From Chloroflexota bacterium (lineage in GTDB: Bacteria > Chloroflexota > Dehalococcoidia > Lucifugimonadales > UBA2962): a DNA stretch of 64,000 nt. Position numbers and translations under genes: made by a program. The stretch spans positions 1,241 to 65,240 of the forward strand of contig QGNM01000003.1 in NCBI GenBank assembly GCA_003228095.2, in the 5' to 3' direction. The notes beneath the pieces are model-generated. The model had not been told where the DNA came from, made no database searches, and saw only the letters and a list, made by a program, of their open reading frames with translations. Shown here one piece after another: positions 1-64,000 of the stretch (its first letter is position 1; each line of letters starts with the position of its first letter).

Positions 1-2
1 CT

Positions 3-515
3 GAATCTGATGTTTACTCTTCTGTAGTTGCTGGGATAAGCGCAATAAAAGGTCCCTTACATGGAGGAGCTATAGATGGGTCAATGAATATGCTTAAAGA
101 AATTGGTTGTGTAGAAAATGCAGAGAATTATGTTAAAGATGCATTAGCACAAAAACGCAAATTACCTGGATTTGGCCATAGAGTTTATCGTGCGGGTGAC
201 CCTAGAGCACATGTATTAAAAAGTATGACATTAGAATTAGCTAATTCAAGAAATAATAGCAAGTGGTTTGATATTGCCTTAGAGGCTGAGAAACAAATGG
301 CTAATTTAAAAAACATTATTCCGAATGTAGATTATTATGCGGCACCACTTTTATATCATATTGGCTTCCCAGTGATCCTTATGACTAATGTAGTTACTAG
401 CGCGAGAATAGCTGGTTGGTCTGCTCATATTTTAGAGCAGCATGGTAACAATAGATTAATTCGACCGAGAGCCAAATATATTGGTAAAAGTGGAATGAAA
501 ATTCAAAAAACTTGA
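3..515 (+). CDS. Citrate/2-methylcitrate synthase, C-terminal part (5' end outside window)
   Basis: Frame is open from base 3 (ESDVYSSVVAGISAIKGPLHGGA). Motifs GPLHGGA, GFGHRVY, DPR, PNVDYY and R.AGW.AH are present. Adjacent to prpF. Confidence 0.9.
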   Translation, partial: ESDVYSSVVAGISAIKGPLHGGAIDGSMNMLKEIGCVENAENYVKDALAQKRKLPGFGHRVYRAGDPRAHVLKSMTLELANSRNNSKWFDIALEAEKQMANLKNIIPNVDYYAAPLLYHIGFPVILMTNVVTSARIAGWSAHILEQHGNNRLIRPRAKYIGKSGMKIQKT

Positions 516-533
516 TTGGGAAACATATTATAC

Positions 534-1700
534 ATGGATGAACTTTTGAAGATCCCAGCAGTATTTGTGAGAGGCGGTACGAGTAGAGCAGTGCTATTCC
601 ATTCGGCTCACTTAAAAGATTTTTCTGAAGATCAAATTGATTCTATATTGCTGACTGTTTTAGGAAGCCCAGATAATAGTGGAAGGCAAGTAGATGGTTT
701 AGGTGGTGGATTTTCCTCCTTAAGTAAGGCTGCAATCATATCTCCGTCGAGTAGACCGGGTATTGATGTGGAATTTAATTTTGCACAAGTTGATATTGAG
801 AGGTCCTTCGTTGATTGGAGCGGCACATGTGGAAATATTTCATCTGCAGTTGGCCCATTCGCTATAAATGAAAGGTTAGTTGAGTTAACTAAACCCGTTA
901 CAGAAGTAATCGTGTTAGCTGTTAATACGGGCAAAACATTTTTATCCTCCGTCCCGGTATCAGATGATGGCCCATTGCCATATGGTAATTTTGCGATTGA
1001 CGGTGTTCCTGGTACAGCATCAAAAATAACTTTAAAATTTTATAACCCAGGAGGCTCATTAAATAAAGGCATCCTGCCCACAAAAGCCCTAATAGATCAT
1101 ATTAAAACGCCCCAGCATGGAATTTTTAAGGTTTCAGTAATTGATGTTGGAATACCGACAATTTTTGTTTCACATGAAGACTTTAATTGGCAAATGAGCA
1201 GTACTGTTGAAGATTTAGACAAGAATTTAGAAATAAAGAGTGTTCTTGAAGCTATAAGATGCGAAGTAGCAGTGATGCTTGATTTGGCGAGTGATGTAGA
1301 AACTGCACATATTGAATCTCAAGCTTTGCCTAAAATAGTTTTGATTAATTCTAAAAACAACTATATTGCCAGAGACAAACGAGAAATTAATTCTGACGAT
1401 ATAGACTTACGAGCCATAGCAATTTCAATGGGTCAAGCGCATCGTACATATCCGGTATCAGTATCAATGGCAACAGCAGTAGCTGCGCATATTAAAGGAA
1501 CTTTAGTTTTTGAAATTGTTGATAATGTTATAGTAGGAGGATTATCGATAGGTCATCCGGGCGGCGTAATGAAAGTAGAGGTTGACGTATCTGCAGATGG
1601 AGATGGGTGGATAGTACCTAGCGCAACAATTTTCCGAACTTCAAGAACTATAATGGAAGGCAATGTTATTGTTCCAGTTTCAAAACTTCAGTCTAATTAA
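534..1700 (+). CDS. prpF: PrpF-family (methyl)aconitate isomerase
   Basis: RGGTSRA, DGLGGG.SSLSK, GTCGNISSAVGPFA and GHPGG motifs. ATG at 534 preferred over TTG at 516. Confidence 0.85.
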   Translation: MDELLKIPAVFVRGGTSRAVLFHSAHLKDFSEDQIDSILLTVLGSPDNSGRQVDGLGGGFSSLSKAAIISPSSRPGIDVEFNFAQVDIERSFVDWSGTCGNISSAVGPFAINERLVELTKPVTEVIVLAVNTGKTFLSSVPVSDDGPLPYGNFAIDGVPGTASKITLKFYNPGGSLNKGILPTKALIDHIKTPQHGIFKVSVIDVGIPTIFVSHEDFNWQMSSTVEDLDKNLEIKSVLEAIRCEVAVMLDLASDVETAHIESQALPKIVLINSKNNYIARDKREINSDDIDLRAIAISMGQAHRTYPVSVSMATAVAAHIKGTLVFEIVDNVIVGGLSIGHPGGVMKVEVDVSADGDGWIVPSATIFRTSRTIMEGNVIVPVSKLQSN

Positions 1701-1703
1701 AAA

Positions 1704-3632
1704 ATGAAATTAAATTTAGCTACAAAACTACTTAACGAACACTTAGTTTCTGGGAACCTTGAAGAGAATTCGGAGATTTCAATTAAGGTGGATCAAACAT
1801 TGTCACAGGATGCTACCGGAACTCTATCTTATTTGCAGTTTGAAGCAACTGGTGTAGATAGAGTGAAAACAGATCTATCTGTTAGTTATATTGACCATAA
1901 CATGTTACAAGCGGACTTTCGTAATGCTGATGATCATTCATATTTACAAGATGTTGCAGCGAAGTATGGGATCTATTTTTCGAGACCAGGTAATGGTATT
2001 TGCCATCAAGTACATTTAGAAAGATTTGCTGTGCCAGGAACAAGTTTATTAGGTACAGATAGCCATACACCTACTAGTGGTGGTATCGGGGCGTTAGCTA
2101 TAGGTTCCGGGGGCCTAGATGTAGCTATAGCAATGGCTGGTGGTCCGTATTTTTTTAGGATGCCAAGAATTGTTGGTGTAGAGCTAATAGGAGCTCTCAA
2201 TTTCGGGGTAACAGCCAAAGACGTGATATTAGAAATGCTTAGGAGGTTAACCGTTAGAGGAGGTGTCGGCAAGATATTTGAATATTATGGATCTGGAGTT
2301 AAAACATTGACGGTGCCTGAAAGGTCAACAATATCAAATATGGGAGCTGAATTAGGTGCCACGACAACTATTTTCCCAAGTGACAAGGTTACGGAGATAT
2401 ACCTTAGAAAACAGGGTCGGGGAGATAAATATACTCGCTTAGCGGCTGACAAAAATGCTCATTATGATGAGTATTTGACTATAGACTTATCTGCGCTTGA
2501 ACCTTTGATATCTTGCCCTGATAGCCCTGATCTAGTTGTGCCTGTTTCTGAAGTTGCCGGCACTAAAGTTGACCAAGTAGCTATAGGTAGCTGTACCAAT
2601 TCATCTTATTCAGATTTAATGGAAGTTGCGAATGTCCTGAAAGGTCGAGTAGTTCACCCAAATGTAGCTATGTCTTTGAGTCCAGGATCTAAGCAGGTTA
2701 TGCAAATGATTTCTGCAAACGGAGCTTTAGCAGATATTGTCGCAGCTGGAGTGAGGGTGCTTGAGTCTGCTTGTGGGCCGTGTGCGGGAATCGGCCAGGT
2801 TCCCGGGCATGGAGCAGTATCTGTACGTTCTTTTAATAGAAACTTTCCTGGCAGATCTGGAGGCCTGCATAACAGTGTATATCTAACTTCCCCTATAGTT
2901 TGTGCTGTAACGGCACTGAAAGGTGAAATTGTTGACCCAAGAGAATTTTTGGGAGGCGGCAACAGATATGTCGCAACTCCAGAAAAATATATAACTGACG
3001 ATTTGGCAATTATACCGCCAGCTGATGACCCGTCTTCCGTTGTTATAAGAAGGGGGCCAAATATAAAGCCGATTCCAAAGAAAGGCTCCATAGAAAATGA
3101 TTTGTCGGGAGATGTATTAATTAAATTAAAGGATAATATTTCGACTGATCATATTTTGCCAGCTGGTACAGTCACACTGGCTTTGCGGTCAAATATACCT
3201 GCTATATCCGAATATGTATTTTCTTATATTGATCCAGAATTTTTGAGTCGAGCAAAAAAAGCCGGCAAAGGATTTATTATTGCTGGGCATAATTATGGTC
3301 AGGGCAGTTCTCGAGAACATGCGGCGTTATGTCCTTCATATCTTGGCATCCAAGTTGTTCTTGCAAAATCATTTGCCAGGATCCATAAAGACAACCTAAT
3401 AAATTATGGAGTAATGCCTATTACGTTTACGGATGAATTTAATTATGATGAATTAGGTATGGGTAACAAACTCAATATTAATAATATCGCACAATCACTA
3501 AAAACTGACAAAACAGAAATAAACGTAATTAATACAACTAATGGACAGAAAATCAAGTGTGATTTAGACGTGACGCGTCGCCAACGAGAGATTTTACTTG
3601 TTGGAGGCTTGTTAAATCACGTCGGAGTTTAA
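1704..3632 (+). CDS. Aconitate hydratase, short (642 aa) type
   Basis: DSHT, IGSCTNS and CGPCAG cluster ligands; RNFPGR; NYGQGSSREHAA swivel domain. Confidence 0.9.
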   Translation: MKLNLATKLLNEHLVSGNLEENSEISIKVDQTLSQDATGTLSYLQFEATGVDRVKTDLSVSYIDHNMLQADFRNADDHSYLQDVAAKYGIYFSRPGNGICHQVHLERFAVPGTSLLGTDSHTPTSGGIGALAIGSGGLDVAIAMAGGPYFFRMPRIVGVELIGALNFGVTAKDVILEMLRRLTVRGGVGKIFEYYGSGVKTLTVPERSTISNMGAELGATTTIFPSDKVTEIYLRKQGRGDKYTRLAADKNAHYDEYLTIDLSALEPLISCPDSPDLVVPVSEVAGTKVDQVAIGSCTNSSYSDLMEVANVLKGRVVHPNVAMSLSPGSKQVMQMISANGALADIVAAGVRVLESACGPCAGIGQVPGHGAVSVRSFNRNFPGRSGGLHNSVYLTSPIVCAVTALKGEIVDPREFLGGGNRYVATPEKYITDDLAIIPPADDPSSVVIRRGPNIKPIPKKGSIENDLSGDVLIKLKDNISTDHILPAGTVTLALRSNIPAISEYVFSYIDPEFLSRAKKAGKGFIIAGHNYGQGSSREHAALCPSYLGIQVVLAKSFARIHKDNLINYGVMPITFTDEFNYDELGMGNKLNINNIAQSLKTDKTEINVINTTNGQKIKCDLDVTRRQREILLVGGLLNHVGV

Positions 3633-3650
3633 AATTAAGGGGTCTTAAAG

Positions 3651-4670
3651 ATGGAAAATAAACTAATAATTCCTGCGACTGTTGTAGGATCTCACCCAAA
3701 GCCTTCTTGGTGGCATAATTGCAAAGATTTACATGCGGAGGGTAAGTGGGGCGAGACTGATTTAAATGAATTACTCACAGATGCAGTAGATATAGCTATA
3801 TTAGATCAAACTAGAGCTGGGTTAGATATTATTACGGATGGAGAATCTAGGAGACTTGATGGGTATGTTGACAGTTATTACGCAAAAATAGAAAACATTA
3901 TACCTTTACCTATTGGCAGAATCGGAGGGCCCTGGGGTTATGATCAACAACAGAGATATCAGGCTGTTGGAAAGATATCTGCTCCAGCTGGCTTGGGACT
4001 AGTAAATGAATTTACCTATTTGAAAGAAAATACTAATCTGATGACCAAAGTAACATGCGCAGGTCCGCTTACATTTGGGTCCAGGATCGGACCAGGTGAT
4101 GTATATGAAAGTCCAGTAGCAGTAGCAGAACAATTTGCTGAAGTTATCAATGCTGAGTTAAAAGATTTAGTTAACGCCGGAGCAGACTTTATTCAAATTG
4201 ACGAACCAGCTCGTGGAAATTTGAGTGGGAAGGATATGGCCAGATTGTTTAACCTTGCTACCGATGGTGTAAATGCAAAGCTGGCATATCATATTTGTTT
4301 TGGAAACAGATATGGTCGAGCTAGATTTAAAAAACATTATTCTGATTATTTTCCTGAAATACTTGAAGCTAAAGCTGACCAGTTTGTTGTTGAATTCGCA
4401 GCTCGTGAAATGTATGAAGTGGAAAAATTTGCCGAGTGGAGAGATGGAAGAGAAATTGGAGCTGGCGTTGTTGATGTGAAATCTTTTCATCCTGAATCCA
4501 CAGAAGATGTTGTAGACAGAATAAGGGAGGTTTTAAAATATGTGCCGGCTGACAAGCTTTATGTGAACCCTGACTGTGGATTCGGTTGGTCACCCAGGTA
4601 TATGTCTACACCCAAGCTAAATGCTTTGGTAAGTGCAACTGCAAAAATTAGGAACGAGATAAGTAATTGA
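3651..4670 (+). CDS. Cobalamin-independent methionine synthase II family (catalytic domain only)
   Basis: TVVGSHPKP, DIITDGE, IQIDEP, HICFGN and NPDCGF zinc-site motifs; 339 aa. Confidence 0.85.
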   Translation: MENKLIIPATVVGSHPKPSWWHNCKDLHAEGKWGETDLNELLTDAVDIAILDQTRAGLDIITDGESRRLDGYVDSYYAKIENIIPLPIGRIGGPWGYDQQQRYQAVGKISAPAGLGLVNEFTYLKENTNLMTKVTCAGPLTFGSRIGPGDVYESPVAVAEQFAEVINAELKDLVNAGADFIQIDEPARGNLSGKDMARLFNLATDGVNAKLAYHICFGNRYGRARFKKHYSDYFPEILEAKADQFVVEFAAREMYEVEKFAEWRDGREIGAGVVDVKSFHPESTEDVVDRIREVLKYVPADKLYVNPDCGFGWSPRYMSTPKLNALVSATAKIRNEISN

Positions 4671-6004
4671 CATTAGATGGGTGCGACACATTAATAGTTA
4701 CCGCAGATGATACTGTTTCAGGTAATACTCTTTTTGCTAAAAACTCGGACCGACCTCCAACAGAAACTCAGCCACTAGTTCAGCAAAACCGTAAGACTAA
4801 TATTGCTAACAGTATAAATAAACTGGAATTCATATCAATCCCTGAGGTTGAAGTAAGTTACAAGCATGTTGGGTCAAGACCGTATTGGTGTTGGGGATAT
4901 GAACATGGTTTTAATGAATACCAAGTTGTTATAGGTAATGAGGCTTTACAGTCGAAATTAAGGCCAATTAAACCGACTTTGACAGGTATGGATTTAGTAA
5001 GACTTGGTTTGGAACGAGGAAGCAGTGCCCTTGAAGCTTTAGACGCTATGACAGCCGTGATTGAACGTTTTGGACAAGGAAAGTTTGAACATCCAGATGG
5101 GCATAGCACATACGATAACGGTTTTATTATTGCTGATCCTAATGAAGCCTATATTCTGGAGACCGCCGGCCACGAATGGGCTGCCCGAAAAGTTCAAAAA
5201 TCAATAGGGATAAGTAATACATATTCCATTAACAATAATTGGGATTTTATTTCTGAAAATGTATTAAGAATGGCTGGTTACTCAGATATCCAGAAGGCTA
5301 AAAAGAAATTGAATTTCCGAGAGTTCTTTAAAGATGATACAAAGTTTAGCTATAGTGCTGATCAAAGAGAATTGAGGTCGTGTTCATTTCTAGATTATCA
5401 TTCAGGTCGAATTACTGTTAAGAGCCTAATCTCTATATTGTCGGATCATTCAGGCGAAGGGTTTCAATGTGCTACAAATCTTAACAGTATTGAGCCAGGG
5501 CATGGTATATGTATGCATTCAGATGCTGCGTCAAAAGGATCCAATACTGCAGCAAGCCTAATAGCTGATTTATGTTGTGATAACACTCGTTTACCAATAT
5601 ATTGGACCAGCATGTATTCCCCGTGCACAGGCATTTTCTTACCCACATTCATAGAGGGAAAACTCAATGAATCTATATCATTCGGAGGAATTAATGCATC
5701 TATAGATAGTGCTTGGTGGGTTTTTTATTATCTAAATGAATCCCTTAAGAACGATGGGGGAGATGCTATTACTCAACTAAGAGGAGAATTTGATGTGTTA
5801 CAAAATCAATTTTTTTCGACTGCTTACGAAATAGCAATACATAGTTACAATTTAATTCATGATCAAAAAGCCGAATCAGCAGAAAAAATATTATCGAAAT
5901 ATATGGAAGAGAACTTCGTTAAAGTAATTAATATTGCAAAGTCATTCATAAAAACCAACAAATTTACTCAAAACGCACTTAATTCTAAGCTGTCTTTAGG
6001 TTAA
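4667..6004 (+). CDS. Peptidase C69 / secernin-family Ntn hydrolase
   Basis: N-terminal GCDT nucleophile, AKNSDRP, EHGFNEYQVVIGNEA and GMDLVRLGLER. Overlaps the upstream stop. Confidence 0.85.
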   Translation: MTLDGCDTLIVTADDTVSGNTLFAKNSDRPPTETQPLVQQNRKTNIANSINKLEFISIPEVEVSYKHVGSRPYWCWGYEHGFNEYQVVIGNEALQSKLRPIKPTLTGMDLVRLGLERGSSALEALDAMTAVIERFGQGKFEHPDGHSTYDNGFIIADPNEAYILETAGHEWAARKVQKSIGISNTYSINNNWDFISENVLRMAGYSDIQKAKKKLNFREFFKDDTKFSYSADQRELRSCSFLDYHSGRITVKSLISILSDHSGEGFQCATNLNSIEPGHGICMHSDAASKGSNTAASLIADLCCDNTRLPIYWTSMYSPCTGIFLPTFIEGKLNESISFGGINASIDSAWWVFYYLNESLKNDGGDAITQLRGEFDVLQNQFFSTAYEIAIHSYNLIHDQKAESAEKILSKYMEENFVKVINIAKSFIKTNKFTQNALNSKLSLG

Positions 6005-6082
6005 TTGACTCGTTTATTTGCTGATTTGACACTGTAGGATGATATGATACAGGTTATCTCTGGCAGGAGGATCCGAATTTAT

Positions 6083-6808
6083 ATGAAACGAAATTTTCCA
6101 CGTATTATGAGATTTATTTTGCCTTTAATGGCGATACTAGCGCTTTCAGCTGCGTCTTGCGGCGGAGACGATGATTCTCTAGGTACTAAAATAGTTTTTG
6201 CTGAAATTTCTGACGGAACAGATCTTCAGAAATATACGACTCAATTAGCAGCATACATGGCTCATTACGGTTATAAGCATGCTGTAGAGATAAAAAAGAT
6301 GAGCGCTGCTGATGCTCAAGTTGGAATGGCAGTAGGGAAAGATGCTGAGGGCAACGATTTGCCTGGCAAGGTTCATATCGCGATTACGGCAGGATCGCTA
6401 TCTGGTACTGGAACTTCTGATTACGGAAACTTGTACACAGACAGTGATGGTACTGAATTTAATAAGATCGTTGCGGATAATTTAGCGGATACAGCTCCGG
6501 CATTTGCAAAAACGTTGCGCAAAATGAATCTTCCTATAAAAAGACTGAATAGCCTTTCGGAATGGGTAGAAAAATATAACCCAGATAAAACCTACAAAAT
6601 TTCTATTTACTACTACTGGGAGTATGACTACACGGATAGTGACTGGAGAATGTGGCTAGGAGGAGAATTCGATCCATTTGACGGCATACGAGTGCCTACT
6701 CAAAACATTACTAGGATGATGCGTGGAACACCATATCGTGGAGTTGACAAAGGCGGCGATTTGGTATGCCCAACACTACCTGAACCTACTATTGCTTGTA
6801 CGGATTAA
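6083..6808 (+). CDS. Lipoprotein resembling an internally deleted glycine-betaine (OpuAC/ProX-type) substrate-binding protein
   Basis: SD AGGAGG at 6065-6070; lipobox AASC-GGDDD. N- and C-terminal segments resemble OpuAC domain I by eye. Confidence 0.55.
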   Translation: MKRNFPRIMRFILPLMAILALSAASCGGDDDSLGTKIVFAEISDGTDLQKYTTQLAAYMAHYGYKHAVEIKKMSAADAQVGMAVGKDAEGNDLPGKVHIAITAGSLSGTGTSDYGNLYTDSDGTEFNKIVADNLADTAPAFAKTLRKMNLPIKRLNSLSEWVEKYNPDKTYKISIYYYWEYDYTDSDWRMWLGGEFDPFDGIRVPTQNITRMMRGTPYRGVDKGGDLVCPTLPEPTIACTD

Positions 6809-6823
6809 AACACTAAACATTGT

Positions 6824-6870
6824 ATTTATGGGATTGTCCTTAGATTTCAAGAACAATCCCATAAATTTTT
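6824..6870 (+). terminator. Intrinsic terminator
   Basis: ATTTATGGGATTGT ... ACAATCCCATAAAT stem followed by a T run, just after the lipoprotein stop. Confidence 0.7.
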
Positions 6871-6876
6871 AAGATT

Positions 6877-7932
6877 ATGAGTAACACGTCTGCTGGATTG
6901 ATACAAACAGTACTAGGTCCATTAGCCCCCAATGATTTGGGAATTACTATGTCTCATGAGCACTTGCTATTAGATATAACTTGTTATGTGCAGCAAGCTG
7001 ATGAAGCTAGTAATCGTTCATATCGCCATGCATTGATTAAGATGGATAACCTTGGTCGACTACCAGAGAGATTTCAATATAGCTTAGAAAACATGACTTT
7101 GCTCAGTGAAGATGCTGCTATTGAAGAGGCATTCGCATTTAAACTTGCAGGGGGATCTAGCTTCGTCGATACTACTAGTGGAGTAGGTATCGGAAGAGAC
7201 CCTTTGGGACTTGCTCGAATATCAAGATCTACAGGGCTAAATGTTGTCATGGGTTCAGGCTACTATGTTTGGCAATCTCATCCAGAAAATATGGATGATA
7301 AAGATGTTGACTTGATTGCACATGAGATTATTGATGAATTTGAGAATGGTGTTAACCATACTGGTATAAAACCCGGTGTAATTGGCGAAATAGGTTGTTC
7401 ATGGCCTATTCATCCTAATGAATTAAAATCTCTTCAAGCAGCTTCAATAGCGCAAAAGCACACTGGCGCGCCTATGACACTTCACCCGGTGGGGCCTCGC
7501 GAGTCAAAAGATAATATCCTAAATGCAATTCAGAAAGCTGGGGGCAATTGCGAAAAGGTTATATTTGGTCATTTGGATCATTATTCAAACTTGGATGACT
7601 TATTAAATTTACTGAAAGCAGGTTGTTATATTCAACTAGATGTTTTTGGTTGGGAAGACACTTCTTTAGAATTGATAATGCCTGGTGTTAAGTTTGGTAA
7701 TGATAATGAAAGAATAGATATCATTGCTGAACTTGTAGACATGGGCTATCAGGATAAAATTTTAATTGCTCAAGATGTATGTCAGAAATGGCAATATCGA
7801 TCATACGGTGGAAAGGGTTTTTCTCATATATTGGAAAACATGATTGGAAGATTCAAGGATCATGGGTTTAGTGATACTGTAATTGACGCGCTGCTAGTTG
7901 ATAACCCAAGTAGAGTTTTCGCTTTCGATTGA
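6877..7932 (+). CDS. Phosphotriesterase-related amidohydrolase (PTE/Php family)
   Basis: QTVLGP, LGITMSHEHL, GRDP, GVIGEIG, GHLD, QDVC and DNPSR motifs. Confidence 0.9.
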   Translation: MSNTSAGLIQTVLGPLAPNDLGITMSHEHLLLDITCYVQQADEASNRSYRHALIKMDNLGRLPERFQYSLENMTLLSEDAAIEEAFAFKLAGGSSFVDTTSGVGIGRDPLGLARISRSTGLNVVMGSGYYVWQSHPENMDDKDVDLIAHEIIDEFENGVNHTGIKPGVIGEIGCSWPIHPNELKSLQAASIAQKHTGAPMTLHPVGPRESKDNILNAIQKAGGNCEKVIFGHLDHYSNLDDLLNLLKAGCYIQLDVFGWEDTSLELIMPGVKFGNDNERIDIIAELVDMGYQDKILIAQDVCQKWQYRSYGGKGFSHILENMIGRFKDHGFSDTVIDALLVDNPSRVFAFD

Positions 7933-7995
7933 ATATAAAAAAGGTCAGTCGAAATTAATATTTTTTCAAATGATTCGACTGACCTTTTTTATATT
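7932..7995. terminator. Bidirectional intrinsic terminator
   Basis: Perfect 22-bp inverted repeat AATATAAAAAAGGTCAGTCGAA (7932-7953) / TTCGACTGACCTTTTTTATATT (7974-7995) between convergent genes. Confidence 0.85.
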
Positions 7996-7999
7996 ATGA

Positions 8000-9112
8000 T
8001 TATGGTTTAATAATTGCCCGAGTGACTGCTGTTTTTCGATCTGTGCCAGACCACTCAGATAACTCAAATGCTTTATTAATGTCCTCCAAACTGAAAGTAT
8101 GGGACATTAGATTCGTTAAAGGATATATGTCCTTTGTCCTTTCTAGCATTTCAATTGCTGCTGGTATAAGTTGAGGTCTGTAGAAAGATACTGGAACGAT
8201 ATGTCTGATTCCATGAAGTACTTTTTCCATATCTATTGTAGCCATCGCGTTTGGCCAGATACATCCTATTTCTACGTACTTCCCGCCAGGCCTAAGCATT
8301 TCAAGGCCCTCTGGAACTACTCCAGGATAACCGACTACTTCAACAACTGTATCTGCGCCTGAGCGCCCCCCTCCTACTAATTCTTTTACTTTTGCAACCC
8401 TGTCTTCAGGATCTGGTATTTCATTTATGTTTATCGTGTAGTCTGCACCACATTGGAGAGCTAAATCTAATCTAGGTTGTTGGCCGTCTATTGCGATTAT
8501 TACTCCTGCTCCCCTCTCTCTAGCATATGTGATTCCATACATCCCGAGTCCACCAGCCCCTTGGAATACGATCGCGTCTCCGCCTTCTATATTTGATCTT
8601 TCAATTCCTTCCATGACAGTGCCTGCTGCACAATTAACTGATGTAAGAACTTCATCGCTTAATTCTTCTGACTCCACTTTAAAGACAAAAGTTCCTGGTT
8701 GGAGATAATAATAATCGGCGAAACCACCATGGCAGTACGGATAGTCTTCAATAGATTTGAAACCTTGAAAATTATTGAGACAATCAGTGTATTGCCCTCG
8801 AATACAGTGGTAACAACGGTGACAAGGTGTCCAATATGAAAATACAACCCGATCACCTTCTTTTAGTGGTTTTTGAAGATAATCAGTTGAAACATTTTTC
8901 CCTAAAGAATGAACTCGTCCTACGAGTTCATGTCCCAATATGAAATTATGCATCTTAATTTCACCACGCCAGATATGTAGGTCAGATCCACAAACTCCAC
9001 CTCCTGTGACACTAACTAATATTCCTTCTGGATCTACTTCCGGTGTCGGAAATTCTCGGATCTCAAACTTACGGTCTGCTACTAGTACTGCTGCTCTTCC
9101 TCTTTCTGGCAT
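8000..9112 (-). CDS. Zinc-dependent medium-chain alcohol dehydrogenase
   Basis: GVCGSD, GHE, structural Zn site CxxCxxC-x7-C and GAGGLG. Confidence 0.9.
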   Translation of the reverse strand: MPERGRAAVLVADRKFEIREFPTPEVDPEGILVSVTGGGVCGSDLHIWRGEIKMHNFILGHELVGRVHSLGKNVSTDYLQKPLKEGDRVVFSYWTPCHRCYHCIRGQYTDCLNNFQGFKSIEDYPYCHGGFADYYYLQPGTFVFKVESEELSDEVLTSVNCAAGTVMEGIERSNIEGGDAIVFQGAGGLGMYGITYARERGAGVIIAIDGQQPRLDLALQCGADYTININEIPDPEDRVAKVKELVGGGRSGADTVVEVVGYPGVVPEGLEMLRPGGKYVEIGCIWPNAMATIDMEKVLHGIRHIVPVSFYRPQLIPAAIEMLERTKDIYPLTNLMSHTFSLEDINKAFELSEWSGTDRKTAVTRAIIKP

Positions 9113-9337
9113 TTTTTGCTCTCCGAGTTAAATTTATTAGAATCGAATGTTACGGATCAAGCAAATTTAACAGTGCTTTGAAACAGAGTCAACAAGCCCG
9201 AAGTAAATTAAGGCCTCACACCACAACTTTCTTCTTGAGGAGAAGGCAATTGAAATCTATAATCTATCCAATTAGTATCTGTCTCGTGTTAAGTACGTTA
9301 CAAGATATAGTAATAATCAACATAAGCGAGGATCTTA

Positions 9338-11581
9338 ATGCAGCTAACAGGATATGCAGATAAATTTAGCGTTAAGCCAGGTGAACCAATAGAATTTTAT
9401 GTGTCTAGCAAACAACTAAAATATAAAGCTGAGTTGGTTAGGGTAATTCATGGTGATCCTAATCCAAAAGGCCCAGGATTTAAAACTGAACCTGTGCTAA
9501 GTGACATAGAAGGTGAATATGATGGCCATGAGCAAATTCTATATGGCGGCTCACATATAATTGTGGATCACGATTCATCCCTGAATCTCGAAAACGATTT
9601 TACCATTACCTCTTGGATATATCCGACAATGCCAGACAGTGGTAAGTCGCAAGCTATTGTCACGAAATTATCTAAAGAAGGAACAAAAGGTTACGGGTTT
9701 TTTATAAATAAACGCGGCGAATTATCTCTATGGATTGGCGATGGAAATAACTCTGATTGTATTACGTCTGGAAGAAAGCTTAGAAAATCAAATTGGTATT
9801 TTGTGGCAGCATCTTTTGATCAATCATCAGGCACAGTCAAAATTTATCAAAAACCCATGGGCTGGACTCAAGGGTCTGAAAGAACAATTTCGGAAAAAAC
9901 TATCGATTTTAACCGGATTCAGTTTACAGAGGATCCTCTTTATATCGCAGCTTCTATTGATGCAAATGGTAAACATCGAAAGGGCTTCAACGGTAAGATT
10001 GAACGGCCAATGATACATAAAGAGGTCATTTCAATAGACGATCTGGAAAAACTATCGATTGACTCTGATCAAGTTGGTAAAGAGAATATTGTGGCTAGTT
10101 GGGATTTTTCTGTAGGAATGTCAACGCAAATAGCTACGGATATAGGCCCAAATGGGTTAAACGGAAAGGTGGTTAATTTACCCCTGAGGGCAGCAATTGG
10201 CCATAATTGGACTGGGGAAAATTATATTGCTGAAGAGAGTCCTAGTGAATATGGAGCAATACACTTTCATGAAGACGACATAGATGATGCTGGGTGGGAT
10301 CTAAGCATAAAGTGGAATGTACCTAAAGAATTTAGAAGCGGCATATATGCTTTAAAGACTATTTCAGGCAAGAAGAACGATCACATTCCATTTTTTGTTC
10401 GACCTCATTTGGGTAAACCTCAGTCCAGAATCGGTTTTCTTTTAGAAACAAACACTTATTTAGCCTATGGTAATGAGCATGTTCTAGACGCAAATGAGGT
10501 TATGCCTACAGATTTGGTACCTAATTGGAATAAAGATATTAATAGAGATGAGCTGGACTATTTAAAGAAAAATAATCTGCATTCAATGTACGATTTTAAA
10601 GTTGATGGTAGTGGCGTAGCTTATCAATCCAGGAAAATACCTATTTTAAATATTCGACCAGATTTTATAACCCCGAGTCGAGGTGGCCCTCATTGTTTGA
10701 CCGCTGACTTAATAATTGCCGATTGGTTGGAAGAGAAGGGCCATGCATTTGATGTGTTTACATCAGAGGACTTGGAGCTTGATGGGAAGAAACTTTTAGA
10801 GCAATACAAAGTGATAATTCTAGGTACCCATCCTGAATATTGGACGATGAACATGCTGAAAGCAATGAGCTCTTATTTAGCTAATGGCGGAAGGATGATG
10901 TACTTGGGTGGCAATGGTCTTTATTGGGTTACATCGTTTGATCCAGAACGACCTCACGTGATTGAAATTCGACGTTGGGGAGGCACGGAAATATGGAAAG
11001 CTGAACCCGGTGAATATTACCATTCAACTACAGGTGAACTTGGTGGTATATGGAGAAAAAGAGGATGGCCTCCTCAAAAAATAGCGGGGGTGGGTTTTGC
11101 TGCGCAAGGGTTTGATATTGGTACAGCTTATGAGCTACAGGAAGACTCTAATGACTCTCGGGTAGATTTCATTTTTGAAGGGGTAAATCGTGATGAGGCA
11201 ATCATAGGAGATCATCCTTCATTAATGTTGAATCATGGGGCAGCTGGGGATGAAGTTGATCGATTAGATTTCGGGCTGGGAACCCCTCCTCATGCACTAT
11301 TATTGGCTACATCTGCTGGGCGACACACTAAGGCGTACCACCATGTTATAGAGGAGATGTTTACGACCGATTCTGCACAGCATGGTGAAGTTAACGAATT
11401 TGTTAGATCGGATGTTGTTTTTTTTGAAACACCTAAGGGCGGTGCAGTTTTTTCCACCGGATCGATTAATTGGTGTGGTGTATTATCATATAACGAATAT
11501 AACAATGATATTTCAGTGATTACTAATAACGTCCTTAAGCGATTTACCTCGGATGAGCCGCTACCCCAGATACCTGGCTAA
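9338..11581 (+). CDS. N,N-dimethylformamidase large (beta) subunit family protein with LamG-like domain
   Basis: GYADKFSVKPGE start; AIHFHEDD, TYLAYGNE, SMYD, HPEYWT, YLGGNGLYW and VFSTGSI motifs. Confidence 0.85.
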   Translation: MQLTGYADKFSVKPGEPIEFYVSSKQLKYKAELVRVIHGDPNPKGPGFKTEPVLSDIEGEYDGHEQILYGGSHIIVDHDSSLNLENDFTITSWIYPTMPDSGKSQAIVTKLSKEGTKGYGFFINKRGELSLWIGDGNNSDCITSGRKLRKSNWYFVAASFDQSSGTVKIYQKPMGWTQGSERTISEKTIDFNRIQFTEDPLYIAASIDANGKHRKGFNGKIERPMIHKEVISIDDLEKLSIDSDQVGKENIVASWDFSVGMSTQIATDIGPNGLNGKVVNLPLRAAIGHNWTGENYIAEESPSEYGAIHFHEDDIDDAGWDLSIKWNVPKEFRSGIYALKTISGKKNDHIPFFVRPHLGKPQSRIGFLLETNTYLAYGNEHVLDANEVMPTDLVPNWNKDINRDELDYLKKNNLHSMYDFKVDGSGVAYQSRKIPILNIRPDFITPSRGGPHCLTADLIIADWLEEKGHAFDVFTSEDLELDGKKLLEQYKVIILGTHPEYWTMNMLKAMSSYLANGGRMMYLGGNGLYWVTSFDPERPHVIEIRRWGGTEIWKAEPGEYYHSTTGELGGIWRKRGWPPQKIAGVGFAAQGFDIGTAYELQEDSNDSRVDFIFEGVNRDEAIIGDHPSLMLNHGAAGDEVDRLDFGLGTPPHALLLATSAGRHTKAYHHVIEEMFTTDSAQHGEVNEFVRSDVVFFETPKGGAVFSTGSINWCGVLSYNEYNNDISVITNNVLKRFTSDEPLPQIPG

Positions 11582-11624
11582 TCCTGATATATTTATTTAA
11601 TTTTAAGCCTTTTTGGAGGTAAGT

Positions 11625-12659
11625 ATGACACAGAAGAAAATAGCAATTTTGGGTGCCGGTGCAATCGGCTCAACAATAGGCGGATTTTTCGCTAAAAATG
11701 GAGTCAACTCTACGTTAATCGATATATGGCCAGAAAATGTTCAGCAGATTAAGTCAAATGGCCTTAGAGTTACAACAATGGATGACGAGTTTGTTACTCA
11801 CCCTGCTGTTTTACATATTTCTGATGTTTCTAGTAGCGGTGATTTGTATGACATAGTTATTTTGGCCGTTAAATCTTATGACACAGAATGGACTACACAC
11901 TTTATTAAGCCGTACCTTAATCGTGGAAGCTATGTGATATCGGCCCAGAACTCAATAAATGACGATAGAATCGCAGCGATTTTGGGGTGGACAAGAGTAA
12001 TTGGAGCCGTGGTGACTTATGGGGCAGGAATTTATGAACCGGGACATGTTAATTACACTAGTCCGAAAGAAAGATCACCATTTATTTTAGGAGAGTTGAA
12101 TGGCCTGGTTACGCCCCGGATTGAAGAAGCAGTAGATCTATTAAATAACGTCTCTGGTGGTGGGGTGAAAAGCACGTCGAATTTATGGGGAGAACGCTGG
12201 TCTAAGCTCTGCGTGAACTCGATGGCTAATGCGGTTGCGGGTGTTACCGGGCTTAAATCAGCAGAACTCAGAGAAGTCGAATCTAGTAGGCTTATATCAA
12301 TCAGAATAGCGGCTGAAGTTGTCAAGGTAGCCTTAGCAAATGGCGTAGATGTACAGCCTATCTCCGGAGTACCTCCACAGATGTACTTGGATGCTATTTC
12401 AGACGACTTAATTATGGGAGAAGTTGAAGGTATTTTAATGTCTGGAGCAAAAGAAATTGGCATTGGAAGGCCATCCCTTGCTCAAGATTTGCTAAAGGGT
12501 AGGAAAATAGAGGTTGATTATCTCAATGGATATATCTCTAAAAAAGGTTCAGAGTTAGGGATACCTACGCCTGTCAATGATGCGATTAGAGAGCTTGCTC
12601 ACCGAGTGGCGCGAAAAGAGATAGAACCGTCAGTGGAGAACCTGGAACTTATTAAGTGA
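11625..12659 (+). CDS. Ketopantoate reductase (PanE/ApbA) family oxidoreductase
   Basis: GAGAIG, AVKSYD, QNS, WSKLCVN and PSLAQD..GRKIEVDYLNG; SD GGAGG before ATG 11625. Confidence 0.85.
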   Translation: MTQKKIAILGAGAIGSTIGGFFAKNGVNSTLIDIWPENVQQIKSNGLRVTTMDDEFVTHPAVLHISDVSSSGDLYDIVILAVKSYDTEWTTHFIKPYLNRGSYVISAQNSINDDRIAAILGWTRVIGAVVTYGAGIYEPGHVNYTSPKERSPFILGELNGLVTPRIEEAVDLLNNVSGGGVKSTSNLWGERWSKLCVNSMANAVAGVTGLKSAELREVESSRLISIRIAAEVVKVALANGVDVQPISGVPPQMYLDAISDDLIMGEVEGILMSGAKEIGIGRPSLAQDLLKGRKIEVDYLNGYISKKGSELGIPTPVNDAIRELAHRVARKEIEPSVENLELIK

Positions 12660-12702
12660 GTTCTTTGTTACATGATCACAAACCATTAAGGATTTTAATT
12701 AG

Positions 12703-12909
12703 ATGAAAAGAAACCGTAGATTGTTACTCACTAGCGTGGTATTGGGGTTGATATCCTTGGTGGCGGCACTATTGGGTGGAATGCACCTTCAACATCTCAT
12801 CGAGGATGGTGGTGCTAGACACCTTGGAGAGACTGTAGTCCTAATCGTTCTAGCGTTGGGATTGTTTGGGAGTTCAGTGTGGACTTCTAATCGGGAACGT
12901 GAAGAATAA
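12703..12909 (+). CDS. Small two-TM membrane protein of unknown function
   Basis: 68 aa with two hydrophobic helices, basic N-terminus, AAGGA upstream. Confidence 0.5.
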   Translation: MKRNRRLLLTSVVLGLISLVAALLGGMHLQHLIEDGGARHLGETVVLIVLALGLFGSSVWTSNREREE

Positions 12910-12980
12910 CCTCTTCAACGACTCTTAATAGACCTACCCTATCCTTTCCGTGCTTTAAGGCTAAAACTTAGATACACTAG

Positions 12981-13002
12981 TTTTGGACACTTTTTTGGAC
13001 AC
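12981..13002. repeat. Direct repeat TTTTGGACAC x2 (12-bp period)
   Basis: Copies at 12981-12990 and 12993-13002. Confidence 0.7.
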
Positions 13003-13018
13003 CTAATAAAAAATAAGT

Positions 13019-13081
13019 TAATTCAATCAATTTAGTGTCGATTAATTCTTAAATATAATCGACACCTTATTGATTGAATTA
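13019..13081. repeat. 63-bp imperfect palindrome
   Basis: 13-bp outer stem TAATTCAATCAAT/ATTGATTGAATTA, 3x3 internal loop, 10-bp inner stem GTGTCGATTA/TAATCGACAC, 11-nt loop. Confidence 0.85.
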
Positions 13082-13127
13082 GATTGTAGTAAATTAAAAA
13101 GAGTAAAGAATAAGGAGTTTAATTGGA

Positions 13128-14786
13128 ATGAAAGTAAATGATGTAGTAGCAGGAATCCTAAAAAAAGAAGGGATAGATGTAGTAAGTTGTTTTCCTTCTA
13201 ATGCCCTTATCGAAGCTGTATCTGAGATTGGTATACGTCCAATAATGTTTCGACATGAACGAGGCGTTGTTATGTCTGCTGATGGGTACAGTCGTATGAA
13301 TACTAGAGAGCAGTTTGGTGTCGCTATTACTCAGGGGCATGCGGGGGCTGAGAATGCAATGGGAGGTATAGCTCAAGCTTATTCTGACAATATACCTCTA
13401 CTTTACTTGTCTGGTGGCCCGTCTATGTCAGCTTACTCAGTAAAACCGAATTTTTCGCCGGCACGAGAATTTGGTTGCGTATCTGTATCAGCAGAGGTGA
13501 TATACCAACCTGGGTTAGTTGTGGATGTAATGAGACGTGCTTTTCACGCATTACGCAATGGCAGGTCCGGACCGGTAATTGTTGAAATACCAGATGATGT
13601 TGGAGAGATGGATGTATCTGACAGCATGATTAATTCATATGTTTCCCCAAAGAGGCATAGGTTCGTTCCTGAATATAACGACATAAAAGAAGCCATAACA
13701 ATTTTATTGAGTGCAAAAAAGCCCGTCATTTGGTCTGGTAAAGGCGTTCTTATGTCCCAAGCTAGTGAGGAATTAAGAATGCTAGCAGAGTTAACTGAAA
13801 TACCGGTGTATTGCACAATGCCTGGCAAATCGGGATTTGATCAAACGCATCCTTTGGCTTTAGGCTCAGGGAGTGCGGCGACTTCTTTACAAGCGAGAAC
13901 TTGGATACAAGAATCAGATGTGTTGCTTTCTGTTGGCTCTAGTCTTACCAAAACTCTTTATGGACAACCAATACCCGATGGCAAGGTGATAATTCAAAGC
14001 GTTGAGACAGTTGAAGACATAAACAAAGAATACTCAGTTACTGTGGGCTTGCCTGGTGATGCAAAATTAACCCTGCAATTATTAATAGATGAAGTCAAAT
14101 CTCAAATAGGCGATGATGGTAGGAAAGGCCAGACTGATACTGCAGATCAAATTAAAAAACTTAATAAAAAGTGGCTATCGGAATGGAATGAAATTTTAAC
14201 TTCTGATGACAAGCCTATTAGTTATTATCGAGTAATATATGAGCTTGAAAATACTTTAGATAAAAATAACAGCATTGTTACTCATGATGCTGGTGCTCCA
14301 AGAGACACAATAATACCATTTTACAATCCTACACTTCCAAACAGCTATATAGGATGGGGAAAGAGTACTCATTTAGGATATGGAATACCTTTGATGATTG
14401 GAGCAAAAATGGCTCGTCCTGATAAATTCTGTTTGAATTTTATGGGAGATGGAGCTTTTGGTATGTCTGGCTTAGATATAGAGACTTCGGTTAGGGCCAG
14501 GTTGCCAATTACTACGATCGTACTTAATAATGGCGGAATGGCTACGTACCCTGGTAAAACCAGAGATACAGGTGCGTACCCAAATGCCTTGAAAACATTC
14601 GGAACTACCCAGGTTAGCGGTAGTTACGCCAAAATAGCTGAAGGAATGGGCGCAGTAGGAATAACTGTTACCGAACCATCAGGCATTAGTAAAGCTATAA
14701 AAGAAGCCCAGCAACTAAACGTTGAAGGTAAAACTGTACTGATAGATATACATGTTAATTTAGAACCGCGAAGATCAACTTTTTAG
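13128..14786 (+). CDS. Thiamine diphosphate-dependent enzyme (acetolactate synthase-like superfamily)
   Basis: RHERG..MSADGYSR, GRSGPVIVEIP and the GDGAFGM...VLNN ThDP motif. Confidence 0.9.
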   Translation: MKVNDVVAGILKKEGIDVVSCFPSNALIEAVSEIGIRPIMFRHERGVVMSADGYSRMNTREQFGVAITQGHAGAENAMGGIAQAYSDNIPLLYLSGGPSMSAYSVKPNFSPAREFGCVSVSAEVIYQPGLVVDVMRRAFHALRNGRSGPVIVEIPDDVGEMDVSDSMINSYVSPKRHRFVPEYNDIKEAITILLSAKKPVIWSGKGVLMSQASEELRMLAELTEIPVYCTMPGKSGFDQTHPLALGSGSAATSLQARTWIQESDVLLSVGSSLTKTLYGQPIPDGKVIIQSVETVEDINKEYSVTVGLPGDAKLTLQLLIDEVKSQIGDDGRKGQTDTADQIKKLNKKWLSEWNEILTSDDKPISYYRVIYELENTLDKNNSIVTHDAGAPRDTIIPFYNPTLPNSYIGWGKSTHLGYGIPLMIGAKMARPDKFCLNFMGDGAFGMSGLDIETSVRARLPITTIVLNNGGMATYPGKTRDTGAYPNALKTFGTTQVSGSYAKIAEGMGAVGITVTEPSGISKAIKEAQQLNVEGKTVLIDIHVNLEPRRSTF

Positions 14787-14810
14787 ATTTAAGGTGAAAG
14801 ATAGGTTTTG

Positions 14811-16538
14811 ATGAATTCAGAATCAGATAATAAGAAGAGGTCAATATCGACTTTATCAAAATCTGAAGCGATATCGTCTGAAGCAATGGTGGTTACCAAA
14901 CATCCATCAGCTACCGAGGCTGGCCTTGAGATACTTCGGGCCGGAGGGAATGCCATGGATGCGGCAATTGCAAGTTGTTTTGCTACAGGGGTTGTAGAGG
15001 CAAATTCAGCTACGATTGGTGGAGGAGGTTATATTGTTTACCAGATGCAAGATAAAGGCGGTGTGATAGGTGGCCATATGCCGGCTTCCATGCAATGCAC
15101 TCCAGATATGTTCAAGTTGACTGGTAAAGAATCTACAGGAGCGTTTGGATGGGCTGAAGTTGAAGGTAACGCTAATTTAGAGGGATATCTATCTATAAAT
15201 GTGCCTGGTGTGGTCTCAGCCATGTGTGAATCTCACAAAATGTTCGGACGTATGCCACTCTCAGATGTTTTAGCTCCTGCAATTCAATTAGCTAGAGACG
15301 GGTTTTCCCCACACTGGCATAATTTATATGCTTTTGGCTTGTTGTCGGACATATTGTTTAAGTATGAAGAATTGGGTCGAATTTTCATGCCTAATGGGAG
15401 CATGCCACTAGGAGGTAAGACTTACCCTGCAGTTTTAAAACAATCAGACTTAGCGCAAACTATGGAATATATTTCTAAAGAAGGTTCCAGAGGTTTTTAT
15501 GAAGGCGATATTGCTGCATTAATCGTCAAAAACGTTCAAGAAAATGGAGGTGTAATTTCACGAGAGGACTTTGCTAGATATAGACCGTTTATTTGGGATA
15601 AAGGCCTTGAAATACCATATCGTGACACTGTAGTGAGGGTTCCTCCACATGCAACTGCGGGAATTACTACTGCAATGACACTTAAGTTGATGGACAGATT
15701 TGATTTTAAAAATTCTGGACACAACTCTATTTCTGCTCTACACACATTCATATCGGCTGCTCGTTTGGCTTATGCTGATCGATATGAATATTTGGGTGAC
15801 CCAGAAACTATTGATATCCCTTGGAATGGACTATTAGCTCAGGACTATACTGATAGAAGATTTAAAGAGATAAACGAATGCGTCCCGAAACATTGGGAAC
15901 CTGGTAATCCATGGATTGAAGAGGGCAGAGAACCTTTAAATAGACTTATAGCTAGTTCTCCAATTTTAGATGATGGTACAACTCATATTTGTGTTATCGA
16001 TAAAGATTCAAATGCTGTTTCGTTTACCAACACCGTTGGTGCAGGATTTGGGTCAGGAATAGTTCCAAAAGGAACTGGAATTGTAATGAATAATGGGATG
16101 AGTTGGTTTGACCCAATCCCAGGGCGCATAAATTCTATTATGCCAGGCCGGTGGCCACTAAATAATGCTACACCTGCATTGGTATTAAATTCCCGTGGTG
16201 TTGTAATGTCAGTTGGAGTAACAGGTGGTCGGAGGATAACTAATGCTATTAGTCAGATAATTTCAAATGTTGTAGATTTTGAAATGGGCCCTCAAATGGC
16301 TATTGATTCCCCAAGAGTTGACTGTTCTACACCCTACACTAGTGTTTCTCCTGAGTTAGATGCAATTGTTAGGGATGAATTAGAACAGAGAGGACATAAT
16401 TTAAGAGTGATGGGGCCAGAATATCCAGCCACTGGCTTTGCAAATTTTGGCAGCCCAATTGCAATTGTAAGATCTAGCACCGGGCAGTTACATGGAGGAG
16501 CCGATACTTTCCATTCTGCATATGCTGAAGGAATCTAA
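14811..16538 (+). CDS. Gamma-glutamyltransferase family Ntn hydrolase
   Basis: GGNAMDAAIA, VPG, LARDGF, AYADR and the GTTHICVID nucleophile; FGSG. Confidence 0.9.
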   Translation: MNSESDNKKRSISTLSKSEAISSEAMVVTKHPSATEAGLEILRAGGNAMDAAIASCFATGVVEANSATIGGGGYIVYQMQDKGGVIGGHMPASMQCTPDMFKLTGKESTGAFGWAEVEGNANLEGYLSINVPGVVSAMCESHKMFGRMPLSDVLAPAIQLARDGFSPHWHNLYAFGLLSDILFKYEELGRIFMPNGSMPLGGKTYPAVLKQSDLAQTMEYISKEGSRGFYEGDIAALIVKNVQENGGVISREDFARYRPFIWDKGLEIPYRDTVVRVPPHATAGITTAMTLKLMDRFDFKNSGHNSISALHTFISAARLAYADRYEYLGDPETIDIPWNGLLAQDYTDRRFKEINECVPKHWEPGNPWIEEGREPLNRLIASSPILDDGTTHICVIDKDSNAVSFTNTVGAGFGSGIVPKGTGIVMNNGMSWFDPIPGRINSIMPGRWPLNNATPALVLNSRGVVMSVGVTGGRRITNAISQIISNVVDFEMGPQMAIDSPRVDCSTPYTSVSPELDAIVRDELEQRGHNLRVMGPEYPATGFANFGSPIAIVRSSTGQLHGGADTFHSAYAEGI

Positions 16539-16996
16539 CTCTTTATTAATTCAATAATGTCTTTGGAATGGGTCTTTACGTCGACTTCAGGCCATATTCG
16601 CTGAATTTTCCCTTCTTCATCAATTAAATATGTTTTGCGGAAGACTCCGTAGTATTCTTTGCCATACATCTTTTTCTTAACCCATGCTCCGTAAGCTGAT
16701 ATCATCTCAGAACTTTCATCTGATAAAAGTAGAAATGGCAAATCATATTTGTTAATGAATTTATTATGTGATTGTATGCCATCTTTACTTACTCCAAGTA
16801 TGACTGCTCCTGCATCTGTGATCTCAGAGTAATCATCTCTGAAATTACATGCTTCTATTGTGCAACCCGGGGTATCATCTTTAGGATAAAAATAGATCAC
16901 AACTTTTTTACCTATATAGTCTTTCAAAGATACTGTCTCTCCATTTGATGCTGGTAGAGAGAAATCAGGTGCGAGATCGCCTTCCTTTAATTTCAT
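16535..16996 (-). CDS. bcp: Peroxiredoxin Bcp/PrxQ
   Basis: YFYPKDDTPGCTIEACNFRD. Confidence 0.95.
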   Translation of the reverse strand: MKLKEGDLAPDFSLPASNGETVSLKDYIGKKVVIYFYPKDDTPGCTIEACNFRDDYSEITDAGAVILGVSKDGIQSHNKFINKYDLPFLLLSDESSEMISAYGAWVKKKMYGKEYYGVFRKTYLIDEEGKIQRIWPEVDVKTHSKDIIELIKS

Positions 16997-17017
16997 TTTT
17001 TACTCCTGTGTAATTTA

Positions 17018-17830
17018 TTAAGCTGACAGACCACCATCAATATATATTGTCTGTCCTGTTATATAGTCTGATTCTGGACTCGCTAAAAATATTGCTAGGG
17101 CTACTAATCCGTCCATGTCACCAGGTTGGGACAATGGGATACTTTTAAGATTGAGCTGTTTGCGCTCTGGATCGTCCCAAGCTCTAGAAGTCATAGATGT
17201 GTCGTACATTCCCGGAGCGATCGAGTTAACTCTTATTCCATACCCAGCCCACTCTAAAGCCAAGGAACTTGTTAGCATATTAACAGCTGTCTTACTCGAA
17301 GCATACACTGCTTGTAACGTGGACGTTTTTGTTGCAGCAATTGAGCTTAGGTTAATTATTTTCCCGTATCTTTGGTCCATCATGATTGGAGCTACTGCTC
17401 TACACCCATAAAAAACGCCGCCAATATTAGTATCTATAATTTGCCTAAATTCATCGTCGGTCATTCGTTTGTTAGACGAACGTGTTACTGATGGAGGAGT
17501 AAGAGTTTGATCAGGAAATGGTACTAAAGCCAGCTCTTTATAAACTCCTGCATTATTAACCATAATGTCAATCGACCCAAAAGATTTCAAAGTGTTGTTG
17601 ACCAGAGCATCAACATCTTCAGACTGGGATACGTCTGTTTGAAACGCGATGACATTTGGGTTAAATTTTTTTAAGTGAGTTTCTGCGAAAGAGAGATCCT
17701 CTTTATTTCTCGCGGCTATGGAAACACTAGCTCCAGCTTTTGCAAATCCTTCAGCGATTGCCATTCCTATGCCACGGCTAGCTCCAGTAACAATTGCTAT
17801 TTTATCTTTTAAAGGTTTAGGATCGGTCAT
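17018..17830 (-). CDS. SDR family oxidoreductase
   Basis: TGASRGIG, NNAG, YASSK and VNSIAPG. Confidence 0.9.
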   Translation of the reverse strand: MTDPKPLKDKIAIVTGASRGIGMAIAEGFAKAGASVSIAARNKEDLSFAETHLKKFNPNVIAFQTDVSQSEDVDALVNNTLKSFGSIDIMVNNAGVYKELALVPFPDQTLTPPSVTRSSNKRMTDDEFRQIIDTNIGGVFYGCRAVAPIMMDQRYGKIINLSSIAATKTSTLQAVYASSKTAVNMLTSSLALEWAGYGIRVNSIAPGMYDTSMTSRAWDDPERKQLNLKSIPLSQPGDMDGLVALAIFLASPESDYITGQTIYIDGGLSA

Positions 17831-17887
17831 TACTTGTTAAATTATACAAGTGTTACCATTAAAAGAGTTCCTTAGGAGGATATTGGA

Positions 17888-18721
17888 ATGTCCAAAGACC
17901 AAGATTACGCACTTACAGAGCTTTTAATCAATACTGAATGGCTTCAAAACAATTTATCGAATGAAGACATAAGAATCGTTGATTGTGGGTACTGGGAGGC
18001 TTATAAGAGAGCTCATATACCCGGAGCAGTTGGGATACGAGGAGATCATTATTTTAAAGATCCGGATACCAATCGCACATTTATAAGTAATCCGGAACAA
18101 TTTTCTAGAGAAATATCTGAACTAGGTATTAGCAACAACACGTTGGTCGTTGCGTATGATGATTTTGGTAGTTTATGGGCGACACGGCTATGGTGGGCTC
18201 TGAAATATTATGGCCATCATTCAGTTAAAATTTTAAATGGAGGGTGGCAAAAATGGCTGAGGGAGGGAAGGCAGATCACTGACGTAAAACCTCAGATACA
18301 GAAAACTAAATTCGACAGGACAATTGATCAGTCTATTTTAGCTACTGCAGAACAGGTCATGGACACCGATCGAAATAATCCTGAAAAAATTGTGTTTGAT
18401 GTTAGATCCACCGCAGAATACAAAGGGGAAAATGATAGGGGTAATAAAAGATCTGGTCATATTCCAGGAGCAAAACACCTCGAGTGGTTAAATTTTGTAG
18501 ATAAAGAAAAAAGTATGACCTTTAAATCCGCCTCCGAGATAGAGGCATTGTTGGCTCCATTAGATATTACAAAAGACAAGGAGATAACAACTTATTGCCA
18601 AGGCGGCATACGTGCTGCCCACGTCTTTTTTGTACTTGAACTGTTGGGATATAAAAATTTACGTGTGTATGATGGTTCTTTCCGTGAATGGGGGAATCGC
18701 CAGGATACGGCAATCGAATAA
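17888..18721 (+). CDS. Two-domain sulfurtransferase (rhodanese/SseA)
   Basis: HIPGA twice, active site YCQGGIRA, YDGSFREW. Confidence 0.9.
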   Translation: MSKDQDYALTELLINTEWLQNNLSNEDIRIVDCGYWEAYKRAHIPGAVGIRGDHYFKDPDTNRTFISNPEQFSREISELGISNNTLVVAYDDFGSLWATRLWWALKYYGHHSVKILNGGWQKWLREGRQITDVKPQIQKTKFDRTIDQSILATAEQVMDTDRNNPEKIVFDVRSTAEYKGENDRGNKRSGHIPGAKHLEWLNFVDKEKSMTFKSASEIEALLAPLDITKDKEITTYCQGGIRAAHVFFVLELLGYKNLRVYDGSFREWGNRQDTAIE

Positions 18722-18754
18722 TTTAAAACTGGAACTGCTTTTATTTCTAAAATT

Positions 18755-20032
18755 TTGAACAAACTATTAACTTATAATCTAATGTTTTTGATCTCACTTT
18801 CTGCGATTTGCTTTGCTTGCTCAAGCCAAGATTTAATTGTAAATGAAAATATGCCCAAAGGTGTGAACGAGAAAATTACTGACCTTGCCGAGGAAGTAAA
18901 AGAGGAAAAAGGGACTCCAGATTCTAGCGAAACAGAACGGCGAGTTGATGAATCAGTTGAAACGCCTGCTGCCGAAAATAAACGTCCCGCCTCAGCTATA
19001 TATAGACCTGAACTCACCGGTATTTCAGGGTATATCAACGTGGAAAATTTCCTTTTAGATGATCTGAAAGGAAAGGTTATTTTAATAGATTTTTGGACTT
19101 ATACTTGTATAAATTGCATTAGAACTTTTCCTTACTTGAAGGATTGGCATGCAAAATATGCTGACGATGGCTTGGTCATAGTTGGAGTGCATACCCCTGA
19201 GTTTGAATTCGAAAAGATATTAAGTAACGTAGCGATAGCTACCCGTGAATTCGGCTTAGAATACCCGATAGTTTTAGATAACGAGCGAGCTACTTGGGGA
19301 GCTTATCAAAATCAATATTGGCCAGCTAAATATCTGATTGATAGAGACGGATACGTAAGGTATACACATTTTGGTGAGGGCGGGTATGAAGAAACAGAAT
19401 CAGTTATTAGAGACCTACTGCAGGAAAATGATAATGTGATTAGTGAATCTGGTAATACATTTATGGAACCACGTCCTTATGCTGAAATTCCACAAGACCA
19501 GACTGAGGTAGAGTCTCAAACGCGCGAATTATATTCCGGCACAATCAGAAATTACAATGCAATATATATTGGTCGTGTGTCGCCGTATGTAGCTCATGAA
19601 CAATTTTACACACAACGAGATGTGGATGTGGTATATACGGATCCATCTGTTCACCGCAATCACTTCATCTACCTTAATGGGGTATGGTTAAACAAACCAG
19701 AAAGCCTTAAACACTCCCGTAAAACTGAAGAATATCAAGATTATGTGGCAATACTGTTTTATGGCACTAGTGCTAATGTCGTTTTAAAAGGCTTTGGTGA
19801 GTCTGATTCTTATACAGTGATGGTGTATTTAGATGATATGCCTTTGAAACGTGAATTTGCTGGAGAAGACATAAAGTGGGCCCCTACTGGTAATAGTTAC
19901 ATTGAAGTTGTTGATAGTAGATTATATCGATTGGTAAAATCACCCAGTTATGGAGGATTTGAACTTAAAATAAGTTCAAATTCAGAGCAATTTGAACTCT
20001 TTGCTTTCACCTTTGGAAGTTTTCAAAATTAG
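18755..20032 (+). CDS. Redoxin lipoprotein, DipZ C-terminal-like
   Basis: Lipobox FAC; LIDFWTYTCINC, GVHTPEF, NQYWPA, HFGEG and terminal AFTFG. Confidence 0.85.
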   Translation: MNKLLTYNLMFLISLSAICFACSSQDLIVNENMPKGVNEKITDLAEEVKEEKGTPDSSETERRVDESVETPAAENKRPASAIYRPELTGISGYINVENFLLDDLKGKVILIDFWTYTCINCIRTFPYLKDWHAKYADDGLVIVGVHTPEFEFEKILSNVAIATREFGLEYPIVLDNERATWGAYQNQYWPAKYLIDRDGYVRYTHFGEGGYEETESVIRDLLQENDNVISESGNTFMEPRPYAEIPQDQTEVESQTRELYSGTIRNYNAIYIGRVSPYVAHEQFYTQRDVDVVYTDPSVHRNHFIYLNGVWLNKPESLKHSRKTEEYQDYVAILFYGTSANVVLKGFGESDSYTVMVYLDDMPLKREFAGEDIKWAPTGNSYIEVVDSRLYRLVKSPSYGGFELKISSNSEQFELFAFTFGSFQN

Positions 20033-20066
20033 TTCCACTATAAATTTAGATAGGTGTCAATTAAGG

Positions 20067-20990
20067 ATGATAGAAAAAAAAATTAGTGTATTACTAGTAA
20101 TTATTTTAACTTTGGCTGTATATTCATGTTCTACTGGGAATGAACTTAAATACACTGATGAGCTAAAGCCTAGCCTTTATCAACCCATAAAAGGCTCGGT
20201 AAATGAGAATGGGTATAGTCTTATTTTAGCTACAGACGATTTGTCTGTTGGGAATCATAGAATAGGTTTGTTGGCTTTAAGTCAAATTGGTGTTGTTAGT
20301 GTTCCGTCAATAGAAGTTAGTCTTTATTATTTCAATCCTGAATTAGGATTTGTAGAATTAGAATCGCGACTAAAAGCATCATATAGAAAATGGCCTTACG
20401 GATCTCGTGGTTTATATACAATGCAATTTAATTTTATAAACCAAGGAAAACATCTGTTGGTAGCTAAGATTCTTACAGAAAAAGGCTTTATTGAAAATGT
20501 TGACATTAGCTTTGATGTAGGCGCTGAGACTATCGCTCCTGCAGTAGGACAACTTGCCATAAAAAGTAATACTAAAACTTATAATTCAGTAGACAATCCA
20601 TCTCAACTCACCACTGGGTCTAACTACAACCAAGATTTATATAAATATACACTCGCTGAGGCTATTAAAATGAATAGACCAGTAGTTGTAGTCTTTGCTA
20701 GCCCGGCATTTTGTATCAATGCTGTTTGTGGCCCTCAAGTTGAAACCTTAAGTTTATTAGCAGATAAATTCTCCACCAAAGCTGAGTTTGTCCATGTGGA
20801 TTTATACGAACACCCTGAAAAAGTACAAGGTGATTTATCTACAGCAATTATTTCCCAGGCTGTAAGAGAATGGCGTTTACCAAGTAATGAGTGGACGTTT
20901 ATAATTGATGAACAGGGAGTTATAACAGCACGTTTTCAAGGCTTTGTCACATTTGATGAGTTGGAAACAGAACTAATTAAATTGTTCTGA
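20067..20990 (+). CDS. Thioredoxin-fold lipoprotein
   Basis: Lipobox YSC; FASPAFCINAVCGP; EWRLPSNEWTFIID..G. ATG 20067 preferred over the overlapping TTG. Confidence 0.7.
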   Translation: MIEKKISVLLVIILTLAVYSCSTGNELKYTDELKPSLYQPIKGSVNENGYSLILATDDLSVGNHRIGLLALSQIGVVSVPSIEVSLYYFNPELGFVELESRLKASYRKWPYGSRGLYTMQFNFINQGKHLLVAKILTEKGFIENVDISFDVGAETIAPAVGQLAIKSNTKTYNSVDNPSQLTTGSNYNQDLYKYTLAEAIKMNRPVVVVFASPAFCINAVCGPQVETLSLLADKFSTKAEFVHVDLYEHPEKVQGDLSTAIISQAVREWRLPSNEWTFIIDEQGVITARFQGFVTFDELETELIKLF

Positions 20991-21075
20991 ACAACGCAAA
21001 AACAATAAATGTCTTTATCTTTGAAATCTCTGTTGTAAAAGCCAATTTAGTTGGAATATAAATCAGGGACTTTTT

Positions 21076-21393
21076 ATGATGCCAAAATTAAATATGAGTA
21101 TGTTTAACCTTGAACTTGCATTGGGCTGGTATCAAAGATTTGTTACTTGGTGCAGGGACCAAGTAGACTTGTTGCCCCCTTATGGAAATTACCATGGAGC
21201 TTTGTTACGAAAGTTCGTCGAAAATGAAAAATATTATATCGATTTGGGTGTTGATAGAGTAGAGATTGATATGGTTACATTCTCAATTCTTGAAGATGGA
21301 GAATGTATTAAAGTGAGATATACACGTTCATGGAAGCGTGCGATCAACATTGATCGCTATACAGATGAATTATCATTTCAAGGCAATGAGTAA
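21076..21393 (+). CDS. Hypothetical protein
   Basis: 105-aa ORF filling the gap, AGGGA upstream; no recognised motif. Confidence 0.55.
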   Translation: MMPKLNMSMFNLELALGWYQRFVTWCRDQVDLLPPYGNYHGALLRKFVENEKYYIDLGVDRVEIDMVTFSILEDGECIKVRYTRSWKRAINIDRYTDELSFQGNE

Positions 21394-21405
21394 GCTCTGA
21401 TTGAG

Positions 21406-22512
21406 TTAAAGCGCCTCTATTACGTCCACGTGTTGTAAATCAAGAGACTCGGCCAATGCTTTATGAGTGACATGGCCATTCAGCGTGTTTATTCCCATAG
21501 CAAAGGTTTCATTCCGGGTAATTAGATTTTCTATACCATTATTAGCTAGATACAAAATATATTTATAAGTTGCGTTTGATAGCGCTGTGCTGGCAGTATT
21601 TGCGACAGAACCTGGGATGTTTGGAATTGCACAATGGATAACATTGTTTTTAATGTAAGTAGGATTTGACTGGGTTGTTGGCTTTATATTTTCCACGGAT
21701 CCTCCCTGATCAATAGCCACGTCCAAAATTAATGAAGATGGGTTCATAATATTGACCATGTTTTCTGATATAACCTTTGGGGCTGAAGCACCTGGAATTA
21801 ACACTGCTCCAACTACCACATCAGTTCTTTTGAGGAATTCCATTAATTTTGTTTCAGTAGACAACATGGTTTTTATGGAGCCCCTATATCTATATTCAAT
21901 GGCACGTAGCCGCTCTAAATTTATATCAAAAATTGTGACACGAGAGCCTAGAGAGGTAGCGATAATAGCTGCGTTAAGCCCGACTGTGCCTCCACCAATA
22001 ATCATGAATCTACATGGTTCAACACCAGGAACTCCGCCCAGCAACTTGCCTGGTCCATCAAAGTCAGATTGTAATAGTCTGGCAGCTATCTGGGGTGCCA
22101 ATCTGCCAGCTATTTCGCTCATAGGCTCTAAAAGGGGTAAAGATCCATTCTTAGTTTGTATTGTCTCGTATGCAATTCCAATAACTTTTGTTTTTACAAG
22201 CTCTAAAGTGAGTTCAGGCGCGGCAGCAAGGTGAAGATAAGTAAAGATGATTTGATTTTGTCTGAAATGTTTAAATTCTTCTTGCTGTGGTTCTTTAACT
22301 TTTACTACTAAATCCGCAGATTCCCAGACTTTTTGTGCATTACTTACAATTTCTGCGCATGGATAATCAGAGTCAGGGAAGCCAGCTTTTTCTCCTGCTC
22401 CGCGCTCGAATACAATTTTATGGCCTGATTCAATTAAACCTTTGATTTTATCTGGAGTGATCGAGACCCTTCTTTCATCTGCTTTTACTTCTTTTGGTAC
22501 GCCAATAATCAT
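21406..22512 (-). CDS. ald: Alanine dehydrogenase
   Basis: IGVPKE, VKVKEP, FTYLHLAA, PMSEIAGRL and DVAIDQGG. Confidence 0.95.
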   Translation of the reverse strand: MIIGVPKEVKADERRVSITPDKIKGLIESGHKIVFERGAGEKAGFPDSDYPCAEIVSNAQKVWESADLVVKVKEPQQEEFKHFRQNQIIFTYLHLAAAPELTLELVKTKVIGIAYETIQTKNGSLPLLEPMSEIAGRLAPQIAARLLQSDFDGPGKLLGGVPGVEPCRFMIIGGGTVGLNAAIIATSLGSRVTIFDINLERLRAIEYRYRGSIKTMLSTETKLMEFLKRTDVVVGAVLIPGASAPKVISENMVNIMNPSSLILDVAIDQGGSVENIKPTTQSNPTYIKNNVIHCAIPNIPGSVANTASTALSNATYKYILYLANNGIENLITRNETFAMGINTLNGHVTHKALAESLDLQHVDVIEAL

Positions 22513-22528
22513 TTTGTATTATTCCTAG

Positions 22529-25426
22529 TTAAATAGTTTTTAAAATTAATTCGGTTATATGTAACGGTACTCTGCCAGTTCCATCAATAATTTGTTGTCT
22601 ACAAGAAGATCCCATGCTAACGATTTCTACATCTTTAGTATGTTTATTTATTTCATCGAATAAATTCATTTTTCCTAGACTCATTGATAATTCATAATGT
22701 TCTTTTTCAAACCCAAAAGAACCTGCCATGCCGCAACAGCCAGAGTTTAGTTCGATAACATTACAAGAGTCGATACTTTTTAAGAGCAATAATGACGCAT
22801 TATGTTCTGCCAAGGCCCTTTGATGGCAATGTGTTTGAAGTAATATATTTTTGGGCATTTTATTTATGTTAAACGTTTTTATCTCTGATATGTTTTTCAT
22901 TAATAATGCATCGATTAGAATAGTTTTTTCTGCAACTAAGATTGCATCTTTATTTCCGGGTAATAAGTCTAAGTATTCATCTTTGAATGAGAGAATACAA
23001 GATGGCTCTAGCCCTACTATATAGTCCGCGGTTTTTAGCGCATCAACGGCTACTTCAACATTGCGTCTAGCTTTAACCTTAGCGCTTTTGTCGTCTCCTA
23101 CAGATAAATTAATCCGTCCGCAACAGGACCAGTTCGGCAGTAGCACTTCATATCCGAGATGTTCCAATAATTTGATGGCTGCATGGCCAATTTCAGGATT
23201 ATGGTAATTAGTGAAAGTGTCGTTAAATATGGCGATAATGCCTTTGTTAGAAATGGTTTTTTGTGACCGTTTATCCGTTTTTGACTCCACCGACGATTTA
23301 AAAGTTTGAGGCGCGTATTTTGGTAGCGACCGTCTACTATCTAGACCGATATTGTCTAATAACATCTTGATAGGGAATGAAGCCATCATCCAGTTAGAAA
23401 TCGGGTATGTGGCAGAGCCAATAATGCCTAATTTATCTAAATTCCCAAGTATGATATCTCTGAAACTAGCACCATTTGCTTTACGATAACGTGATAGAAA
23501 ATCATACTTTAGTTTAGCCATGTCAACATTTGAGGGGCATTCTGTCTTACAAGCCTTACAGCTTAAGCAGAGATCCATAATTTCCTTCATGCGGTCACTT
23601 GTCATAGCATCTGCTGGTAAATTGCCTGTGATGATTGTTCTTAAAGCATTAGCTCTTCCGCGAGTGGAATGTTCTTCATCTCTTGTGGCCATGAAAGAAG
23701 GACACATTGTTCCTGAAGTCACTTTCCTGCAGGCTCCTTGTCCATTACATTTTTCAATTGCTGAAGTTATGTTGCCTTCTCTTTGAAACGAAATTTCTGT
23801 TTCCGAAATTTGGGGCAATTCTAACGGAATTGTTCTGAGGTTATTGGTGATTGGTTGCGAGTTAGTTATTTTGCCGGGATTCATAATCCCTTTGGGGTCG
23901 AATATATTTTTAACTTGTTCAAATGCGTTTATTATTGTTGTTCCAAACATTTTCTCAAGGAATGGACTACGTACCAATCCATCGCCATGTTCTCCACTAA
24001 TAGATCCTCCATATTCCAAAACAAGGGAACTAATTTCATCAGCTATATCTTTTAATTGTTGAATCCCCACTGAATCTTTTAAATTAATTAGAGGTCTTAT
24101 ATGAAGGCAACCCACACTTGCATGTCCATAATAACCTGCTTTAGTACCGGAGTTTTTTAAGATTTCATCGAACCTTTTTACGAATTGAGGTAATAAATTA
24201 GGCTCTACCGCAGTATCCTCTACGAATGGAATCGGCTTGGCATCGCCAATCACATTCATCATGAGCCCAAGTCCAGCCCTTCTCACTGCCCACACATTAG
24301 CCTGTTCAGCTTCATCTAAAATAATTGTAGTGTGATAACTTAGTTTAGATTTAGACATTTTAATTTTGATAGTGTCTAAATGTGATATGACTTCCTGTTC
24401 AGAGTTACCAGTAAATTCAACAATTAACAATGAATTTGGATCACCATTGACAAAGCCCATCAGCTTTCTGTATTCGTTATGTTTTCTCGCTTCTTGGAGA
24501 ATGATCTCACCTACATGTTCGACCGCAGCGGGATCCATTTCTAATATTTCTACGGTTGCTTCCATGGATTCGATCAAATCTTTAAAGTGAATGACTGCTA
24601 GCCCTTTGTGTTTAGGCTTATCGACCAATTTCAACTCGACCTCAGTTATTGTTAACAATGTCCCTTCAGAACCAACCACGAATTTAGCTAGATCGATCTG
24701 ATTTGAATCTATAAGTTGATCTAAGTTATATCCTGATACACGCCTCATTATTTTCGGATATCTATTTATGATTTCTTTTCGGTATTCGAGTCCAATTTGC
24801 TTTAATTGCGTTGCTATTGAATTAACTCGATTGGAATGTCCGTTATCCCTAGCAAAATTGTCTAAGTTAATGTTATTGAGTTGTGCTATTGAGCCGTCTG
24901 AAAAAATTCCTTCTATTTGCTCAACATTATCTGAAGTTTTGCCCCATCTTATTGAATGTGCACCGCATGAATTGTTGCCAAGGGCTCCGCCTACATTGCC
25001 TCTGTTAGAACTACTAGGATCTGGCGCAAAAAGTAAATTATGAGGGGATAATATTTGATTCAACTCGTCGAGGATAATTCCTGGTTGAACTATCACTGTT
25101 TTTTCCTCTGGATTGAAATCTATGATGTTTCGCATATACTTCGAAAAATCTATAATTATAGAGTTTCCGACTGTGGACCCAGCTAAACTTGTGCCTCCGC
25201 CTCTTGGCAGAATGGAAACATTGTGTTTATTTGCCAATTCAACCGTAGCAATTACGTCATCTCTTGACTTAGGTAGCACAACACCTACTGGTAATATTTG
25301 ATATAAAGATGCGTCTGTACTGTATAGATGTCGAGAAAATGAATCGAACTTCACATCCCCATCCACAACCTTTTTAAGGTCATTTGATATTTCGTGGGAA
25401 TCAGAAGTAGTAGATTTATTTTTCAA
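22529..25426 (-). CDS. FAD-linked oxidoreductase with 4Fe-4S and CCG domains (GlcD/GlcF-fused, YdiJ-like)
   Basis: RGGGTSLAG, GSEGTL, SGEHGDG, CLSCKACKTECP and CCGMAGSFG. Confidence 0.9.
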   Translation of the reverse strand: MKNKSTTSDSHEISNDLKKVVDGDVKFDSFSRHLYSTDASLYQILPVGVVLPKSRDDVIATVELANKHNVSILPRGGGTSLAGSTVGNSIIIDFSKYMRNIIDFNPEEKTVIVQPGIILDELNQILSPHNLLFAPDPSSSNRGNVGGALGNNSCGAHSIRWGKTSDNVEQIEGIFSDGSIAQLNNINLDNFARDNGHSNRVNSIATQLKQIGLEYRKEIINRYPKIMRRVSGYNLDQLIDSNQIDLAKFVVGSEGTLLTITEVELKLVDKPKHKGLAVIHFKDLIESMEATVEILEMDPAAVEHVGEIILQEARKHNEYRKLMGFVNGDPNSLLIVEFTGNSEQEVISHLDTIKIKMSKSKLSYHTTIILDEAEQANVWAVRRAGLGLMMNVIGDAKPIPFVEDTAVEPNLLPQFVKRFDEILKNSGTKAGYYGHASVGCLHIRPLINLKDSVGIQQLKDIADEISSLVLEYGGSISGEHGDGLVRSPFLEKMFGTTIINAFEQVKNIFDPKGIMNPGKITNSQPITNNLRTIPLELPQISETEISFQREGNITSAIEKCNGQGACRKVTSGTMCPSFMATRDEEHSTRGRANALRTIITGNLPADAMTSDRMKEIMDLCLSCKACKTECPSNVDMAKLKYDFLSRYRKANGASFRDIILGNLDKLGIIGSATYPISNWMMASFPIKMLLDNIGLDSRRSLPKYAPQTFKSSVESKTDKRSQKTISNKGIIAIFNDTFTNYHNPEIGHAAIKLLEHLGYEVLLPNWSCCGRINLSVGDDKSAKVKARRNVEVAVDALKTADYIVGLEPSCILSFKDEYLDLLPGNKDAILVAEKTILIDALLMKNISEIKTFNINKMPKNILLQTHCHQRALAEHNASLLLLKSIDSCNVIELNSGCCGMAGSFGFEKEHYELSMSLGKMNLFDEINKHTKDVEIVSMGSSCRQQIIDGTGRVPLHITELILKTI

Positions 25427-25500
25427 TTACTGATCAAGGAATTCCTTGTGTTTTGTTAATAAAAAGTTTGAATACTTAATATGCAACATATTGGTAACGA

Positions 25501-26316
25501 TTAAGCAGAAACCTTCACGATTAAAAATGATTGCTTGCCTAGTGGAGTGTTAACTTCTATTTGCTGCCCAGCCACTCTCTTCATTACTGCTTTACCTACC
25601 GGAGACACATTTGAAATTTTATTTTGTAGAGGGTTTGATTCAGAAACACTCACTACTGTGTAACCTTGTTCTTTACCTGACACAAGATCTTTCAGAGTCA
25701 CTTTAGCACCGATACCAACTCTAGCGTCTTTTTTGCGTTTCTTAGGGTCAATAACTACAGCATTTCGTAATTGTAATTCTATGTTAGTAATCCTTGACTC
25801 AATATGGGCTTGTTGTTCCCTAGCTGCTTCTAATGGAGCATTTTCTTTAACGTCTTTATCCTGTGCTGCTTTATGTATGTCTTCGGATATTCGAGGCCGT
25901 TCGAGTTTTAGGGTTTCAAGTTCAGAGTTAAGTTGTTTGTGGCCATCAGGAGTTAATTCAATAATTTCTTGAGACCCGTCTGAAGGTTTGTTGTTTCTAA
26001 CTCGATTTTTTTTAATGCGTACATGCTGGGCCAAATTCACCTGAAGATGTCCGCTTTTTCTCATGTAAGAAAGAAATCCTCTAATAACTTGAAGTTTTTC
26101 GGCTGCTTGTGGCACAGCTCCGCCATCAGTGATTCTTTCAGAATAACTACCAACTTCAGCTGGATCAATTTCTTTTAAAACTCTATCTGACCCATAGTAT
26201 TGAACAAACCTACCGAGTTCTGTCTCGGTATGAGGTCCGTCTGTCTTAGTTCTGGGGTTATTAAGATACTTACTTATAGCTTCAATTACGGTTAAGGTCT
26301 CAAGTTGCTCTAACAT
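25501..26316 (-). CDS. greA: Transcription elongation factor GreA with N-terminal integrase SAM-like domain
   Basis: C-terminal ~155 aa: LTPDG, DVKENA, ISNVSPVGKA. N-terminal ~100 aa resembles the XerC/D core-binding domain. Confidence 0.85.
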   Translation of the reverse strand: MLEQLETLTVIEAISKYLNNPRTKTDGPHTETELGRFVQYYGSDRVLKEIDPAEVGSYSERITDGGAVPQAAEKLQVIRGFLSYMRKSGHLQVNLAQHVRIKKNRVRNNKPSDGSQEIIELTPDGHKQLNSELETLKLERPRISEDIHKAAQDKDVKENAPLEAAREQQAHIESRITNIELQLRNAVVIDPKKRKKDARVGIGAKVTLKDLVSGKEQGYTVVSVSESNPLQNKISNVSPVGKAVMKRVAGQQIEVNTPLGKQSFLIVKVSA

Positions 26317-26348
26317 AATGTTTCTCCCTAAGAATGCTTCTCCCTAAG
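26317..26348 (-). repeat. Tandem 16-bp duplication of the greA ribosome-binding region
   Basis: Minus strand reads CTTAGGGAGAAGCATT CTTAGGGAGAAACATT ATG (one mismatch between copies). Confidence 0.8.
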
Positions 26349-26368
26349 AGTGAATTGGGAACTATTAA

Positions 26369-26397
26369 ATCTTATTGGTGCATTGAATCGGTGTCAA
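26369..26397 (-). promoter_or_regulatory. Sigma70-type promoter of greA
   Basis: Minus strand TTGACA-17 bp-TAAGAT, overlapped by inverted repeat GCATTGA-N7-TCAATGC. Confidence 0.65.
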
Positions 26398-26404
26398 TGC
26401 GTGT

Positions 26405-28264
26405 CTAAGGCTTAGTGGGATCTAATAGGTCCATACTGCCCCAATTCTTACCAATTTTCAATTCAACTTTTAGAGGTACGTCAAATGGAATAGCATTGGT
26501 CATATTTTCTATAATTATGGACTTTAATAAATTTAATTCTTCTAAATTAGATTCGAATATTAATTCGTCATGTACCTGTAGTATCATTTTTGATGAAATA
26601 TTATTTCTGTTAATTTGATCTTGAATTTTAATCATTGATATTTTTATCGTATCCGCAGCTGTGCCTTGGATTGGCATGTTTATAGCAGCTCTTTCTGCAG
26701 CCTGGCGAGAAATTCTGTTGTTTGAGTTAATCTCGGGGAGATACCTTCTCCTTCCCTTTAACGATTCTACATAACCTTTTTGTTGGCAGAAATTGATCGT
26801 TTCATCTATATAATCTTTAATTCCAGGATAATTGTTAAAAAAGATAGAGATAAATTCCTTCCCTTGATCAGGAGATAAGTCTGTTTGTTGGGCGATTCCG
26901 AATGGTGTTAATCCATATAGAACACCGAAATTTAACACTTTTGCTACTCTCCTCATATCGGAGGTAACTCTAGAAACAGGGATGCCATATACTAAGGAAG
27001 ATGTTGATGCATGGATATCCTCATCATTATTAAAAGCGTTTATTAAGTTCAAATCTTGAGATAAATGCGCAAGAATTCTTAATTCGATTTGAGAATAATC
27101 AGCTGATATTAGAATTGAATATGGATGATCTTTCGTAATGAATGCTTTTCTAACTTGCCTGCCTAACTCAGTTCGAACTGGGATGTTTTGAACATTCGGA
27201 TCGTTGCTTGATACCCGGCCTGTCGAAGATCCGGTTTGACGATAACTTGTATGAACTCTACCAGTTTGCCGGTTTATAAGTTGTGGTAAAACATCAACAT
27301 AAGTAGATTTTAATTTTGCGAGTTCTCTAAACTGCAAGATATTATCTATTGCTTCATAAGCCCTTGGGTCGGTATTATCTCCGTTTCCTGCAGCTAAGGT
27401 CTGTTTAATAGAATCTAATGAAGAAGCATCTGTAGAGAATCCTGTTGCCGTTTTCTTAACTGGTTTAAGCTTGAGTTCTGAAAATAAAATTTCAGATAAT
27501 TGCTTTGAAGAACTAACATTAAATTCATGACCAATTAAATCATACAGAATCTTTTGTATGCTAATGATTCTGTGATTTAAATCTAAAGACATTTTTTTTA
27601 GTAATTTCAGGTCAATTGAAACCCCATCTGATTGCATTTTTACAATCACATCTACTAATGGCATTTCAATATTGTTAAATGATTCGAGTAAGGATTCTTC
27701 TTTTAAACTACGTAATAGTTCATTGTGGAGTCTAAAGGTGAAGTCGGCATCTGCAGTAGCATATTCAGCGACTTTTAAGATTGGGGCTTGGTCAATAGTA
27801 ATTTTCTTCTTCCCACTACCTATTAATTCTTCAATAGGTGTCATTTGATGTCCGAATAAGTCAAAAACTAAGTTTTTCAACCCTACCGAACGTTTTCCGA
27901 CCAAATGTGCTGCCAGCATGGTGTCGAAAAACAGATTACTTACCTGGACATCATATTTACGAAGAACAGTTAAGTCATAGCTAGCATTATGTGCAATTTT
28001 GGGTATTTTACTTAGGAATACTGGTCGAAGCTTATCTAAAACTGTATCTATTGGAATTTGATTGATCAACGTGGGTTGCCCGTCCATATTAAGAGCCAGT
28101 TTCTGTACGTGTCCTATAGGAATATACCAACCGCTACCAATTTTATTAGAAAAGGATATGCCAACAAGTTGAGCCTTCATTGGGTCTATAGATGACGTTT
28201 CTGTGTCAAATGCAAATGAATCAGAGGAATTTAAATCAACAATCATTGAATCTAAACCAGACAC
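26405..28264 (-). CDS. polA: DNA polymerase I, Klenow part (3'-5' exonuclease + polymerase); frame stays open upstream to ~28345
   Basis: FDTET, HNASYD, TGRVSSNDPNVQNIP, ADYSQIELR, AK.LNFG..YG and QVHDEL. Confidence 0.9.
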   Translation of the reverse strand: MSGLDSMIVDLNSSDSFAFDTETSSIDPMKAQLVGISFSNKIGSGWYIPIGHVQKLALNMDGQPTLINQIPIDTVLDKLRPVFLSKIPKIAHNASYDLTVLRKYDVQVSNLFFDTMLAAHLVGKRSVGLKNLVFDLFGHQMTPIEELIGSGKKKITIDQAPILKVAEYATADADFTFRLHNELLRSLKEESLLESFNNIEMPLVDVIVKMQSDGVSIDLKLLKKMSLDLNHRIISIQKILYDLIGHEFNVSSSKQLSEILFSELKLKPVKKTATGFSTDASSLDSIKQTLAAGNGDNTDPRAYEAIDNILQFRELAKLKSTYVDVLPQLINRQTGRVHTSYRQTGSSTGRVSSNDPNVQNIPVRTELGRQVRKAFITKDHPYSILISADYSQIELRILAHLSQDLNLINAFNNDEDIHASTSSLVYGIPVSRVTSDMRRVAKVLNFGVLYGLTPFGIAQQTDLSPDQGKEFISIFFNNYPGIKDYIDETINFCQQKGYVESLKGRRRYLPEINSNNRISRQAAERAAINMPIQGTAADTIKISMIKIQDQINRNNISSKMILQVHDELIFESNLEELNLLKSIIIENMTNAIPFDVPLKVELKIGKNWGSMDLLDPTKP

Positions 28265-28272
28265 TTCACTAA

Positions 28273-29202
28273 CTATTTCATAGTTAAGAGAATTTGGGTG
28301 TTCACTGACTTGAATTTTTTCATCTGATTGTTTTGGGGTAATCTTTTAACTATAGAGTTAAAGTTTAAAGATCTAAGAAATTGAATTAGTTCATCGTTAT
28401 CATATTGGGGAAATTCAGCTGACTCGAGATTAAGATGCACTGGTACATCTCTTCGTATCGTGGCTAGATCTTTACTTTGAAATGCGGTTGTTTTGTTTTG
28501 CAGCAACAAATTTTGAATTCTTTCTGGAGTTACCTCATTGATGTTTTCATAAATCCCCTCAATGGTTGAATATTGTTTAAGCAATTTTAATGCTGTCTTT
28601 ATTCCTATTCCGGGCACGCCAGGAATATTGTCTGATGCATCCCCCTGTAAACCTTTTATGTCTGGAACAATTTCAGGTTTTAGTCCATCATATCTTTTGG
28701 ATACTTCTTCTATGTCATATGTTTTTCTGTTGAAGGCTGTGGATATATAAACCTTAGTGTTTTTTGATACCAACTGTAGAGTGTCTGAATCAACAGTAAC
28801 AATGAGCGAGTCCATTCCAAAGCGTTCAGATTGACTACTTAACGTTCCAAGTACATCATCTGCTTCATAGCCTTTTGAATCATAAATAGGAATGTTGAAA
28901 ACATGCATCAGTTTTTTTATTAAGTCGATTTGTTTGGGCAGATCTTCAGGTGTTGGAGGTCTATTCGCTTTGTATTGATCAAACAACTCATGCCTAAACG
29001 TAGGTTCGCGTCTATCAAAAGCAATTGCGCAGTGACTCGGCTCAAAGTCAGAAATTATACGTAGAAAACTATTTATAAATCCATAAACCGCACCAATTGG
29101 TTCACCGGTAGATGGGAGGTTCATAGGCATCTTTATTGCATGGTAAGCCACGAATACAAGAGCATGGCCGTCAATTAATAATATTAAGGGGCGCTTTGCC
29201 AT
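28273..29202 (-). CDS. polA: DNA polymerase I, 5'-3' exonuclease part (out of frame with the Klenow part)
   Basis: LIDGH, YKANR, GYEADD and GDASDNIPGVPGIG.KTA. Confidence 0.9.
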   Translation of the reverse strand: MAKRPLILLIDGHALVFVAYHAIKMPMNLPSTGEPIGAVYGFINSFLRIISDFEPSHCAIAFDRREPTFRHELFDQYKANRPPTPEDLPKQIDLIKKLMHVFNIPIYDSKGYEADDVLGTLSSQSERFGMDSLIVTVDSDTLQLVSKNTKVYISTAFNRKTYDIEEVSKRYDGLKPEIVPDIKGLQGDASDNIPGVPGIGIKTALKLLKQYSTIEGIYENINEVTPERIQNLLLQNKTTAFQSKDLATIRRDVPVHLNLESAEFPQYDNDELIQFLRSLNFNSIVKRLPQNNQMKKFKSVNTQILLTMK

Positions 29203-29290
29203 TTATATCTTTTGCTCGATTTAATTATGGTTTCATTAAAGTCATGATAATCCTAACAGTAATAGAACTAATGTGCAGATAAATTAAAAA

Positions 29291-30712
29291 TCAAATAGTA
29301 ATTAATTCTTGGGCAACCTTGAGGAGAGAGTCTACTTCTTCTTGTGAACGACCTTCAGCGTATGTTCTTAATAGTGGTTCTGTTCCAGAAAATCTGATCA
29401 GCATCCATGAACCATTTTTGAGTTTAAATTTAAAGCCATCAGCTTTATTGATATCGTGCCATTCAGAGCCCATTAGTCGAATGTCTAATCTCTCAATTTT
29501 TTGAAGAATTTTTTCTCTGTCGGGATTTTTAAACTTGATATCAATTCTTTTGTAATAATGAGGTCCAACTATGCTGAATAACCAATCTATTAATTCTCTA
29601 ACGCTTTTACCAGTTTTAACCATCATGTCCAGCATTATTAATCCGCATAATATTCCATCTCTGTCTGGCATGTGTCCCTCTATTGTAAATCCACCACTTT
29701 CCTCTCCTGCCACCAAGGCGTTATGATGCTTGATTAGTGGGGCAATATGTTTAAAGCCGACTTTTGTTTCAATCACTGGCACGTCATATATTTTGCCCAG
29801 TCGATCAATCATACTGGTTTGAGTTAGCGATCGGATTATCGGTCCTCTTTTTTTTAGGACTTCTAATTGGTACAAACAAATTAGAGCAAATGTTTCTAAT
29901 GGAGTAACAAATTCACCGTTTTCATCCAGGATCCCAACTCTATCGGCGTCTCCGTCATTAGCAATGCCAATATCATAGTGATTATGTTTAACTGTTTCAC
30001 TTAGTAACTCTAAATTTTTTCCTACTGGCTCTGGCTGTTCAATTCCAGGAAAATCATGATCCTTGATTGAATGGATCTGTTTTACTTCGGTGCGTTTCCC
30101 AGAAAATAGTTCAGAAAAGTACCCAATTCCTGATCCATACATTGGGTCATGAGCGATTTTAATTCCGGCAGATCCGATCTCATCTATATTCAGTAACTGG
30201 TTTAGGTGGTTTAAGTATGGTGATTTAAGATCAATTGTCTTAACTAGACCAGAAGTCACCGCATCCTCAAGAGGAAACTTTTTTATACTTGGTTCTTGTT
30301 CTAAACGTCGTATATGTGTTTCTAATTGCTGCACTATTTTTGGGGAAGCACTACTGCCATCAGACATTTTCAATTTATAACCATTATATTTTGATGGATT
30401 GTGGCTAGCCGTGATTACTATTCCAGCAGCGGCAGAATCAGACCACACGGCGTGACTGACAACGGGAGTAGGGACAGGTCCGTTATTTAGCAACACATGT
30501 ATATTATTTCCTGCAAAAACTTCGGCGACTGATTTTGCGAACACATCTGATTTTAGTCGTGTATCATACCCAATAATAACCGGTGAGATATCGGTTGGAT
30601 TTTCAGTTTTTATTAAATCTGCAGTTGCTTGAGCACATATTTGGACATTACTTAAGTTAAAGTCCTCATCTATTAGGGCTCTCCATCCTTCAGTGCCAAA
30701 TTTTATGTTCAT
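29291..30712 (-). CDS. Phosphoglucomutase/phosphomannomutase family protein
   Basis: KFGTEGWR, TASHNP, DGDADR, GEESGG and RFSGTEP. Confidence 0.9.
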   Translation of the reverse strand: MNIKFGTEGWRALIDEDFNLSNVQICAQATADLIKTENPTDISPVIIGYDTRLKSDVFAKSVAEVFAGNNIHVLLNNGPVPTPVVSHAVWSDSAAAGIVITASHNPSKYNGYKLKMSDGSSASPKIVQQLETHIRRLEQEPSIKKFPLEDAVTSGLVKTIDLKSPYLNHLNQLLNIDEIGSAGIKIAHDPMYGSGIGYFSELFSGKRTEVKQIHSIKDHDFPGIEQPEPVGKNLELLSETVKHNHYDIGIANDGDADRVGILDENGEFVTPLETFALICLYQLEVLKKRGPIIRSLTQTSMIDRLGKIYDVPVIETKVGFKHIAPLIKHHNALVAGEESGGFTIEGHMPDRDGILCGLIMLDMMVKTGKSVRELIDWLFSIVGPHYYKRIDIKFKNPDREKILQKIERLDIRLMGSEWHDINKADGFKFKLKNGSWMLIRFSGTEPLLRTYAEGRSQEEVDSLLKVAQELITI

Positions 30713-30744
30713 GCTATAGGTCCGCTACGAGAAAAATTCGATAT

Positions 30745-31959
30745 TTAGTTACCAAATAGCTCTTTTTTTATTATTGCTGCTTTGTCTGTCACTTCCCATG
30801 GTAAATTTAGATCATCTCTTCCAAAGTGCCCGAATGCAGCTGTTTGTTTGTATATTGGTCTGCGCAAATTTAAATCTTTTATTATGGCTCCCGGTCTTAA
30901 ATCAAAATGTTTATCAACAATGCCAACAATTTTTTCATCATCAATGTGATTGGTTCCAAAAGTTTCGATTGCAATTGATATTGGCTTTGCAACTCCTATT
31001 GCATAAGAAACTTGAATTTCTAAGCGATCCGCAACACCGGCTGACACTAAGTTTTTTGCCACATATCGTGCTGCATAATGTGCTGATCGATCAACTTTAG
31101 TTGGATCTTTACCTGAAAAAGCACCTCCGCCGTGGCGTGCATGGCCGCCGTAGGTATCCACTAGAATTTTGCGACCAGTTAGGCCTGCATCTCCAACTGG
31201 ACCGCCAATGACAAATCTGCCGGACGGGTTCACAAGGTATTTAGTTTTTTTATCAATAAAATTATGAGGAATAATATTTAATGCAACTTGATCAATTAAG
31301 TCTTTTTCAATTGTTGATTGATCTACATCTGGGCTATGTTGAGTACTGAGTATTACTGTATCAATCCTTTTAGGAACTCCATATTCGTACTCTACAGTTA
31401 CTTGAGATTTTCCATCTGGCCTCAAGTAAGGTAGTGTTCCGTCATTTCTCAAATCAGACATTCTTTTGCACAGTTTGTGGGCAAGAGAAATTCCTAATGG
31501 CATAAGCTCCGAAGTTTCAGTGCAAGCAAACCCTACCATCATTCCTTGATCTCCTGCGCCTAGGCTATCAATGTCTGGCTGTTGATTGTTTTTACCTCGC
31601 ACTTCGAGTGATTCAGTAACGCCATCAGATATATCTCTTGACTGTTCTTTTAATGAAACACTTATGCCACATGATCGATGGTCAAAACCAAAATCCGGAT
31701 TGTTGTACCCTGCATCCTTAACCGTTTGCCTAACTATAGTAGGTATATCTACATAATGGCTGGTGGAAATTTCTCCGAAAACAAAAACTAAACCTGTCGT
31801 TGTGGCAGTTTCACACGCGACTCTGGCTTCCGGGTCGTGTCTTAATATGTCATCTAAAATGGCATCAGAGATTTGATCGCACAGTTTGTCTGGATGACCT
31901 TCTGTTACCGATTCTGAAGTAAAAAGATATTTAGATGAGTTCGTTAGGCTGTAAGCCAT
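30745..31959 (-). CDS. metK: S-adenosylmethionine synthetase
   Basis: [19 protein letters not shown] and [16 protein letters not shown]. Confidence 0.97.
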
Positions 31960-32001
31960 GGTTCCTCCATATTTATTTAATTAAAAACCTGTTTTCAAGG
32001 T

Positions 32002-33282
<1,281 letters not shown>

Positions 33283-33330
33283 CTAATATTTGTGTCGTTT
33301 GGTTTTTGATTAATGCTAATAAATAATTAT

Positions 33331-34281
33331 TTAAGATATTGTGGTTAGGTTTACAAATTCATTGTAACGGTTTTCAATTTGATTATCAGAGACAATCTTC
33401 AATTTTTCTATACTGAATCCTTGAACTGTAAATGAACCCATGATCGTTCCATAAACTGCAGCTTTTCTTAAGTCTTGTGAAGATAGTTCGGATATATTCT
33501 TCCCGATCGATGCAAGGTGCCCCATAAATCCTCCAGCAAAGCTATCACCGGCGCCGGTCGGATCTATTACAGGATCCACGGGCAGCGCGGGACATGCAAA
33601 TAACGAAAAAGAATTCTCTACATCGATACTAATCATTAAAAGACCATGCTCGCCTTTTTTAACAATAACAACCCGAGGGCCTAAGTCGATAATTGATTTG
33701 GAAGCCTCGATAAGATTCTTCATGCCAGTCAGTTGCCTTAATTCCGTTTCGTCTAAGAACAATATGTCGGTTTTTGGGATCAGTTTTAATAGATCGTCCT
33801 TATTGTTTTCGATCCATAGATTCATTGAATCCATAGCTACTATTTTTGGTTTTGATCCTGCTTGTTTTAAAACTTCCATTTGTAGGGCAGGCTGGATATT
33901 TGCTAGAAAAAATACGTCAATAGATTTATGTTCTGCCCCCAGTTTTGGTTTAAATTCTGCAAAAACATTTAACTGAGTATCAATAGTTTCTCGGTAATTT
34001 AAGTTATTTGGGTCATATTTCCCGACCCACCTGAAAGTAGCACCGCTTTTTATTTGTAGCCCAGACAAGTCAATATTTCTGGACTCGAAGAATTCTATGT
34101 GGGTACGATCAAAATCTTCTCCTACCACTGCTACAACTGTTGGGGTAGCGAAATAGCTTGCTGCTATAGCAAAATACGATGCAGAACCACCCAACGCATC
34201 TACTCTTTTCCCGGCATGAGTTTCAACTGAGTCGTAGGCTACTGACCCAACGACTAATATCTTGTTGTTTGTGTTTAACAT
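33331..34281 (-). CDS. PfkB-family kinase, probably adenosine/nucleoside kinase
   Basis: VVGSVAYD, LGGSASY and DPTGAGDSFAGG. Context next to ahcY. Start codon uncertain (34281 or 34305). Confidence 0.8.
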   Translation of the reverse strand: MLNTNNKILVVGSVAYDSVETHAGKRVDALGGSASYFAIAASYFATPTVVAVVGEDFDRTHIEFFESRNIDLSGLQIKSGATFRWVGKYDPNNLNYRETIDTQLNVFAEFKPKLGAEHKSIDVFFLANIQPALQMEVLKQAGSKPKIVAMDSMNLWIENNKDDLLKLIPKTDILFLDETELRQLTGMKNLIEASKSIIDLGPRVVIVKKGEHGLLMISIDVENSFSLFACPALPVDPVIDPTGAGDSFAGGFMGHLASIGKNISELSSQDLRKAAVYGTIMGSFTVQGFSIEKLKIVSDNQIENRYNEFVNLTTIS

Positions 34282-34294
34282 TGAATGATTTAAA

Positions 34295-34645
34295 TTACTT
34301 TGCACCCTTTGAACTCGGGTGTCCTGCGTTTATCCATGATCCGGTGCCCGCTTCTATGTTATAAAGGTTATCTGAACTTAACCCCATAGCGGCAGCCATT
34401 TCGCATGCAAGTCCACTGCGAACGCCGACCTCGCATATAAATAGAAGTTTTTTTGAATCTGAGAGTTCATCAAACCTGGATAATATATCATCAACAGGAA
34501 TTGATAATGCGTTTGCAACATGACCTGCAACGTATTCGTCTGGTCTTCTTACATCTATCACGACAGTATCTTCCCGTTGATACATCTCAAGAGCTTCCTC
34601 TAAATCTATTCTATAATAGGGTTCGCCTACTTCCATTCTTGACAT
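34295..34645 (-). CDS. Single-domain rhodanese-like protein
   Basis: IDVR..DEY..GHV and active loop ICEVGVRS. Confidence 0.85.
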   Translation of the reverse strand: MSRMEVGEPYYRIDLEEALEMYQREDTVVIDVRRPDEYVAGHVANALSIPVDDILSRFDELSDSKKLLFICEVGVRSGLACEMAAAMGLSSDNLYNIEAGTGSWINAGHPSSKGAK

Positions 34646-34657
34646 AAACTTCTCCTG

Positions 34658-35530
34658 TTAGTTTTGTGTATTGGGTTGCACGTATTTCGATATTATTGAT
34701 TTCAGCCTGGCATACTCTACCGCACCTACCGAAGCATCTTTAGTAATTATAGTGTTAGCCAATGCATTCTGGCATTCACAAGTTCTTGGTGAAATCAGTT
34801 TAGGGATTAAATTTTTTATAATTGATTGACCATTGGTTACATTTGATGCTAGATGTGCTGCAACTTTTTCCTGGCTGACATGGTCGCTTTCTTTCCAAGA
34901 ATCATTATCGGTTACTAAAGACAAAGAGGCATAACAAATTTCTGCTTCTCTAGCTAACTTTGCTTCTGGAAGTGCAGTCATACCTATAATGTTACCTCCC
35001 CACTTTTGGTAAAGACGAGACTCTGCAGAAGTAGAAAATGCTGGGCCTTCTATCACTACCATTGTGCCACCACGATGAACGTTCATGTAATTCTCGCTCG
35101 CTTCAATTAGAGACTCAGACAGTTCATTGCAAAAAGGTTTCGCGAAACTTATATGCGCAACCATTGATTTATCAAAAAACGTGTTTACACGCTGATAAGT
35201 CCTATCGATTAATTGGTCAGGTATTACGGCATCTTCTGGATTTATTTCTTCAGATAAACTTCCGACAGCGCTTATAGATACTAATCGTTCAATTCCTATT
35301 GTTTTGAGTGCGTAAATATTCGCACGAGCGGGTAAATATGAAGGACTTATATTGTGATCCAATCCATGTCTTGGTAGGAAAGCAACAGTTTGGTTAGCTA
35401 GCTCTACTAAAGATATCAAGCCGCTTGGAGGCCCAAATGGAGTCTCTATAGATATTTGATCTACTATTTTTGTGTTTCGAATATCGTAGAATCCAGTACC
35501 ACCAATGAAAGCAAACTTTATAGTTTTCAT
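34658..35530 (-). CDS. mtnP: S-methyl-5'-thioadenosine phosphorylase
   Basis: IGGTG, TPFG.PS, LPRHG, EGPAFST.AES and GMTALPEAKLAREAE. Confidence 0.9.
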   Translation of the reverse strand: MKTIKFAFIGGTGFYDIRNTKIVDQISIETPFGPPSGLISLVELANQTVAFLPRHGLDHNISPSYLPARANIYALKTIGIERLVSISAVGSLSEEINPEDAVIPDQLIDRTYQRVNTFFDKSMVAHISFAKPFCNELSESLIEASENYMNVHRGGTMVVIEGPAFSTSAESRLYQKWGGNIIGMTALPEAKLAREAEICYASLSLVTDNDSWKESDHVSQEKVAAHLASNVTNGQSIIKNLIPKLISPRTCECQNALANTIITKDASVGAVEYARLKSIISKYVQPNTQN

Positions 35531-35536
35531 TTCAAT

Positions 35537-35938
35537 TTATACAATGTTCTCGGTTTGTATTTTGCTAGCTTCAATCGCCATTCTTTTTACAACTGTGTCT
35601 GGTCCATCTGCATCATCTCCAGCGAAGAGCATACGTTTTATAATTTTTGACAAATGATTCCCATTAATTAATTTAATATTAAGACATATTTTCAATAATT
35701 TTGAATAATACATATGATCAGAGGGACTCAATGATTTTGCAGCTAATACCATCGCAAAAGCCCAAGCATTTTGAGTGTTTTCTGTCCCGGAAATAAGGCC
35801 AGTATTGATTGATTGAATCAGATCTGAATACCTATTTACTCTCATAGTTTTTTTAGAACCATTATCATCAAGATAAGCCATAATTAGCTCATTACTTGTC
35901 CATATGAATTTGGCTGTAGATACTTTTAGAGACGTCAC
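35537..35938 (-). CDS. Divergent N-terminal-domain-only homologue of MtnA (MTR-1-P isomerase)
   Basis: Helix pattern aligns by eye with MtnA residues ~1-135 (IW..NEL; Y.D.IQSI..G.ISG; AFAMVLAA; L.KIIKRML; EA..I..E). First gene of the mtnP operon. Confidence 0.55.
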   Translation of the reverse strand: MTSLKVSTAKFIWTSNELIMAYLDDNGSKKTMRVNRYSDLIQSINTGLISGTENTQNAWAFAMVLAAKSLSPSDHMYYSKLLKICLNIKLINGNHLSKIIKRMLFAGDDADGPDTVVKRMAIEASKIQTENIV

Positions 35939-35972
35939 TAAGTTTCCCCATTGTTAGTACTAAACTTTCGAT

Positions 35973-36013
35973 AAAAAAAACTTCCCTCATAATCAATTTA
36001 GTAAGAGAAGTTT
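35973..36013 (-). terminator. Riboswitch expression-platform terminator
   Basis: Minus strand AAACTTCTCTTA ... TGAGGGAAGTTTTTTTT directly after the aptamer. The 5' arm can alternatively pair with the P1 3' strand. Confidence 0.8.
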
Positions 36014-36031
36014 GTAACGCCTTAGACGAAA

Positions 36032-36159
36032 CTCTCATCTCTCGAACAAATATTTAACAATAAGTTTAGTTCGTCGGATTTGGCACCGTTCCGAAATTAT
36101 AAGTTTCGAATGGTTGCCGGGCATCGAAGGGCCGTTCCCTCCGCCACTCTGGATAAGAG
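36032..36159 (-). ncRNA. SAM-I (S-box) riboswitch
   Basis: Minus strand CTCTTATCCAGAGTGGCGGAGGGAACGGCCCTTCGATGCCCGGCAACC...CGGTGCCAAATCC...GAGAGATGAGAG, upstream of mtnP-ahcY-metK. Confidence 0.95.
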
Positions 36160-36187
36160 CAATGCTATTTAATTTTTACGGTTACTA

Positions 36188-36216
36188 ATGCTATAAAAGC
36201 TAAAGTTTGTTGTCAA
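36188..36216 (-). promoter_or_regulatory. Sigma70-type promoter of the SAM-cycle operon
   Basis: Minus strand TTGACA-17 bp-TAGCAT, about 28 nt upstream of the riboswitch. Confidence 0.7.
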
Positions 36217-36322
36217 ACTAAGGATCAATTTAAATTTGGAGTGTTAGGTATTACAGAACTGTATGACTCTTATTTCAGGATAATGTATTATTTCGTAAAC
36301 AATCAGAAGTTTGGAGAAATTC

Positions 36323-37291
36323 ATGAAGGCAGTTCAAGTTAAAGGATTTGGTACGAGTGATGTGTTGGAATATGTAGATGTGGCTGTTCCTTCTGTTTCT
36401 TGTAGCGAAGTCTTGATTAAACAGGAAGCGATAGGTGTTAATTTTATAGACATCTACCAGAGATCAGGGGCGTACGAAGTTAAATTGCCCTTTATTCCGG
36501 GATCAGAAGGTGCTGGAGTAGTATCAGGGATAGGTAAAGATGTCACTCAGTTTAAAACTGGAGATAGAGTCGCATATTCTATGTCTCCTGGAGGATACGC
36601 TGAATATGTTGCGGTTTCTGAGAGCAATGTTGTTTCTGTTCCAGATGGCATAGATCTTTCTACTGCTGCTGCTTGTCTATTGCAGGGAATGACTGCTCAC
36701 TATTTAGTGTATTCGACATTTAAATTACAACCACAGCAAACATGTTTAATTCACGCTGGGGCGGGAGGAGTAGGTCTTGTCTTAATCCAAATGGCTAAAA
36801 ATATTGGAGCAAAAGTCATCACTACAGTATCTACGGAAGAAAAAAAACGGCTAGCCCTAGAAGCAGGAGCAGATGAAGTAGTTCTATACACGCAAGACAA
36901 TTTTGTGGAAGAAGTGAATAGGATTACCAAGGGACAAGGCCTGGAAGTTGTATATGATTCTGTGGGGCAAACGACTTTTGAAGGTGGGCTTGATTGTTTA
37001 AAACCAAGAGGATATTTCGTTTTGTATGGACAATCGAGCGGAGCGGTTCCACCGATTGATCCACAACTCTTAAATAGAAAAGGATCGATTTTTTTGACTA
37101 GGCCAACTTTGGCAAGCTATATGTTGAACCGGGAAGAGTTGAATTGGAGATCTGGAGACATTTTTAGATGGATAGAACAAGGTATGCTTCAAATCAGAAT
37201 AGGGTTATCTTTACCGTTAAAAAATGCACCTCGGGCGCACGATGATTTAGCCACGCGTAAAACAACGGGGAAAGTCATATTAACCCCATAG
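36323..37291 (+). CDS. qor: NADPH:quinone oxidoreductase (zeta-crystallin family)
   Basis: GVNFIDIYQRSG, LLQGMTAHYL, HAGAGGVG, VYDSVG and RKTTGK. Confidence 0.9.
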   Translation: MKAVQVKGFGTSDVLEYVDVAVPSVSCSEVLIKQEAIGVNFIDIYQRSGAYEVKLPFIPGSEGAGVVSGIGKDVTQFKTGDRVAYSMSPGGYAEYVAVSESNVVSVPDGIDLSTAAACLLQGMTAHYLVYSTFKLQPQQTCLIHAGAGGVGLVLIQMAKNIGAKVITTVSTEEKKRLALEAGADEVVLYTQDNFVEEVNRITKGQGLEVVYDSVGQTTFEGGLDCLKPRGYFVLYGQSSGAVPPIDPQLLNRKGSIFLTRPTLASYMLNREELNWRSGDIFRWIEQGMLQIRIGLSLPLKNAPRAHDDLATRKTTGKVILTP

Positions 37292-37319
37292 TTGTTTTAA
37301 TGGGTAATATTGTATTTTT

Positions 37320-38804
37320 ATGCTTTTAACAATACTTGAACAAAAACCAATTGACTCTATCGCAGTAAAACTTAGTGATGGAGAGGCATATAGTTACCAG
37401 GATTTAATTAACTTGGTTGACGACATGGCATCAAAACTTTCAGGTCATGGGGTTAAGCCTGGAATGGTGATAAATATTGTTATCGAGAATAGTATTGAAT
37501 TTTTGATTTCATTTTTATCAGTGACTAGATGTGGTGCTATAGCTGCGCCTTTAAACCCAACTTATACGGTTAGCGAATTTAATTTTTATATTGAAGATGC
37601 TAATAGCGCTTATTTGATTGTCAAAGATTTGGATAATCCTAGTGTAGCAGCTGTGCAAAATACTGATGTAAGCGTAATGCAAGTAGGAGTTTCGAAAACT
37701 GGAGTATTCTTAAGTGATTTAAAAGGCGAATTGACGCATAGTCGCGAACCAGAGAATGTTGAAGATGAAGCTGTTGCTTTGTTTTTACATACTTCTGGAA
37801 CTACCAGCAAACCCAAAGGAGTGCCTTTAACCCATCGCAATTTGTTAGCTTCATTAGACAATATCGTTAATACTTATAATTTAAGTGAGTCAGACACATC
37901 AATATTAGTGATGCCACTTTTTCATGTGCATGGTTTAATTGGAGCGGCCTTATCTACGTTTGTTTCTGGGGGCTGTTTAGTTGTTCCCGCTAGGTTTTCT
38001 GCTCGTAGTTTTTGGAAAATACAAGCAGAAACAAATGCAACTTGGTATTCAGCTGTACCAACGATACATAAAATATTGCTTGATAGAGCTGATTCTGACC
38101 AAGCTCCTTATGAAAGTTTTCGATTCATTAGGTCATGTTCATCCCCCCTTCCTAAAGAAGTTTTACTAGGTGTGGAAAATCGTTTTGGAAGCCCTGTATT
38201 GGAAGCGTATGGAATGACTGAAGCTGCGCATCAAATGTCTTCCAATAGATTGCCTCCTTATAAAAGATATCCTGGATCAGTTGGAAGCCAAACAGGGGTT
38301 GGGATTACTGTGCGAGATGAAAAAGGAATAGAGTTGGACTATTCCGAGCTGGGTGAGATATGCGTTAGAGGACCTAATGTTATGAGTGCCTATGTTAATA
38401 ATTTGTCCGCAAACAAATCAGCGTTCTGGGGCGATTGGTTTAGAACTGGAGATCAAGGGTTTATGTCTGAAGATAAAAATTTGACTTTAACTGGAAGACT
38501 TAAGGAGTTAATTAATAGGGGAGGAGAAAAAATTTCACCTGTTGAAGTGGACCAAGTTATCTTAAGTCACTTTGCTGTTTCTGAAGCAATTAGTTTTTCC
38601 TTGCCGGATGCAAAGTACGGTGAAAGCGTTAATACAGCAGTCGTATTGTCAGAACCGGTTTCTGAGTCCTCTATCATAAATTTTTGCACGGATAAATTAG
38701 CGTCATTTAAAATTCCTGGTCGAATATTCTTTTTAGATGAATTGCCAAAATCTGCTACTGGTAAAATCCAGCGACGTAGCATTGCTGACATGTTTAAAGG
38801 TTAA
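37320..38804 (+). CDS. Acyl-CoA synthetase, oxalate-CoA ligase (AAE3/Pcs60)-like
   Basis: LFLHTSGTTSKPKGVPLTH, MPLFHVHGL, FIRSCSS, LEAYGMTEAAHQMSSN and ELINRGGEKISP. Confidence 0.8.
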   Translation: MLLTILEQKPIDSIAVKLSDGEAYSYQDLINLVDDMASKLSGHGVKPGMVINIVIENSIEFLISFLSVTRCGAIAAPLNPTYTVSEFNFYIEDANSAYLIVKDLDNPSVAAVQNTDVSVMQVGVSKTGVFLSDLKGELTHSREPENVEDEAVALFLHTSGTTSKPKGVPLTHRNLLASLDNIVNTYNLSESDTSILVMPLFHVHGLIGAALSTFVSGGCLVVPARFSARSFWKIQAETNATWYSAVPTIHKILLDRADSDQAPYESFRFIRSCSSPLPKEVLLGVENRFGSPVLEAYGMTEAAHQMSSNRLPPYKRYPGSVGSQTGVGITVRDEKGIELDYSELGEICVRGPNVMSAYVNNLSANKSAFWGDWFRTGDQGFMSEDKNLTLTGRLKELINRGGEKISPVEVDQVILSHFAVSEAISFSLPDAKYGESVNTAVVLSEPVSESSIINFCTDKLASFKIPGRIFFLDELPKSATGKIQRRSIADMFKG

Positions 38805-39010
38805 TTATAAATTAGTGATTTAATTCATATCGGGTACGTATCTGAATGCAGTTTTGGTTTTCGAAGTCATTTTAATGTGCTTGACTAGAAGAGGTACTTG
38901 ATTAGTGTTAGTATTCGTAAAATATTAATAATTGGCATAAGAAAAATGAGAAGTTCATTTTTATTTTATGAAAATTACCAAGGTCTACAATATTATTTTA
39001 GGAGTTAGTT

Positions 39011-40375
39011 ATGGCAACAAAACCTTTAACCGGAGAACAGATCGAAGAATTGAAAGGCTTGGGTGAAACGCATTTCTGGCCTCATTCTAGGCCTACAGGT
39101 GATATGTCAGATGATACCGGCATCAAATTGGTTACTCATTCAGAAGGTATTTGGGTAGAAGGCCCGACAGGTGAACGGCATGTTGACTTAATTTCTGGCA
39201 TGTGGCTTAAGAATATTGGTCATGGAAGAAAAGAAATTGCTGATGCTGTGTATGAACAGATGTTAGACATTAGCTATTCCCCAGGTGGTACTGTTGCTCC
39301 AGCAACTATCAAGCTTGCTTCCAAAGTGGCAAGTTTAACTCCTGACCCTGAAAGCAGGGTGTATTTTGTATCTGGGGGCTCAGAGGCAGTTGAAACCGCT
39401 ATTAAAATGGCGAAAAAATATCAATATAATCTAGGTGAAAGAGGGCGATGGAAAGTTATATCTCGCCAAAATTCATATCATGGAGCGACACATTTATGTA
39501 TGTCATTAGGCTTTAATTCGGTTAACAGGCCAAATGATTATGGTCCTCTCGTACCTGGTAATATCCGCATATCGAATCCTGGGGTTACTTATCGCACCAT
39601 GCCTGGTGATTGGGATATGCAGTACGCGTATGATTTAGAAAAAACAATTATAAATGAAGGCCCTGATAGTGTTGCTGCGTTCATTGGGGAACCTATATCA
39701 GCCGCTTCTGGCATTCATGTACCACATCCAGAATATTGGCCTACTATAAGAGAGATTTGCAATAAGTATGGCGTGATAATGATTTGTGATGAAGTAATTA
39801 ACGGTTTTGGCCGAACAGGCAAGATGTTTGCAGTTGAGAATTGGGGTGTCAAGCCAGACATAATGACCGTTGCCAAAGCTTTAACTAGTGGGTACTTACC
39901 TATAGGCGCTGCAATTGCCTCTAGTAAAGTAGGAAAGGCAATGGAAGGAGAAGGCTCTCAGACATTTAAACATCTAATCACTTTCGGAGGTAGCCCTCCA
40001 TCTTGCGCTGCAGGATTAAAGAACCTTGAAATTATGGAACGAGAAAATCTAGTTCAGAATTCGGCTGACAATGGCAAGTATTTATATGAAAGCCTTCAAG
40101 AACTCAAAGCTGAATTTCGAACAGTAATTGATGTTAGAGGTGGTATGGGTTTACTTGCAGCAGTTGAATTTGGTAAAGATGAGAAAACTTTTGAGAAATT
40201 CGAAGGTAATTTTGATTCTAGATTGGGTCAACTTATGGAGCAGCATTCATTACTAGGTCGAGGAATGGATCAAACTATGCCGTTTTCGCCTCCTCTAACT
40301 ATTACGAAAGAGGAAATAGACTTTGTTGTAGACCAGACCAAGAAAGTTATAACGGAAATAGAAAAAGATTTCTAA
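39011..40375 (+). CDS. Class III PLP-dependent aminotransferase
   Basis: SGGSEAVE, SYHGAT, DEVINGFGRTG and PDIMTVAK. Confidence 0.9.
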   Translation: MATKPLTGEQIEELKGLGETHFWPHSRPTGDMSDDTGIKLVTHSEGIWVEGPTGERHVDLISGMWLKNIGHGRKEIADAVYEQMLDISYSPGGTVAPATIKLASKVASLTPDPESRVYFVSGGSEAVETAIKMAKKYQYNLGERGRWKVISRQNSYHGATHLCMSLGFNSVNRPNDYGPLVPGNIRISNPGVTYRTMPGDWDMQYAYDLEKTIINEGPDSVAAFIGEPISAASGIHVPHPEYWPTIREICNKYGVIMICDEVINGFGRTGKMFAVENWGVKPDIMTVAKALTSGYLPIGAAIASSKVGKAMEGEGSQTFKHLITFGGSPPSCAAGLKNLEIMERENLVQNSADNGKYLYESLQELKAEFRTVIDVRGGMGLLAAVEFGKDEKTFEKFEGNFDSRLGQLMEQHSLLGRGMDQTMPFSPPLTITKEEIDFVVDQTKKVITEIEKDF

Positions 40376-40390
40376 GCCGCTCTAATATTA

Positions 40391-40438
40391 TTAAAAATTA
40401 AAAACCAGCTGAATCATCGGCTGGTTTTTGATTTTTAA
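40391..40438. terminator. Bidirectional intrinsic terminator
   Basis: TTAAAAATTAAAAACCAGCTGA-ATCA-TCGGCTGGTTTTTGATTTTTAA between convergent genes. Confidence 0.85.
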
Positions 40439-40449
40439 GTGTGTCATCA

Positions 40450-41622
40450 TTAACTTAATGGAGGCCAAGACCCTAGTATAATCTTGATCTCAATCAACTT
40501 TGAGTCACGAATTATTGTTAAAGTAATTAAATCTCCTGGTTTTAAAGAATTCAAGTAATCTACCATTTCGGACACTGATTTAACTTTCACAGTATCTACC
40601 TTAATAATGATATCTCCATTCATAGAGCCGTTTTTTGCATCAGGGATAAGAGAATTTAAGCTAGCAGGACTTTTAGGATATATATCCCAAATATAAACAC
40701 CGGATTTAATGTTTAAATCCATCTGTTTAATAGCTTCTTGAGTTAATGTAACGCCAGATATTCCAAGCCAAGGTCGAGAAATCACATTTGGCAATTTAAG
40801 ATTTGGAAGTAGCTCGATTAGTATGTTACTGGGTATTGCAAATCCAATGCCAAGATCGCCTTGGTAAGTTATGTGAACTGCAGAATTGATACCTATAACT
40901 TCTCCTGATGAATTGAGGAGCGGCCCTCCTGAGTTCCCCGGTAATAAAGTGGCATCTGTCCATATCATATTTGGGATTGGTCTTTGTAGCGCAGGAGAGA
41001 TTCTAGAATCTCTTAAAATTGGTGGACTATCACCTATACCTGCTACGACTCCTACCGACAAAAAATTCCTCATTCCCAATGGATTACCAATTGCAAGTGC
41101 TAATTGGCCAGTTTTAACTAAGTCAGAATTTGCTAATTTGAGAGGTTCAATATGTGCAACTTTTAGCGGATTAACAGCTAAAAGTGCAAGATCATCTGAC
41201 TGACTAACCCCAAGTTGTTTCGCAAGTAATATCGTCCCGTCTTTTAGAGATACTTGTATGTTAGTGGCGCCATGAATCACATGCTCATTAGTAGCTATAT
41301 GTCCATCTTTATCCAATATAAAACCTGTACCGCTATCAGTAGAAGTATTGGGCCTTTTTACGATTATTTCTACTACAGCATTAGAAGATTGACTTACTAC
41401 TCTGTCAATTAACCCTTCATCATAAAGTGTGGTTTCTTTGTTATTAAAACGCGACGAAGTTATTATCCCAGTTGATGCTATAGATCCTATTAAAATACCA
41501 GATAACAGTAATAAGCCTATAACCCACATAACAGGGAAAGTGATTCTCACTCTGTAGTTATTGAGGAAATATCTTTCTATGCGATGTCTGGCAATCCTGG
41601 TTTTAAATTGTCTCTTTATCAT
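40450..41622 (-). CDS. HtrA/DegP-family serine protease with TM anchor and PDZ domain
   Basis: GTGF, TNEHV, DDLA, GNSGGPL and PWLGI. Confidence 0.9.
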   Translation of the reverse strand: MIKRQFKTRIARHRIERYFLNNYRVRITFPVMWVIGLLLLSGILIGSIASTGIITSSRFNNKETTLYDEGLIDRVVSQSSNAVVEIIVKRPNTSTDSGTGFILDKDGHIATNEHVIHGATNIQVSLKDGTILLAKQLGVSQSDDLALLAVNPLKVAHIEPLKLANSDLVKTGQLALAIGNPLGMRNFLSVGVVAGIGDSPPILRDSRISPALQRPIPNMIWTDATLLPGNSGGPLLNSSGEVIGINSAVHITYQGDLGIGFAIPSNILIELLPNLKLPNVISRPWLGISGVTLTQEAIKQMDLNIKSGVYIWDIYPKSPASLNSLIPDAKNGSMNGDIIIKVDTVKVKSVSEMVDYLNSLKPGDLITLTIIRDSKLIEIKIILGSWPPLS

Positions 41623-41794
41623 AAAGTTTAATTTTATAACGTCAAAATAAGAAGTTAAATTTTACAGTTACAACATTAGTTCAATTGTGCAAATATATTC
41701 TGTCAATTTAAGCTTATAGATGTATTAGATATTCACTTTTATTATTATAAACTTGCCTGCACCCAGAATGGGTATCATTTTATGGGAGAACATA

Positions 41795-42160
41795 ATGGAT
41801 CAATTTACAATTTTACTTTTCATAGCAATTTTGATTTTAGGAATGTTGTTTTTAATATCATTACGTCATGTTTTTAGTTTGAAGAGGTATATATCATCTT
41901 TAAAATCTCAAAAACAAAGTCAAAGTACAAAATATGGGCAAATTGCCGAGCAATTCATGCCTTGGGCATCAAACTACCCCTATGACCCTGCAAAGTTTAG
42001 ATTTATTGGATCACCTATAGATGGCATACAGTTTGAAGAAAACAAAGTGATTTTAATGGAATTTAAAACTTCATCCAGCCAGATGACTTCATTACAACGT
42101 AAAATTAAACGACTTGTTGAAGAAAATAAGGTGACTTTTGAAGAAATACGCATATCTTAA
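41795..42160 (+). CDS. Membrane-anchored Holliday-junction-resolvase-like endonuclease domain protein
   Basis: N-terminal TM; G.IAEQFMP, FRFIGSPIDGI.F and EFKT (PD-(D/E)xK); SD GGGAG before ATG 41795. Confidence 0.75.
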   Translation: MDQFTILLFIAILILGMLFLISLRHVFSLKRYISSLKSQKQSQSTKYGQIAEQFMPWASNYPYDPAKFRFIGSPIDGIQFEENKVILMEFKTSSSQMTSLQRKIKRLVEENKVTFEEIRIS

Positions 42161-42170
42161 CTAAGTTGGT

Positions 42171-42842
42171 TTAAGTTGAGGTTTTCAATATCCATTTCAT
42201 CCAATGAGTGGTCTCGCTTTTAAATCCTTTTACATTTTGTAGGGCCCACTCATAATCTGAATCGCTGTCTAGATCAAATTGAAGTCCAGGAGTGTCAACA
42301 ACTGAGAAGGGAATAGATTTGTCTAATACCCACTTCCTGTGTTTAGAAAAACTTAGACATCCTAACATAGGCTTAAAAGCGTGTTCTGCGGGCTGAAGCA
42401 ATGCGTTTGTGCCTCCATCTTTTGTTGCTTTAGCTAATACGGTATTTTTTAGAGATTCACTAGCTAAAAATATTTCATGAATATCAGATGTATTTATTAA
42501 AGGGAGGTCACCTGGCAAGAATAATGTTGCCTCCGCACCCAAGGTATATGCGCTTATCATAGCTTCCCATAAGCTGTCGTTTAAACTATTGGTTGAAGGT
42601 TTTTCGGGAACCCATTGGACATTATGAGACTTTGCTAGTTTATGGATCAAAGTGTCACCACCTAATATGACACAATTGGTTTCAGCATTCTGGTTTACGG
42701 CTTTAATGACTCTATTCAACATCATTAGAATTGCTGCTCTTCTAGATAGAGAATCAACATTACCTTTTAAACGACTCTTTGCTTTAAAAAGAGGCTTCAT
42801 CGGTATAATTGTTTGTATTTTATTAGTAACAGAGTAGGGCAT
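42171..42842 (-). CDS. cofC: F420 biosynthesis guanylyltransferase
   Basis: IPMK....AKSRL, LN, LPGDLP, DGGTNAL and DLD..D; adjacent to cofD. Confidence 0.85.
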   Translation of the reverse strand: MPYSVTNKIQTIIPMKPLFKAKSRLKGNVDSLSRRAAILMMLNRVIKAVNQNAETNCVILGGDTLIHKLAKSHNVQWVPEKPSTNSLNDSLWEAMISAYTLGAEATLFLPGDLPLINTSDIHEIFLASESLKNTVLAKATKDGGTNALLQPAEHAFKPMLGCLSFSKHRKWVLDKSIPFSVVDTPGLQFDLDSDSDYEWALQNVKGFKSETTHWMKWILKTST

Positions 42843-42858
42843 TTGGATTCATTGGGTT

Positions 42859-43791
42859 TTAAGAGTCAATCAAGTTAATTACTTCGCGAGCCAAGTTAAT
42901 TTTCTCCTGGCTTGAGTTCATGATTATAGATGTAATATGTACTTCCATACCAAGTTTTTCAATTGCTTCTGCTTCTGAAGAATCAGCTGTGTCTATAATA
43001 AATAAATCGCAAAGTCCTTTGTAATGTTTCGCAACTCCTGTTGCGCTAGCATCCTCTTTTAGTTCCCTCATCATTTTTGCAGCAGGGCCCTTTATTGCCT
43101 GCCTGCCAACTATTGGGCTAACAGCGATTCTTTTACCTTTGAAATTACTAATTAATTTTTTGATGCCTGGCAATTCTAAAATAGGAGGAATACTTACGAT
43201 TGGGTTAGAAGGACATATTATTATTGCTTCTGATTCAGATATATTTTTAATGAATTGTTTTGTGGGTTTAGCCTTTCTAATTCCATCGAATCTAATTTTT
43301 TTTATTATTGGGTTACATTTTTGTCGAACGAAATAATCTTGAAACTCAAGCTCTTTAGTTTCAGTTATTGCAATTGTTCTAACGGGGTCATCGCTCATTG
43401 GAATTAAATCATGCAATATACCTAAGCTTTTTACGAGTTCGTTAGTGGCATGGCTTAAAGATTTCCCACTGTTTAATATTGAAGTTCTTTTTATATGTGT
43501 CGCAAAATCTAAATCACCTAGCTTAAACCAAGTTTCTTCGCCGAGACGTTCTAGGGCTGATAAAGTTTTAAAAGTATCTCCTTCGATGCCCCAGCCTGTA
43601 GTTTTATTAGTTAGCCCTGAAAGAGCATACATGACGGTATCTAAATCTGGAGATACATATAGACCATGAAACACAGTGTCGTCTGCTGTGTTTACTACTA
43701 CTGAAAGTTTTGGTGGTTCAAGGATTTTTGATAAACCAAAAACTAATTTTGCTCCACCAACTCCCCCTGCTAATGCTAAAACCTTATGCAT
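42859..43791 (-). CDS. cofD: 2-phospho-L-lactate transferase (F420 biosynthesis)
   Basis: LAGGVGGAK, NTADD, SPDLDTVMY, FQDYFVR, PSNP.VSI and KGPAAKMM. Confidence 0.95.
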   Translation of the reverse strand: MHKVLALAGGVGGAKLVFGLSKILEPPKLSVVVNTADDTVFHGLYVSPDLDTVMYALSGLTNKTTGWGIEGDTFKTLSALERLGEETWFKLGDLDFATHIKRTSILNSGKSLSHATNELVKSLGILHDLIPMSDDPVRTIAITETKELEFQDYFVRQKCNPIIKKIRFDGIRKAKPTKQFIKNISESEAIIICPSNPIVSIPPILELPGIKKLISNFKGKRIAVSPIVGRQAIKGPAAKMMRELKEDASATGVAKHYKGLCDLFIIDTADSSEAEAIEKLGMEVHITSIIMNSSQEKINLAREVINLIDS

Positions 43792-43873
43792 ATTGATTCA
43801 TTTACTTTCACAAACTATGTTTTTACTCTGGTAAAATATGTGTTTACAGATCTTTTGTATATTTACTCTCGTG

Positions 43874-43945
<72 letters not shown>

Positions 43946-44041
43946 ATTATTTGGAGGTATGCTAGAACTTGCCTTCTATATCAACTGTACAATGTACTGT
44001 AAGCCATATAAATTTTTATTTCTTGGAGCGCGTAAGTTAAA

Positions 44042-45043
44042 TTGGAAAAACCTATATCGCAAATAAAGCCACCATCCGATAAAGGCGAATTAAATTTTCG
44101 TATCTTAACTATTTTAGGTTTAATAGCCGCTTTTATCCAGGTGTCTTTGGGAGGTTTCGTTAGAGTAACTGATTCAGGGATGGCTTGCGGAGACGATTGG
44201 CCGTTGTGTGATGGGCAATTAGTTCCTTCATTTAATATTGAAGTTGCCCTCGAATATGCCCATAGGGTTTCAGGAGCAGTACTTATAGTATTAATACTGA
44301 TAATTTTTATTTATGCATGGCGGCTACACAGGAATGATTCTTGGATATTCAGGTCATCGATTGCCGCGTTAATATTTGTTATAGCAGGAGCTGCTTTCGG
44401 GGCAGCCACAGTCTTTAGTGAATTAGGCTGGGGGTTTCGTTTGATTCACCTTGCGGTTGCTGAAGGAGTTATATGTAGCCTTGCTTTTGCGTTCATATCC
44501 TCATTGGACTTTAAGCGATACGGTATGAATAGTCCTACAGAAGGATCTATGGCAAGCGGAGCTGTTTACATGTTTGGAATGCTATTGTCTATATTTCTCT
44601 TAATTTTGTCTGGATCAATTATGGTCGGTTTGGACGCGGGGACCGCTTGTGGGACATGGCCGCTTTGTAATGGAAGCATTTTCCCTCAAGGAAATAGTCG
44701 TTATTCAATTCATATGGGACATAGATTGATTGGCATTGTGTCTGGAGTATTGATGTCGTTAGCGTTTTTATGGATTTGGCGAATGCGAGAATGGATTCAC
44801 GGAGCTGGGAAAGTGGGGATAGCCTTGTTTGTTTTTATGATCATCCAGGTATTATTTGGGGCTGCCTTAGTCTGGACAGGGTTTGCTCCAGGATGGCGAG
44901 CTATACATCTTATTGGAGGCACATTAGTTTGGCTTACAGCGTGTATTTTATTTGCTATAGTGTTTGTCTCAAGAGACCCTGTAAATGAGAAAAAAATAGA
45001 AGCGAAAGAAATTAGCAATATATATGGTGAGTTTTCCTCCTGA
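44042..45043 (+). CDS. ctaA: Heme A synthase (CtaA/COX15)
   Basis: GMACGDDWPLCDG, EYAHR, second ACGTWPLCNG and HMGHR; about 8 TM helices. Confidence 0.85.
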   Translation: MEKPISQIKPPSDKGELNFRILTILGLIAAFIQVSLGGFVRVTDSGMACGDDWPLCDGQLVPSFNIEVALEYAHRVSGAVLIVLILIIFIYAWRLHRNDSWIFRSSIAALIFVIAGAAFGAATVFSELGWGFRLIHLAVAEGVICSLAFAFISSLDFKRYGMNSPTEGSMASGAVYMFGMLLSIFLLILSGSIMVGLDAGTACGTWPLCNGSIFPQGNSRYSIHMGHRLIGIVSGVLMSLAFLWIWRMREWIHGAGKVGIALFVFMIIQVLFGAALVWTGFAPGWRAIHLIGGTLVWLTACILFAIVFVSRDPVNEKKIEAKEISNIYGEFSS

Positions 45044-45054
45044 ATTAACATACT

Positions 45055-45936
45055 ATGCAAAACATTTTTATTAAAAATATAATTAAAGACTACGTAGCTT
45101 TGACCAAACCTAAAATCATTAGTTTGCTATTGATAACAGCTTTAGGTGGATTATTCTTGGCATCCAAGGGGTTGCCTCAATGGCAGCTTGTATGGGTAGT
45201 TTTATTTGCTGGCTCATTGGCTGCTGGTGGGGCTAATGCTATTAATCACTTTCTTGACCGTGATATTGATAATATCATGAAGAGAACTAAATCCAGGCCT
45301 GTTGCGGGCAAACGGATACTACCCAGAAATGCACTAATATTTGGAATATTGTTAAATGTGGTTGCATTCGTCCTATTGGTTTCACTTGCCACTTGGCTTA
45401 GCGCAATTCTCACTTTAGCAGCTACCCTTGTGTATGTGTTTGTTTATACGATAGGCCTAAAGAGAAACACACCGCAGAATATTGTCATTGGAGGCGCTGC
45501 TGGTGCATTCCCTCCTTTAATTGCTTGGGCTGCAGTTACCGGGGATATTGGATTAGGTGGAGTATATTTGTTTGCGATTGTGTTTTTTTGGACTCCTCCA
45601 CATTTTTGGGCTTTGGCACTTATGATTAAAGATGATTATGCTGAAGCCGGCATACCGATGCTGCCAGTAGTGAGAGGAGATGCTGAAACTAAGAAGGCAA
45701 TAGTTTTGTACGTAGTACTACTACTAGCTTTAACTCTGATGATGGTCGTGACTAGGTCGGTCGGTTGGATTTATGGAGTTGCAGCTGCATGTTTGGGTCT
45801 AGGGTATTTGTATTACGCGATACAGTTATATAGGTCAGAAGGGATACTAAAAGCTAAACCAGCTTATTTATACTCACTAGCATACCTTGCCCTTTTATTC
45901 ATCTTTGTAATGATAGATGCCTCAGTAACAATATAG
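45055..45936 (+). CDS. ctaB: Protoheme IX farnesyltransferase
   Basis: LTKP, DRDID..MKRT..RP, NIVIGG.AGA and WTPPHFWAL. Confidence 0.95.
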   Translation: MQNIFIKNIIKDYVALTKPKIISLLLITALGGLFLASKGLPQWQLVWVVLFAGSLAAGGANAINHFLDRDIDNIMKRTKSRPVAGKRILPRNALIFGILLNVVAFVLLVSLATWLSAILTLAATLVYVFVYTIGLKRNTPQNIVIGGAAGAFPPLIAWAAVTGDIGLGGVYLFAIVFFWTPPHFWALALMIKDDYAEAGIPMLPVVRGDAETKKAIVLYVVLLLALTLMMVVTRSVGWIYGVAAACLGLGYLYYAIQLYRSEGILKAKPAYLYSLAYLALLFIFVMIDASVTI

Positions 45937-46022
45937 GTTACTAAATGGTGAGGTAACGGGGACAGGATATTGTAATAAATGATCTTAGTCATTAAGACGC
46001 TGCTTAGATAAGTTTAAATAGA

Positions 46023-46062
46023 TTGTGAAATACTTGACAATCTATATGCCGTCAGCTAGATT
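46023..46062 (+). promoter_or_regulatory. Oxidase operon promoter with overlapping Rex-like operator
   Basis: TTGTGAAATACTTGACAA (46023-46040) is one mismatch from TTGTGAANNNNTTCACAA. It overlaps TTGACA (46034)-17 bp-TAGATT (46057). Confidence 0.65.
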
Positions 46063-46131
46063 TTGTATGTAGCCGTAGCAACGCTCGGCATCCTTTACTA
46101 AGATATTTTCTGGAGTCTTTTTTTTCGCATA

Positions 46132-47190
46132 ATGCCGACAATTAATCGACAATTTGCCAAGTATAGTTTTGTATTATTGGCTGGAATTATTCTGGCTCTT
46201 ATTTTTGGATGTACCAATGACCATCCTCAATCGCCTTTCGATGCCGTAGGGCCTGTGTCAGAGTCTCAGGCATTAATTTTCTATATCATAAGCTACGCTG
46301 GCATAGTTGTTTTTGTGATTGTCATGGCATTGTTAGCATACTTTACTTTTAAATATCGAAAAAGAAGTGAAAACGAAGGCGACCCAGAGCAAATTCATGG
46401 AAATAGTACGTTTGAAATTGCTTGGACTGTTATTCCAGCTCTACTATTGATAGCTGTAGCCGTTCCAACTATTAATTCTTTATGGGACACAACAGTGTCT
46501 CCTGAACCTGACGCTTTGGTAGTTAGGGTTACAGGCAATCAATGGTGGTTTCGATTTGATATTCCCGAATTAGGGGTTGTTACTGCTAATGAGCTGCATA
46601 TTCCAGTTGGAGAGGTGATTAATATTGAATTGGACTCGAAGGATGTAATTCATAGTTTTTGGGTTCCAAAACTGGCTGGAAAAGTCGATATGATACCGAA
46701 TAATGAGAACACTATGTGGTTTCAATCTAACGAAGAAGGCATCTTTTATGGCCAGTGCGCCGAGTTTTGTGGAGAGTCACACGCATTGATGCGCTTTAAG
46801 GTTGTTGTTGAATCTAGGAAGGAATTCGATGCTTGGGTAGCAAGTCAGTTGCTTGATGCCATTAAACCATCTGACCCGTTATCTCAGCAAGGACACGATC
46901 TGTTTATGTCATCCGAAGCTGGGTGTTACGCGTGTCACACTATTAGAGGAAGTCAAAAAGCATATGGTGAAGTGGGGCCTGAACTAACTCATTTTGCGAG
47001 TCGTCTGCATATGCTATCAGGCATAATGGACAACACGCACGAAAACTTAATCTCATGGTTAACTGATCCTGATGAAGTAAAGCCGGGTAATATTATGTCG
47101 AAAAACGCATCGGTTTATAATGACCCAGATAAAGTGCTTAGTGATCCTGAAATTACCGCTTTGGCGGCATATCTGAGGAGTTTAAAATGA
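46132..47190 (+). CDS. ctaC: Cytochrome c oxidase subunit II with fused cytochrome c (caa3 type)
   Basis: Lipobox FGC; DVIHSFW and CAEFCGESHALM CuA motif; CYACH heme c motif. Confidence 0.95.
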   Translation: MPTINRQFAKYSFVLLAGIILALIFGCTNDHPQSPFDAVGPVSESQALIFYIISYAGIVVFVIVMALLAYFTFKYRKRSENEGDPEQIHGNSTFEIAWTVIPALLLIAVAVPTINSLWDTTVSPEPDALVVRVTGNQWWFRFDIPELGVVTANELHIPVGEVINIELDSKDVIHSFWVPKLAGKVDMIPNNENTMWFQSNEEGIFYGQCAEFCGESHALMRFKVVVESRKEFDAWVASQLLDAIKPSDPLSQQGHDLFMSSEAGCYACHTIRGSQKAYGEVGPELTHFASRLHMLSGIMDNTHENLISWLTDPDEVKPGNIMSKNASVYNDPDKVLSDPEITALAAYLRSLK

Positions 47191-49013
47191 CTACTCTACT
47201 CATCCCTATGATCAAACGCCCGTTGCATCCGACTGGCATATGGAATTGGATAACCACGATAGACCATAAAAAAATTGGTCTACTTTATGGTGCGACAGCA
47301 TTTATTAATTTTCTTATTGGCGGGATCGAGGCCATTTTGATTAGAGCCCAGTTATCAGGGTCGAATGCAGACATAATAACTCCGGAAGTGTATAACCAGC
47401 TGTTTACTATGCATGGAACTACGATGATATTCCTTGCGATAATGCCTCTTAGCGCGGCGTTCTTTAATTACTTAATTCCTTTACAAATTGGGGCTAGGGA
47501 TGTTGCGTTCCCAAGGTTGAACGCGTTTAGTTATTGGGTATTTCTAGCGGGAACAATAATTTTGCATAGTAGTTGGTTGTTTGGTTCTGCGCCCAATTCC
47601 GGCTGGTTTTCTTATGCTCCATTAACCTCAGTTGCATATAACCCCGGTCATGGAATGGATTTCTGGATTGTTGGGTTACAGGTGTTGGGTATAGCTTCTC
47701 TCGCGGCCTCATTTAATTTTATAGTGACAATAATTAATATGAGAGCACCTGGAATGACGTTAATGAGAATGCCATTGTTTACTTGGATGACTTTCATAAC
47801 TGCGATATTGCTTGTTCTAGCATTTCCAGTGATAACAGTTGCACTTATTGAATTGATGTTTGACCGTAGCTTTGGCACCAATTTCTTTTTTGCGCCTGCT
47901 GGAGCAGACCCAGTATTGTGGCAACATCTATTTTGGGTCTTCGGGCATCCAGAGGTGTATATTTTAATCTTGCCCGCAATGGGCATTGTGTCGGAAATCC
48001 TACCGACATTTTCAAAAAAACCTCTTTTCGGCTACTCTACAGTTATTCTTGCCGGAGCGATTATAGCTTTTATGGGATGGCTGGTATGGAGCCATCATAT
48101 GTTTACTGTTGGCTTAGGCCCAATACCTAATTCAGTCTTTACTATTACCACTATGGCAATAGCAATACCAACTGGTATAAAGATATTTAACTGGATTTTT
48201 ACCATGTGGAAAGGTTCGATTACGTTTTCTACGCCGATGCTTTATGCCATCGGATTCATAGTAACTTTTACTATTGGAGGCATTAGCGGAGTAATGCATG
48301 CTATGTCTTCATCTGATGCACAACAGCAGGATACATACTTTGTTGTAGCTCACTTCCATTATGTTTTATTTGGGGGAGCGATGATGGGCATTTTTGGAGG
48401 ATTGTATTATTGGTTCCCGAAATTTTCTGGCAGAATGTTTAGCGAGAAACTCGGAAAGGTTCAGTTCTTTTTGCTATTCATTGGCCAGAATATAACATTC
48501 TTCCCAATGCATTTTGTTGGCATGGATGGAATGCCTAGGCGAATATATACATATAGTGGTGAAATGGGCTGGACGGCCTTGAATGCTTTGGAGACGTCAG
48601 GCTCAATATTAGTTGTAATTTCTGTATTACTGTTTTTGCATAATATAGTAAAGAGCTGGCGCTCAGGCGAGGAAGCTCCAGGTGACCCTTGGGACGCCAG
48701 GACATTGGAGTGGTCTATATCATCTCCACCGCCTGAATATAACTTCGAGGTAATACCAGAAGTTCACACCGTAGACGAATGGTGGGCACGTAAAAGAGGC
48801 CTTTTAGGAGAACAATCTCCATCTGTAGGGTCAAACGAAAAAGGTGAAATACATTTGCCACAACCATCATTTTGGCCGTTAGTATCAGCAATCGGTATAT
48901 TCATTGGTGGGTATGGATTGATCTATAGTTATCCGGTAGCCATTGTAGGTTTAGTAATTATGATGGTAGGCGTATATTCTTGGTCATTCGAACCAGTGAA
49001 TGACCCTGACTGA
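47187..49013 (+). CDS. ctaD: Cytochrome c oxidase subunit I (A1 type) with C-terminal TM extension
   Basis: DHKKIG, TMHG, GHPEVY, WSHHM, HFHYV and GMPRR. Confidence 0.97.
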   Translation: MTTLLIPMIKRPLHPTGIWNWITTIDHKKIGLLYGATAFINFLIGGIEAILIRAQLSGSNADIITPEVYNQLFTMHGTTMIFLAIMPLSAAFFNYLIPLQIGARDVAFPRLNAFSYWVFLAGTIILHSSWLFGSAPNSGWFSYAPLTSVAYNPGHGMDFWIVGLQVLGIASLAASFNFIVTIINMRAPGMTLMRMPLFTWMTFITAILLVLAFPVITVALIELMFDRSFGTNFFFAPAGADPVLWQHLFWVFGHPEVYILILPAMGIVSEILPTFSKKPLFGYSTVILAGAIIAFMGWLVWSHHMFTVGLGPIPNSVFTITTMAIAIPTGIKIFNWIFTMWKGSITFSTPMLYAIGFIVTFTIGGISGVMHAMSSSDAQQQDTYFVVAHFHYVLFGGAMMGIFGGLYYWFPKFSGRMFSEKLGKVQFFLLFIGQNITFFPMHFVGMDGMPRRIYTYSGEMGWTALNALETSGSILVVISVLLFLHNIVKSWRSGEEAPGDPWDARTLEWSISSPPPEYNFEVIPEVHTVDEWWARKRGLLGEQSPSVGSNEKGEIHLPQPSFWPLVSAIGIFIGGYGLIYSYPVAIVGLVIMMVGVYSWSFEPVNDPD

Positions 49014-49073
49014 AAATAGAAAACATAAACTGTAAAATATAAATAAAGTCAAACAAAAGATACGGAGAAAATT

Positions 49074-49802
49074 TTGGCAGAAGCCACAGCTTCAAATCAT
49101 GAAAGTGAGCATCAAACTACAACGGGTTTGAATCACAGAAAAATACTAATGTGGGTTTTTCTTGGTTCAGACTGTATGTTTTTTGCTACATTGATAGCCA
49201 CATACCTTGTGTACAAGGGTAAGAGTTTGAGCGGCCCAATGCCGTTAGATGTATTTAGTATTCCTGTCACAACTGTCAGTACTTTTGTGCTTTTAATGTC
49301 CAGTATGAGTATGGTGTTAGCTTATGCTGCATTGAGAAAAGGATCCCTGAAAGGCTATAGGACATGGATACTTTCGACTGTCATTTTAGGGAGCACTTTT
49401 TTGGGTTTTCAGACTTTTGAGTTTTATGAATTTGCAAATCACCATGTGCATATTGATTGTATTAACCCTGTAGATTTAACTGATTATGAACAGGGATTGT
49501 TTGATAAAAACTGTAAAGATGGCGTTGATCATTACGATGCTCAACATGGCTTAACTCCCAAAACCAACCTGTTTGGTACAACATTCTTTGTACTTACCGG
49601 GTTACATGGAACCCACGTGACAATAGGCGTCATATGGCTTATGTCTTTATTTTTGTATTCATTCAAAAAGGGAGGAGTGACACCAGAGAGGCATCTAGAC
49701 ACGGATTTGGCAGCTTTATATTGGCATTTTGTTGATGTTGTCTGGATTGTTATTTTTGCGGTTGTTTACCTATTTGGAGTATTTGAAGGGTTTCCGTCAT
49801 AA
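49074..49802 (+). CDS. ctaE: Cytochrome c oxidase subunit III
   Basis: MWVFLGSDCMFF, LTGLHGTHV and LYWHFVDVVW. Confidence 0.92.
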   Translation: MAEATASNHESEHQTTTGLNHRKILMWVFLGSDCMFFATLIATYLVYKGKSLSGPMPLDVFSIPVTTVSTFVLLMSSMSMVLAYAALRKGSLKGYRTWILSTVILGSTFLGFQTFEFYEFANHHVHIDCINPVDLTDYEQGLFDKNCKDGVDHYDAQHGLTPKTNLFGTTFFVLTGLHGTHVTIGVIWLMSLFLYSFKKGGVTPERHLDTDLAALYWHFVDVVWIVIFAVVYLFGVFEGFPS

Positions 49803-49804
49803 CA

Positions 49805-50143
49805 ATGGCTATGCAGAATATAAACAAAGCATCTGACTCCACTAAGGTTGATACTTCTCATTCCGAGCACCCCTCAGCCGTAACATATTTCAAAGTGGCT
49901 GTGGCACTATGCTTACTTACAGGGCTTGAAGTAGTAGTATTTTTCTTTGAATGGTTGAGTTACGGAATCATTCCAGTATTGGCTGTTTTGTCGGTTGTAA
50001 AGTTTGCTCTTGTAATTATGTTTTATATGCATCTTAAGTATGATCACAGACTTTTTAGCACATTATTCTTAACAGGTTTATTTTTAGCAATCGGTGTTAT
50101 TTTCGCTTTAATGGCTCTTTTCGGATGGTTTAACGCAGGATAG
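49805..50143 (+). CDS. ctaF: Cytochrome c oxidase subunit IV family
   Basis: LT.LEV and KFALVIMFYMHLKYD; three TM helices. Confidence 0.85.
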   Translation: MAMQNINKASDSTKVDTSHSEHPSAVTYFKVAVALCLLTGLEVVVFFFEWLSYGIIPVLAVLSVVKFALVIMFYMHLKYDHRLFSTLFLTGLFLAIGVIFALMALFGWFNAG

Positions 50144-50182
50144 ATCAATTCACTCAATGGTGATAGATGGGGTTTCATAGAC

Positions 50183-51079
50183 ATGGCCTATTTTGATTTT
50201 ACTGGATTCTGGTCTTCAATTTGGACAAAATGGCATTTTCATCCCGATGTTCTAATTGGGCTTACTATTCTATTGGGCTTATATTTGTTCATAATAGGTC
50301 CTGGAAGAATAAAATATCGACTATCAGATACCCCGGTGACATCAAAACAAATTTTGATGTTTGTTTCATCAATACTGATAATTTTATTCTCTTTAATATC
50401 TCCATTACACGAATTAAGCGATAAATACCTTTTCTCAGCACATATGATTCAACACGTTCTGCTTACCTTAATAGTTCCTCCTTTGATGATTGCTGGGATT
50501 CCTGGTTGGGTATTCAAGCCAATCATGAAAATAAAAAGTTTCGCATGGATTTTAAGATTGTTAACAAACCCGATTGTAACTTTTAGTGCATTTAACTTAA
50601 CATTTTCGTTTTGGCATTTCCCTGCCTTATATGCAACTTCAGTAGATTTTCATTCTATTCATGTATTAGAGCATCTAATGTTTATTTCCACAGCTATGAT
50701 GATGTGGTGGCCATTGATGAGCTCTTCTGAAGAGCTACCTCCTTTGCCTGAGCCCGCCAAGATGTTGTATTTGCTTGGACTTGCTATAGCACAAATTCTT
50801 GTATTTGCTCCTATTACATTTTCAGATGCACCATTATATGAATTTTACGTAGAGGCGCCAGCAGTGTGGAGTTTAAGTAATCTTCAGGATCAACAGATTG
50901 GAGGGTTAGTAATGAAGGTTGGTGGAGGGATGTTGTTTATGTTTCTTTTCATTCGTATCTTTTTGAGATGGGCTCATAATGAACTTGATAATACAAAAAA
51001 TTTCAAAAAAAAACAGATTGAAATTAATTCTATTAAAAATAAGACATCATCGAACTTTATAAGTAGTGTAAACTCTTAA
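50183..51079 (+). CDS. ctaG: caa3-type oxidase assembly factor
   Basis: SPL, LFSAHMIQH, WHFP.LY, H..EH and DQQIGG..MK. Confidence 0.88.
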   Translation: MAYFDFTGFWSSIWTKWHFHPDVLIGLTILLGLYLFIIGPGRIKYRLSDTPVTSKQILMFVSSILIILFSLISPLHELSDKYLFSAHMIQHVLLTLIVPPLMIAGIPGWVFKPIMKIKSFAWILRLLTNPIVTFSAFNLTFSFWHFPALYATSVDFHSIHVLEHLMFISTAMMMWWPLMSSSEELPPLPEPAKMLYLLGLAIAQILVFAPITFSDAPLYEFYVEAPAVWSLSNLQDQQIGGLVMKVGGGMLFMFLFIRIFLRWAHNELDNTKNFKKKQIEINSIKNKTSSNFISSVNS

Positions 51080-51112
51080 TAGTAAAAAATAAATTCTTGT
51101 TAGGGAGTGGAA

Positions 51113-51334
51113 ATGGTTTTTGATCAGATTAAGATGGCAATACTTATACCATTAATTTCAGTAATTTGTGTTGCTATCATTGGTGGACTCATAGGATTTA
51201 TTTTCATATTGCTTTATAAAACCACGGGTCTTCATGAATGGGGAGCTGTAATTTTAGGGATGGCGCTAGTAGTTTTGGTTCCTGCAGCTGCATTTTTATT
51301 GCAAAATTACTTTGAAAAACAAACAGCTACTTAA
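51113..51334 (+). CDS. Small two-TM membrane protein within the oxidase operon
   Basis: SD AGGGAG; two hydrophobic helices; lies between ctaG and sco. Confidence 0.65.
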   Translation: MVFDQIKMAILIPLISVICVAIIGGLIGFIFILLYKTTGLHEWGAVILGMALVVLVPAAAFLLQNYFEKQTAT

Positions 51335-51348
51335 ATAGATAGTTAATC

Positions 51349-52014
51349 TTGGCTGTAAAAATATTTAGATTAAATCTTCAACTTAGATTTATTTACCTGA
51401 TTGTAGTTTTATTGATCATGCCTGGGTGCAACTCAGTAAGGGATAATACTTTTTTGGGAACAGTCCTTTCAAAATCACCTAAAGCAATGGATTTTAGTCT
51501 TGTGGATCAATTTGGACAAAGTGTCAGACTGTCAGAGTTTCAAAACAAAGTGGTTGTTCTTACATTTGTTTACACATCATGTAATGAGATATGTCCATCA
51601 ATAGCACTTAAGTTAAAAGATTCAGAAAGATATTTAGTTGATCAGACTGATGAAATTTCGACATTACTTATATCTGTAGATCCTAGAGGAGATACCCTAA
51701 ATAATACTCAGAAATTCTTGCAAGATTATGGCATGGTGAACAAATGGAAATATCTCGTAGGAACAGAAGCCGAGTTGAAACCTGTGTGGGATGCATATTA
51801 TGTCTCAACAGCGGTTAAAGAAGTAGATACAAGTTTAAGTGAATCGGCATCTAAAGATGAGTTTCAAATAGAGCTATTACAAAACTATTCCGTAACCCAT
51901 CAAGGCCCGGTTTATATAATTGATCGGACAGGGCATGCCAGATCTGTGTTTACTCTTCCTTTTGATCCTGAAGACTTAGCAAATGACATAAAACTATTGC
52001 TAGATGAAAATTAG
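51349..52014 (+). CDS. SCO1/SenC copper chaperone
   Basis: YTSCNEICP, ISVDPRGD and VTH. Confidence 0.9.
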   Translation: MAVKIFRLNLQLRFIYLIVVLLIMPGCNSVRDNTFLGTVLSKSPKAMDFSLVDQFGQSVRLSEFQNKVVVLTFVYTSCNEICPSIALKLKDSERYLVDQTDEISTLLISVDPRGDTLNNTQKFLQDYGMVNKWKYLVGTEAELKPVWDAYYVSTAVKEVDTSLSESASKDEFQIELLQNYSVTHQGPVYIIDRTGHARSVFTLPFDPEDLANDIKLLLDEN

Positions 52015-52376
52015 CTAGCTACAGGTAGTTGTTCTTTTGCTTTAATAACGAGTTGACTGAAAACTTTGGAGTCCAGTATCGCTAATTCCGACAGCATTTT
52101 CCTATCAATATCTATACTTGATAGCTTTAATCCATGAATAAATTGACTATAAGAGATCCCGTTTTCACGGGCTGCAGCCCCTATACGAATATTCCACAGC
52201 CTTCGCATATCACTTTTCTTTGCTTTGCGATGCGCATATGCGTACGATAGAGCGTGGATCATGGACTCATGAGCTCTCCTATAGAGAGAGTGCCTCACAC
52301 TTCTATGTCCTTTAGTTGCCTTAAGTATTTTTCTATGTCTATTGCGTTTGGTAACGCCACGTTTTATTCTAGTCAT
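52011..52376 (-). CDS. rplT: 50S ribosomal protein L20
   Basis: MTRIKRG, RRLWN.RI and IDRKMLSELA. Confidence 0.97.
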   Translation of the reverse strand: MTRIKRGVTKRNRHRKILKATKGHRSVRHSLYRRAHESMIHALSYAYAHRKAKKSDMRRLWNIRIGAAARENGISYSQFIHGLKLSSIDIDRKMLSELAILDSKVFSQLVIKAKEQLPVAS

Positions 52377-52407
52377 AATTAATTTCTGTTATATTTAATA
52401 GATTGCT

Positions 52408-52611
52408 TTAAGGTAGCCCATACGGTAGCAACCTTCTTAATCTGGGTTGATCTGCTGCGGATACAGGAAGTTTTCCTGAATACAAACGCCTTACCTTAGC
52501 AGCCTTCTTTCTACGAAGGTGACTTCGATGGCCTTTCATTCTAACAAGCTTACCTGTCCCCGTTATTCTGAAACGAGCGGCTGCACCTTTATGTGTTTTC
52601 ATCTTAGGCAA
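52408..52611 (-). CDS. rpmI: 50S ribosomal protein L35
   Basis: MPKMKTHKGAAARFRITGTGK; TTG start. Confidence 0.95.
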   Translation of the reverse strand: MPKMKTHKGAAARFRITGTGKLVRMKGHRSHLRRKKAAKVRRLYSGKLPVSAADQPRLRRLLPYGLP

Positions 52612-52626
52612 TTTTTTATTCGCTTT

Positions 52627-53193
52627 CTAACTTGTTACAAGTGAGGCAGTAGATTGGCCAGTCGTGTTAGGTTTTTGTCGATTTGGGATAAGAACCATTG
52701 TTAAAAATCTTCCTTCAAAAGAAGGAGCTTTTTCTACCAAAGCTTCTTCCCCTAAGTCTTTTGCAACTGCTTTGAGAACTTCCATTCCCACTTCTGGGTG
52801 GGTGATTTCTCGTCCTCTAAACATAACGCTTACTTTAACTTTTGCTCCTTCAGTCAATAATCTTTTCACTTGATTAGATTTTGAAGTACGGTCATGTACA
52901 CTTATTCTTGTTTTTAACCTAACTTCTCTAATTTCAGTATTGGACTTAGCTTTCTGTACCTTTCTAGCGTTCCGCTCTTTTCGATCGATTTCATATCGAA
53001 ATCTACCATAGTCCATAATTCTGCATACGGGAGGTGACGCCGACGGTGCAACCTCAACCAGATCAAGTCCTCGCCCTTCTGCTAGTGTAATTGCATCTCT
53101 TACGGATTTTACACCTAGTTGATTTCCCTTCTCGTCTACTAGTCTAACCTCCGGGACTTTCACACGCTGGTTTACTCGATAGTCTTTAGCTAT
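52627..53193 (-). CDS. infC: Translation initiation factor IF-3 (probable AUA start)
   Basis: VRLVD, LDLVEV, PPVCRIMDYG and FRGRE. SD AAGGAG lies 7 nt before ATA at 53193. Confidence 0.92.
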   Translation of the reverse strand: MAKDYRVNQRVKVPEVRLVDEKGNQLGVKSVRDAITLAEGRGLDLVEVAPSASPPVCRIMDYGRFRYEIDRKERNARKVQKAKSNTEIREVRLKTRISVHDRTSKSNQVKRLLTEGAKVKVSVMFRGREITHPEVGMEVLKAVAKDLGEEALVEKAPSFEGRFLTMVLIPNRQKPNTTGQSTASLVTS

Positions 53194-53307
53194 ATTGATG
53201 CTCCTTGATACTGAGAAAATTTTAGTACAAATCAATCGCCAATTTATGTTTGGGATTGGTTAACATATAGCATATCATTTTGCTTAAAGTATATCTATAA
53301 AATAAAT

Positions 53308-55050
53308 CTAGCTTTTTAGTTTAGCTTCATCAGCTATCGTATTGATTATGGTGTTTATTGGCATAGTCCCAAGGTCTTTACCAGATCGATGTCTTACAGA
53401 AACACTTTCTGCGTCTGCTTCACGATCTCCGATCACGAGCATGTAGGGAATTTTTTCAACTTGGGCATCGCGGATCTTTGACCCCATCCTATCGTTCCGG
53501 TCGTCTAAGTGACACCTTATTCCCGCATTTGCCATTTGATTCTTAACTTTAATCCCATAGTCCTCATGGCGACTTGCAATTGGTATTATTATTGCCTGTA
53601 CTGGAGCAAGCCATGTCGGGAATGCTCCTCCATAATGCTCAATTAGAATACCCATGAACCTTTCCATAGAGCCTAACAAGGCTCTATGGAGAACAAACGG
53701 CTCATGTTTCGCTCCATCATCTCCAACATATTCAAGTTCAAATCGATTAGGTAAATTGAAGTCAAATTGAACTGTGGTGACCTGCCATAATCTGCCTATT
53801 GCATCTTTGATATGTATGTCTATCTTTGGACCATAGAATGCACCTCCTCCATCATCAACCTCATAGTCTATTTCCCTTGAGTCCAAAGTATCTTTTAAAG
53901 CTTGAGTAGCAATTTCCCACTTGGCATCCTCCCCAACGGCTTTTTCGGGTTTCGTGGCCAACATCACTCGGTAATCATCAAAACCAAAAGTTTTTAATAG
54001 ATAAAAGGTTAAGTTCAATACTTGATTAACTTCTTCTTGTACCTGGTCTTCACGACAAAATATATGTGCATCATCTTGGGTTAACCCCCTCACTCTAAGT
54101 AACCCGGATAATACTCCACCTCTTTCATATCGATAAACGGTTCCTAGTTCGCCAATTCTTATTGGGAGGTCCCTGTAACTTCTCAAGTCTGTTTTGTAGT
54201 AGGTCATATGAAAGGGACAGTTCATGGGTTTGAGGTAATAATGTTGTCCATCCATATCCATAGGGGCAAACATATTATCTGAGTAAAACTCTAAATGACC
54301 TGAAGTTTTCCACAAATCTGATTTTCCAATGTGAGGGGTATAAATCAAAGAGTATCCAGCAGAAACATGTTCAGATTTCCAGAAGTCTTCAACGATACCT
54401 CTGACTGTTGCGCCTTTAGGGTGCCATATAACTAAACCTGGACCAATGTCTTCGGATATAGAAAAAAGGTTTAGCTGTTTACCAAGAACCCGGTGGTCGC
54501 GTTTTCTGGCCTCTTCAATATTAGTAAGATGTTGTTCGAGCTCGGCTGAGGTTTCAAATGCTGTACCATATATCCGTTGTAACATAGGGTTCTTCTCATC
54601 ACCCCTCCAATACGCCCCTGCTACATTTAATAGCTTGTAGGCTTTGATCTGCCCTGTGGATTCAACATGAGGTCCTGCACATAAATCTTCAAATTTTCCA
54701 TGAGTGTACGTGGAAATTACTTCGCCATCTGGAATATCGGCGATTAATTCAAGCTTGAGTGGTTGTTCTGCATTAATTGAGTTAGCTTCTTCTCTTTCGT
54801 ACTCTCGATAAATAAATTTGAGATCCTCATCGATTACCGCTTGCATTTCTTTTTCAAATTGCTCTAGATCTTCCTCTGAAAATGTTTTTTCAGTCAAAAA
54901 GTCATAATAAAAACCATCGTCAGTTGGTGGTCCAATTCCAATGCGAATGTCTGGATATTTACGAGTAACAATGTCTGCTAGCACGTGCGCAGCAGAATGC
55001 CTTATTCTTTTTCTCAGCTCTATTAGCTCTGAATTCAATTCTCCAGACAT
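53308..55050 (-). CDS. thrS: Threonine--tRNA ligase (short form without TGS domain)
   Basis: HSAAH, DLCAGPH, RDHR, KPMNCP.H, QDDAH and GAFYGPKID. Confidence 0.97.
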   Translation of the reverse strand: MSGELNSELIELRKRIRHSAAHVLADIVTRKYPDIRIGIGPPTDDGFYYDFLTEKTFSEEDLEQFEKEMQAVIDEDLKFIYREYEREEANSINAEQPLKLELIADIPDGEVISTYTHGKFEDLCAGPHVESTGQIKAYKLLNVAGAYWRGDEKNPMLQRIYGTAFETSAELEQHLTNIEEARKRDHRVLGKQLNLFSISEDIGPGLVIWHPKGATVRGIVEDFWKSEHVSAGYSLIYTPHIGKSDLWKTSGHLEFYSDNMFAPMDMDGQHYYLKPMNCPFHMTYYKTDLRSYRDLPIRIGELGTVYRYERGGVLSGLLRVRGLTQDDAHIFCREDQVQEEVNQVLNLTFYLLKTFGFDDYRVMLATKPEKAVGEDAKWEIATQALKDTLDSREIDYEVDDGGGAFYGPKIDIHIKDAIGRLWQVTTVQFDFNLPNRFELEYVGDDGAKHEPFVLHRALLGSMERFMGILIEHYGGAFPTWLAPVQAIIIPIASRHEDYGIKVKNQMANAGIRCHLDDRNDRMGSKIRDAQVEKIPYMLVIGDREADAESVSVRHRSGKDLGTMPINTIINTIADEAKLKS

Positions 55051-55114
55051 TAAATACCTCTAATTTTTATTTGGTAGGTCAGTGTTGTCGGAACAATATT
55101 TGCAATATTGATAA

Positions 55115-56701
55115 TTATGGCACTGCGTGCCCGGCTAAAATACCTGTACATGAATCGTCTCTCACCGCAAATTCACCATTCACTATTACATGGGGGATTC
55201 CAACAGGGAATTGTTTGGGGTCATCAAAAGTAGCTGTATCAATTATAGTATCTGGGTTAAATACAACTATATCGGCAAAGTAACCTTCTTTTAATAGGCC
55301 TCTATTTTTTAAACCAAACCTTGATGCTGCGTTATGAGTCATCCTATGTATCATAGTTTCTAAAGTCATAACGTCAGGCAATTGTCTGAGGTATCGTCCT
55401 AAGAAGCGAGGGAATGCTCCATATGCCCGTGGATGAGGTAACCCGCCTAAGGATATTTGATCAGAGCCGAGCATATAATCAGGCCTGGATAAAAAATACA
55501 TTTGATCTTTCATAAGATGTCGCGAAATAGCCGGGCTTTCAGGAGGGATGGATCTAAATCCTACTTGTAGATCCTCTTTGATTAATAAATCACATATAAT
55601 CTGACCTCTTGTCATCCCAGTAGTTGAAGATATATCCGTGATGCTCATTCCTTCAAGGTCTTGGTTGTTTGGCAGATGAGTAAATACGAGCTTATCTAAA
55701 GATCTAGAGTCATAAGTATCGATAAGTTTTGAGACTATTTTCCGTTTTACTGGGTCTTTTAAGCGATCAAGAATTGCTTCAGTTCCGCCATCTTGGGATA
55801 TTGAATCTAAGGTCATAATTGCAAAACTACTACCGACTGGATAAGGATACAATTCAAGTGTTGAATCAACTTCATTTTTGGCTTTGTCGATCGGACCGAT
55901 TTTTTCTTCGGCCGTCATAATCCCAAAATCTTCAGCTGTTGTTCTGAAATGCGAAAAATGTACCTTAACTCCTGATTTGCGACCTATTTCCAATGCCTCT
56001 TCTATGCCCCCACCTTCAAAACCTCTTTCCGTGTTTACGTCACGGAGGTGAGTAACATATAATCCGCCAGCCTCGTCTGCTGCTCCGCATAGCTCTATTA
56101 ATTCTTCAGTATTGCTCCAGCTATTCGGGTAATATGACATACCTGTAGCTAATGCCACAGCTCCTTCTTCAATAGATTCTCTAACGAGCGACTTTGCATT
56201 TTCTAAATCTTTACCTAATAAGGGCACATCATTAAACCCGACTGTCTCAAGACGGATAGCACCGTGCGGAACACAATAGGCAGTATTGATGGCGCATTTT
56301 TTATGATAATTTTTTCTAAAAGCCTTAACGCTACTCATGTCTAAATCTGGCGATGGCATGCCTAATAACCCAGACAGGTATTGACGATAAATTAGGTAGT
56401 TTTTTGAGTTTAGGGGTGCATATGATAGCCCATCTTGTCCGAGAATTTCCGTAGTAATTCCTTGCCTTATACCTGATGCATGCTGAGGATCAGTCAGCAG
56501 AATGCCGTCTGAATGGGCATGAGTATCAATGAATCCTGGTGAGACAACCAAGCCGGTTGCATCAATGATATTAACTCCCTCTGTATTGGATAAATCACCG
56601 ATAGCTTCTATTTTCCCCTGTTTGATTCCTAAGTCAGCCTTGATTCTAGGATTTCCACTACCATCAACAATGGTGCCATTTTTTATTAGTATGTCGAACA
56701 T
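55115..56701 (-). CDS. N-acyl-D-amino-acid deacylase family amidohydrolase
   Basis: PGFIDTHAHSD, QGITTE, THLRD, HPRAYGAFPR and ADIVVF. Confidence 0.88.
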   Translation of the reverse strand: MFDILIKNGTIVDGSGNPRIKADLGIKQGKIEAIGDLSNTEGVNIIDATGLVVSPGFIDTHAHSDGILLTDPQHASGIRQGITTEILGQDGLSYAPLNSKNYLIYRQYLSGLLGMPSPDLDMSSVKAFRKNYHKKCAINTAYCVPHGAIRLETVGFNDVPLLGKDLENAKSLVRESIEEGAVALATGMSYYPNSWSNTEELIELCGAADEAGGLYVTHLRDVNTERGFEGGGIEEALEIGRKSGVKVHFSHFRTTAEDFGIMTAEEKIGPIDKAKNEVDSTLELYPYPVGSSFAIMTLDSISQDGGTEAILDRLKDPVKRKIVSKLIDTYDSRSLDKLVFTHLPNNQDLEGMSITDISSTTGMTRGQIICDLLIKEDLQVGFRSIPPESPAISRHLMKDQMYFLSRPDYMLGSDQISLGGLPHPRAYGAFPRFLGRYLRQLPDVMTLETMIHRMTHNAASRFGLKNRGLLKEGYFADIVVFNPDTIIDTATFDDPKQFPVGIPHVIVNGEFAVRDDSCTGILAGHAVP

Positions 56702-56799
56702 CTATTTCCTTTCCATTTTCACAATCTTACTCCGTCCCATAAAAGTACCTGCACCTCAGGTTAAAGAGTTACTAATCTTACATTGTCTTTATATAATTC

Positions 56800-57837
56800 T
56801 TATAGTGACTTCGCTGGGTTTCTAAGAGGTATTTTGGTTCGAACAGATGGATTGACCAGAGACATAGGATACATCCCCATTAACACTCTTGCTGCCTCTT
56901 CTCCAAGCCTTACCCTTCCATCACGACTTGAATTGTCTGAAGTGCCGGCTGAATGAGGGGAGGCAATTACATTATCCATTAAAAGTAAAGGGTTATTTTT
57001 TGGTGTAGGTTCAACTTCAAAAACATCTAATGCTGCTCCAGCTATGTCCTTGTTAATCAAAGCGGATATTAGATCAGACTCATTGTGAGTAGATCCCCTG
57101 CATGTATTTATAAAATATCCAGTAGACTTCATGCTCTTAAAAAGGGCTGCATTTGCCAAGTTTTGTGTTTCAGAATTTAATGGAACATGCATAGAAACAT
57201 AATCCGATTCTGCACCCAATGATTCCAAAGACCCTAATCTTTCCACTTCGTATTCTTGGGAAACCCAAGGTTCCAAGTATGGGTCATACACTTTTACATT
57301 AATGCCGAAAGCTTTTGCTTTTTTGGAAACATGCCGCCCTATGTTTCCAAATCCCACCAAACCTAAGGTTTGCCCATAAACGGCAGGCATCGGAAAAAGA
57401 TTCTTTACTGTCGTACTAGTCCATTCGCCATGCTTAACTAATTTATCAAGTTGGAGAAGTCGTTTACTGCACGCTAGCAAAAACATTATTGTGTGATTAG
57501 CAACTTCATCAGAACAATATCCGGCGCAATTAGCTACCATGATTCCCATGTCGGTAGCTGCCTGGTCTTCTATATGATTAAATCCATGTCCTAAACTGAT
57601 AATTGCCTGAGCTTTATTCATATGTTGAATAACCGATTTTCCTAGTGGAACCATTTCGTCGATAATTAAGTCTGCGTCCTTTACTGCTTCTATGATTTCG
57701 CCCTGGCTTGACACCATATGAATTTCAAGGTCGTGATCAACTAGGTCGAGGGTTTTTGTTGTTAAAGATAATTCAGCGCTATCAGACCAGAAATCTAAGG
57801 CAGCAGATCTTATATACGCAACTTTAGGTTTTGACAT
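56800..57837 (-). CDS. D-isomer-specific 2-hydroxyacid dehydrogenase (SerA/CtBP-like)
   Basis: GLVGFGNIG, HVPL, INTCRG, ALDVFEVEP and SPHSAG. Confidence 0.9.
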   Translation of the reverse strand: MSKPKVAYIRSAALDFWSDSAELSLTTKTLDLVDHDLEIHMVSSQGEIIEAVKDADLIIDEMVPLGKSVIQHMNKAQAIISLGHGFNHIEDQAATDMGIMVANCAGYCSDEVANHTIMFLLACSKRLLQLDKLVKHGEWTSTTVKNLFPMPAVYGQTLGLVGFGNIGRHVSKKAKAFGINVKVYDPYLEPWVSQEYEVERLGSLESLGAESDYVSMHVPLNSETQNLANAALFKSMKSTGYFINTCRGSTHNESDLISALINKDIAGAALDVFEVEPTPKNNPLLLMDNVIASPHSAGTSDNSSRDGRVRLGEEAARVLMGMYPMSLVNPSVRTKIPLRNPAKSL

Positions 57838-57958
57838 TTAATTAATCCCCCAATTTAAATAAAAAAGTTAAACCACATTATACGATTCCTTATGCCAGTT
57901 GATGTATCATTACTTTTTTAAATGTTAGGATTTTTTCAGAAAATGAAAGGTATGTCAG

Positions 57959-58576
57959 ATGTTAAAACTTGAAATTTTCCATGATTACATATGACCGTTT
58001 GCTTATAATGCAGCCGTGTGGCTGGATCAGGTGAGACGAGATGGGATGGAATTAAGCATCACTTGGAAATCGTTTGTATTAGACGCAAATAAAGATGATG
58101 TTGACCATAAGTTGTTTTGGCAATCACCAATTGAAGAGCAAGGACGATCCATGTATGCTCATAAAATTGGTAAAGCAGCATTGCGTCAGGGTCAACAGTT
58201 ATTTGAGCAATTCAATCTACATGTTTATGTATCTCGACATTCGGGCAAACGGATTCGCCTAGATAAATATGATGAACTTTTAGAAGTGTCGGAGCAATGT
58301 GGACTTAGTAAAAAACAACTTTTATTAGACCTTGAAGATCCGGATTTGATCTTAGAGATTAAAGAAGATCATGAAGAAGCAGTTGAGCATTATGGTGTTT
58401 TTGGCACTCCGACATTCGTATTTGAAAACGGACAGTCAGTATTTGTAAAAACGTTAATGCCTCCAGAAAAAGATGCCCTTAAAGCTTTTAATGTTTTTCT
58501 GGCTCTGTTTGGTGACAGAGATTATATTGGTGAGATAAAACGCCCTCAACCACCTTGGCCGAAAAACGTGAATTAG
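57959..58576 (+). CDS. Predicted selenoprotein: DsbA-fold, Rv2466c/mycoredoxin-2-like oxidoreductase (UGA=Sec at 57992-57994)
   Basis: SD GAAAGG then ATG 57959 gives MLKLEIFHDYI-UGA-PFAYNAAVWLDQV, in frame with ORF 58016-58576. cis-Pro loop GVFGTPT; C-terminal EIKRPQPP. Confidence 0.85.
58011..58024 (+). promoter_or_regulatory. Candidate bacterial SECIS apical hairpin
   Basis: CAGCC-GTGT-GGCTG; the G-initial loop begins 21 nt after the in-frame UGA. Confidence 0.6.
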
Positions 58577-58580
58577 CGTA

Positions 58581-59273
58581 GTGATAAAGAACAATATTAA
58601 ATTTGATGAAATAGAAGCTAAACTTGGATTCAACTTTAAAAACCGTGACCTATTAAGAATGGCCTTAACTCATCCCTCTGCTACTAATGAAATGGGCGTT
58701 AAACGCAACGAATCGAATCAGAGAATGGAATTCTTGGGGGATGCAGTCTTAGATTTGATAATGGCTAATTATCTTTATGAAAAACATGAAGAATGGAATG
58801 AAGGAGAATTAACTGTAGAATCGGATAAGTTAGTTAATGGAGCTACTTTGGCTAAAATAGCAGCAGAAATTAATTTAGGCCGATATTTAATTCTTGGAAA
58901 AGGACTGATATCTCAATCTGGGAGAGATAACCCTTCAATACTTGCAGCAGCATTTGAAGCGATAGTGGCTGCAGTTTTCATTGAAGGTGGTTATGAAATG
59001 GCACATAAGATGGTTGTACAGCTGTATAGTAAATATCTTTATGTGCGTGAAGAGGTTGAGAATAGCAAGAAATATTTGCAGGAGTATTTACAAAGCCGAG
59101 GCAGCCCTATACCTGAATATAGAACAGTCGAGTCTACTGGAAAACCGCATGAGCTAACATTTTTTGTTGAGGTAGTGATAAATGAACAAGTCATGGGGGT
59201 TGGTTCCGGATCGAAGAAAATCGATGCGGAGCAAGAAGCGGCTAATCATGCACTCAAAGCCTTAAAATATTAG
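58581..59273 (+). CDS. rnc: Ribonuclease III
   Basis: ALTHPS, NQRMEFLGDAVL, FEA and a C-terminal dsRBD (K..LQEYLQ, G.SKK.AEQ.AA). Confidence 0.92.
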   Translation: MIKNNIKFDEIEAKLGFNFKNRDLLRMALTHPSATNEMGVKRNESNQRMEFLGDAVLDLIMANYLYEKHEEWNEGELTVESDKLVNGATLAKIAAEINLGRYLILGKGLISQSGRDNPSILAAAFEAIVAAVFIEGGYEMAHKMVVQLYSKYLYVREEVENSKKYLQEYLQSRGSPIPEYRTVESTGKPHELTFFVEVVINEQVMGVGSGSKKIDAEQEAANHALKALKY

Positions 59274-59285
59274 TGTTATAAAACA

Positions 59286-60542
59286 CTAATAATCTATTCC
59301 TGGAACAGGAAATTTTGATGTAAGGTTGATTACATCATTACGAATATCTGAAAGCTTAGAATCATTATTCTTGTTTTTTAATGCCCTAAGAATTAGTTCT
59401 CCTACCAAACAAATATCTTCTCTCAAAAAGCCTCTTGTTGTTATTGCAGGGGTGCCAAGTCTAAGCCCGCTAGTTATTCTTGGTTTTTGAGGGTCATATG
59501 GGATGGCATTTCTATTTGCTGTAATACAAACTTTATCCAATGTTTCTTCTGCGTCTTTGCCAGTTATATTTATCGGCCTTAGATCTACCAGTACCATATG
59601 AGTATCTGTTCCCCCAGAAACAATTCTTAAACCTCCGTTTGCTAAAACATTTGCAAGGGTAACTGCATTTTTAATTACTTGCTCAGAGTATTCTGTAAAT
59701 TTAAGAGTCATTGCTTCACTAAAAGCAACAGCTTTCGCTGCAATTGTGTTTTCGAGAGGCCCACCCTGTACGTTTGGAAATACTCCTCTATCCACATTTT
59801 TTGCATGGATTTCTTTAGATAAAATCATGCCGCCCCTTGGGCCTCTCAGGGTTTTGTGAGTAGTTGAAGTCACCACGTCAGCGTAAGGGATAGGAGAAGG
59901 GTGTACTTTCGCTGCCACCAAACCTGAAACATGAGCCATGTCAACCATTAATATTGCATTTACTTCGTCGGCAACATCGCGGAATTGACTATAGTCAAAT
60001 ATTCTTGGATATGCGGTTGCTCCTGCCACGATAATTTTCGGTTTATGTTGTTTTGCTAATGATAAAACCTCGTCAATATTTACCAGTTCAGTTTCCTTAT
60101 CAACTCCATAAGATACGAAATTGTAATGCTTGCCTGAAAAATTGACCTTACTTCCGTGTGTTAAATGACCTCCTTGATCTAGTCTTAGGCCAAGCACAAC
60201 ATCCCCGGGTTTTAACAGTGAGTGATATACGGCCATATTTGCTTGAGCGCCTGAGTGAGGTTGAACGTTGGCATGTTCCGAATCGAACAGAATCTTGGCT
60301 CTTTGTATGGCTAAATTCTCTACTGTATCGACATGTTCACAACCTCCGTAATAACGCTTTCCCGGATACCCTTCGGCGTATTTATTTGTCATAACCGAAC
60401 CTTGAGCCTGCATGACAGCTTTACTTGCATAATTTTCAGATGCTATTAGATTTATATTTTTTCGTTGACGTTCTTCTTCTTTGCCTATAGCAGAAAAAAT
60501 TTCAGGATCAGATGTTTTTAAGATATTCAATTCCCTCTCCAA
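59286..60542 (-). CDS. glyA: Serine hydroxymethyltransferase
   Basis: [29 protein letters not shown] and [12 protein letters not shown]. Confidence 0.97.
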
Positions 60543-60813
60543 TTTAATAAGAAAGTCTTTTTAATTTGTTCATTTGATTTGAAATGATGAAAATACTTGA
60601 GGATGGGTGAAATAAACTAATCAAAACAGAAAAAGAGCAATTATGATTAATATTATCAAGTATAATTCTATGGTTATTTACACTAGTATTCAAGTTGAAT
60701 AATTAAGTTAAGAGCTGGTATAAATTACTTGTGCAATTATTCAATTGCTCTCAATCAATACACAATAATAGCAAAAATTATAAAAACGATATATTTAGAA
60801 ACACTTTTATGGT

Positions 60814-61839
60814 TTGCATATATACGAAAGACTAGGTGAGTCAATTCCACATCTAAATGTTGATGAAGTAAATTTAAATGGAAATTACATTCAGGACCTA
60901 AATGTAAAAGAATGGGACGGCCTGCTTAGTAGATCTGATAGTTCACACATGTTTTTCTCTCATTGGTTTTTAAAATCTTGGTATAAATTACTGGGGCATG
61001 ATCAGGAACTCATAAACTTTGAAATTCGTAAAAATGGTGATTTGGCGGGTGTTGTACCCATCTTAAAAGAGAAATCCTCTTTTATTCTTGGAGGCGATTC
61101 GGAATTATTTGATTATCAACAGCTCATCATTGAAAAGGGGATGGAAAGAGAAGTGATAACCGCTTTTTTTGATTACATATCAGAAAAAGACTGGAAAACG
61201 CTAGAGTTGCCTTCTGTTTCAAATAATTCGCAACAGATAAACATATTGAAGGAAATTGCAAAGGAAAGAAATTATTCAATTGAATCTGAGCAGTCTGCGG
61301 TATCCCCAATATTAGAACTGCCTGATTCATGGGATCTCTATGTCTCATCATTAAGAAAAAAACACAGACATGAATTAAGACGCAAAATTCGGCGTATTGA
61401 AAGCATGGGTCAAGTTCAAAATATATCTGTAACCAAACCATCGGATACTGATATAGATGATTTTTTTAATTTGATGCGCCTGACAAGTGATGCTAAATCA
61501 GCATTCTTAACAAAAAATATTGAAGGTTTTTTTAGATTGTTAATTCAAAATGCATGTGAACGTAATCATTTGAACTTGTCATTTTTAGAGTTTAATTCAA
61601 AAAGAGTTGCAGGGTGCTTGGTTTTCGATTATCAAAATGATTTTATGCTTTACAATAGCGGTTACGATGCTTCGAATCGTGAGCTTAGCGCTGGCCTTAT
61701 TAACAAAGCCTATACAATAAAACAAGCAATTGAACTTGGCAGATCAAGATTTAACTTCCTGAAGGGTTCCGAGCGCTACAAATATGAATTGGGTGGTGTT
61801 GATGAACCAATTCATAACATTTTGATAATTAGAAATTAG
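60814..61839 (+). CDS. FemAB-like / CelD-BcsL-type double-GNAT protein
   Basis: W..LL......F....L..W, DY, LP.SWD.Y..SL.KK.R.ELRRK.RR, YNSGYD, LSAG and FNFLKG.E.YK. Start codon uncertain. Confidence 0.8.
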   Translation: MHIYERLGESIPHLNVDEVNLNGNYIQDLNVKEWDGLLSRSDSSHMFFSHWFLKSWYKLLGHDQELINFEIRKNGDLAGVVPILKEKSSFILGGDSELFDYQQLIIEKGMEREVITAFFDYISEKDWKTLELPSVSNNSQQINILKEIAKERNYSIESEQSAVSPILELPDSWDLYVSSLRKKHRHELRRKIRRIESMGQVQNISVTKPSDTDIDDFFNLMRLTSDAKSAFLTKNIEGFFRLLIQNACERNHLNLSFLEFNSKRVAGCLVFDYQNDFMLYNSGYDASNRELSAGLINKAYTIKQAIELGRSRFNFLKGSERYKYELGGVDEPIHNILIIRN

Positions 61840-61908
61840 AATTACGCTCAATAATAGATTTAAAAGTTGATCTCAACGTGATTAATATTTGGAAAAGAGG
61901 ACTCTTGT

Positions 61909-63156
61909 TTGAAATATAGAGTAGCGTTTCTTAGTTTGCATGGGTGTCCGGTGGCGCGTTTAGGTGAGAAAGACACTGGTGGCATGAATGTATATCTAAA
62001 AGAAACGGCAAAACACCTTGGAAAGTTAGGTATAAAGACTGACGTCTATACCCGTGTTCATGATCTTAATGATGAAGAAATTATTTCATTAGGAATTAAC
62101 GCTAGGGTAATTCATATAAAAGCAGGCGAACTCAGCCATACAAAGGAAGATTTATATCATACTGGGCCGGAATTTGTGGGAAACATTTTACGTTTTCAAA
62201 AAAGAGAAAACATTGAATATGATTTAGTTCACGCTCACTATTGGTTATCTGGGTATCCTGGGATTGAATTATCCAAATTGTGGGCTTCTCCTCTTGTGTC
62301 AACTTTTCATACGTTAGCTAAATTAAAATTGAAAGCAAAAGTAGGGGAAAAAGAATCTGAGCACAGGATTTCTAGTGAGAGCGAAACAATTCTCAAATCT
62401 CACGGAATTGTTGTTTCGACTGAATCCGAAGTTAGCGATATAAAAGAACTATATTTTAAGGTTAATGAAAATTCCACTAACTTTAAAATCAGGGTTATAT
62501 CTCCTGGAGTAGATCTTGACGTCTTTAAACCTGGAGACCGTTCGGCAGCAAGAAATAAGTTGGGATTAACGAAAGCAAAAATGGTTTTGTATGCCGGTAG
62601 GTTAGAGCCGCTGAAAGGTATAGATATAGCTATAGAAGCGGTTTCAAAGCTTGATACTCAGGAGATAGTGAATTTGACAGTTGTTGGAGGAGATTCAACA
62701 TCTGAAGATATTGTCCTTGAATTAAAGAGCCTAGCAGGGTCTTTGGGAATTTCTGAAAGAGTTAAATTCATTGGATCAATTAGTCAATCAGAGTTAGCTG
62801 ATTATTACAGAGCAGCTGATGTTTTGATATTCCCTTCATATTATGAAAGTTTTGGATTAGTAGCACTTGAGGCCATGGCGTCTGGAATCCCAGTAGTTGC
62901 GTCACGAGTTGGTGGTTTAATGGATCTAATAAAGAATGGCGAAGCCGGTTATTTAGTTCCGTTTAGGTGTGCTGAGTCATTTGCTGAGAAGCTTGAAGTA
63001 ATATTGGCAAATCCTTCATTACAAGAAGCTATGGGAGAATCAGCAAACGCAATTGCAATGAAGTGTGGATGGGAAGATGTGGCTAAAAATCTAGCTAAAT
63101 TTTATATGTCTCTGTCTAGTGAATTTAGTTTGAAGTTAAAAAAGTCATCAAAATAG
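61909..63156 (+). CDS. mshA: GT4 glycosyltransferase, MshA-like (D-inositol-3-phosphate glycosyltransferase)
   Basis: SLHGCP.A.LG.KDTGGMNVY, HAHYWLSG, TFHTLAK.K, PGVD, GRLEPLKG and ESFGLVALEA. Confidence 0.75.
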   Translation: MKYRVAFLSLHGCPVARLGEKDTGGMNVYLKETAKHLGKLGIKTDVYTRVHDLNDEEIISLGINARVIHIKAGELSHTKEDLYHTGPEFVGNILRFQKRENIEYDLVHAHYWLSGYPGIELSKLWASPLVSTFHTLAKLKLKAKVGEKESEHRISSESETILKSHGIVVSTESEVSDIKELYFKVNENSTNFKIRVISPGVDLDVFKPGDRSAARNKLGLTKAKMVLYAGRLEPLKGIDIAIEAVSKLDTQEIVNLTVVGGDSTSEDIVLELKSLAGSLGISERVKFIGSISQSELADYYRAADVLIFPSYYESFGLVALEAMASGIPVVASRVGGLMDLIKNGEAGYLVPFRCAESFAEKLEVILANPSLQEAMGESANAIAMKCGWEDVAKNLAKFYMSLSSEFSLKLKKSSK

Positions 63157-63164
63157 TTTAACTT

Positions 63165-63998
63165 TTAATTCGCTAAATTAAGTTCGTACCAAATGGTTTC
63201 TTCCAGTAATTCAAAACCTAATGACAGATATAATTCCCTAGCTGGCATGTTGTTTGCGTCTACTTCTAGAGTTACATTCGGTATTTTTAAAGAATTCAAG
63301 TAATTGATTCCTGATTGAACAATATAACGCCCCAAGCCTAAACCACGCAATTCAGGATGAATTCCAGTCATTCCGATATATCCATGAGTAGATTTATGCT
63401 TTTTATGTCGATGTGTCCAATTGTAACCCACCATTTTGTTGTTTATATTTTGCAATATAAGGATGCCACCGCTTTCCCAGTCATTCAACCTGGCTTTTGA
63501 ACTAATTTGTTCAACTGTATTTGGGCTGAATCCCCAGCTGTCCATAAATGATATGTTTTGTAATTCTGTAAGAGCTTCTTCATCCTGATCTATATTGAAA
63601 AACCTTAGCTGATATCCGCTTGGAAGCGTATTTTGATGAACCCCATTGTTTTTCTTGGTCAGTTTCCAATACCGCCTAACAGCTGCAAACCCAGCTTGTT
63701 CTAACAGAAACCTCCCAGCATCATTATCAACGGCTACTTGGATATGTAATACTTGAGCATTCAAGTGGCTCGAACGGTCAATCGCTGTCTGTAATAGCTG
63801 TCTGCCGATACCAATTTTTCGGTATTGCGGATTTACAAATAAATTTGAGACGACTCGATGGATTTTAGCTTCATACGCGACACGTAAAACTCCAACAGTA
63901 ATATTATCAATCTCAGCCATAAAGCAATTGTTTTCCGGATCAATATCAGGTTGACTTAAAAATAATTCCTTAGAATTTTCATTGATGTATAGATCGTT
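63165..63998 (-). CDS. Tandem-GNAT acetyltransferase, MshD (mycothiol synthase)-like; 5' end outside window
   Basis: Two GNAT domains (VNPQYRKIGIG; GIHPELRGLGLGR); GYNWTH; LEVDANN.PA..LY..LGF. Frame is open to the window edge. Confidence 0.7.
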   Translation of the reverse strand, partial: NDLYINENSKELFLSQPDIDPENNCFMAEIDNITVGVLRVAYEAKIHRVVSNLFVNPQYRKIGIGRQLLQTAIDRSSHLNAQVLHIQVAVDNDAGRFLLEQAGFAAVRRYWKLTKKNNGVHQNTLPSGYQLRFFNIDQDEEALTELQNISFMDSWGFSPNTVEQISSKARLNDWESGGILILQNINNKMVGYNWTHRHKKHKSTHGYIGMTGIHPELRGLGLGRYIVQSGINYLNSLKIPNVTLEVDANNMPARELYLSLGFELLEETIWYELNLAN

Positions 63999-64000
63999 AT

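Follow-up and report, generated by a model that had tools for sequence, protein, structure and literature searches.

We found that the window (the whole 64,000-nt stretch of DNA analyzed here) stops inside a conserved Chloroflexota gene cluster that is bigger than an earlier note on this DNA had seen, and we rate it about as likely as not that this cluster makes mycothiol, or something closely analogous, by a route in which MshC gives way to a tRNA-dependent ligase. The host is a marine Dehalococcoidia (SAR202-type) bacterium whose genome is 77.5% complete; it belongs with Dehalococcoidia / SAR202-type MAGs, which bears out the note's probable SAR202 organism. The Sec-containing DsbA-like gene, the MshA-like GT4, the MshD-like tandem GNAT and the FemAB-like GNAT that the note had named were all present at the site, as were rnc and glyA between them. 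The features were as follows:

57959..58576, plus strand: DsbA-like selenoprotein gene, 205 aa, Sec at codon 12; Pfam DSBA 56.4 bits
57995..58044, plus strand: SECIS-like hairpin immediately following the UGA on its 3' side
58581..59273, plus strand: rnc (RNase III), starting 4 nt past the DsbA-like gene
59286-60542, minus strand: glyA
60814..61839, plus strand: FemX-like double-GNAT protein (the FemAB-like GNAT); PF13480 81.1 bits
61909..63156, plus strand: MshA-like GT4 glycosyltransferase, 415 aa; TIGR03449 355.7 bits
63165..64000, minus strand: MshD-like tandem GNAT, running 85 nt beyond the window end; full gene 306 aa, locus L006 6406-7326
L006 7490-8182, plus strand, beyond the window: PIG-L deacetylase; Pfam PIG-L 113.5 bits
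L006 8185-8910, plus strand, beyond the window: PHP/CpsB-like phosphatase; 182.4 bits

The cluster order was FemX-like, GT4, MshD-like (opposite strand), PIG-L and PHP. The remark that mshB lies outside the window was thus literally true, but a PIG-L deacetylase begins 249 nt past base 64000 and the PHP phosphatase then follows. In the neighborhoods of 20 relatives, the FemX-like and GT4 genes were adjacent in all 20; the MshD-like gene lay no more than a few kb away from GT4 in 17, and PHP was present in 12 and PIG-L in 10. Synteny and profiling had been suggested as a check, and the cluster came through it: a GT4 ortholog was present in 40 of 41 relatives, MshA-model matches at E<=1e-60 in 276/401 Chloroflexota genomes, and among 80 species loci selected by the FemX-like gene this gene was adjacent to GT4 on the same strand in 73, accompanied by PIG-L in 44, MshD-like (again a few kb at most from GT4) in 34 and PHP in 19. 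The FemX-like/GT4/PIG-L operon also occurred in a different order, in complete genomes of small size. The grouping of FemAB-like, GT4, MshD-like and PIG-L genes far exceeds chance and is retained across an order and beyond, so the earlier caution that the linkage could be coincidental falls for these genes; it stands for the DsbA-like neighbor, whose position beside them is kept only in close relatives.

The best NCBIfam model for the GT4 was MshA (TIGR03449, positions 1-403 of 406, below the cut-off of 462.5), followed by glgA_Coryne (134.5 bits), BshA (108.4) and sucrose-phosphate synthase (SPS; 105.7). Its best PDB match was Corynebacterium glutamicum MshA (3c48, 260.5 bits) and its second Thermosynechococcus elongatus SPS (6kih, 202). 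The residues that we take to be the MshA phosphate ligands were kept in the window GT4 and also in SPS; they speak for an acceptor that carries phosphate without singling out inositol. The MshD-like GNAT aligned to TIGR03448 at positions 36-294 of 294 (107.3-107.8 bits, cut-off 163.1), and its PDB matches were a Sphaerobacter GNAT (3tt2, 40 bits) and M. tuberculosis MshD (2c27, 39.3 bits). The PIG-L protein matched thiol-pathway deacetylases only (BshB1 at 108.4 bits, BshB2, Mca and MshB); it scored 40 on the MshB model against a cut-off of 224. Archaeal diacetylchitobiose deacetylase (116 bits) and BshB were both nearer to it than MshB (24 bits) was. The best family for the PHP protein was capsule tyrosine phosphatase (CpsB/CapC). 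It was correct that ino1 is missing from the window, but an inositol-phosphate synthase sits on contig C17 of the host genome (TIGR03450, 529.7 bits, cut-off 638); Ino1 was strong in 33/41 relatives, and 6 more had a long-form synthase, one of them checked by Pfam (313.8 bits). The NCBIfam equivalog cut-offs were unmet by all four biosynthetic proteins, MshA, MshD, MshB and Ino1.

Contig C12 encodes an S-(hydroxymethyl)mycothiol dehydrogenase that exceeded its curated cut-off (TIGR03451, 655.7 against 512.9 bits; next family 274), and homologs of 76-96% identity in Dehalococcoidia / Chloroflexi MAGs bear the same name. Together with the PIG-L deacetylase, the phosphatase and Ino1, it strengthens the mycothiol-like gene set that had been proposed. 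This mycothiol-type formaldehyde dehydrogenase was not found in any of five further genomes examined, of which three carry the GT4. Searches of the 77.5% complete host genome found no mycoredoxin, no MDMPI_N/DinB protein and no mycothione reductase; as the note had reported mtr missing from the window, so the genome search gave only a lipoamide dehydrogenase.

We then considered the FemX-like protein. Its Pfam FemAB and FemAB_like scores (17-18 bits) were under thresholds, it had no PDB sequence match at E<=1, and PF13480 homologs are annotated merely as GNAT or CelD-like. The true start is probably ~30 codons further in than the TTG at 60814, and relatives carry stops inside the N-terminal extension of the ORF. 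The top Foldseek matches of its AF2 model (pLDDT 90.8) were FemX (1xf8, E 1e-13, TM 0.65-0.68), Sbb17/Sba18 and MprF, and the matched Sbb17/Sba18 structures are aminoacyl-tRNA-dependent peptide synthases bound to streptothrisamine. An invariant basic helix, KKxRHELRRKxRR, stands at the start of domain 2. A review (PMC12945691) places tRNA binding in FemX at the position corresponding to this helix, and describes FemX-type enzymes as accepting a variety of amino acids (Gly, Ala, Ser and Leu) and Orf11/Sbb17 as transferring an amino acid from aminoacyl-tRNA to the amine of an amino sugar. Judging by fold and helix, the window enzyme is probably aminoacyl-tRNA-dependent as well.

MshC, already noted as missing from the window, was not found elsewhere: none scored above cut-off in 41 relatives, no MshC paralog was found in the 77.5% complete host genome, and the host's own family had one CysRS-like gene per genome. 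Among the 276 GT4-positive genomes of the phylum, 96 had only the FemX-like gene, 124 only an MshC-like truncated CysRS, 10 both and 46 neither (odds ratio 0.04, from counts that ignore phylogeny and an MshC-like class that is fuzzy, its scores forming a continuum). Switches between the two occurred inside families f63 and f71, while family f58 lacks the GT4, yet its sole CysRS is the MshC-like protein. The FemX-like gene and the MshC-like paralog are thus largely, though imperfectly, exclusive among GT4-positive genomes; that a CysRS paralog is the alternative, with little overlap, points to cysteine. The FemAB-like GNAT is likely the ligase standing in for the absent MshC, a role that the earlier note had missed.

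The DsbA-like ORF contains an in-frame TGA (57992-57994, codon 12) in the motif HDYI-U-PFAY, and in full-length homologs the U lines up with the Cys of a C-P-[FYW]-V motif. The TGA was at the same codon in 11/11 orthologs from relatives. The hairpin 3' of the UGA has an apical stem GCAGCC/GGCUG and a GUGU loop ~22 nt after the UGA (MFE -21.2 kcal/mol, z -2.26; 3/200 shuffles equally good). Its 21-nt stretch AATGCAGCCGTGTGGCTGGAT was unchanged in 9/11 orthologs, synonymous positions included, though G+C differs widely; the other two (L056 and L057) had 2-3 base changes near its 3' end. Because the in-frame TGA aligns to Cys, the hairpin is conserved and the host genome encodes selA, selB, selD and tRNA-Sec, this is a true selenoprotein gene. 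Its motif, D-Y-I-U-P, corresponds to the D-x-x-U-P of 'DsbA-like protein form 2' (review PMC13188914), with which it shares the PF01323 fold, and the best solved match was the mono-Cys DR2335 of Deinococcus radiodurans (7dk9, 38 bits, TM 0.79). Unlike in those comparisons, the gene here always adjoins rnc (11/11 relatives' loci holding it). We predict that the protein acts in the cytoplasm as a mono-selenol oxidoreductase belonging to an established selenoprotein family, its gene probably being co-transcribed with rnc.

The earlier note had proposed that this organism makes mycothiol or an analogue and that the adjacent Sec protein, labeled Rv2466c-like, is its dedicated 'seleno-mycoredoxin' partner. 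We consider this partnership unlikely. The Sec protein does match the cytoplasmic DsbA-like fold of Rv2466c (Mrx2) of Mycobacterium tuberculosis (4zil, TM 0.71); like monothiol oxidoreductases generally, a mono-selenol enzyme depends on a thiol from outside to resolve the mixed selenenyl-sulfide that it forms; and in the window, as in 11/20 relatives, the Sec gene is <4 kb from the cluster. However, the label did not survive comparison, since DR2335 was nearest in structure, Rv2466c ranked 16 by fold with no sequence match at E<=1 in the PDB comparison, and the family motif was U-P-F-A or C-P-x-V, never the CxxC that Rv2466c carries. Nor did the gene track the cluster. Among 126 class genomes, 99 were GT4-positive (base rate 79%) and 22 had the DsbA-like protein; 19 of these 22 were GT4-positive, no more than the base rate, and the protein was missing from 80 of the 99. 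It was encoded within 6 kb of the cluster in only 8 of the 80 species loci and ~100-1100 kb from GT4 in complete genomes, and its constant neighbor, also in the 11 relatives (close ones only), was rnc. We read the closeness of the selenoprotein gene to the mycothiol-like cluster as a matter of local gene order within a single family rather than as evidence of a functional link.

It is possible, though we doubt it, that the product is a non-thiol aminoacyl-glucosaminyl conjugate, such as a Gly-/Ala-/Ser-GlcN-inositol osmolyte or a cell-envelope glycoconjugate precursor, whose likeness to mycothiol is shared chemistry only. The scores below the mycothiol equivalog cut-offs, the range of amino acids accepted by FemX-type enzymes in the review (PMC12945691), the CpsB/CapC affinity of the PHP protein, the membrane-protein gene that separates GT4 from the MshD-like gene in many relatives, and the missing mycothione reductase and mycoredoxin would all suit such a product. 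The alternation with a CysRS paralog and the formaldehyde dehydrogenase argue against it, as does the lack of membrane-anchored architecture in the GT4 and the other proteins, whose ORFs we read. Highly improbable, in our assessment, is an SPS-like or other sugar-phosphate glycosyltransferase that makes a compatible solute with the phosphatase, the GNATs and deacetylase being unrelated neighbors. SPS is the second-best solved relative, shares the phosphate-binding residues and acts together with a dedicated phosphatase, but its model scored far below MshA, the control Synechococcus, presumably an SPS holder, gave no match at E<=1e-60, and the same-strand FemX-like/GT4/PIG-L operon is retained across orders, which calls for an N-acetylated sugar.

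We therefore prefer an N-acyl-aminoacyl-glucosaminyl-inositol product, most likely mycothiol or a near analogue, and infer all chemical steps from gene content, folds and distributions. Ino1 would supply inositol phosphate, to which the GT4 would add GlcNAc from UDP-GlcNAc. The PHP phosphatase beside the deacetylase may remove the phosphate (the 'MshA2' step) and the PIG-L enzyme the acetyl group. The FemX-like protein would then load the free amine of glucosamine with an amino acid, probably Cys delivered by Cys-tRNA; in Actinobacteria, and apparently also in other Chloroflexota, the CysRS paralog MshC does this. The MshD-like GNAT would acylate the amino acid, and the resulting thiol could serve enzymes such as S-(hydroxymethyl)mycothiol dehydrogenase.

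The window's candidate ligase resembles Weissella FemX and Orf11/Sbb17/Sba18 of streptothricin-type pathways in its double-GNAT fold, as top structural matches, and in its candidate role, transfer of an amino acid from aminoacyl-tRNA to an amine. However, it has just 11-14% identity to FemX/Sbb17/Sba18, and its proposed place is a thiol pathway of core metabolism, whereas theirs is cell wall or antibiotic synthesis. With the actinobacterial mycothiol pathway (Ino1, MshA, MshA2, MshB, MshC, MshD) the system shares a GT4 nearest MshA, a tandem GNAT that aligns over the whole MshD model, a PIG-L-family deacetylase, a short actinobacterial-type Ino1 and the mycothiol-type formaldehyde dehydrogenase. 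It differs in its phylum, in its biosynthetic scores, in a deacetylase less like MshB, and in having a FemX-like PF13480 protein beside the GT4 instead of MshC; its genes also sit together, while those for mycothiol in Actinobacteria are scattered. The bacillithiol pathway (BshA, BshB, BshC) likewise combines a GT4, a PIG-L/LmbE deacetylase and a Cys-adding step, and BshB1 is the best-scoring model for the deacetylase of the cluster. For the window GT4, in contrast, MshA (356 bits) far outscores BshA (108), and the phosphate-binding residues that this GT4 retains suit a phosphorylated acceptor rather than malate.

We located the window at G000:C3:1241-65240 (contig C3 of its carrier genome, G000), in an assembly of 1.36 Mb that is 77.5% complete. 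All the genes that an earlier note had named between 57959 and 64000 were present, and the cluster was found to extend past the window end by a PIG-L deacetylase gene and a PHP-family phosphatase gene. The earlier suggestion of a probable SAR202 organism was borne out by relatives of the PF13480 GNAT protein, which carry the database names 'Dehalococcoidia bacterium' and 'SAR202 cluster bacterium' (MAGs).

Genes of the region (window positions; the last two lie beyond base 64000)
55115-57837 (-): D-2-hydroxyacid dehydrogenase (PF02826, 184 bits) and amidohydrolase (PRK09061-like, 165 bits)
57959-58576 (+): DsbA-like ORF with in-frame TGA
to 59273: rnc, 4 nt from the DsbA-like ORF (the pair at 57959-59273)
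next: glyA, opposite strand
60814-61839 (+): PF13480 GNAT, the FemX-like gene
61909-63156 (+): GT4, the MshA-like glycosyltransferase
63165-64000 (-): 3' part of the MshD-like tandem GNAT, 306 aa at full length past base 64000
163 nt beyond the tandem GNAT and divergent from it: PIG-L deacetylase, 230 aa (PIG-L domain, 113.5 bits)
2 nt after the PIG-L gene: PHP-family CpsB/CapC-like phosphatase, 241 aa (182.4 bits)

The D-2-hydroxyacid dehydrogenase gene kept its position beside the DsbA-like gene only within the window's family.

We compared the encoded proteins with models of the mycothiol enzymes, and none of the biosynthetic proteins reached its NCBIfam equivalog cut-off. The GT4 matched the MshA model TIGR03449 over its full length at 355.7 bits, below the cut-off of 462.5, and its next-best models were glgA_Coryne (134.5 bits), BshA (108.4 bits) and the sucrose-phosphate synthase domain (105.7 bits). 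This cut-off was reached by none of 401 Chloroflexota genomes (each at least 80% complete), in which the top score was 421. The best solved relative of the GT4 was C. glutamicum MshA (260.5 bits), and residues N25, K78, Y110, H133, T134 and R154, which bind inositol phosphate in that enzyme, were all conserved in the alignment of the GT4 to 3c4q. The same positions were conserved or conservatively replaced in the sucrose-phosphate synthase 6kih; hence they do not discriminate the acceptor and, being common to both enzymes, indicate only that it would be phosphorylated. A phosphorylated acceptor would fit the presence of a phosphatase gene in the cluster. The tandem GNAT scored 107.8 bits on the MshD model TIGR03448 (model positions 36-294 of 294, two GNAT domains; cut-off 163.1) and aligned with M. 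tuberculosis MshD at 39 bits and with a Sphaerobacter GNAT at 40 bits. The cluster PIG-L protein scored 40.1 bits on the MshB model TIGR03445 (cut-off 224.35) and best on BshB1 (108.4 bits), and the NCBIfam matches of the genome's three PIG-L paralogs were solely to thiol-pathway deacetylases (BshB1, BshB2, Mca and MshB), all below cut-off. The earlier note had called for a search for mshB, mshC, ino1 and mycothione reductase; in the carrier genome this yielded Ino1 and the PIG-L protein below the MshB cut-off, while MshC and mycothione reductase were not found. Ino1 lies at G000:C17:17339-18394 and is of the short actinobacterial type, matching TIGR03450 over its full length at 529.7 bits, under the equivalog cut-off of 638; this match overturned the apparent absence of Ino1 in an own-genome PF07994 search, which was a false negative. 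Ino1 was strong in 33 of 41 relatives, and six others gave a weak match to an ORF of 509-571 aa; the one of these six that was checked encodes a long-form inositol-phosphate synthase (PF07994, 313.8 bits).

The cluster was then assessed for conservation. A GT4 ortholog was present in 40 of 41 genomes of the order, the window genome included. In 20 neighbourhoods of ~20 kb each, the PF13480 gene and the GT4 gene were adjacent in every case, accompanied by MshD-like in 17, PHP in 12 and PIG-L in 10. Among 80 species-representative loci selected via the PF13480 gene, the two genes were adjacent on one strand in 73, and several of the remaining seven end just past the gene; within 6 kb, PIG-L was found in 44, MshD-like in 34 and PHP in 19. 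PF13480, GT4 and PIG-L formed a single same-strand unit in small complete genomes from a different order within the class. The lack of co-occurrence that the earlier note had named as refuting its idea therefore applied to the DsbA-like selenoprotein and did not apply to the other genes.

In many relatives a gene for a predicted membrane protein of 222-244 aa, absent from the window's genus, lies between the GT4 and MshD-like genes. The protein, putatively DUF502-like, has the conserved pattern ...VPTVPNPTSGNLAFV...FSGGI....

Loci of relatives with the membrane protein gene (locus positions)
L055: 10677-11345 (+)
L056: 10626-11327
L057: 10621-11307
L058: 10615-11328
L061: 8584-9318
L070: 10620-11315

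A CysRS paralog above the MshC cut-off (TIGR03447, 485.1) was found in none of the 41 relatives and in none of the 401 phylum genomes. The carrier genome has one CysRS-like gene (315.2 bits on the MshC model), and complete genomes of the window's family likewise have a single one each. The PF13480 protein, constantly paired with the GT4, is the obvious candidate for the absent ligase. It scored 81.1 bits on PF13480, and its scores of 17.2 and 17.8 bits on FemAB (PF02388) and FemAB_like (PF04339) missed the Pfam gathering thresholds of 24 and 27. Foldseek with its predicted model (pLDDT 90.8) returned FemX and Sbb17/Sba18 at ranks 1-9 (E 1e-13 to 4.5e-11, TM 0.59-0.72), followed by MprF and FemA; Weissella FemX was the top match (E 1e-13, TM 0.65-0.68). 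Sbb17/Sba18, whose fold the model resembles, are 'aminoacyl-tRNA-dependent peptide synthases' with structures containing the amino sugar streptothrisamine. The double-GNAT fold, as predicted, is thus closest to aminoacyl-tRNA-dependent FemX-type transferases. According to PMC12945691, streptothrisamine is glycylated by Orf11 with Gly-tRNA as donor, and domain 2 of FemX contains a basic helix that binds tRNA. In the FemX-like protein, domain 2 opens with a basic helix, KKxRHELRRKxRR, that is invariant. We consider it probable that this protein is a tRNA-dependent stand-in for MshC; use of aminoacyl-tRNA as donor would be indicated indirectly, by this helix and by the alternation with a CysRS paralog described below. 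The TTG start of the ORF (window 60814-60900) is probably too far upstream, as stop codons interrupt the corresponding N-terminal extension of the orthologs at loci L053 and L054, and conservation in the alignment sets in only at about residue 33. Paralogs in family f80 (e.g. G123:C16:4347-5189 and G253:C22:4016-4840) matched the FemX-like profile at positions ~46-311 only (E 1e-41 to 1e-53), within much longer ORFs of up to 1253 aa in genomes mostly lacking GT4; this group probably represents another Fem-like enzyme, present as a fusion.

We analyzed the 401 phylum genomes, six of them flagged as unpublished, for the occurrence of the two ligase types. The MshA model matched 276 at E<=1e-60, a level that among the control genomes only C. 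glutamicum reached, and the PF13480 profile matched 153 at E<=1e-20 and 114 at E<=1e-60. Many genomes without a PF13480 gene carried, alongside a CysS of 465-472 aa, a second CysRS, which measured 388-452 aa in the 10 ORFs examined (mostly 388-407). It aligned with the whole of the MshC model at 374-410 bits and covered only the first ~375-400 of the 466 positions of the cysS model, and it was therefore read as a truncated CysRS without the anticodon-binding part. The MshC-like class was defined with A2, a profile built from nine of these truncated proteins, at E<=1e-155. Neither a TIGR03447 E-value threshold, tried beforehand, nor the A2 profile parts the class cleanly from CysS; the scores are continuous, so the threshold is arbitrary, and counts were also taken at 1e-165 and 1e-170.

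Ligase types in 401 Chloroflexota genomes (number of genomes)
GT4-positive (276): FemX-like only, 96; MshC-like only, 124; both, 10; neither, 46
GT4-negative (125): FemX-like only, 8; MshC-like only, 20; both, 0; neither, 97

Among the GT4-positive genomes the Fisher odds ratio was 0.04, a value to be read with the arbitrary MshC-like threshold, the non-independence of relatives and the manual transcription of genome identifiers in mind. The two types also switched within families, FemX-like in four genomes and MshC-like in five of family f63, and FemX-like in one and MshC-like in four of family f71. In family f58 the protein of MshC-like type is the sole CysRS, and no cluster genes were found within 1.5 kb of the 10 MshC-like loci among 15 CysRS-family loci searched. 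Even so, the alternation in gene content is the pattern that non-orthologous replacement of the cysteine ligase would predict, and with a CysRS paralog as the other partner it favours cysteine as the amino acid. A second CysRS-like match of 187-237 bits on the MshC model was seen in 15 genomes of the order (G017, G018, G021, G023-G025, G027-G030, G034-G036, G038 and G040); the ORF that holds it is 729-972 aa long in 14 of them and, in G023, 311 aa long at the edge of a contig, and the match looks like a fusion protein.

We also searched the carrier genome for enzymes that use mycothiol. A protein on contig C12 matched the S-(hydroxymethyl)mycothiol dehydrogenase model TIGR03451 at 655.7 bits, above the cut-off of 512.9, and scored 274 bits as an NDMA-dependent ADH and 230 bits as the glutathione-dependent enzyme. 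Its homologs in Dehalococcoidia/Chloroflexi MAGs bear the same enzyme name at 76-96% identity, indicating that it is not a contaminant. This mycothiol-type formaldehyde dehydrogenase was found in none of five other genomes tested, so that no statement on co-occurrence is possible. The single model match for mycothione reductase proved to be a dihydrolipoyl dehydrogenase (552.5 bits), and mycoredoxin (TIGR02200) and MDMPI_N (PF11716) gave no match in this 77.5%-complete genome. The neighbours of the C12 dehydrogenase gene are a tandem pair of SDR genes and a gene for an F420-dependent oxidoreductase of the LLM class (TIGR03619, 227.8 bits, above cut-off; L186, the extracted C12 locus, 3018-4004 (-) and 3-1445 (-)). 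F420 is another cofactor typical of Actinobacteria.

The Sec-containing gene of the earlier note was confirmed as encoding a true selenoprotein. Its product scored 56.4 bits on Pfam DSBA, and the TGA is codon 12, within H-D-Y-I-U-P-F-A-Y, directly followed by a hairpin of -21.2 kcal/mol (z -2.26; 3 of 200 shuffles as good). The genome encodes selB (326.6 bits), selA (521.8 bits) and selD (353.1 bits), all above cut-offs, and tRNA-SeC. The selD gene, outside the window at G000:C10:494-1414 (-), has an in-frame TGA of its own and shares contig C10 with selA and tRNA-SeC. Database entries for 1083 homologs are mostly 185-191 aa because gene callers cut them at the TGA; in full-length homologs the Sec position is taken by the Cys of C-P-[FYW]-V, and a C-terminal GE[IL]KRPQPPWPKG is common to all. 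In relatives' loci the TGA was present at the Sec codon in 11 of 11 orthologs, and AATGCAGCCGTGTGGCTGGAT after it was unchanged in nine, synonymous sites included, despite very different G+C, with differences of 2-3 bases in the other two. The family is already known, 'DsbA-like protein form 2' with motif DxxUP being listed in a review (PMC13188914).

The identification of this protein as Rv2466c-like came down to likeness of fold. A phmmer search of all PDB chains gave seven sequences at E<=1 (best 7dk9, 38 bits), and Rv2466c was not among them. With the AlphaFold model (pLDDT 89.6), the first match was the mono-Cys protein DR2335 of Deinococcus radiodurans (TM 0.79), and Rv2466c (4zil) ranked 16th (TM 0.71). 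Unlike Rv2466c/Mrx2, which has CxxC, the DsbA-like protein has U-P-F-A, and only the general fold is common to both. The proposed role as a 'seleno-mycoredoxin' partner, and with it the selenium link, was not upheld by gene distribution. The DsbA-like gene occurred in 11 of the 20 neighbourhoods, beside rnc every time, and within 6 kb in only eight of the 80 species loci. Of 126 genomes sampled from the class, each with a completeness of 85% or more, 22 gave a strong match to the DsbA-like gene (17 with TGA) and 99 had GT4; GT4 occurred in 19 of the 22, which is the base rate, and 80 of the 99 GT4-positive genomes lacked the DsbA-like gene. In complete genomes the selenoprotein gene and GT4 lie about 100-1100 kb apart. 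The pairing of a mono-selenol oxidoreductase with the RNase III gene was kept in 11 of 11 relatives' loci that have the selenoprotein.

Mycothiol is regarded as a signature thiol of Actinobacteria. For this lineage, a putative mycothiol-type pathway draws support from gene content, from conservation, from the alternation of ligases and from the separately encoded mycothiol-type dehydrogenase. Counting against it are the sub-cut-off scores of the biosynthetic proteins, the acceptor residues shared with sucrose-phosphate synthase, the lack of matches to mycothione reductase, mycoredoxin and MDMPI_N, and the absence of the dehydrogenase from the five other genomes. The chief interest lies in the FemX-like protein, which probably replaces MshC as a tRNA-dependent enzyme, and in the reach that the pathway appears to have across the phylum. 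We regard it as possible, if somewhat doubtful, that much of Chloroflexota (SAR202, Dehalococcoides-type and Chloroflexus-type) makes mycothiol or a sister thiol, with a cysteine step in two interchangeable forms. In one, a tRNA-independent CysRS paralog (MshC-like) would add cysteine; in the other, that of the window's lineage, the FemX-like enzyme would use Cys-tRNA as its donor of cysteine. The long-missing 'MshA2' type step would then fall to the PHP phosphatase encoded next to the deacetylase. A full-text search (supplements and subscription journals outside its scope) found no paper on mycothiol synthesis in Chloroflexota/Chloroflexi, and in the one SAR202 paper it returned, mycothiol appears only in the annotation 'mycothiol maleylpyruvate isomerase'. 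If true, the phylum-wide reading would revise the assumed redox buffer of abundant ocean SAR202 and of organohalide-respiring Dehalococcoidia. It would also identify the thiol reported for Chloroflexus, giving a concrete candidate for an old open question; a commentary (PMC6336425) recalls that Chloroflexus aurantiacus had yielded novel thiols that were not identified. It would further be the first case of a FemX-type aminoacyl-tRNA-dependent enzyme and a synthetase paralog replacing each other in one cofactor pathway. PMC2922099 distinguishes ligation by a synthetase paralog from the use of an aminoacyl-tRNA by a Fem/MprF-type ligase, and it does not connect the latter with mycothiol; mutual replacement of the two enzymes in Chloroflexota would follow this same two-solution logic.
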